Source of the DNA: Thermococcus sp.
GTDB lineage: Archaea > Methanobacteriota_B > Thermococci > Thermococcales > Thermococcaceae
NCBI RefSeq assembly: GCF_027012695.1
Contig: NZ_JALUYR010000143.1
Location: forward strand, 1-33,321
Direction: 5' to 3'
DNA length: 33,321 nucleotides
Shown one piece after another: positions 1-33,321 of this stretch. The notes beneath the pieces are model-generated. The model was not told the origin of the DNA and did not search any database. It was given only the letters and a program-made list of their open reading frames with translations. Both the position numbers and the translations under genes were made by a program. Position 1 is the first letter of the stretch. Every line of letters starts with the position of its first letter.

Positions 1-8801: not shown

Positions 8802-9110
8802 TTATTTTTTACAGAAGATCTCGTAGTGCTGGACGTACTTCTCCTTCTCCAGCAGAAACTCGTCGTCTTCGGGATAGTATTTGGCCAGCTCCGGGTTCTC
8901 GCCGGCGAACCTTTTGATGGCCTCCCACGAGTCCCAGATGGTCACCAGGAGGAAGTGGGTCTCCTTTTCCTCATCCCTTCTCGTGAAGTAGAGCTTCAAA
9001 AGCCCATCAACGGAACTGTAGTCGGGAACGGCCCTCTCTATCAGAAAGCGCTCATAGGCGTTGGCTTTCTCCCTTGGAACGCGGCCGTGCCAGAGCCTCA
9101 TAATCGCCAC
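8802..9110 (-). CDS. Antibiotic-biosynthesis-monooxygenase (ABM/Dabb)-like small protein
   Basis: - 102 aa.
- 'HFLLVTIWDSWEAIKRF' is an ABM-like pattern. Confidence 0.55.
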   Translation of the reverse strand: MAIMRLWHGRVPREKANAYERFLIERAVPDYSSVDGLLKLYFTRRDEEKETHFLLVTIWDSWEAIKRFAGENPELAKYYPEDDEFLLEKEKYVQHYEIFCKK

Positions 9111-9163
9111 GGTATCACCCCTGGAGGTTTTTTGTCCTTGGGAAAATAAAAGTTTTAAGAGAA

Positions 9164-9955
9164 TCAGAACACCGAGTTAAGCCTTCCTCCATCCACGGGA
9201 ATCATGGCACCGTTTATGTAGCTTCCCAGCTCGCTTGAGAGGAATGCCACGAGGTAGCCTATCTCCTCGGGCTCTCCGAGACGTCCGAGGGGTATAGGCT
9301 TCGCGTACTCCTGAAGGGCCTCCTCAACGGTCTTCCCTTCCCTTTGGGCCCTGTCCTTGGCCAGCTGTATCATCCTGTCTGTTCTTATTATGCCCGGCAT
9401 TATCCCGTTGACGGTTATCCCTTTCGGCCCGAGCTCCTTTGCCAGAGTCCTAACGAGACCGGCCATCGAAATCCTGACCACGTTGCTGAGGGCTATGTTC
9501 GGGATCGGCTCCTTTATGGCCACGCTCGTGGAGTAGATTATCCTGCCGAAGCCCTTCCTCTCCATCGCCGGAACGAGGGCCTTTGTCAGGTAGACCGCGG
9601 GGTAAAGGAGTAGCCTAACGGCGCCTTCCCAGTCTTCCATGTCCATCTCCATAAAGTAGCCCGGCCTTGGCCCGCCGGTGGAGAAGAAGAATATATCCGG
9701 CTCGCCTATGTTTTCGAGCTCCCTCACCGTTTTCTCAAGGTCTCCGCGCTTTGTAAGGTCTGCAACTATGTAGTGAACCTCAACGTCGCTCTCCCTTCTT
9801 ATTCTCTCCTTCGCCTTCCTCAGGTTCTCCTCGCTTCTGGAGAGGAGGATAACGTCTGCTCCCGCCTTGGCTAAAACCCGCGCGACGCCGAAGCCTATGC
9901 CCTTGCTCGAAGCGGTTGTGAAGGCCAGCTTCCCGGAGAGGTCTATTCCTATCAT
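9164..9955 (-). CDS. Short-chain dehydrogenase/reductase (SDR) family oxidoreductase
   Basis: - 'GKLAFTTASSKGIGFGVARVLAKAGADV' is a TGxxxGxG-type cofactor site.
- '...YSTSVAIK...' is a YxxxK-like catalytic motif.
- 'IRTD' motif present. Confidence 0.85.
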   Translation of the reverse strand: MIGIDLSGKLAFTTASSKGIGFGVARVLAKAGADVILLSRSEENLRKAKERIRRESDVEVHYIVADLTKRGDLEKTVRELENIGEPDIFFFSTGGPRPGYFMEMDMEDWEGAVRLLLYPAVYLTKALVPAMERKGFGRIIYSTSVAIKEPIPNIALSNVVRISMAGLVRTLAKELGPKGITVNGIMPGIIRTDRMIQLAKDRAQREGKTVEEALQEYAKPIPLGRLGEPEEIGYLVAFLSSELGSYINGAMIPVDGGRLNSVF

Positions 9956-10149
9956 GAGAACCACCACAGGAAGTTGTCATGAGGAATAAAAACATTTACT
10001 GGTCCTTTCTGGCCGGGTTAAAAGGAGGGCATGGATTTCACGTTAGATATGCGAAGGTTTTAGTCCCTTACAGTGGAATGAAACAGTGGTGCGGCATAAT
10101 CCCCGGAAGATGTGCTCCGGTGAAAATGGAAAAATGCGATCTTACTCCG

Positions 10150-10602
10150 TTACCATCCTCTTCTTCCGCGTCCATAGCCGCCACCGCGGCCCCTTCCTCT
10201 ACCCATACCATGACCCATTCCTGGACCATGGCCTGCTCCGTATCCCCCGGGAACTCCTTCCGGGCTTGAAAGCTCACCCCTAAGAAACGCCTCAACCGCC
10301 TCGCGGACGGTCATGGTTGCAGGTGCCGAGACCATTTTTATGCCCGCTGCCTGGAGAACGCCGTAGGCATTTGGCCCGAATTCCCCGGATATTACCACGT
10401 CCGCGCCGTGGTCAATCACGAACTGCGCCGCGGTGACTCCCGCACCTCTGGCTTGGGAGTATCCCGGATTCGGGAGCACCTGAACGTTGATTATCTCCCC
10501 GTTCTCAACGTCCACTATCGTGAAGGTTGGGGTCCTCCCAAAGGACGGGTTCACCCTGTCGTCGAGGCCTCCGTTAACCGTTGACACGATTATCCTCATC
10601 AA
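10150..10602 (-). CDS. NifX/NafY-like dinitrogenase FeMo-cofactor-binding domain protein (Pfam Nitro_FeMo-Co-like, COG1433) with a C-terminal Gly/Arg-rich tail
   Basis: - 'MRIIVSTVNGGLDDRVNPSFGRTPTFTIVDVENGEI...GAGVTAAQFVIDHGADVVISGEFGPNAYGVLQAAGIKM' is a typical pattern.
- Tail 'GMGHGMGRGRGRGGGYGRGRRGW'. Confidence 0.85.
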   Translation of the reverse strand: MMRIIVSTVNGGLDDRVNPSFGRTPTFTIVDVENGEIINVQVLPNPGYSQARGAGVTAAQFVIDHGADVVISGEFGPNAYGVLQAAGIKMVSAPATMTVREAVEAFLRGELSSPEGVPGGYGAGHGPGMGHGMGRGRGRGGGYGRGRRGW

Positions 10603-10644
10603 ACCACCTCCATGGGAGTTGGGGAAACCGAAGTTAAAAAAGTT

Positions 10645-10653
10645 TGCATAAGC
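10645..10653. promoter_or_regulatory. Half or imperfect copy (TGCATAAGC) of the GTGC(A/T)TATGCAC palindrome, abutting the BRE/TATA (minus-strand sense: aaacttttttaac) of the NifX-like gene 10150-10602
   Basis: Read directly; reverse complement 'gagcttatgcaaacttttttaac'. Confidence 0.45.
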
Positions 10654-10884
10654 TCAAAATGGTTCAAACCAAATTCCTGGGTTGGATCTCAGGAATGCCC
10701 TCAGTACGAGCAGAATCACCAGACCAAGTGCATACGGCAGGGCAACGAGGAACAGCTTGAACAGGAAGTACAGTATTCCGAGCAGGATTAACAGGTCAAG
10801 AATCCCGTAAAAGCCTCCGAAGGGATAAGCTCTCCTGCCGTAATAACCCCCTCTCCCATAACCTCTACCCATTCCGCGTGGCAT
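10654..10884 (-). CDS. Small (76 aa) membrane protein: Gly/Arg/Tyr-rich N-terminus followed by two predicted TM helices
   Basis: - 'MPRGMGRGYGRGGYYGRRAYPFGGFYGILDLLILLGILYFLFKLFLVALPYALGLVILLVLRAFL'.
- GGAGG SD 7 nt upstream of the ATG.
- The 182-codon ORF in the track is an upstream read-through of this frame. Confidence 0.6.
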   Translation of the reverse strand: MPRGMGRGYGRGGYYGRRAYPFGGFYGILDLLILLGILYFLFKLFLVALPYALGLVILLVLRAFLRSNPGIWFEPF

Positions 10885-10915
10885 GTCAATGCCTCCAGAA
10901 ATTAAAGGAAAGGCC

Positions 10916-11518
10916 TCACCACCAGCCGTAGAACCAGCGGAGGGCCCTTCTGCCCGGCTGACCGGGCTCTGGACAGTAACCGAGCCTGGCTCCCCAGCCT
11001 CTTCCTCTGCCCCATCCTCCACCGCGTCTCCATCCGCGACCCCAGCCCCTGCCCCAACCGGGGCCGAAGCCGTAGGCCGGGTACGGTGGGTAGGCGGGTG
11101 CAGTCGGGTACGGGCCGTAGGCTGGCATTGGAGTTGCTGGAGCCGTTGGCGGGACTGCCTGAGGACCCGGTACTGTGAACTGCCCGGCCGTTCCACTGAC
11201 AACGGCCTTTATGGCCTCCTCAACTGGAGTTCCCGGCGAGACCTGATAGAGCTTTATCCCCGCCGCCTGTATGGCTCCAAGGGCGTTCGGGCCGACCTGC
11301 GGAGCTATTATCGCTTCAACGCCTTCGTTGATGAGCGTCTGAACCGCCATTGGTCCGGCTCCGCCCCCCGCCGCCGAAGCTGGATTCTGGATGATCTTCT
11401 CGCTGATCACGTTGCCGTTCTCGTCTACTTCGACTATGTAGAACGCGGGCGCGCGGGCGAACACCGGTGCAACGGTATCGTTAAGCCCTCCACCGTTGGT
11501 GGGTATCGCGATCTTCAT
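10916..11518 (-). CDS. NifX/NafY-like FeMo-cofactor-binding domain protein with a Pro/Ala/Tyr linker and a C-terminal (GWGR)n tail
   Basis: - 'MKIAIPTNGGGLNDTVAPVFARAPAFYIVEVDENGNV...AGPMAVQTLINEGVEAIIAPQVGPNALGAIQAAGIKLY'.
- Tail 'GFGPGWGRGWGRGWRRGGGWGRGRGWG'.
- GGAGGTGA SD precedes the ATG (start 11518, or 11524). Confidence 0.85.
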   Translation of the reverse strand: MKIAIPTNGGGLNDTVAPVFARAPAFYIVEVDENGNVISEKIIQNPASAAGGGAGPMAVQTLINEGVEAIIAPQVGPNALGAIQAAGIKLYQVSPGTPVEEAIKAVVSGTAGQFTVPGPQAVPPTAPATPMPAYGPYPTAPAYPPYPAYGFGPGWGRGWGRGWRRGGGWGRGRGWGARLGYCPEPGQPGRRALRWFYGWW

Positions 11519-11539
11519 ACGCATCACCTCCGATATTTT

Positions 11540-11551
11540 GTGCATATGCAC
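11540..11551. promoter_or_regulatory. Perfect 12-bp palindrome GTGCATATGCAC in the divergent promoter region between the NifX-like gene (-) and the AsdA-like gene (+), followed by TTAAACTTTTCG (11558-11569)
   Basis: - Read directly.
- The same two elements recur at 17153-17180. Confidence 0.55.
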
Positions 11552-11609
11552 AGGATTTAAACTTTTCGAATGGGCAAAGGTTTTATTGTGAGCGGATAAA
11601 GTTCGATGG

Positions 11610-13259
11610 GTGTTTGGTATGGCCGATATTGACGAATCCATACTAAAGGACCTCAAAAGGTTGAGGGAGCTCAGCCCCTTCGAGTTCAAGGAACTTCTCA
11701 TAAAGCTCGCGAGCAGGAACTCAGAGAGGATGATGCTCAACGCCGGCAGGGGAAACCCGAACTTTCTGGCGTTAGAGCCGAGGTACGCTTATCTCCAGCT
11801 TGGAAAGTTTGCAATAGCCGAATCCGAGAGGCACTTTGGCTATATGGGTGACCTCATAGGGGGGCACTGCGAGAAGGACGGCATAGAGGCGCGCTTTGAA
11901 ATATTCATAAGAAACCACTGGAACGAGAGGGGGACGAGGTTTCTCAACTCGGCTGTAAGCTACGTGAGGGACTATCTCGGACTTTCCGCCGGGGATTTCC
12001 TCTATGAGGTGGTGCAGGGTTATCTCGGCTGTGAATACCCGACCCCGCCGAGAATGCTCCCCCTGGCGGAGAAGATAGTCGTTAGGTACCTCCTGAAGGA
12101 GATGGGGGCAGGCTACGACCTCGGTTATGCAATAGTTGATGAAACCCAGCTCTTCGCGGTTGAGGGCGGAACCGGGGCAATGGCCTATCTCTTCGAGTCC
12201 CTCAAGGCCAACCATATCCTCAATCCGGGAGATAGGATAGCGATAGCCGTTCCGATATTCAGCCCCTACCTTGAGATACCAAAACTCGACCAGTACCGGC
12301 TTGAGATAGTTGAAGTTAAGGCATCGCCGGAACTTGGCTACCAGATACCCGATGAGGAACTTGAGAAGCTCAGAGATCCGGAGATAAAGGCCTTCTTCCT
12401 CGTCAATCCCGGCAATCCAACAGCGGTGAAGCTCGAGGATCGGGTTCTCGAAAAGCTCAGGGAGATAGTCGAGAACGAGAGGGAAGACCTAATCATTATC
12501 ACCGATGATGTCTACGCGACCTTTGCAGATAACTTCAAGTCGGTCTACTCCATTCTCCCACACAACACGATACTTGTCTATTCCTTCTCCAAATACTTTG
12601 GAGCAACCGGCTGGAGGCTCGGCGTTATAGCCATCCACAGGGACAATGTCGTTGATAGACTAATCGCCGAACTTCCGGAGGAGGTCCAGGAGGAGCTGGA
12701 CAGGAGGTATGCCCTCATAACTCCCAATCCCAGGGAGCTGAAGTTCATAGAAAGGCTCGTCGCCGACAGCAGGAACGTGGCTTTGAGACACACCGCTGGA
12801 CTCTCGACACCCCAGCAGGTTCAGATGGTGCTCTTTGCACTCTACGGCCTGATGGACGAGGAGGAAACCTACAAGAAAGCCGTAAAGAGAATCCTCAGGC
12901 GCCGTTACAGGGCGCTGTACAGGGGAATGGGACTTGAACCGGTTGAGAACCCGAACTACACCTACTACTACACCCTCCTCGACATGGAGGAGCTGAGCGA
13001 AAGGCTCTATGGAAAGGAGTTTTCCCGCTGGTTTATGGAGAACTTCCCGCCGGAGGAGTTCATAATACGGCTTGCCAAAGAGGCAGGGGTTGTCCTTTTA
13101 CCAGGTAAAGGCTTCGAGGTTCCTCATCCTTCCGCGAGGGTCTCGCTGGCTAATCTCAGGGAGGTGGACTACCTCACCATAGGCAGGACCATAAGGAAAA
13201 TCCTTGACGAGTACTACGAGGAGTTCCGGAAGAAGGGTGAGGTGAATGCCCAAGGTTGA
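11610..13259 (+). CDS. PLP-dependent class-I aminotransferase-fold enzyme of the long (≈530-550 aa) aspartate 4-decarboxylase (AsdA)-like type
   Basis: - 549 aa.
- 'VYSFSKYFGATGWRLG' is a PLP-lysine motif.
- 'NPGNPT', 'GGTGAMAY'. Confidence 0.7.
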   Translation: MFGMADIDESILKDLKRLRELSPFEFKELLIKLASRNSERMMLNAGRGNPNFLALEPRYAYLQLGKFAIAESERHFGYMGDLIGGHCEKDGIEARFEIFIRNHWNERGTRFLNSAVSYVRDYLGLSAGDFLYEVVQGYLGCEYPTPPRMLPLAEKIVVRYLLKEMGAGYDLGYAIVDETQLFAVEGGTGAMAYLFESLKANHILNPGDRIAIAVPIFSPYLEIPKLDQYRLEIVEVKASPELGYQIPDEELEKLRDPEIKAFFLVNPGNPTAVKLEDRVLEKLREIVENEREDLIIITDDVYATFADNFKSVYSILPHNTILVYSFSKYFGATGWRLGVIAIHRDNVVDRLIAELPEEVQEELDRRYALITPNPRELKFIERLVADSRNVALRHTAGLSTPQQVQMVLFALYGLMDEEETYKKAVKRILRRRYRALYRGMGLEPVENPNYTYYYTLLDMEELSERLYGKEFSRWFMENFPPEEFIIRLAKEAGVVLLPGKGFEVPHPSARVSLANLREVDYLTIGRTIRKILDEYYEEFRKKGEVNAQG

Positions 13260-13875
13260 GCCCTTTGAGAAGCACCGGGAAAGGTACGAAAGCTGGTTCG
13301 AGAGGCACCGCTATGCCTACCTGTCGGAGCTTGAGGCGGTGAGGAGGCTTTTGCCGAAGGAAGGCAAAGGTGCAGAGATAGGCGTTGGAACCGGTCGCTT
13401 TGCAGCTCCTTTAGGCATAAAGCTCGGCGTCGAGCCTTCGAAGGCGATGGCGGAAATAGCTAAAAAAAGGGGCATTGAGGTCATCGAAGGCGTTGCGGAA
13501 AACCTCCCCTTCCCCGATGAGAGCCTCGACTATCTTTTGATGGTCACAACGATATGCTTCGTCGACGACCCTGAGAGGGCTTTAAGAGAGGCCTACCGTG
13601 TGCTAAAACCCGGAGGAGCTTTGATAATAGGCTTCGTCGACAAAAACAGCCCGATAGGGAAGTATTATGAAGAGCACAAAGAGGAGAGCGTCTTTTACCG
13701 CGACGCGAGGTTCTTCTCGACGGAGGAACTCCTTGAGCTTCTAAAAAAGGTCGGCTTCAGAAAGTTCGAGATAGTCCAGACACTTTTCCATCGGCTGGAC
13801 GAGATAAAGGAAATCGAACCCGTCAAGCCCGGCTACGGCGAGGGGAGCTTCGTGGTTATAAAGGCCGTGAAGTGA
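13246..13875 (+). CDS. Class I SAM-dependent methyltransferase (Methyltransf_11-like)
   Basis: - 'GAEIGVGTGRFA' is motif I.
- 'VLKPGGALIIGF'.
- Overlaps the upstream gene by 14 nt. Confidence 0.8.
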   Translation: MPKVEPFEKHRERYESWFERHRYAYLSELEAVRRLLPKEGKGAEIGVGTGRFAAPLGIKLGVEPSKAMAEIAKKRGIEVIEGVAENLPFPDESLDYLLMVTTICFVDDPERALREAYRVLKPGGALIIGFVDKNSPIGKYYEEHKEESVFYRDARFFSTEELLELLKKVGFRKFEIVQTLFHRLDEIKEIEPVKPGYGEGSFVVIKAVK

Positions 13876-14621
13876 TAGCTGTGCTGCTGACCAAGATAAA
13901 GAGAAAAGCCCTAAAACTCGCCAGTGGCCTTGAGCTGGTGGATTTCGGCTTTGCCTTACCCTACACATGGGTTTTACTCAAAGGGCCGGAGGGAAGGGCA
14001 CTTGGCGTTGCCATGACCCTGCCGGAGGAAGTGCAGAGATACAGGAACTCGATAAGCGAACCTTCACTCAATGCCTTCATCGAGAGGGCCGACAGCCTGA
14101 ACGTCATCGAGAGAACCTTAGGACTGGCTGCAATAAACGCGGTTTCACAGTATCACATAGACCTGAGCGACGCTGAATTTACCGATGTGCTCGAACTCCT
14201 GCCCGAAAACGCTGGCAAAGTGGCCCTAATAGGCAACATGCCGCCCCTTGCCAAAGCGCTCCGAGGGAGGGGCTTTGAGGTCTTCATCTTTGAGCGAAAC
14301 CCAAAGCTCTGGGACAAAGACACCTACAGCGACGCTCTGGAATACCACCTTCTCCCCGAGATGGACACGGTGGTAGCGAGCGCCAGCTGTTTGGCCAACG
14401 GAACCATAGACCTCCTTCTGGATAGGGCGAAGAAAGCTGAGCTCTTCGTCCTCACAGGCCCAACGGGCCAGCTTTTGCCGGAGTTTCTCAGGGGAACGGG
14501 CATTACTCACCTGGCATCAATGAAGGTAATTGAGGTCGAGCGGGCACTTTTGGGGTTGAAGCTTGGAAGTTTCAGGGGTTTTGAGGAGGGCAACAGAAAG
14601 TACGTGGTGAGAGTTGAATGA
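13872..14621 (+). CDS. Rossmann-like DUF364/DUF4213-type protein (putative chelatase-like domain; assignment tentative)
   Basis: - 249 aa.
- 'KVALIGNMPPLAKALRGRGFEVFIFERNP' is a Rossmann-like segment.
- GTGA overlap with the upstream gene and ATGA overlap with the downstream gene. Confidence 0.5.
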   Translation: MIAVLLTKIKRKALKLASGLELVDFGFALPYTWVLLKGPEGRALGVAMTLPEEVQRYRNSISEPSLNAFIERADSLNVIERTLGLAAINAVSQYHIDLSDAEFTDVLELLPENAGKVALIGNMPPLAKALRGRGFEVFIFERNPKLWDKDTYSDALEYHLLPEMDTVVASASCLANGTIDLLLDRAKKAELFVLTGPTGQLLPEFLRGTGITHLASMKVIEVERALLGLKLGSFRGFEEGNRKYVVRVE

Positions 14622-15268
14622 AACTCACAATCCTCAACGACAACACCCCGGCAAAGGGCCTCATCAACGACTGGGGCTGGAGCGTTCTGGTTGAGAGCAA
14701 GTATCGCTTCCTCTTCGATGCCGACACGAGGGGAGAGGTTTTAGCCCATAACTCAAAGGTTCTTGGGGCTTCACTGAGAAACCTCGACTTCGCGGTTTTA
14801 AGCCACTGGCACTACGACCACTACGGCGGTTTTCCGTTGATTGCCCGGCTCAATCCGGGTCTGAGGCTCTACGCACCGCCTGGCGGATGGATAGAGGGGC
14901 TGAGCGTTTTTGAAGTCATTGACGCTGGAAGAATAGCCGATGGAATATGGACTTCTGGGGCTCTGGAGGGTTTCGAGCACGCCGTTGGCGTTGAGACTCC
15001 CTCTGGGTTGGTAATCATAGTCGGCTGTTCCCATCCGGGCGTTGACAGGCTCACCGAGGCCCTCCTGAAGGTTTCGGGCTATGAGAGGGCCTATCTCGTA
15101 ATAGGTGGCTTCCATTATCCGTCGCGTAGAACCCTCGATAAACTTGCTAAAACTGCCGAGTTCATAGCCCCGGCCCACTGCTCCGGTGATGAGGCGAAGG
15201 CCTACGTGAGGAAAAACTACCCGGAAAAGTTCGTTGGAGTGAAAACTGGAACAATAATCGAGGTGTGA
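14618..15268 (+). CDS. Metallo-beta-lactamase-fold hydrolase
   Basis: - 'LSHWHYDHYGG' is an HxHxDH motif.
- 'IIVGCSHPG'. Confidence 0.85.
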   Translation: MKLTILNDNTPAKGLINDWGWSVLVESKYRFLFDADTRGEVLAHNSKVLGASLRNLDFAVLSHWHYDHYGGFPLIARLNPGLRLYAPPGGWIEGLSVFEVIDAGRIADGIWTSGALEGFEHAVGVETPSGLVIIVGCSHPGVDRLTEALLKVSGYERAYLVIGGFHYPSRRTLDKLAKTAEFIAPAHCSGDEAKAYVRKNYPEKFVGVKTGTIIEV

Positions 15269-15794
15269 TTCCGAGGAATTCAGCCAGCAGTTTGAAAAAC
15301 GCCGTCTTTCGCCCGTTTGGCGTTATGAAGCGGTGAAGAACGAGTTCCTCCCGGATTCTATCGTTTCTTAACTCCTCTGGGAGCTCGTTGAAACTCCTGG
15401 CCTTTGTCAGGGCCCTAACAACGTCCCATCCGCCGGGAAGGAGGGAGTTAAAGTAGTCCCTAAGCCAGTGTTCATCAATTGAGCGGAGGAAAAGCTCCCC
15501 GGCCCGCGAAAGCCTGTAGTAGGTGTGGTGCTTGTGCACCTCAAAGGCCTTTTTGAACCTCGCCCTGCTCCGCTTTATCGCGCTTCCCGAGTCCCTTTCG
15601 ATAAGACCTACCTCGATAAGGTCTTTTATCGCGCCCTCGATGAGGGGAAGCTCTAGCTCGCTCATCTTCGCCATCATCTTAGCGTAATCAACACCGGCCT
15701 TCTTGAGGTGAGCCAGAACATAGAGATGACCAGGAAGGAGTTCAAGGCCTTGGAACGAAACGGGGCGTTCTTTTCGCGTATCTCCTCCACTCAT
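15162..15794 (-). CDS. Predicted winged-helix DNA-binding protein. The gene model is uncertain: it overlaps both neighbouring genes.
   Basis: - 'LPLIEGAIKDLIEVGLIERDSGSAIKRSRARF...HHTYYRLSRAGELFL' is a wHTH-like pattern.
- The ORF extends about 105 nt into the convergent MBL gene and about 50-90 nt into the upstream ICMT-like gene. Confidence 0.45.
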   Translation of the reverse strand: MSGGDTRKERPVSFQGLELLPGHLYVLAHLKKAGVDYAKMMAKMSELELPLIEGAIKDLIEVGLIERDSGSAIKRSRARFKKAFEVHKHHTYYRLSRAGELFLRSIDEHWLRDYFNSLLPGGWDVVRALTKARSFNELPEELRNDRIREELVLHRFITPNGRKTAFFKLLAEFLGITPRLLFQFSLQRTFPGSFSSRRPSPHHRSSGPGL

Positions 15795-16170
15795 CGCCGA
15801 ACCTCCTTTCGAGGGCTCTCTCCTCCTCACCTATAAATGCCAAAACCGAGAGCCAGTAGATAACCGGAAGGAAGAGCATGAAGCCACCTACCACCAGGGA
15901 AAAGCCCGGGATGATTAGAAAGCCCCAGATGGAGTATATTGGATGCCTAACCCTTGAGTAACAGCCCTTAGTCAAAAGCTCTCCCCTTGAGTAGGCCCTC
16001 GAAACCTGGAGGTAGCAGACGAGCCACAGAAAAAGGCCCGAGAGGAGTAAAACAAGTCCCGGTAGAGGGAAAGAGATGCCCGGCCTGAGCCTTGAATTCA
16101 GGTAAAGCGCAAAGAGAGCATATAAACCTGAAAAAAGGCCGACCTTTGGCTCAATCCCCCAGAACCTCAT
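15742..16170 (-). CDS. Isoprenylcysteine carboxyl methyltransferase (ICMT)/phospholipid methyltransferase-family integral membrane protein
   Basis: - 'YSRVRHPIYSIWGF...EERALERRFGDEWRRYAKRTPRFVP' is an ICMT-type C-terminal signature.
- Multiple TM helices. Confidence 0.7.
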   Translation of the reverse strand: MRFWGIEPKVGLFSGLYALFALYLNSRLRPGISFPLPGLVLLLSGLFLWLVCYLQVSRAYSRGELLTKGCYSRVRHPIYSIWGFLIIPGFSLVVGGFMLFLPVIYWLSVLAFIGEEERALERRFGDEWRRYAKRTPRFVPRP

Positions 16171-16172
16171 GG

Positions 16173-16592
16173 TTATTCCTCTATCGGGGGTTTCTCGGCT
16201 TTCTTGGCCTGAACCTGCTCCCAGAGTTCATCGAAGTTCTCAAGGAGCCTCTGGAGGGCGAGCTTTAGATCTCTCGTCCTCGTAAAGAAGGCCACCTTGT
16301 TGGTCTTGTCCCTTATTCTCAAAAAGTTCGGCCCCATTCTGAAAGCCGCTAAAACGTCAACGTCCAAAAGCTGGCTCACAACTGCCTTGAACTTCCTCGG
16401 GTCGCCGTGGCCTTCATCGTGCTCTTCTTCAAAGTCTTTGGCTTTGTTCGGCCTCTTTTCCAGGAGTTTAACGCTCCCGTCTTCACAGACCTCGTAGATG
16501 GCAAAGAACTCCGAGTCGCCGTAGTGAGCATCTATGAGGTGTTCATCGTCCTCCATTCCAAAGGCAACCTTCAGGCATCTCATATCAACCAC
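16173..16592 (-). CDS. NifX/NafY-like FeMo-cofactor-binding domain protein (third paralogue, no low-complexity tail)
   Basis: 'MRCLKVAFGMEDDEHLIDAHYGDSEFFAIYEV...' is the typical N-terminal pattern of COG1433 proteins. Confidence 0.7.
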   Translation of the reverse strand: MVDMRCLKVAFGMEDDEHLIDAHYGDSEFFAIYEVCEDGSVKLLEKRPNKAKDFEEEHDEGHGDPRKFKAVVSQLLDVDVLAAFRMGPNFLRIRDKTNKVAFFTRTRDLKLALQRLLENFDELWEQVQAKKAEKPPIEE

Positions 16593-16638
16593 CGTTAAAA
16601 CCTCTGCGGGAGCTTTAAAAAGATTTAGAGAAACCTAA

Positions 16639-17127
16639 CTAAAGGTCTATGTCCTCGAACCACTGTTCGAGCAGGTCCTCGGGTATCTCATCCTCCTCGA
16701 CCTGCTCCTGCATGAACCGCCACATCTCCAGGTGTCTCTCGAGTATCTCCGCGTGCTCCGCACTTATATCGGCCAGCCAGCGGAAGAGCCTTCTTGACCT
16801 CTCGTCCTTCGCCTTCATTGAGAGTTCCCTGTACAGGGCTTCGCTCGCCCTTTCCGCTTCTATCGCAAGGCGGTAGTAGTCCTCAACGGTTGCGTCCGGA
16901 TCCTCTATGGCCTTTTCGAGGAAACTGAGTGCCGTCTCGACGTCTTTAATGGCTCTCAGATTTCCCACGTCAGCCCTGATCTTCTCGAGCAGCCTGGCGT
17001 TTCTCTCGGAGTGACTTGCGAGCAATCTGAGATCATCTTTAAAGTCCCGGGGTACGAGCTTCTCTATGGCCCTGTAGAGAATTGCCTTCTTCCTCTCCAG
17101 TTCCACCACGCGCCTCATCTTCGTCAC
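16639..17127 (-). CDS. Ferritin-like/rubrerythrin-family four-helix-bundle protein (tentative)
   Basis: - ExxH-type motifs 'ISAEHAEILERH' and 'IEAERASEALY'.
- Helical, acidic.
- GTG start, with BRE/TATA 'cgaaaagtttaa' upstream. Confidence 0.45.
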   Translation of the reverse strand: MTKMRRVVELERKKAILYRAIEKLVPRDFKDDLRLLASHSERNARLLEKIRADVGNLRAIKDVETALSFLEKAIEDPDATVEDYYRLAIEAERASEALYRELSMKAKDERSRRLFRWLADISAEHAEILERHLEMWRFMQEQVEEDEIPEDLLEQWFEDIDL

Positions 17128-17168
17128 CGGGTTTTAGTAACGAGGAGTAAACTTAAACTTTTCGCTGT

Positions 17169-17180
17169 GTGCTTATGCAC
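17169..17180. promoter_or_regulatory. Near-palindrome GTGCTTATGCAC in the divergent promoter between the ferritin-like gene (-) and the MinD-ferredoxin gene (+).
- Preceded by TTAAACTTTTCG (17153-17164).
- Followed by the BRE/TATA aaaacttttaacc.
   Basis: Read directly; same two motifs as at 11540-11569. Confidence 0.55.
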
Positions 17181-17226
17181 AAAACTTTTAACCGGTTTTA
17201 GGTTTTCCGAACCCGGGGGTGAAAAA

Positions 17227-18108
17227 TTGCGGATAGCTGTAAGCGGCGGTAAAGGAGGTACCGGAAAATCAACCGTCGCGGTAAACCTCGCCGTTGCGCT
17301 TAGAAAACTCGGTGCCCGGCTTACGATGGCCGATCTGGACGTGGAGACACCTAACGACCATCTTCTCCTCGGGATCGAGCTGGCCGTCGGGGAACCGGTG
17401 AACCAGTTTATGCCGAAGTTCGACTACTCGAAGTGCACCAAGTGCAGGAAATGTGCCGAGGCCTGCGAGGAGCACGCCATTATAACGCTAAGGGACGGGA
17501 CGCCCTTTCTCATGCCGAACCTCTGTTCCGGTTGCAGGGCCTGTGAGATAGTCTGTCCCGTGCCCGGGGCCATACTGGAGGATTACCGGGTAGTGGGGCA
17601 TATCCACATCACCCCAACCCCCTACGGCTTCACACTGGTCACCGGCGTCCTTCGGGAGGGAGAGGAGAGGGCCCTGCCCCTGGTGGTCGAGGCAAAGCGA
17701 CGGGCCATTCGGATCCAGAGGGAAGAGGGAGGCTTACTCCTCATTGACACGGCCGCGGGAACAGGGAACACCGTTGCCAAGGCGGTGGAGTTTTCCGATC
17801 TACTCATAGCGGTTACCGAGCCGACCCCACCGGGTGTACACGACACGAAACTAATCCTCGAACTTGGAAGGCTGATGGGAATTCCTACCTGGATCGTGAT
17901 AAACAGGGCCGACCTCGGAGAGAGGGGGAGGGTTTACGAGTTGGCTAAAAAGTATGACGCTGAGGTCGTTGCCGAGATACCCTACAGCGAGAACATCGTG
18001 AGGAGCTATGTTGGGGGAAGGCCGATAGTCCTGACGGACTATCCGGAGGCGAAGATCTTTGAAGAACTCGCCGGAAAGGTTCTCTCATTCCTAGGGGGTG
18101 GTGGGTGA
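17227..18108 (+). CDS. MinD/ParA-superfamily P-loop ATPase with inserted 2x[4Fe-4S] ferredoxin domain (COG1149-like)
   Basis: - 'IAVSGGKGGTGKST' is a deviant Walker A.
- 'CTKCRKCAEACEE' and 'CSGCRACEIVCP' are cysteine clusters.
- Probable TTG start at 17227, preceded by GGGGGTGA. Confidence 0.85.
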   Translation: MRIAVSGGKGGTGKSTVAVNLAVALRKLGARLTMADLDVETPNDHLLLGIELAVGEPVNQFMPKFDYSKCTKCRKCAEACEEHAIITLRDGTPFLMPNLCSGCRACEIVCPVPGAILEDYRVVGHIHITPTPYGFTLVTGVLREGEERALPLVVEAKRRAIRIQREEGGLLLIDTAAGTGNTVAKAVEFSDLLIAVTEPTPPGVHDTKLILELGRLMGIPTWIVINRADLGERGRVYELAKKYDAEVVAEIPYSENIVRSYVGGRPIVLTDYPEAKIFEELAGKVLSFLGGGG

Positions 18109-18995
18109 TGCAGATAGCAATAGCGAGCGGCAAGGGCGGCGTCGGGAAGAGCAGCATAACGGCTTCACTCCTCTACCTCCTGAAGGACGATTACCGCTTT
18201 GTGGCTGTGGATGCCGATGCGGAGGCTCCAAACCTCGGCCTGCTCCTCGGCGTTGAGGAATGGGAAGAGGAAAGGGAGCACATAGGGGCTAAGGTAGCAC
18301 GCATAAGTACGGAGAACTGCATAAGGTGCGGCATCTGCTATGAGCGCTGCCCCTACGAGAGCATCTACGTTGATGCCAACGGCAGCTACGTGGTCAACGA
18401 GCTGACCTGTGAGGGCTGCAACGTCTGCGGCCTGGTCTGTCCCGTGAGGGGTACGATTACCCTCGAGACGGTTCGCTCCGGTGTTATAAGGAAGGCAACA
18501 ACCAAGTACGGCTTTCCTATAATCTCGGCCCAGCTCGATGTTGGAAGGCCGGAGAGCGGCAAGCTCGTTACGGAGGAGAAGGAGTGGGCGAAGAAGGTGA
18601 TGGATGAGTTAAACCTGGAGCACATGATAGTTGACTCCGCGGCTGGAATCGGCTGTCAGGTTATAGCAAGCTTAGGGGGAGCCGATGTTGCGATACTCAT
18701 AGCCGAGCCAACGCCCGCTTCCCTCTCCGACGTTCGGAGGGCCTACAAAATCGTCCAGCACTTCAGGGAGCCTGCTTACCTGATAATCAACAAGGCCGAC
18801 CTGAACCCGGGCTTTACCGCTTTAAAAGAGTGGGCTGAAAGCGAGGGGATTCCGATACTCGGTGAGGTACCCTACGACCGCGCCATTCCGGAGAGCATGG
18901 TTCTAATGAAGCCGGTGGTTGAGGCCTTTCCGGATTCAAGGGCAGCTAAAGCCATCAGGAAAATAGCAGGGGGGATGAGGGAGATACTTGGCTGA
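18105..18995 (+). CDS. MinD/ParA-superfamily P-loop ATPase with inserted 2x[4Fe-4S] ferredoxin domain (paralogue of the upstream gene)
   Basis: - 'IAIASGKGGVGKSS'.
- 'CIRCGICYERCP' and 'CEGCNVCGLVCP'.
- ATGA overlap with the upstream gene. Confidence 0.88.
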   Translation: MMQIAIASGKGGVGKSSITASLLYLLKDDYRFVAVDADAEAPNLGLLLGVEEWEEEREHIGAKVARISTENCIRCGICYERCPYESIYVDANGSYVVNELTCEGCNVCGLVCPVRGTITLETVRSGVIRKATTKYGFPIISAQLDVGRPESGKLVTEEKEWAKKVMDELNLEHMIVDSAAGIGCQVIASLGGADVAILIAEPTPASLSDVRRAYKIVQHFREPAYLIINKADLNPGFTALKEWAESEGIPILGEVPYDRAIPESMVLMKPVVEAFPDSRAAKAIRKIAGGMREILG

Positions 18996-19058
18996 CCTTT
19001 CCCCTTTCATAACCTAAACCTTAAAAGCCCCGGCTCCAAGTTCCTTTGGTGGTGGAAA

Positions 19059-19499
19059 ATGGCTGAATCAACGGAGCAGATTGAGAGGCTTGCTTACGAG
19101 TACCAGCTCCTCCAGGCCCAGGCCCAGCTCCTGGCCCAGAACCTTGAGCTCCTCACCCTTGGAAAGAACGAGTTCCAGGCCGTCAAGGAAACCCTTGAGG
19201 GTCTCAGGGAGGTCGAGGATGAGAAGCCGGAAATACTCGTGCCAATTGGAGCGGGCTCTTTTCTCAAGGGCATGGTGGTGGACAGGGAGAACGCCATAGT
19301 GAGCGTCGGTGCCGGATACGCCGTTGAGAAGAACCTCGACGATGCAATAGCTTACCTCGATGCCCGGATAAGGGAGTACGAGGAAGCAATAGGGAAGACG
19401 CAGGAGGCTCTCAAAAAGCTCGAGGCCCAGCTCGGCGAACTCGCCCGGAAGGTTCAGGAGCTCCAGGCCGGGGAGATGGGAGTGGGCACCAGGAAGTAA
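19059..19499 (+). CDS. pfdA: Prefoldin alpha subunit
   Basis: - Coiled-coil termini.
- Central '[17 protein letters not shown]...[13 protein letters not shown]' beta-hairpins. Confidence 0.88.
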
Positions 19500-19502
19500 C
19501 CC

Positions 19503-19516
19503 TACTTATTTTTGCT
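19503..19516 (+). terminator. T-rich tract (ttatttttgc) immediately after the pfdA stop
   Basis: Oligo-T run; archaeal terminators are oligo-T. Confidence 0.35.
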
Positions 19517-19576
19517 GACTGAGTCTCAAAAATGAGGGGGTAACGTTTTAAGTTTTTCCTTTCCAATTTCCCCTGG

Positions 19577-21934
19577 ATGAGGAAGTTAAGACTACTATCC
19601 ACTGCCCTCGCAGTTCTGATCCTCGTTGCGACCCTTGGGTTAGCCGTGCCCAGCATCAACGTTGAGGTGCAGGGGATTGGGGCAGGAAAGAGTCCCCTTC
19701 AGCCCGTTGTATGCCTGGCCGGTTTCTACTTTCACTTCACAACGCCCTACGGGGTTAAGCTGGAGTTCGCGAACCCCTTACTCCCCGGGAGCACCGTCTA
19801 TGTGGTTCTCAGGGATTACGCCGGAAATCTAATAGCTTCCAACCACACCACTTTAAGCAGTGAGTTGGCACCCAACACACCGATACTCATAGGTTTCACC
19901 CTGGAGGAGCTTGACAACGCTAGTATACCTAGAACCTCCGTAATCGTCGTTGATGGTATGGGCAACATGATATACAACGGCACTATTGGTGTCGCCGTCC
20001 AAAAGCTGAGCTCGGGCAGATGGAATGGGGAACTTGCCCAGCCAATCAATATAACGTATACCGGTACGGAACCCCTCTCCAACTGGCCCGTTAAGATAGT
20101 CCTGTCTGACGATAACCCCCAGAATCCATACGGCCCGGGGGATTGGTACATAAATTGGACTTTCTTGGGGGAGCACCTTGACACAATACATTTTGTGGAC
20201 AGTGGGGGTAACCTCCTCTACTACTGGATTGAGATAATAAACACGACCGACCACTATGCAGTCATCTGGGTGAACGTAACGAACATCCCGCCCGGTGGAA
20301 CCACGATATGGATGATATACGGGGCCGGGAACTTCTCGAGCTACAACAACGGGCATAAGGTGTTCTGGTTCTTTGATGATCCCTCTGAATACGGCTCCGT
20401 AACCGGAGGAGGATGGGAATGGATTAATGCCAGCAACCAGGGAGTACGGATTATAAGGACTAACTTCGTTGATGGCCGAGAGGTGGCGGTGTTAGACAAG
20501 TTTCAGTACAGGGACAGGGAGGATGGTATTAAAAAAGAAACAGGGGTCTCGGTTGATACCTCCAACGTATCCTTTGTTCTGGAGTATTGGGACTATAGGG
20601 AAAGTAGGGTGAGGGGTACTGCGGATAGAGCGGGGGTGGTAAACCCCGGTGGAAATGGATACGGAGGACTTGTTCGAGCTATCGGCGATCCGACCCTGAC
20701 CAAGATAGCGATTGATGAGCGAAAAAACTGGGTGGGTACCTCAATTGCCGTCAATTTTAGCGTGGATCCCGTCTCCAAAACATGGTATCTCCTTAGACTG
20801 AAGTTCCTCAACAGCACGGAGGACAACATCAATCTAGAAATCTTCAACGAGACGGGATATCTTACCACTCCAGATGCACCGATGGGCACCGTATCGGCCA
20901 ACAGGACATTCAATTTCACCCCCTTCTACGTCTATGTCCGCGGTGGATCGGAGTACTACGTTACGTACATCAGAATCCGCCCGTACATAAATCCCGAACC
21001 AACGGCTCAGGTTGACGAATGGTACCGCTATCTAAGCTCCCATCCAGCGTGCAATAATCGGGGATACTCCGAACCCTCCCGCCCGATTGAGATTTTAGTT
21101 CCCGTTCTGGTCGACAACAGAAACAACCCGCAGCTCGACAACTACGTGGTTAACTTCTCCGTTCCGGAGGGCTACTTCTCCTCGGGCTGGAAGTACTTCT
21201 ACGTAACGGACGAGAACGGGAACTACCTATACTTCTGGAACTTCACTGACAAGTACCGCGGAAAGGTGTACTTTTGGGTAAACTACACCATCCCATCCTA
21301 CTCAAGTAGCACAATTTACCTCCACATCGTCAACGAGCCTACCATTGCATACGACGGCTCCACGAGTTATCACAACCCGGACAGAGTGTTCTGGTACTTC
21401 AATGACACCCTGGGAAACATCTCTGGGGGAGAATACAGGGTATTGAACTTTAATCCCGCAGTTCTGGGGAGCACATACCAGGGATACGTAGTGGATACAT
21501 TCATGAGGCCAGTTCATGTAAACGATAGTTATTATGGCCCCTACTTGTATGTAATGAACGACGGGGCTTATTATTACTTTGTCGCAATGTACAACCTGTC
21601 AAATACCCTAGGTGTGAATGAGGTGGGGGTAAGTACCTACCGAATTCAAGCTCAGAATATAGTTGATAATTTGACAAAGGTTAATCCACGCCTGCACAAT
21701 CTATTTTCTTTAGTTGTGTATCTAACAAGTTATGGGTTGGGGGCACATTATTACGTTTATGCAAACTCATATTACCAGGGCGATTCTGATTCCAATGCAA
21801 TTGGCCCAACGCTTGATACTCCTGTCCTGGGACAGTCTACCGGTATGTCCAGTTATAGATGGCTGGGCATAAGGCCCTACCACAATCCAGCACCCACAAT
21901 AACCGTTGAAAGTCCAAGATTAGCCGGACCCTAA
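19577..21934 (+). CDS. Large secreted N-glycosylation-rich protein with two DUF2341-like modules
   Basis: - Signal peptide 'MRKLRLLSTALAVLILVATLGLAV'.
- '...YYWIEIINTTDHYAVIWVNVTNIPPGGTTIWMIYGAGN' and '...YLYFWNFTDKYRGKVYFWVNYTIPSYSSSTIYLHIVN' resemble the DUF2341 '...vWVkvp.l......iymYYGN' motif.
- Many NxS/T sequons.
- Repeated 'IRPY(I/H)NP(E/A)PT'. Confidence 0.7.
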   Translation: MRKLRLLSTALAVLILVATLGLAVPSINVEVQGIGAGKSPLQPVVCLAGFYFHFTTPYGVKLEFANPLLPGSTVYVVLRDYAGNLIASNHTTLSSELAPNTPILIGFTLEELDNASIPRTSVIVVDGMGNMIYNGTIGVAVQKLSSGRWNGELAQPINITYTGTEPLSNWPVKIVLSDDNPQNPYGPGDWYINWTFLGEHLDTIHFVDSGGNLLYYWIEIINTTDHYAVIWVNVTNIPPGGTTIWMIYGAGNFSSYNNGHKVFWFFDDPSEYGSVTGGGWEWINASNQGVRIIRTNFVDGREVAVLDKFQYRDREDGIKKETGVSVDTSNVSFVLEYWDYRESRVRGTADRAGVVNPGGNGYGGLVRAIGDPTLTKIAIDERKNWVGTSIAVNFSVDPVSKTWYLLRLKFLNSTEDNINLEIFNETGYLTTPDAPMGTVSANRTFNFTPFYVYVRGGSEYYVTYIRIRPYINPEPTAQVDEWYRYLSSHPACNNRGYSEPSRPIEILVPVLVDNRNNPQLDNYVVNFSVPEGYFSSGWKYFYVTDENGNYLYFWNFTDKYRGKVYFWVNYTIPSYSSSTIYLHIVNEPTIAYDGSTSYHNPDRVFWYFNDTLGNISGGEYRVLNFNPAVLGSTYQGYVVDTFMRPVHVNDSYYGPYLYVMNDGAYYYFVAMYNLSNTLGVNEVGVSTYRIQAQNIVDNLTKVNPRLHNLFSLVVYLTSYGLGAHYYVYANSYYQGDSDSNAIGPTLDTPVLGQSTGMSSYRWLGIRPYHNPAPTITVESPRLAGP

Positions 21935-22846
21935 TCCCGAGTACCACTCCACCGTCTTCTTCAGCCCCTCCTCCAGTGACCACTCCGGCTCGAAGCCGAG
22001 CTTTCTTATCTCACTTATATCCGCCAAACTGTGCCTTATGTCGCCGGGCCTAGGTTTGTCAAAGACTATCGAGCTTGTAGTTCCGGTTATCTCGATTATT
22101 TTCATTGCCAGCTCGAGAATCGTTGTCTGCTTTCCGGTAGCGACGTTGAACACCCGCCCGTTCGCCCTTCTACTCTCGGCAACGAGGAGGTTGGCCTTAA
22201 CCACGTCCTTCACGTAGATGAAATCCCTCGTCTGCTTTCCGTCGCCGAAGATAACCAGCGGCTCGTTCTTCAAAGCGCGGTTGATGAAGATGCTTATCAC
22301 TCCGGCGTACTGGTTAAAGCCCTGCCTCGGGCCGAAGACGTTGAAGTAGCGGAGTGCCACAACCGGCAGGCCGTAAAGCTCGTGGAAGACCCTCAGATAC
22401 TCCTCGCCTGTGGCCTTCGTGACGCCGTACGGGGAAAGAGGTTTCGGCTTTTCTGTTTCTTTGAGCGGTAGGTTCGGGTTGTCGCCGTAGACCGCCGCAG
22501 AAGATGCGAACACGAGCTTTCCGTGCCCCTCGAGGAGGGCTTTAAGGATGTTGAGCGTTCCCAAAACGTTGACCTCCTCGGTGAAAACTGGATCGCGAAC
22601 GCTCTCAACCACGCTCACCTGGGCGGCCTCGTGGAAAACGTAATCGGCGTTGCTTATCAGGTCGGCTATCGCATCGTAGTCTCTTATGTCTGCCTTCACC
22701 AGCTTTGCCCCGGGCGGGACGTTCTCCACCTTGCCCGTGTGGAGGTTGTCGATCACGATTACCTCGTTGTCCTTAACGAGTTCCCATGCAATGTGCGAGC
22801 CTATGAACCCCGCTCCCCCAGTAACAACCACGAGCTTGTTTCTCAT
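21920..22846 (-). CDS. galE: UDP-glucose 4-epimerase / NAD-dependent epimerase-dehydratase
   Basis: - 'VVVTGGAGFIGSH' is a Rossmann motif.
- 'YGVTK' is a YxxxK motif.
- 'RYFNVFGPRQ'. Confidence 0.88.
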   Translation of the reverse strand: MRNKLVVVTGGAGFIGSHIAWELVKDNEVIVIDNLHTGKVENVPPGAKLVKADIRDYDAIADLISNADYVFHEAAQVSVVESVRDPVFTEEVNVLGTLNILKALLEGHGKLVFASSAAVYGDNPNLPLKETEKPKPLSPYGVTKATGEEYLRVFHELYGLPVVALRYFNVFGPRQGFNQYAGVISIFINRALKNEPLVIFGDGKQTRDFIYVKDVVKANLLVAESRRANGRVFNVATGKQTTILELAMKIIEITGTTSSIVFDKPRPGDIRHSLADISEIRKLGFEPEWSLEEGLKKTVEWYSGLGSG

Positions 22847-22905
22847 TTTCCCACCGGGCAAACTTCTCAAGGGGGATTTTAACCTTTTGGCGTTTCCTCA
22901 CGGTG

Positions 22906-23700
22906 CTATGTGCGAGCAACATCGGAATGGACCAGGAGCCACTCCACTATAGTTCTGTGAAACTCCTCGCCCCACTCGGGGTCTTCAAAGATCTCGTGGT
23001 AGGCTCCCTGGAACTCCCTCAGGGTTTTGTCCCCTACCTTAAGCTCCTCGAAGAACCTCCTCGAGCCTTCTGGCGGGGTTATTATGTCCCCCGTTCCGAC
23101 CAGGAGAAGAACCGGGACTTTTATTCTTCCCACTTCCCCCTGCGCCCGCTCCATGTTCTCGAAGATGCTCCTCCCGAGCTTTGCCGAAATCCTGTCGTGG
23201 ACCAGCGGGTCTTCCACGTAGGCCTTAACCGCTTCCGGATTCCGGGAGAGGAGTTCTGGCTTTATGCGGTTGGAAAGGGTCAGGCCCGGCGCGATCCTTC
23301 CAAGGAACTTCGCGAGGGCGACCATGAAGACCGGCGTTTCTGGGCTTTTCTCTAAAGCCGGCGAAGAAGCGATTACACCCCTAATCCGCTCCGGCCTCGT
23401 CTCGGCGTACCTTATGACCGTTAAACCCCCAAGGCTGTGGCCGAAGAGGAAGGGTTTTTCACCGATTTCTTCGATGATTGAGTCTATTATTTTCATAGCT
23501 TCCTCAATGCTGGAGTGGCCCCTCCTGCCGGGGCTCTTTCCGTGGCCGGGCCAGTCGAAGGTGTAGACTGCAAAGCCAGCCTCGTTAAGCATTTTTATCA
23601 GCCGTTCATAGCGACCGTTGTGCTCGCCGAGGCCGTGCACAAGAACAACCCAGCCGCGCTCTGGCCGTCCAAACTTGGCTTTGTAAACCTCCACGATCAA
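22906..23700 (-). CDS. Alpha/beta-hydrolase (lysophospholipase / monoacylglycerol-lipase-like)
   Basis: - 'VHGLGEHNGRY...GHGKS' is HG plus a lipase-box region.
- 'GHSLGG' is the nucleophile elbow. Confidence 0.85.
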   Translation of the reverse strand: MIVEVYKAKFGRPERGWVVLVHGLGEHNGRYERLIKMLNEAGFAVYTFDWPGHGKSPGRRGHSSIEEAMKIIDSIIEEIGEKPFLFGHSLGGLTVIRYAETRPERIRGVIASSPALEKSPETPVFMVALAKFLGRIAPGLTLSNRIKPELLSRNPEAVKAYVEDPLVHDRISAKLGRSIFENMERAQGEVGRIKVPVLLLVGTGDIITPPEGSRRFFEELKVGDKTLREFQGAYHEIFEDPEWGEEFHRTIVEWLLVHSDVART

Positions 23701-23764
23701 ACCCTCCAGTCAGGGCCTCCTGGGGGAGTATCCCGTTGGCTAGATGTTGGGGGAAACAGGGGGA

Positions 23765-24424
23765 TCAGGAGGAAAAGGGGCTCTCCTTTATCTCCCTGTT
23801 GACGAACTCAACGATTTTCCTCACGTCCTCCTCTATTGTTTCGGGCTCCGGCTTCATCAGGACATAGAAAACGTTGGTCTTGGGGGTTAAAGCGACGTGC
23901 TTGATGTTGTGGGGCTTTGACATGCTCTCAACGAGCGATTTGAGTTTCTCCACGTCCCGTTTCTTCTCGTAGAGGGCCTCATATGTCTTTCCGGCGATTT
24001 CAACGTACTCCCTCTGGAGGAGGGGCTCGTTCTCGATGTCCGGTTTGAGCCTGTAGTAACCCTTCTGGATGAGATGGGCCTCCCTCCTTATGTCCGCGAA
24101 GGGTCTGACGACCATGTAGAGTTTGTCGTGCCTGCTGGTGAGGAGGGCTATCGGGAAGTAGAGGAGGCTGTGTCTGGGGAGGAGTGTGAGTGTGTACTCG
24201 AACTTCCGTATGTTGTCCCGGTTGACCTTGTACTCGGCGCGAAAGCCGATGTATCCGCCGAGCCAGGTGTATGTCTCGTCTTCGGGCTTTATCACGTCCT
24301 TCACGGCCCGTATGTAATGCTGCATAAGGAGGAGGTTGAGCCGTCTGCCCTTGAAGTACTGAAGGGTCGATATCCCAGCCACGAAGATTATGATCGCCAT
24401 CAACAGCTGGTTGTCCATCTCACT
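23765..24424 (-). CDS. Hypothetical membrane-anchored protein (single N-terminal TM)
   Basis: - 'LLMAIIIFVAGISTL' is a TM segment.
- No recognisable domain.
- Start uncertain (24415-24472). Confidence 0.55.
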   Translation of the reverse strand, partial: SEMDNQLLMAIIIFVAGISTLQYFKGRRLNLLLMQHYIRAVKDVIKPEDETYTWLGGYIGFRAEYKVNRDNIRKFEYTLTLLPRHSLLYFPIALLTSRHDKLYMVVRPFADIRREAHLIQKGYYRLKPDIENEPLLQREYVEIAGKTYEALYEKKRDVEKLKSLVESMSKPHNIKHVALTPKTNVFYVLMKPEPETIEEDVRKIVEFVNREIKESPFSS

Positions 24425-24704
24425 CATCCTCCGGATAGTATCTCTGAAGGCTCCTCGCGTCGAGTATTTCAACCTTTCCCAGGTCTTCGAGAACCGCCAC
24501 CGCGTCCCGTACTATCCTCATCCGCACGGGCCACGTCAGTGCATCCATGAAGGGCCCCCTGGCCGTCCGGGAAAGGTCCAGGTAAACCCTAATCCCGTCC
24601 TCATCCCCCGTTACCGCGATGACCATCCCTAGATCCACGATACTCTCCCCGGTTACGGGCTCCCGAACCCGCCTGAGTCTCTCGACGATCTCCTCAGTCC
24701 CCAA
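24420..24704 (-). CDS. DUF59/MIP18-family Fe-S cluster assembly protein (SufT-like)
   Basis: 'IVERLRRVREPVTGESIVDLGMVIAV' is the typical DUF59 N-terminal pattern. Confidence 0.7.
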   Translation of the reverse strand: MGTEEIVERLRRVREPVTGESIVDLGMVIAVTGDEDGIRVYLDLSRTARGPFMDALTWPVRMRIVRDAVAVLEDLGKVEILDARSLQRYYPEDE

Positions 24705-25695
24705 GTATCATTCCCCCGATTCTCCTGAGCCACTCAATGCCCCTGGGCTCTTCGGCGAACATGGGGATCTTAACAACGTCCAATCCCGGGAATTCCTCTT
24801 TAAGGCGCTTCAGCACCTCCATCTGGGCCCTGAGCCTTATCTTCAGCTCCGGCACTTCCGCGGAAACTTCAATGACCTTGTTAATGACAATGAGTCTGAA
24901 GGGGATCCTGAACCTCTTGAGGGTATCCCGTATCCGAATGGTCTCGTAGAGGGGCAGGGCCTCCGGGTTCATGACCGCTATCACGCTCGTCTTTTCGGGA
25001 TCCGTTATGACCCTCTCCACGAACTCGATCTCTTTACGATACCGTTTGAGCTCCTTCATGACTTCATCCTTTTCCTCCTCCGTGGGTAGCTCCACCTCCT
25101 CGTCACCCACCCGGAACCGCAGGGGGCCCTTTATGTTGGATACGGCCGCCCTCTTCTCCAGGATCTTCCGCCTTATCTCGATGAGCTTGTCGGTCCAGAT
25201 CAGGGAGATCTTTGGAAGGGCCAGCACGCGCAGGGTCAGTCCGGTGGGGGGTGTGTCAAAGACTATAACGTCCCATTCGTCACCGTCCTCCAGAATCTCC
25301 CTTATGGCCTCGAGGGTCGCGTACTCCTCTATCCCGGGGGAGTACTTCAGGACTTCAAAGTACTTCTCGAGGTTTATCACGGTCAGATAGCGGTAGGTAT
25401 GTTTGAGGGTCTTCTCCAGGTGCTCAAGATAGCCCCGTATGAGCTTTTCCATGTCGAGTTCGCTGGCGTAGAGGTTTTCCAGGATCTTCTTTGGTTTATC
25501 CCCCAGTTTCGTTCTGAAGACGTCCCCCAGGTTGTGGGCCGGATCGAGGGACACAACGAGGGTTTTATATCCTCTCTCCGCCAGTGCAACGGAGATGGAC
25601 GCCGATGTGGTCGTCTTTCCGACCCCTCCCTTTCCGAGCACGAAAACTACGCGATAACCCTTTTTTGGCAGCAGATACTCTCTCATGGGAATCAC
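24694..25695 (-). CDS. ArsA/Get3-family (anion-transporting / TRC40-like) P-loop ATPase
   Basis: - 'VLGKGGVGKTTTSASISVALAERGYKTLVVSLDPAHNLGDVF' is a deviant Walker A plus DPAHNL switch.
- 'FDTPPTG'.
- No CxxC seen. Confidence 0.8.
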   Translation of the reverse strand: MIPMREYLLPKKGYRVVFVLGKGGVGKTTTSASISVALAERGYKTLVVSLDPAHNLGDVFRTKLGDKPKKILENLYASELDMEKLIRGYLEHLEKTLKHTYRYLTVINLEKYFEVLKYSPGIEEYATLEAIREILEDGDEWDVIVFDTPPTGLTLRVLALPKISLIWTDKLIEIRRKILEKRAAVSNIKGPLRFRVGDEEVELPTEEEKDEVMKELKRYRKEIEFVERVITDPEKTSVIAVMNPEALPLYETIRIRDTLKRFRIPFRLIVINKVIEVSAEVPELKIRLRAQMEVLKRLKEEFPGLDVVKIPMFAEEPRGIEWLRRIGGMILGD

Positions 25696-25697
25696 CT

Positions 25698-25979
25698 TCA
25701 GGTGATGTCAAAGAGACCCGCCAGCTCGCCGAGTATGTCGTCCATCTCTTCCGCCCGCCTCTGCATGACGTAGAGCTCCCTCGTCATGAGGGGGAGCAGT
25801 CTCATAGTGAGGGTGGACGGCGGACTGGGGAGCCCAACGAAGGAGCCCATCAGCAGAAGGGCAAAGACGTTCTCCAGTTCCCTGAGTTCGAACTCGATAT
25901 ACTCCGTGGACTGCTCTCTAAGGGACTCCTCCACACCGCGCAGAAAACTCCTGATGTCCTCAAGGATTCTTTTCACCAT
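25698..25979 (-). CDS. Small (93 aa) hypothetical protein, first gene of the Get3/ArsA operon
   Basis: - ATG at 25979 preceded by GGAGGGGT SD and a 'ttttattatttttaaaac' TATA-like element.
- Its stop abuts the Get3/ArsA start.
- The longer 234-codon ORF in the track is a spurious 5' extension into cstA. Confidence 0.55.
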   Translation of the reverse strand: MVKRILEDIRSFLRGVEESLREQSTEYIEFELRELENVFALLLMGSFVGLPSPPSTLTMRLLPLMTRELYVMQRRAEEMDDILGELAGLFDIT

Positions 25980-26023
25980 GCAAACCCCTCCAGCGAAGAA
26001 CAGTTTTAAAAATAATAAAAAGG

Positions 26024-27778
26024 TCAGGAGGCACTGGCGGCGTATTCCTCCTCTGGCCGCTTCCAGGCGACCCAGAAGTCCCATGCCAGGAGTAAGTTCA
26101 GGAGCAGGCTGATCACTATTGCGCCCTTTACTGCTATCAGGTACTTTCCAACCATTGGCACGTAGATGAGGTACCATATCATCGCCGCAGTCACAGTTAT
26201 CCAGAGGAACAACGCGGGCAGCAGGACCGCCCAGCTCCACTTGCCTGCCCTCTGAACCTTTGCAACCCACAGGGCGGCGGTCATCAGGGCTATACTTGCC
26301 AGCATCTGGTTCATGGCGCTGAAGGCGGGCCAGATGACCTTGTAGCCTGCACCCCAGGCGAGGTAGGTGCCGATGCCCGCCAGTATTATCGAGGCGACCC
26401 ACTTGTTTGTTAGGAGCTTTGCTACTCCCCTGCTCGTGTCGGTGACCATTCCGAAGAGCTCCTGCCAGGCGAAGCGGCCGAGCCTTGTTGCCGTGTCGAG
26501 CGATGTCAGGGTGAATGCCGAAACCCAGAGCGTTGCGAAGGTCTTTCCGAATATCTCACTGACTCCGTAGAACTCGCTGACACCCTTGGCGTAGCCTCCA
26601 ATGAATGTTCCGAGACCTCCCTTCTCGATGTAGTGGATGCCCCACTGGTCTGGCTGGAGGCCCGTGAGCTGAACTCCGTAGACGGCTATTGAGGTTATAA
26701 CAATCGTCGAGAGGAATCCCTCGGTGAACATTCCACCGTAGCCGACGAGGAGCCCGTGGATCTCGTTGTCAAGCTGCTTGGATGTGGTTCCCGAGCCCAC
26801 CAGGGAGTGGAACCCGCTGAGCGAACCGCAGGCTATTATGAGGGGTATCGTTGGCCAGAACGGTGAGGGAACCGCCTTCGGACCCTCGGAGGTTATTCCC
26901 TTGACGACGTGGGCACTCCACATGGTGTACGCTGGCGCAGTGAAGTCCTTGGCCAGAAGTATGAAGGCCAGTCCTCCAAAGATGAGGCCGAACCAGAGGA
27001 TGTAGGCGTTCAGGTAGTCCCTGGGCTGGAGGAGGATCCACACTGGCAGTGACGCGGCTATGATGATGTAGACCATGAGGATCAGGTTCCAGTAGTGGTA
27101 GACCGTCTTGTAGGCGGCGCTTCCAACCTGCTTCTGGCCCTCGATGAATATGAGTGGGTGCTTGAGGCCAAGCCATACCGCAATTATCATGAGGCCGAGT
27201 CCGATTAGTGTTGCCAGTTTGAAGTCCATCTGCATTTTGTAGAGCAGCCAGCCGAGGATAACCGCCACCAGAAGGAACAGCAGGGTAGCGGTGGCCGCTT
27301 CAGGGGTTATGGTAAGGAGCTTTGCCGTAACCGCCACGAAGGCTGCCACCACAAGGAGCAGTGCAAACCATATGTAAATCTCAAAGGCCACTCCTGTCCT
27401 CTTGCTCATTAGCTTTCCTGCGATCCACTGGACTGACTTACCATCGTAGCGGACAGATGACATCAGTGCCAGGTAGTCGTGGACGGCACCTATGAAGACG
27501 TTTCCGAACCAGACCCACAGCAGTCCTGGAAGCCAGCCCCAGGCCATCGCTATCGCCGGACCGACGATTGGCCCCGCTCCCGCAATCGATGCGAAGTGGT
27601 GTCCGTAGAGAACGAGCGGGTGCGCTGGAACGTAGTCGACCCCATCGTAGAGCCTGTGGGCTGGAGTCGGCCTGTTGGGGTCGGCCTTGACGACCTTGTT
27701 CTGGAGGCTCTTGCCGTAGCTGAAGTACATGCCCACGTATATCGCCGCCGCTATCAGGACGACAAGGGCAGAGTTCAT
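26024..27778 (-). CDS. cstA: Carbon starvation protein A (CstA) family peptide/pyruvate transporter
   Basis: - 584 aa polytopic membrane protein.
- 'YGHHFASIAGAGPIVGP', a conserved CstA N-terminal segment. Confidence 0.85.
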   Translation of the reverse strand: MNSALVVLIAAAIYVGMYFSYGKSLQNKVVKADPNRPTPAHRLYDGVDYVPAHPLVLYGHHFASIAGAGPIVGPAIAMAWGWLPGLLWVWFGNVFIGAVHDYLALMSSVRYDGKSVQWIAGKLMSKRTGVAFEIYIWFALLLVVAAFVAVTAKLLTITPEAATATLLFLLVAVILGWLLYKMQMDFKLATLIGLGLMIIAVWLGLKHPLIFIEGQKQVGSAAYKTVYHYWNLILMVYIIIAASLPVWILLQPRDYLNAYILWFGLIFGGLAFILLAKDFTAPAYTMWSAHVVKGITSEGPKAVPSPFWPTIPLIIACGSLSGFHSLVGSGTTSKQLDNEIHGLLVGYGGMFTEGFLSTIVITSIAVYGVQLTGLQPDQWGIHYIEKGGLGTFIGGYAKGVSEFYGVSEIFGKTFATLWVSAFTLTSLDTATRLGRFAWQELFGMVTDTSRGVAKLLTNKWVASIILAGIGTYLAWGAGYKVIWPAFSAMNQMLASIALMTAALWVAKVQRAGKWSWAVLLPALFLWITVTAAMIWYLIYVPMVGKYLIAVKGAIVISLLLNLLLAWDFWVAWKRPEEEYAASAS

Positions 27779-28038
27779 ATTTACACCCCCAACTGGATTT
27801 TGCGCATTAACGTACAGTCTTTGTACTTAAATGTCTTTTGGTGGAAATCCTGGGAGAATCCATCTTTACACTCCTGCTCGGAAAAATGGTGTTGAGATCA
27901 ATATCAAGACGGCAAATACCTTATAAAGGTGAAACGAAGGCCGCAGGAAGCTCCAATGGGCTGAAAAGACACCCAGCAACACGAGGAACTGGCCCGAAAT
28001 TGAAAATACCGGGAGGAAACGACGGGAAAAACCTCGTT

Positions 28039-28884
28039 TCAGAGCAGTCCTTCCGCCTTCGCCGCCTCCTCCGGGTCCTCGTTCCTGTGGACAACCTTGA
28101 GGAGTGCCCTTATGAAGGGCTCAGGGTTCTCGCGCTGGAATATGTTCCTCCCGACAACGGCCCCAGCTCCGCCTGCCTCGATGACCTCCCACACGAGCTT
28201 GAGGAAGTCAAGGGGGTTGTTGGTCTTCGCTCCACCGCTGAGGAGAACCGGAACTCCCGCTGCTGCATCAACGACCCTGGCGAAGGTCTCCCTAGAGCCG
28301 GTCCAGTAGGTCTTTATCATGTCAGCGCCGCTCTCGACCGCTGCCCTCGCCCCGTACATGACGACGCGGTAGTCTTCTTTTTTACCATAGCGCTCGTTGA
28401 TGTAGGGGCCGCGCGGATAGGCGAACTGAACCACGGGGAAGCCTAAATCATGGGCATAGCTCGCTATCTCCGCGAACTGGCGCATCATGACGTCCTCAGC
28501 TGGACTGCCCCAGTAGACTGTCGCCGCTATGGCATCCGCTCCCAGCTTTACCGCGTCCTCGACGAAGGCCAGCTGGCTCTGGAGGAGCTGCTCGTCCTTC
28601 GGGCGGAGGTTGGTCTTGCTCGTGAGCTTGACCATTAACCCTGTGTCGGCCTTCAGCTCGTCTCCGGCCAGCCTGACGGTTCCGGGGAGCATCATGACGC
28701 CGTCTATTCCTGCCCTGACGACCTTCTTTACAATGATCCGTGGGTTAATGTGCTCCCAGTGCTCCTCGAAGTCAGTCGGCCCGTGCTCAAAGCCGTGGTC
28801 CATCGCGAAAATCAGGGCCCTCCCGTCCCGACGGAAGAACCTCTTCAGCCTCCTCCTTATACCGACGCTCTGGTATGCGTCCAT
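28039..28884 (-). CDS. fba: Class I fructose-bisphosphate aldolase, archaeal type (DhnA/FbaB family)
   Basis: - 281 aa.
- '[16 protein letters not shown]'.
- '[11 protein letters not shown]'.
- '[10 protein letters not shown]'.
- The ORF-track entry 28039-29547 is a spurious 5' extension. Confidence 0.85.
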
Positions 28885-28978
28885 AGTACTCACCGTGGGT
28901 GATATATTCTTTGGAGGATTTAAGGTTTGTGGGCGGAGGGGCTTTAAGGTGTTTTTACAACCCCGGTCGGTGTGATTG

Positions 28979-29692
28979 ATGGAAAGCCTGAGAAGAATCG
29001 AGTGGAGAATCATCCATCTCGACGAGGTGGATTCCACCAACGAGTACGCCAAGCGCATCGCCGGGAACTCCCCCGAGGGGACGGTCGTCGTTGCGAAGCG
29101 CCAGACCGCTGGAAAGGGACGGAGAGGACGTTCCTGGGTCTCTCCAGAGGGCGGCCTCTGGCTCAGCGTCATCCTCAAACCAGGCAGGATAGACCCGAGG
29201 CTCGTCTTCGTTGGTGCTCTCGCGGTGGTCGACACGCTCGCGGACTTTGGGATCACCGCGGGAATCAAGTGGCCCAACGACGTCTGGGTCTCCGGAAGGA
29301 AGATAGCGGGCATTCTCACGGAGGGGAAGGGTATCGAGTACGTTATCCTTGGAATCGGCCTCAACGTGAACAATCCAGTTCCGGAGGAGCTGAGGGAAAG
29401 TGCCACCTCGATGCTCGAGCTTACTGGGGCCAAAGTTCCTCTGGAGAAAGTTCGTGAGAGGCTTCTCTTCCACCTCGGCGGCTGGTACAGGGTTTTCCTT
29501 GAGAGGCCGGATCTGCTGATGGCGAAGGTTCGGGAGAGGACGTTCATCCTTGGGAAAACCGTCCGGGTGCTTCAGGACGGTGAGGAGCTTGCTGGAAGGG
29601 CCGCGGATATTCTCGAGGACGGTTCGCTCCTCCTCGAAACTCCATCGGGACTGAAGAGGGTAACCCACGGCGACGTTTCGCTGAGGTTCTGA
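28979..29692 (+). CDS. birA: Biotin--[acetyl-CoA-carboxylase] ligase (BirA catalytic + C-terminal domain, no HTH)
   Basis: - '[25 protein letters not shown]' is the BPL signature.
- 'GIKWPNDV'. Confidence 0.9.
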
Positions 29693-29758
29693 GACCGGTG
29701 GATAAAGTTAAATACCCGGTGGTGGCGCTACTTACAGCACGAACAAGGAGGTAGGGAT

Positions 29759-31228
29759 ATGAAGAGATTGCCAGCGGTGATCCTCGCCGCGCTTCTGCTC
29801 ACGTCCCTCCTCGGCCCGGAACTCGGGCTCGCGGGAGACGTCCACCCAAAAACCTACAGGCAGAACTTCCTCTTCACGGCAATCGTGATGCCCAACGGTG
29901 ACGCCAACATCACGATGAAGACCGTCTGGCTCGAGCCAAGGGATGAAATAATGAGGCAGATCGAGGAGATACTGAACGGAACCGAGGGCGGCAACATCAC
30001 CGTCGAGGAGGCCATAAAGAGGTTCGAGGAGGAGCAGCTGAGAAGGTACCTTGAGGGTCTCAGACAGGCGGGTATGGAGGTCGTTAATGAGAGCCTGAGG
30101 GCCTACGGCATAGAGGAGGGAAAGAACATAACCATCGTCTTCAACGCCGTGGCGAAGCATTTCGCGACCTACTACTCCTACGACGACCACTGGGAGGTCA
30201 GGGTTGATCCAACGAGGGGTTACGGTTCGATGGCGATTCCCGACACCGGTTTCCCCTTCGAGATTATAATGAACAACACCTTCGTCGTGAAGCTCCCACC
30301 CAACTCCACGGTGCTGAGCTACCCGAAACCCTACGTGAAGCAGTACAACCAGAGCAGGTTCCTCGTTACCTCGGGGGTGAACGGCGAGACGGTCATAGTG
30401 AGATCCTTCATCCAGCTTGAGCCGTTCCTTTCGCCCGAGGGGTTCAAGGCCCTCTTCGGCGACTACGACGGCTACTACATCAAGTACCGGGCTCCGTATA
30501 GGGGTGAGGAGCGGTACGAGAGGAGCGTCATGAAGGAGTACGTTACAGTGGATGTATACACCAACGGCACCGTGAGGCTTCACATGAGGGACGAGTACAT
30601 CGAGCCAAAGGAGGAGGTAATGCAGAGGAAACTGGAGATCCTCTCCTACGGGGTGGACAACGTCACTCAGTACATACTCAGGACCTACTCCCTTGCCCTC
30701 GGCTTTCAGGGGGCGATAGTGGAGGGCGGCAGGGTGAGGATATTGGGCCTCAACGAGACGGACGCACCCCTCGTGATAGACGCGGAGTACCTCGTTAGGA
30801 ACTTCACGAGGTACGAGAACGGCTCCTACGTTTACTCCTTCGACCCGACGATGGGGATAGCCGACAGGCTCGAGGGCAACCTCCAGTACGAAGTCAACCA
30901 CACGCTTTACCTCACGCTCAACCTGCCCAGGGGCTCCGAGATACTCGAGGTGCCGGACAACGTAACAGATGAGCTCAGGGGCAACAGGTTTACGATGACC
31001 GTCCTCAGAAACGCCACCTCGGTCAGGGTCGTCTCCAACGTCTTTCTCCGTTACGGAGCTCCGGCGGAGGATGTAAAGGCCCTCCTGCTAAAGCACGAGA
31101 ACGCGACCATACGCTATACCCTTCCGGCAGAGGACGGGAGCGGTCTCAGTGGAACGCAGAAAACCGCCGCCGTGATCATTGCGATCCTGCTTATAGTAGG
31201 GGCCCTGGTCATCTGGCGGAGGCGCTGA
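29759..31228 (+). CDS. Cell-surface glycoprotein-like hypothetical protein (signal peptide, ~20 N-glycosylation sequons, C-terminal TM anchor + RRR)
   Basis: - 'MKRLPAVILAALLLTSLLG' is a signal peptide.
- C-terminal 'AAVIIAILLIVGALVIWRRR'.
- Numerous NxT/S. Confidence 0.75.
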   Translation: MKRLPAVILAALLLTSLLGPELGLAGDVHPKTYRQNFLFTAIVMPNGDANITMKTVWLEPRDEIMRQIEEILNGTEGGNITVEEAIKRFEEEQLRRYLEGLRQAGMEVVNESLRAYGIEEGKNITIVFNAVAKHFATYYSYDDHWEVRVDPTRGYGSMAIPDTGFPFEIIMNNTFVVKLPPNSTVLSYPKPYVKQYNQSRFLVTSGVNGETVIVRSFIQLEPFLSPEGFKALFGDYDGYYIKYRAPYRGEERYERSVMKEYVTVDVYTNGTVRLHMRDEYIEPKEEVMQRKLEILSYGVDNVTQYILRTYSLALGFQGAIVEGGRVRILGLNETDAPLVIDAEYLVRNFTRYENGSYVYSFDPTMGIADRLEGNLQYEVNHTLYLTLNLPRGSEILEVPDNVTDELRGNRFTMTVLRNATSVRVVSNVFLRYGAPAEDVKALLLKHENATIRYTLPAEDGSGLSGTQKTAAVIIAILLIVGALVIWRRR

Positions 31229-31274
31229 TTTCTCCTTCGATATTCATTTAAACAGTCCTTCCCAATTTTTACCG

Positions 31275-31922
31275 GTGAAGCACATGACGAGGAAGCTCTA
31301 CTACGAGGACGCCTATTTGAAGGAGGCCAGGGCAAAGGTTCTGGAAATCCGGGATAACGCCCTCCTACTCGACCAGACGGTTTTCTATCCAACCGGCGGC
31401 GGCCAGCCCCACGACAAAGGCTGGATAAACGGCGTCGAGGTTCTCGATGTGTACAAGGAGGGAGAAAACGTCTGGCACGTCGTTGCCGAGCCTGAGAAGT
31501 TCAAAGTGGGGGATGAGGTTGAGCTTAAAATTGACTGGGACTACAGGTACAGGCTCATGAGAATCCACAGCGCGATGCACCTCCTCGAGCACGTTCTCAA
31601 CGAGGTTCTTCCCGGCGAGTGGGAACTCTACGGCAGCGGAATGAGTGCAGAAAAGGGCCGCTACGACATAGTCTACCCGGAGAACGTCAATCAGTACAAG
31701 GAAAAACTCATCGAGACCTTCAACAGGCTCGTTGACGAGGGCGGTGAAATGAAGATATGGTGGGAGGGGGAAACCAGATACACCCAGATACGGGACTTCG
31801 AGGTAATCCCCTGCGGAGGAACCCACGTGAAGGACATTAAGGAAATCGGCCACCTCAAGAAGCTCAAGCGCTCCAGCCTTGGAAGGGGGAAGCAGAGGAT
31901 AGAGATCTGGCTCGAGGACTGA
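31275..31922 (+). CDS. alaX: Alanyl-tRNA editing protein AlaX (AlaX-M type, tRNA_SAD domain)
   Basis: - 'HSAMHLLEH' is an HxxxH motif.
- 'CGGTHV' is a CxxxH motif.
- About 215 aa. Confidence 0.85.
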   Translation: MKHMTRKLYYEDAYLKEARAKVLEIRDNALLLDQTVFYPTGGGQPHDKGWINGVEVLDVYKEGENVWHVVAEPEKFKVGDEVELKIDWDYRYRLMRIHSAMHLLEHVLNEVLPGEWELYGSGMSAEKGRYDIVYPENVNQYKEKLIETFNRLVDEGGEMKIWWEGETRYTQIRDFEVIPCGGTHVKDIKEIGHLKKLKRSSLGRGKQRIEIWLED

Positions 31923-31930
31923 GAGTTCTT

Positions 31931-31950
31931 CCCCCTTGGGGGTTCTTTCT
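31931..31950 (+). terminator. GC hairpin (cccccttggggg) followed by a T-rich tract, directly after the alaX stop. Possible terminator between convergent genes.
   Basis: Inverted repeat read directly. Confidence 0.3.
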
Positions 31951-31977
31951 CCAATCTCCTGAAACAGCGCCCCTGCC

Positions 31978-32976
31978 TCACACCTTCTCAAAGACGTAGA
32001 ACCACCTGTCGAGGCTTTTATGAACCCTCTGGTAGTACTTGCCCACGGGCCTGAAACCCGCTTTTTGGCCCTCGGCTTCCCCGTCGAAGTCGGCTGGAAA
32101 GGCTATCGCCAGCCTTCCGCCATCTTTGAGCACGTTGTACATGCTCCTTAGAGCCTTTCGGTACAGCTCGTCCCTCCTCCGGCCGGCGAGCGTTGCTGAG
32201 GTGCCGTAGGGCGGGTCGGTGGCTATCGCCTCGAACCTCTTTTCTGGAAAGAGCTCCTTCAGCCTCGTCGCGTCGCCGATCTTGAGCTCGTAGTTCTCTA
32301 TGCCGTAGTGCCTGAGGTTGGTTTCCGCTCCTTCGACCATCTCCGGCTTTATGTCCACGCCGTAGACCTTAAGGCCAATCAAACCGGCCTCCATCAGAAT
32401 CCCGCCCGCACCAACGAAGGGGTCGAGAATCTCATTCCGGGCTTTTGTGAGGTTTACCAGTGCCCTCGAAATCCTCGGATGAAGGGAGATTGGCCTGAAG
32501 AAGGGCCTGTGGTGGGCCTTCCTGCTCTCGAAGTCCTTGGGATCGAAGAACCTCAACCTTATTCCCGCGTAAAGCCTCTCGCCGCAGTAGACCCTTACGA
32601 TAGTGTCCGGTTTCGAGAGGTTTACCCTGAATCCCTGCGCGTGTATTACCGCTCCAAGCTTCCTCGGCAGATCGAGAACATCGTGCCCGCAGTTGGCCAT
32701 CGTCTCGGTGTCAACCTTGAAGGTCCCCTTAATCGGCCACTCGACTCCCCTCGCCTTCTCGAGGAGTTCCCCAATCGAGTCCGCCTCGACAACCAGCTTT
32801 CCGTATTCATGGGCCAGGCCGAGCCGGTCAAGGAAAGGAAAGGCATCCTCGCCTGCATCAACCCTGAGAAAGAGGTAGTCCTGGTCAACTATCTTCCCTC
32901 CGCCGAGTTCGAGCATGGCTTTGACCTCGTCCCTCGCCATCCCCGGGAGGCTTCCAAGTATCTCAACGTAGAGCAT
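31978..32976 (-). CDS. tRNA (guanine10-N2)-dimethyltransferase (Trm-G10/Trm11 family; THUMP + Rossmann MTase)
   Basis: - '[14 protein letters not shown]' is motif I.
- 'DPPYG' is motif IV.
- N-terminal THUMP-like region. Confidence 0.85.
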
Positions 32977-33154
32977 GGTCTCAGCTCTCCCTGGAGTTTA
33001 AATGGTTGTCGGTTCCGTCATTCATACTGCCGGCTGTGGGGGTGTTTACTCCTCCTGCTTTGTATAGCATTGTACTTTGAAGCGTTCGTTTGAGACCTCA
33101 AAACACCGAAAGGCTAATAAACAATGAAAGCATAACATCAGGTGCAAAACCCCT

Positions 33155-33321
33155 ATGGGGGGGGCGATGTTCGGAAAGATGTTGGCCCTGGCCTTTGCAG
33201 GTTTTCTGGTTTTTGTAGCGACCTTCGCGGTAGCGAACGACGTTGCCCGGGAAACCCAGGTGGTTTCGGACCCAATGGTAAGTGATTCGGACAGCTACGT
33301 GATGCCCGAGGGTCAGCTGTA
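33155..33321 (+). CDS. 5' fragment of a secreted/membrane protein gene (truncated by the window end)
   Basis: - 'MGGAMFGKMLALAFAGFLVFVATFAVA' is signal-peptide-like.
- Open to the window end. Confidence 0.35.
   Translation, partial: MGGAMFGKMLALAFAGFLVFVATFAVANDVARETQVVSDPMVSDSDSYVMPEGQL

Follow-up and report, generated by a model that had tools for sequence, protein, structure and literature searches.

The window analysed here, by which we mean the whole stretch of DNA under study, comprises 33,321 bp (54% GC) from Thermococcus sp. and carries three neighbouring genes on its minus strand. The first of these in the direction of transcription (10916..11518) encodes a protein of 200 aa per RefSeq, in which a PF02579 domain is followed by a Pro-rich linker and a tail of GWGRG repeats. 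Next comes a small gene (10654..10884), with its ATG at 10884-10882 and its TGA at 10656-10654, encoding 76 aa and a stop (MPRGMGRGYGRGGYYGRRAYPFGGFYGILDLLILLGILYFLFKLFLVALPYALGLVILLVLRAFLRSNPGIWFEPF), and after it a gene for a second PF02579 protein of 149 aa (10150..10599; WP_297465661.1, an exact RefSeq match). A Shine-Dalgarno sequence, GGAGG, is present on the minus strand at 10892..10896, 7 nt 5' of the small-gene ATG and inside the 31-nt spacer (10885-10915) between the first two genes; the first-pass annotation had proposed a 76-codon ORF with this Shine-Dalgarno sequence, and its coordinates proved exact. The wider neighbourhood in the window includes two MinD/CbiA-Fer4 ATPases (17227-18995), a third PF02579 gene, and genes for DUF134, DUF2250 and DUF364 proteins.

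The small ORF had been described as lying between two NifX-like paralogues. A PF02579 (Nitro_FeMo-Co) domain is indeed found in both flanking proteins, with E = 1.5e-22 for the upstream and E = 1.2e-23 for the downstream one, and the PF02579 domains of both match the C-terminal domain of MrpORP; for the upstream protein, however, the label “NifX-like” proved too weak. That protein is 62% identical over 99% of the query to a 179-aa protein of P. furiosus (P0155), 179 aa being the published size of P. furiosus IssA (PF2025), and 54% identical over 99% to PAP_06520 of Pa. pacificus, which has been named SipA (PMC6981617). The order of elements in its linker and tail (...PGPQAVPPTAPATPMPAYGPYPTAPAYPPYPAYGFGPGWGRGWGRGW...LGYCP...GWW) fits both the published description of IssA and the P. 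furiosus sequence, and the C-terminal motif is nearly alike in the two proteins (...GWGARLGYCPEPGQPGRRALRWFYGWW in the window, ...GWGSILGYCPWTGMPSRRALRWYYGWW in P. furiosus). By these sequence comparisons the upstream gene is the orthologue of P. furiosus IssA/SipA (PF2025), and we refer to it as issA. Its cationic, aromatic and Gly-rich C-terminal tail (10919..11059, minus strand; GWGRGWGRGWRRGGGWGRGRGWGARLGYCPEPGQPGRRALRWFYGWW) has the single-Cys motif LGYCP and ends in ...RRALRWFYGWW. The tail of the downstream protein, the IssA paralogue, consists of (G-M/Y-G-R)n repeats, also given as (GMGR)n, ending in GW; orthologues of this paralogue are present in all of the related loci.

The assignment of the upstream gene as an IssA orthologue shifts the functional reading of the locus to thioferrate iron-sulfur storage. 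The iron and sulfur stored by IssA take the form of anionic thioferrate, and the nanoparticles measure 20-300 nm (Vaccaro et al. 2017; PMC5524996). In IssA a globular domain is joined through a Pro-rich linker to a tail that is cationic, aromatic and Gly-rich and contains a single Cys; this tail is proposed to bind thioferrate electrostatically by wrapping the anionic chains. IssA itself gave no sign of membrane association, and the particles are without a membrane (PMC5524996).

Given that chance ORFs of similar size are plentiful in the six-frame ORF list of the window, a length of 76 codons proves nothing, and the case for the small gene rests on comparison with its relatives. Its reading frame is the only one of the six to be open in all 13 loci (13/13), and the MPRG start of the protein is kept across the related loci, nearly all of which have an SD-like GGAGG or GAGGT before the start; conservation of the ORF and its Shine-Dalgarno sequence in syntenic loci, which had been put forward as a check, is thus borne out. 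The median pS is 0.72, with synonymous sites essentially saturated, against a median pN of 0.29, and dN/dS has a median of 0.21 and a maximum of 0.41. The absence of any synonymous/non-synonymous pattern was to have counted against the ORF; the pattern is there. One frame open in every locus, a dN/dS of about 0.2 and a conserved start and Shine-Dalgarno sequence together indicate that the ORF is a gene, and on this comparative evidence, together with the family and the exact RefSeq match described below, we hold it to be a real one with very little room for doubt.

The same comparison disposes of the other ORFs called over this region. A 182-codon ORF (10654..11202, minus strand), within which the small gene was said to be hidden, does exist: it is a TTG-started, in-frame extension of the small gene, the 106 extra codons of which run in another frame over the last part of issA, at its 3' end. 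The open frame upstream of the small-gene ATG extends for 108 codons in the window, as against 0-19 codons in 12 other loci, and since the extension is not conserved the 182-codon ORF is an artefact. Two antisense ORFs on the plus strand, at 10612-10791 and 10682-10810, were rejected as well, there being stop codons in these frames in most of the related loci.

The suggestion that the gene had been missed by annotation did not hold up. Its product is identical to RefSeq WP_297465663.1, “hypothetical protein [Thermococcus sp.]”, on the same contig, for which a second annotation pipeline has a 72-aa version starting from Met5, and there are dozens of orthologues annotated as hypothetical or uncharacterised, among them those of T. 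radiotolerans, T. cleftensis (CL1_1784), T. guaymasensis (X802_07500), T. chitonophagus, T. nautili, T. aggregans, T. camini and T. indicus. Among 5.8 billion proteins searched there were 51 homologues, 52-82 aa in length (E from 7e-30 to 4e-5), and those of the matches that carry an organism name are all from Thermococcus; an exhaustive profile search of 1.84 billion representatives returned 26 clusters at 50% identity. The small protein has significant full-length similarity to relatives of about 60-83 aa, its N-terminus, MPRGxGRGYGR, leads into a hydrophobic core (about 35-38 residues) that has K-L at its centre, and its gene lies on the same strand directly 3' of issA; these are the features by which we delimit the family (WP_297465663.1 / CL1_1784 / X802_07500 type), which by sequence is real but narrow. 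No Pfam or NCBIfam model matched the small protein, the weak hits to DUF5562 (E = 0.098) and Tgi2PP (E = 0.17) falling far below the cut-offs, and nothing on it was found in the literature on PF2026, TON_0920, DUF5320, IssA/thioferrate or Thermococcus SipA. The small protein is, in short, already annotated as hypothetical, and is probably an undescribed accessory of the IssA locus.

The N-terminal module of the protein (residues 1-26; 10807..10884, minus strand) is cationic, with five Arg and no acidic residue, and is rich in Gly, Tyr and Phe. At least 90% of the 47 homologues in the alignment share M1, R3, G4, R7 and Y9. The first-pass annotation had remarked that this N-terminus repeats the GR-rich module of the flanking proteins, and the resemblance is readily measured: residues 1-17 (MPRGMGRGYGRGGYYGR) share 13/17 identities with the tail of the paralogue (MGHGMGRGRGRGGGYGR), a score that shuffled versions of the N-terminus attain in only 0.05% of cases; for the score against the IssA tail the figure is 1.6%. 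The RG-rich similarity is one between low-complexity sequences, and could reflect convergent composition. A pair of Arg at residues 17-18 had suggested a Tat-type signal peptide, which we rejected, the RR not being conserved in the alignment.

Residues 27-62 (10699..10806, minus strand) form a hydrophobic core, predicted by hydropathy and AlphaFold2 to be a membrane-embedded helix or helices. Two hydrophobic helices had been proposed here; the hydrophobicity is evident, but the division into two is not, as the core is one hydrophobic stretch of about 35 residues interrupted by D30 and K43 only, and AlphaFold2, run with the 47-sequence alignment, models a single helix from residue 25 to 66 (42 residues, 31 of them with pLDDT of at least 90) without a turn. 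The N-terminal module has low pLDDT and no secondary structure in this model. K43-L44 is invariant among the close homologues, and in more distant members position 43 is occupied by H, S, E, R, Y, I or V. Over 70 family members the hydrophobic core has a median of 38 residues, with median flanking charges of +4 on the N-terminal and +3 on the C-terminal side. Positive charge on both flanks favours a hairpin with both termini inside (N-in/C-in), but several observations weigh against it: K43 would divide the core into halves of only 15 and 18 residues, nothing at this position would break a helix, and the model has no turn. A single-pass reading, in turn, would place the Arg-rich C-terminus outside the cell. 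From these predictions the small protein is very probably membrane-embedded, and a two-TM hairpin is not established.

The intergenic sequences suggest how the three genes may be organised for expression. A promoter-like element of the paralogue (10633..10653, minus strand), composed of the half-palindrome GCTTATGC followed by the TATA-like AAACTTTTTTAAC, begins right after the stop codon of the small gene; its consensus is GC(A/T)TATGCAAA + CTTTTTTAAG, and it is near-identical in nine loci and also present in Pa. pacificus, where there is no small gene. The run of six T in AAACTTTTTTAAC could also terminate an issA-small transcript. As the paralogue has a promoter-like element of its own, the likely transcription unit, judged from the sequence, is issA-small, with the paralogue co-regulated but separate. 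The small gene is itself probably co-transcribed with issA, to judge by the short spacer (5-73 nt among the loci) and its own Shine-Dalgarno sequence; the issA-small spacers are T-rich in several loci and could be terminators or promoters. Upstream of issA, a perfect palindrome, GTGCATATGCAC (11540..11551), lies between a TATA-like box, TTTAAA (11556-11561), and the issA Shine-Dalgarno sequence, and is a candidate operator: it has four matches in the window against 0.4 expected, and it is conserved in the same place in all of the Thermococcales issA loci whose upstream region was compared, including that of P. furiosus. The candidate operator at issA is also written TGTGCATATGCACA, and the DUF134 protein encoded at 6806-7162 may be the one that binds it.

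Published expression data bear on the genes either side, and the literature describes the locus as S0/sulfide-induced. Two T. onnurineus proteins, TON_0919 (SipA) and TON_0921, each annotated as “iron-molybdenum cofactor-binding protein”, were detected in S0-grown cells only, and the small protein is absent from the proteome tables for that species (PMC4463584); by gene numbering and synteny the small gene would be TON_0920, of which no mention was found in the literature. In Pa. pacificus, PAP_06520 and the adjacent PAP_06515 lead the published top-ten list of S0-induced genes (PMC6981617). The small gene would presumably be induced by S0 as well.

The small gene is found directly 3' of issA in 16/16 of the gene-carrying Thermococcales loci examined, a set in which a contig scan with one peptide pattern gave nine loci and look-ups of exact proteins added more. 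This linkage spans Thermococcus (including T. barophilus), Pyrococcus yayanosii and Palaeococcus ferrophilus. The order issA-small-paralogue seen in the window recurs in 9/12 related loci, and in the other three (L008, L011 and L012) the paralogue is located 2.4-3.5 kb further on. The “sandwiched” arrangement reported earlier therefore describes the window and most of its relatives correctly, but is not a conserved feature, the paralogue being displaced in three loci and having its own promoter-like element; the issA-small pair is invariant, and the position of the paralogue varies.

Two issA loci, those of P. furiosus and Pa. pacificus, do not have the small gene. A profile search of the six-frame ORFs for remnants in these two species gave a best E of 0.49, and nothing was found when the small-protein profile was run against the 8.5-kb issA locus of P. 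furiosus. In P. furiosus the expected place of the small gene is occupied by an IS element of the TnpB/resolvase type, and in Pa. pacificus the paralogue comes directly after issA. Since both species make or induce IssA without it, the small gene is dispensable for IssA particles, which favours a modulatory or positional role over an essential one.

Two metagenome loci (L018 and L019), which by sequence divergence are not from Thermococcales, provide a more distant view of the family. In both, the family member adjoins a stand-alone IssA-tail protein, made up of GWGRG repeats and the motif G(A/T)xLGYCPWTG(M/L)PRGWRW without a globular domain, and a PF02579 protein is encoded one or two genes from the family member, in one case (L019) fused to DUF5320. 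The neighbours in L019 also include a DUF134 protein starting with MPRGMRGRGRGRR and an RG-tailed Zn-ribbon protein. This pattern of fusion and fission ties the small protein to the tail module, not to the NifX-like fold.

Comparison with known systems gives partial likenesses only. The N-terminus of the small protein is cationic, Gly-rich and aromatic, with the xGRG periodicity of IssA-type tails, but the protein differs from IssA/SipA in lacking the IPR003731/PF02579 domain, the Pro-rich linker and the LGYCPWTG motif, and in its long hydrophobic helix. It resembles DUF5320 (PF17253), the RG-rich proteins and tails found near PF02579 and DUF134 in anaerobes, in its MPRG-type start, its Gly/Arg low complexity and its neighbourhood, and some IssA-like relatives carry PF17253 fused to PF02579 (P0190, the L019 gene); the DUF5320-bearing proteins that we have seen, however, end in a charged, coiled-coil-like segment and not in a hydrophobic helix. 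Membership in DUF5320 was rejected, as PF17253 did not match the small protein at E up to 1, and matched neither a close homologue nor the tails when the limit was raised to E = 10.

SipB (PF2026) belongs to the same S0-induced neighbourhood as SipA/IssA, and was considered as a possible identity for the small protein. The SipB homologue of T. onnurineus is TON_0916, annotated as “ATPase C-terminus” (PMC4463584), and in P. furiosus it is Fer4/CbiA fragments that lie divergent from issA. SipB is thus unlike the small protein, being a fragment of a MinD/CbiA-Fer4 ATPase of the kind encoded further along in the window and not a 76-aa hydrophobic protein, and the literature on the SipB homologue together with the P. 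furiosus locus rules this identity out.

The gene content of the window also recalls the ORP cluster of Desulfovibrio vulgaris, which has PF02579 proteins, MinD/Mrp-type ATPases with Fer4 inserts, and DUF134. The ORP complex consists of five proteins (Orp3, 4, 5, 8 and 9), with no small membrane subunit in that list (PMC6345978). The cluster differs from the window in that its proteins are without RG tails and its regulation is sigma54-dependent and bacterial. In magnetosome and ferrosome systems, membrane proteins organise iron-mineral compartments. Were the small protein to act as a tether, the likeness to these would be that a membrane component positions an intracellular iron store, a functional analogy for which homology is not expected; IssA particles differ from such compartments in being protein-thioferrate nanoparticles without a membrane.

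Overall, we tentatively read the small protein (65-83 aa in the family) as an accessory of the Thermococcales IssA locus that is embedded in the membrane and may dock or nucleate thioferrate particles, a reading to which we would give a little less than an even chance. In the mechanism that we propose, the hydrophobic helix of about 35 residues would anchor the protein in the cytoplasmic membrane with its N-terminus cytoplasmic, and the cationic, disordered N-terminal peptide of about 25 residues, the chemistry of which matches that of IssA-type tails, would bind thioferrate, the Arg/aromatic tails of IssA and the paralogue, or both; in this way IssA-thioferrate particles would be docked at the membrane, or nucleated or organised there. 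The components of this reading are of unequal strength: it is somewhat more probable than not that the small protein is a functional partner of IssA, and a specific tether acting via the N-terminal peptide is possible but unlikely. The first-pass annotation had raised the idea of a membrane anchor or partner for the flanking proteins. Partnership has been strengthened by the 16/16 linkage and by the two distant loci in which the family member adjoins a tail protein; physical interaction is something that we infer, and so are membrane insertion, topology, co-transcription and S0 induction.

The alternative that fares best is that of a linked small membrane protein with a role other than that of a tether, the RG-rich N-terminus being just a charged cytoplasmic anchor; modulation of an iron or sulfide transporter, sensing of envelope or metal stress, and the limiting or capping of particle growth are among the roles that can be proposed. 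Conserved linkage argues for a shared process and not for a specific mechanism, both termini are positive as in many small membrane proteins, the most distant members lose much of the RG motif and keep the hydrophobic core, and IssA of P. furiosus works without the small protein, all of which would accord with such a role. Against this, few parts of the protein are as well conserved within Thermococcales as the N-terminal MPRGxGRGYGR, which also fits the periodicity of the neighbours' tails above shuffled controls, and the adjacency to a stand-alone tail-motif protein at the distant loci points to the tail module. We consider a role of this kind unlikely, if far from negligible.

It is more doubtful still, and to our minds quite improbable, that the protein is not inserted in the membrane, and that its helix self-associates or lies buried in a detergent-resistant IssA-thioferrate particle as a structural or nucleating core. 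The uninterrupted 42-residue helix modelled by AlphaFold2 is longer than a normal TM span, and IssA particles sediment with membranes and resist 1% SDS (PMC5524996), which would be in keeping with a place inside the particle, but a helix of this kind, with about 35 residues that are nearly all Leu, Ile, Val or Phe and with Arg clusters on either side, is typical of segments embedded in lipid, and the particles purified from P. furiosus contain IssA only (PMC5524996), though that species does not have the small gene. Finally, the notion that the small ORF is spurious, a non-coding spacer between two real genes, can draw on its shortness, its low-complexity 5' end, its lack of a Pfam or NCBIfam family and the lack of a record of proteomic detection, but is refuted by the conservation of its frame where the other five are closed and by constraint on non-synonymous sites beside saturated synonymous ones, and with a conserved start codon and Shine-Dalgarno sequence and homologues in three genera and beyond we regard it as practically untenable.

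Understood as a membrane-embedded accessory of the IssA locus, the small protein is a candidate for the missing organisation step of IssA particles, be it nucleation, positioning or mobilisation. The absence of its gene from P. furiosus, the species of all the work on IssA that we found, would explain how the gene came to be overlooked, and a 230-bp deletion in a tractable Thermococcus species would make it a concrete genetic handle. A bolder proposal, for which we would claim somewhat less than for the tether itself, is that most Thermococcales have a dedicated membrane receptor or nucleator encoded beside issA, with an IssA-tail-like peptide that binds thioferrate, and that the xGRG/aromatic repeat is a portable thioferrate-address tag. 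If this is true, the normal site of iron-sulfur storage particles would be the cytoplasmic membrane, where they would be assembled or tethered in an organelle-like manner, and P. furiosus would be an atypical case in which a component has been lost. The address tag would then be common to IssA, its paralogue and the small protein, and elsewhere to stand-alone tail proteins, a DUF134 regulator and a Zn-ribbon protein, suggesting a wider RG-repeat module across the NifX-like/DUF5320/DUF134 clusters of anaerobes.

Between the TATA-like box and the Shine-Dalgarno sequence of issA lies a perfect palindrome, TGTGCATATGCACA(AAAT), at positions 11540-11551 of the window. Its position is kept in all Thermococcales issA loci with the upstream region covered (L001-L017 compared), including those of P. 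furiosus (L013:3970) and Pa. pacificus (L014:3964), both of which lack the gene for the small hydrophobic protein. A motif akin to the palindrome, GC(A/T)TATGCA(A/C)AA followed by CTTTT(T)AA, is found upstream of the gene for the IssA paralogue; within the window it also lies 5′ of the MinD/CbiA-Fer4 ATPase gene. Further window sites of the palindrome or related motif are at 17169-17180 and 10646-10653. The motif differs from that of SurR. The palindrome and its relative look like a candidate operator of a common regulon, which might be responsive to sulfide or iron.

The start of issA was considered over positions 11519-11527. The longest open reading frame would begin at a GTG/ATG (11524-11527), which was rejected because its distance from the Shine-Dalgarno sequence GGAGGTG is insufficient; both RefSeq and the alignment of orthologues place the start at the ATG at 11516-11518 (MKIAIPT..., 200 aa). 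At the other end of the gene, the spacer to the small gene is T-rich (10885-10915), as are its equivalents in loci L002, L006, L007 and L008, and runs of four to six T are present in several loci. These runs could be partial terminators, as is possible in archaea; if so, expression of the small protein would be lower than that of the very abundant IssA.

In P. furiosus COM1 (CP003685) the place that the small gene takes in other Thermococcales, immediately 3′ of issA, is occupied by one gene for TnpB (OrfB_IS605/Cas12f-like) and one for a resolvase/MerR-type protein (L013 4697-6572), and the divergent MinD/CbiA-Fer4 gene is broken into short ORFs of 68, 70, 124 and 115 aa. Compared with Thermococcus, this issA locus looks degraded.

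The window has a broader metal/Fe-S-related neighbourhood: DUF364/DUF4213, putatively for heavy-metal chelation (13872-14621, +), DUF2250 (15162-15830, -), a third PF02579 protein (16173-16592, -), a rubrerythrin-like protein (16639-17127, -), a tandem pair of MinD/CbiA ATPases with 4Fe-4S inserts (17227-18108 and 18105-18995, both +) and a DUF134 HTH protein (6806-7162, -). Comparable groups of genes are found around the corresponding loci of T. cleftensis and T. guaymasensis.

Outside the Thermococcales, two metagenome loci encode a stand-alone IssA C-terminal tail adjoining a small-protein family member (L018 3214-3606; L019 3255-3533). Both tail proteins consist of GWGRG repeats and G(A/T)xLGYCPWTG(M/L)PRGWRW, and that of L018 additionally ends in a charged coiled-coil-like segment. 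L019 further encodes a putative DUF134 regulator with the N-terminus MPRGMRGRGRGRR (2632-2964) and a Zn-ribbon protein with the C-terminal RG-repeat tail GRGRGAGQGRGQGRGMGRF (4147-4374); thus, RG-repeat segments occur on several otherwise unrelated products of one gene cluster. Given its stand-alone occurrence, the tail of IssA seems to form a module that is independent and mobile.
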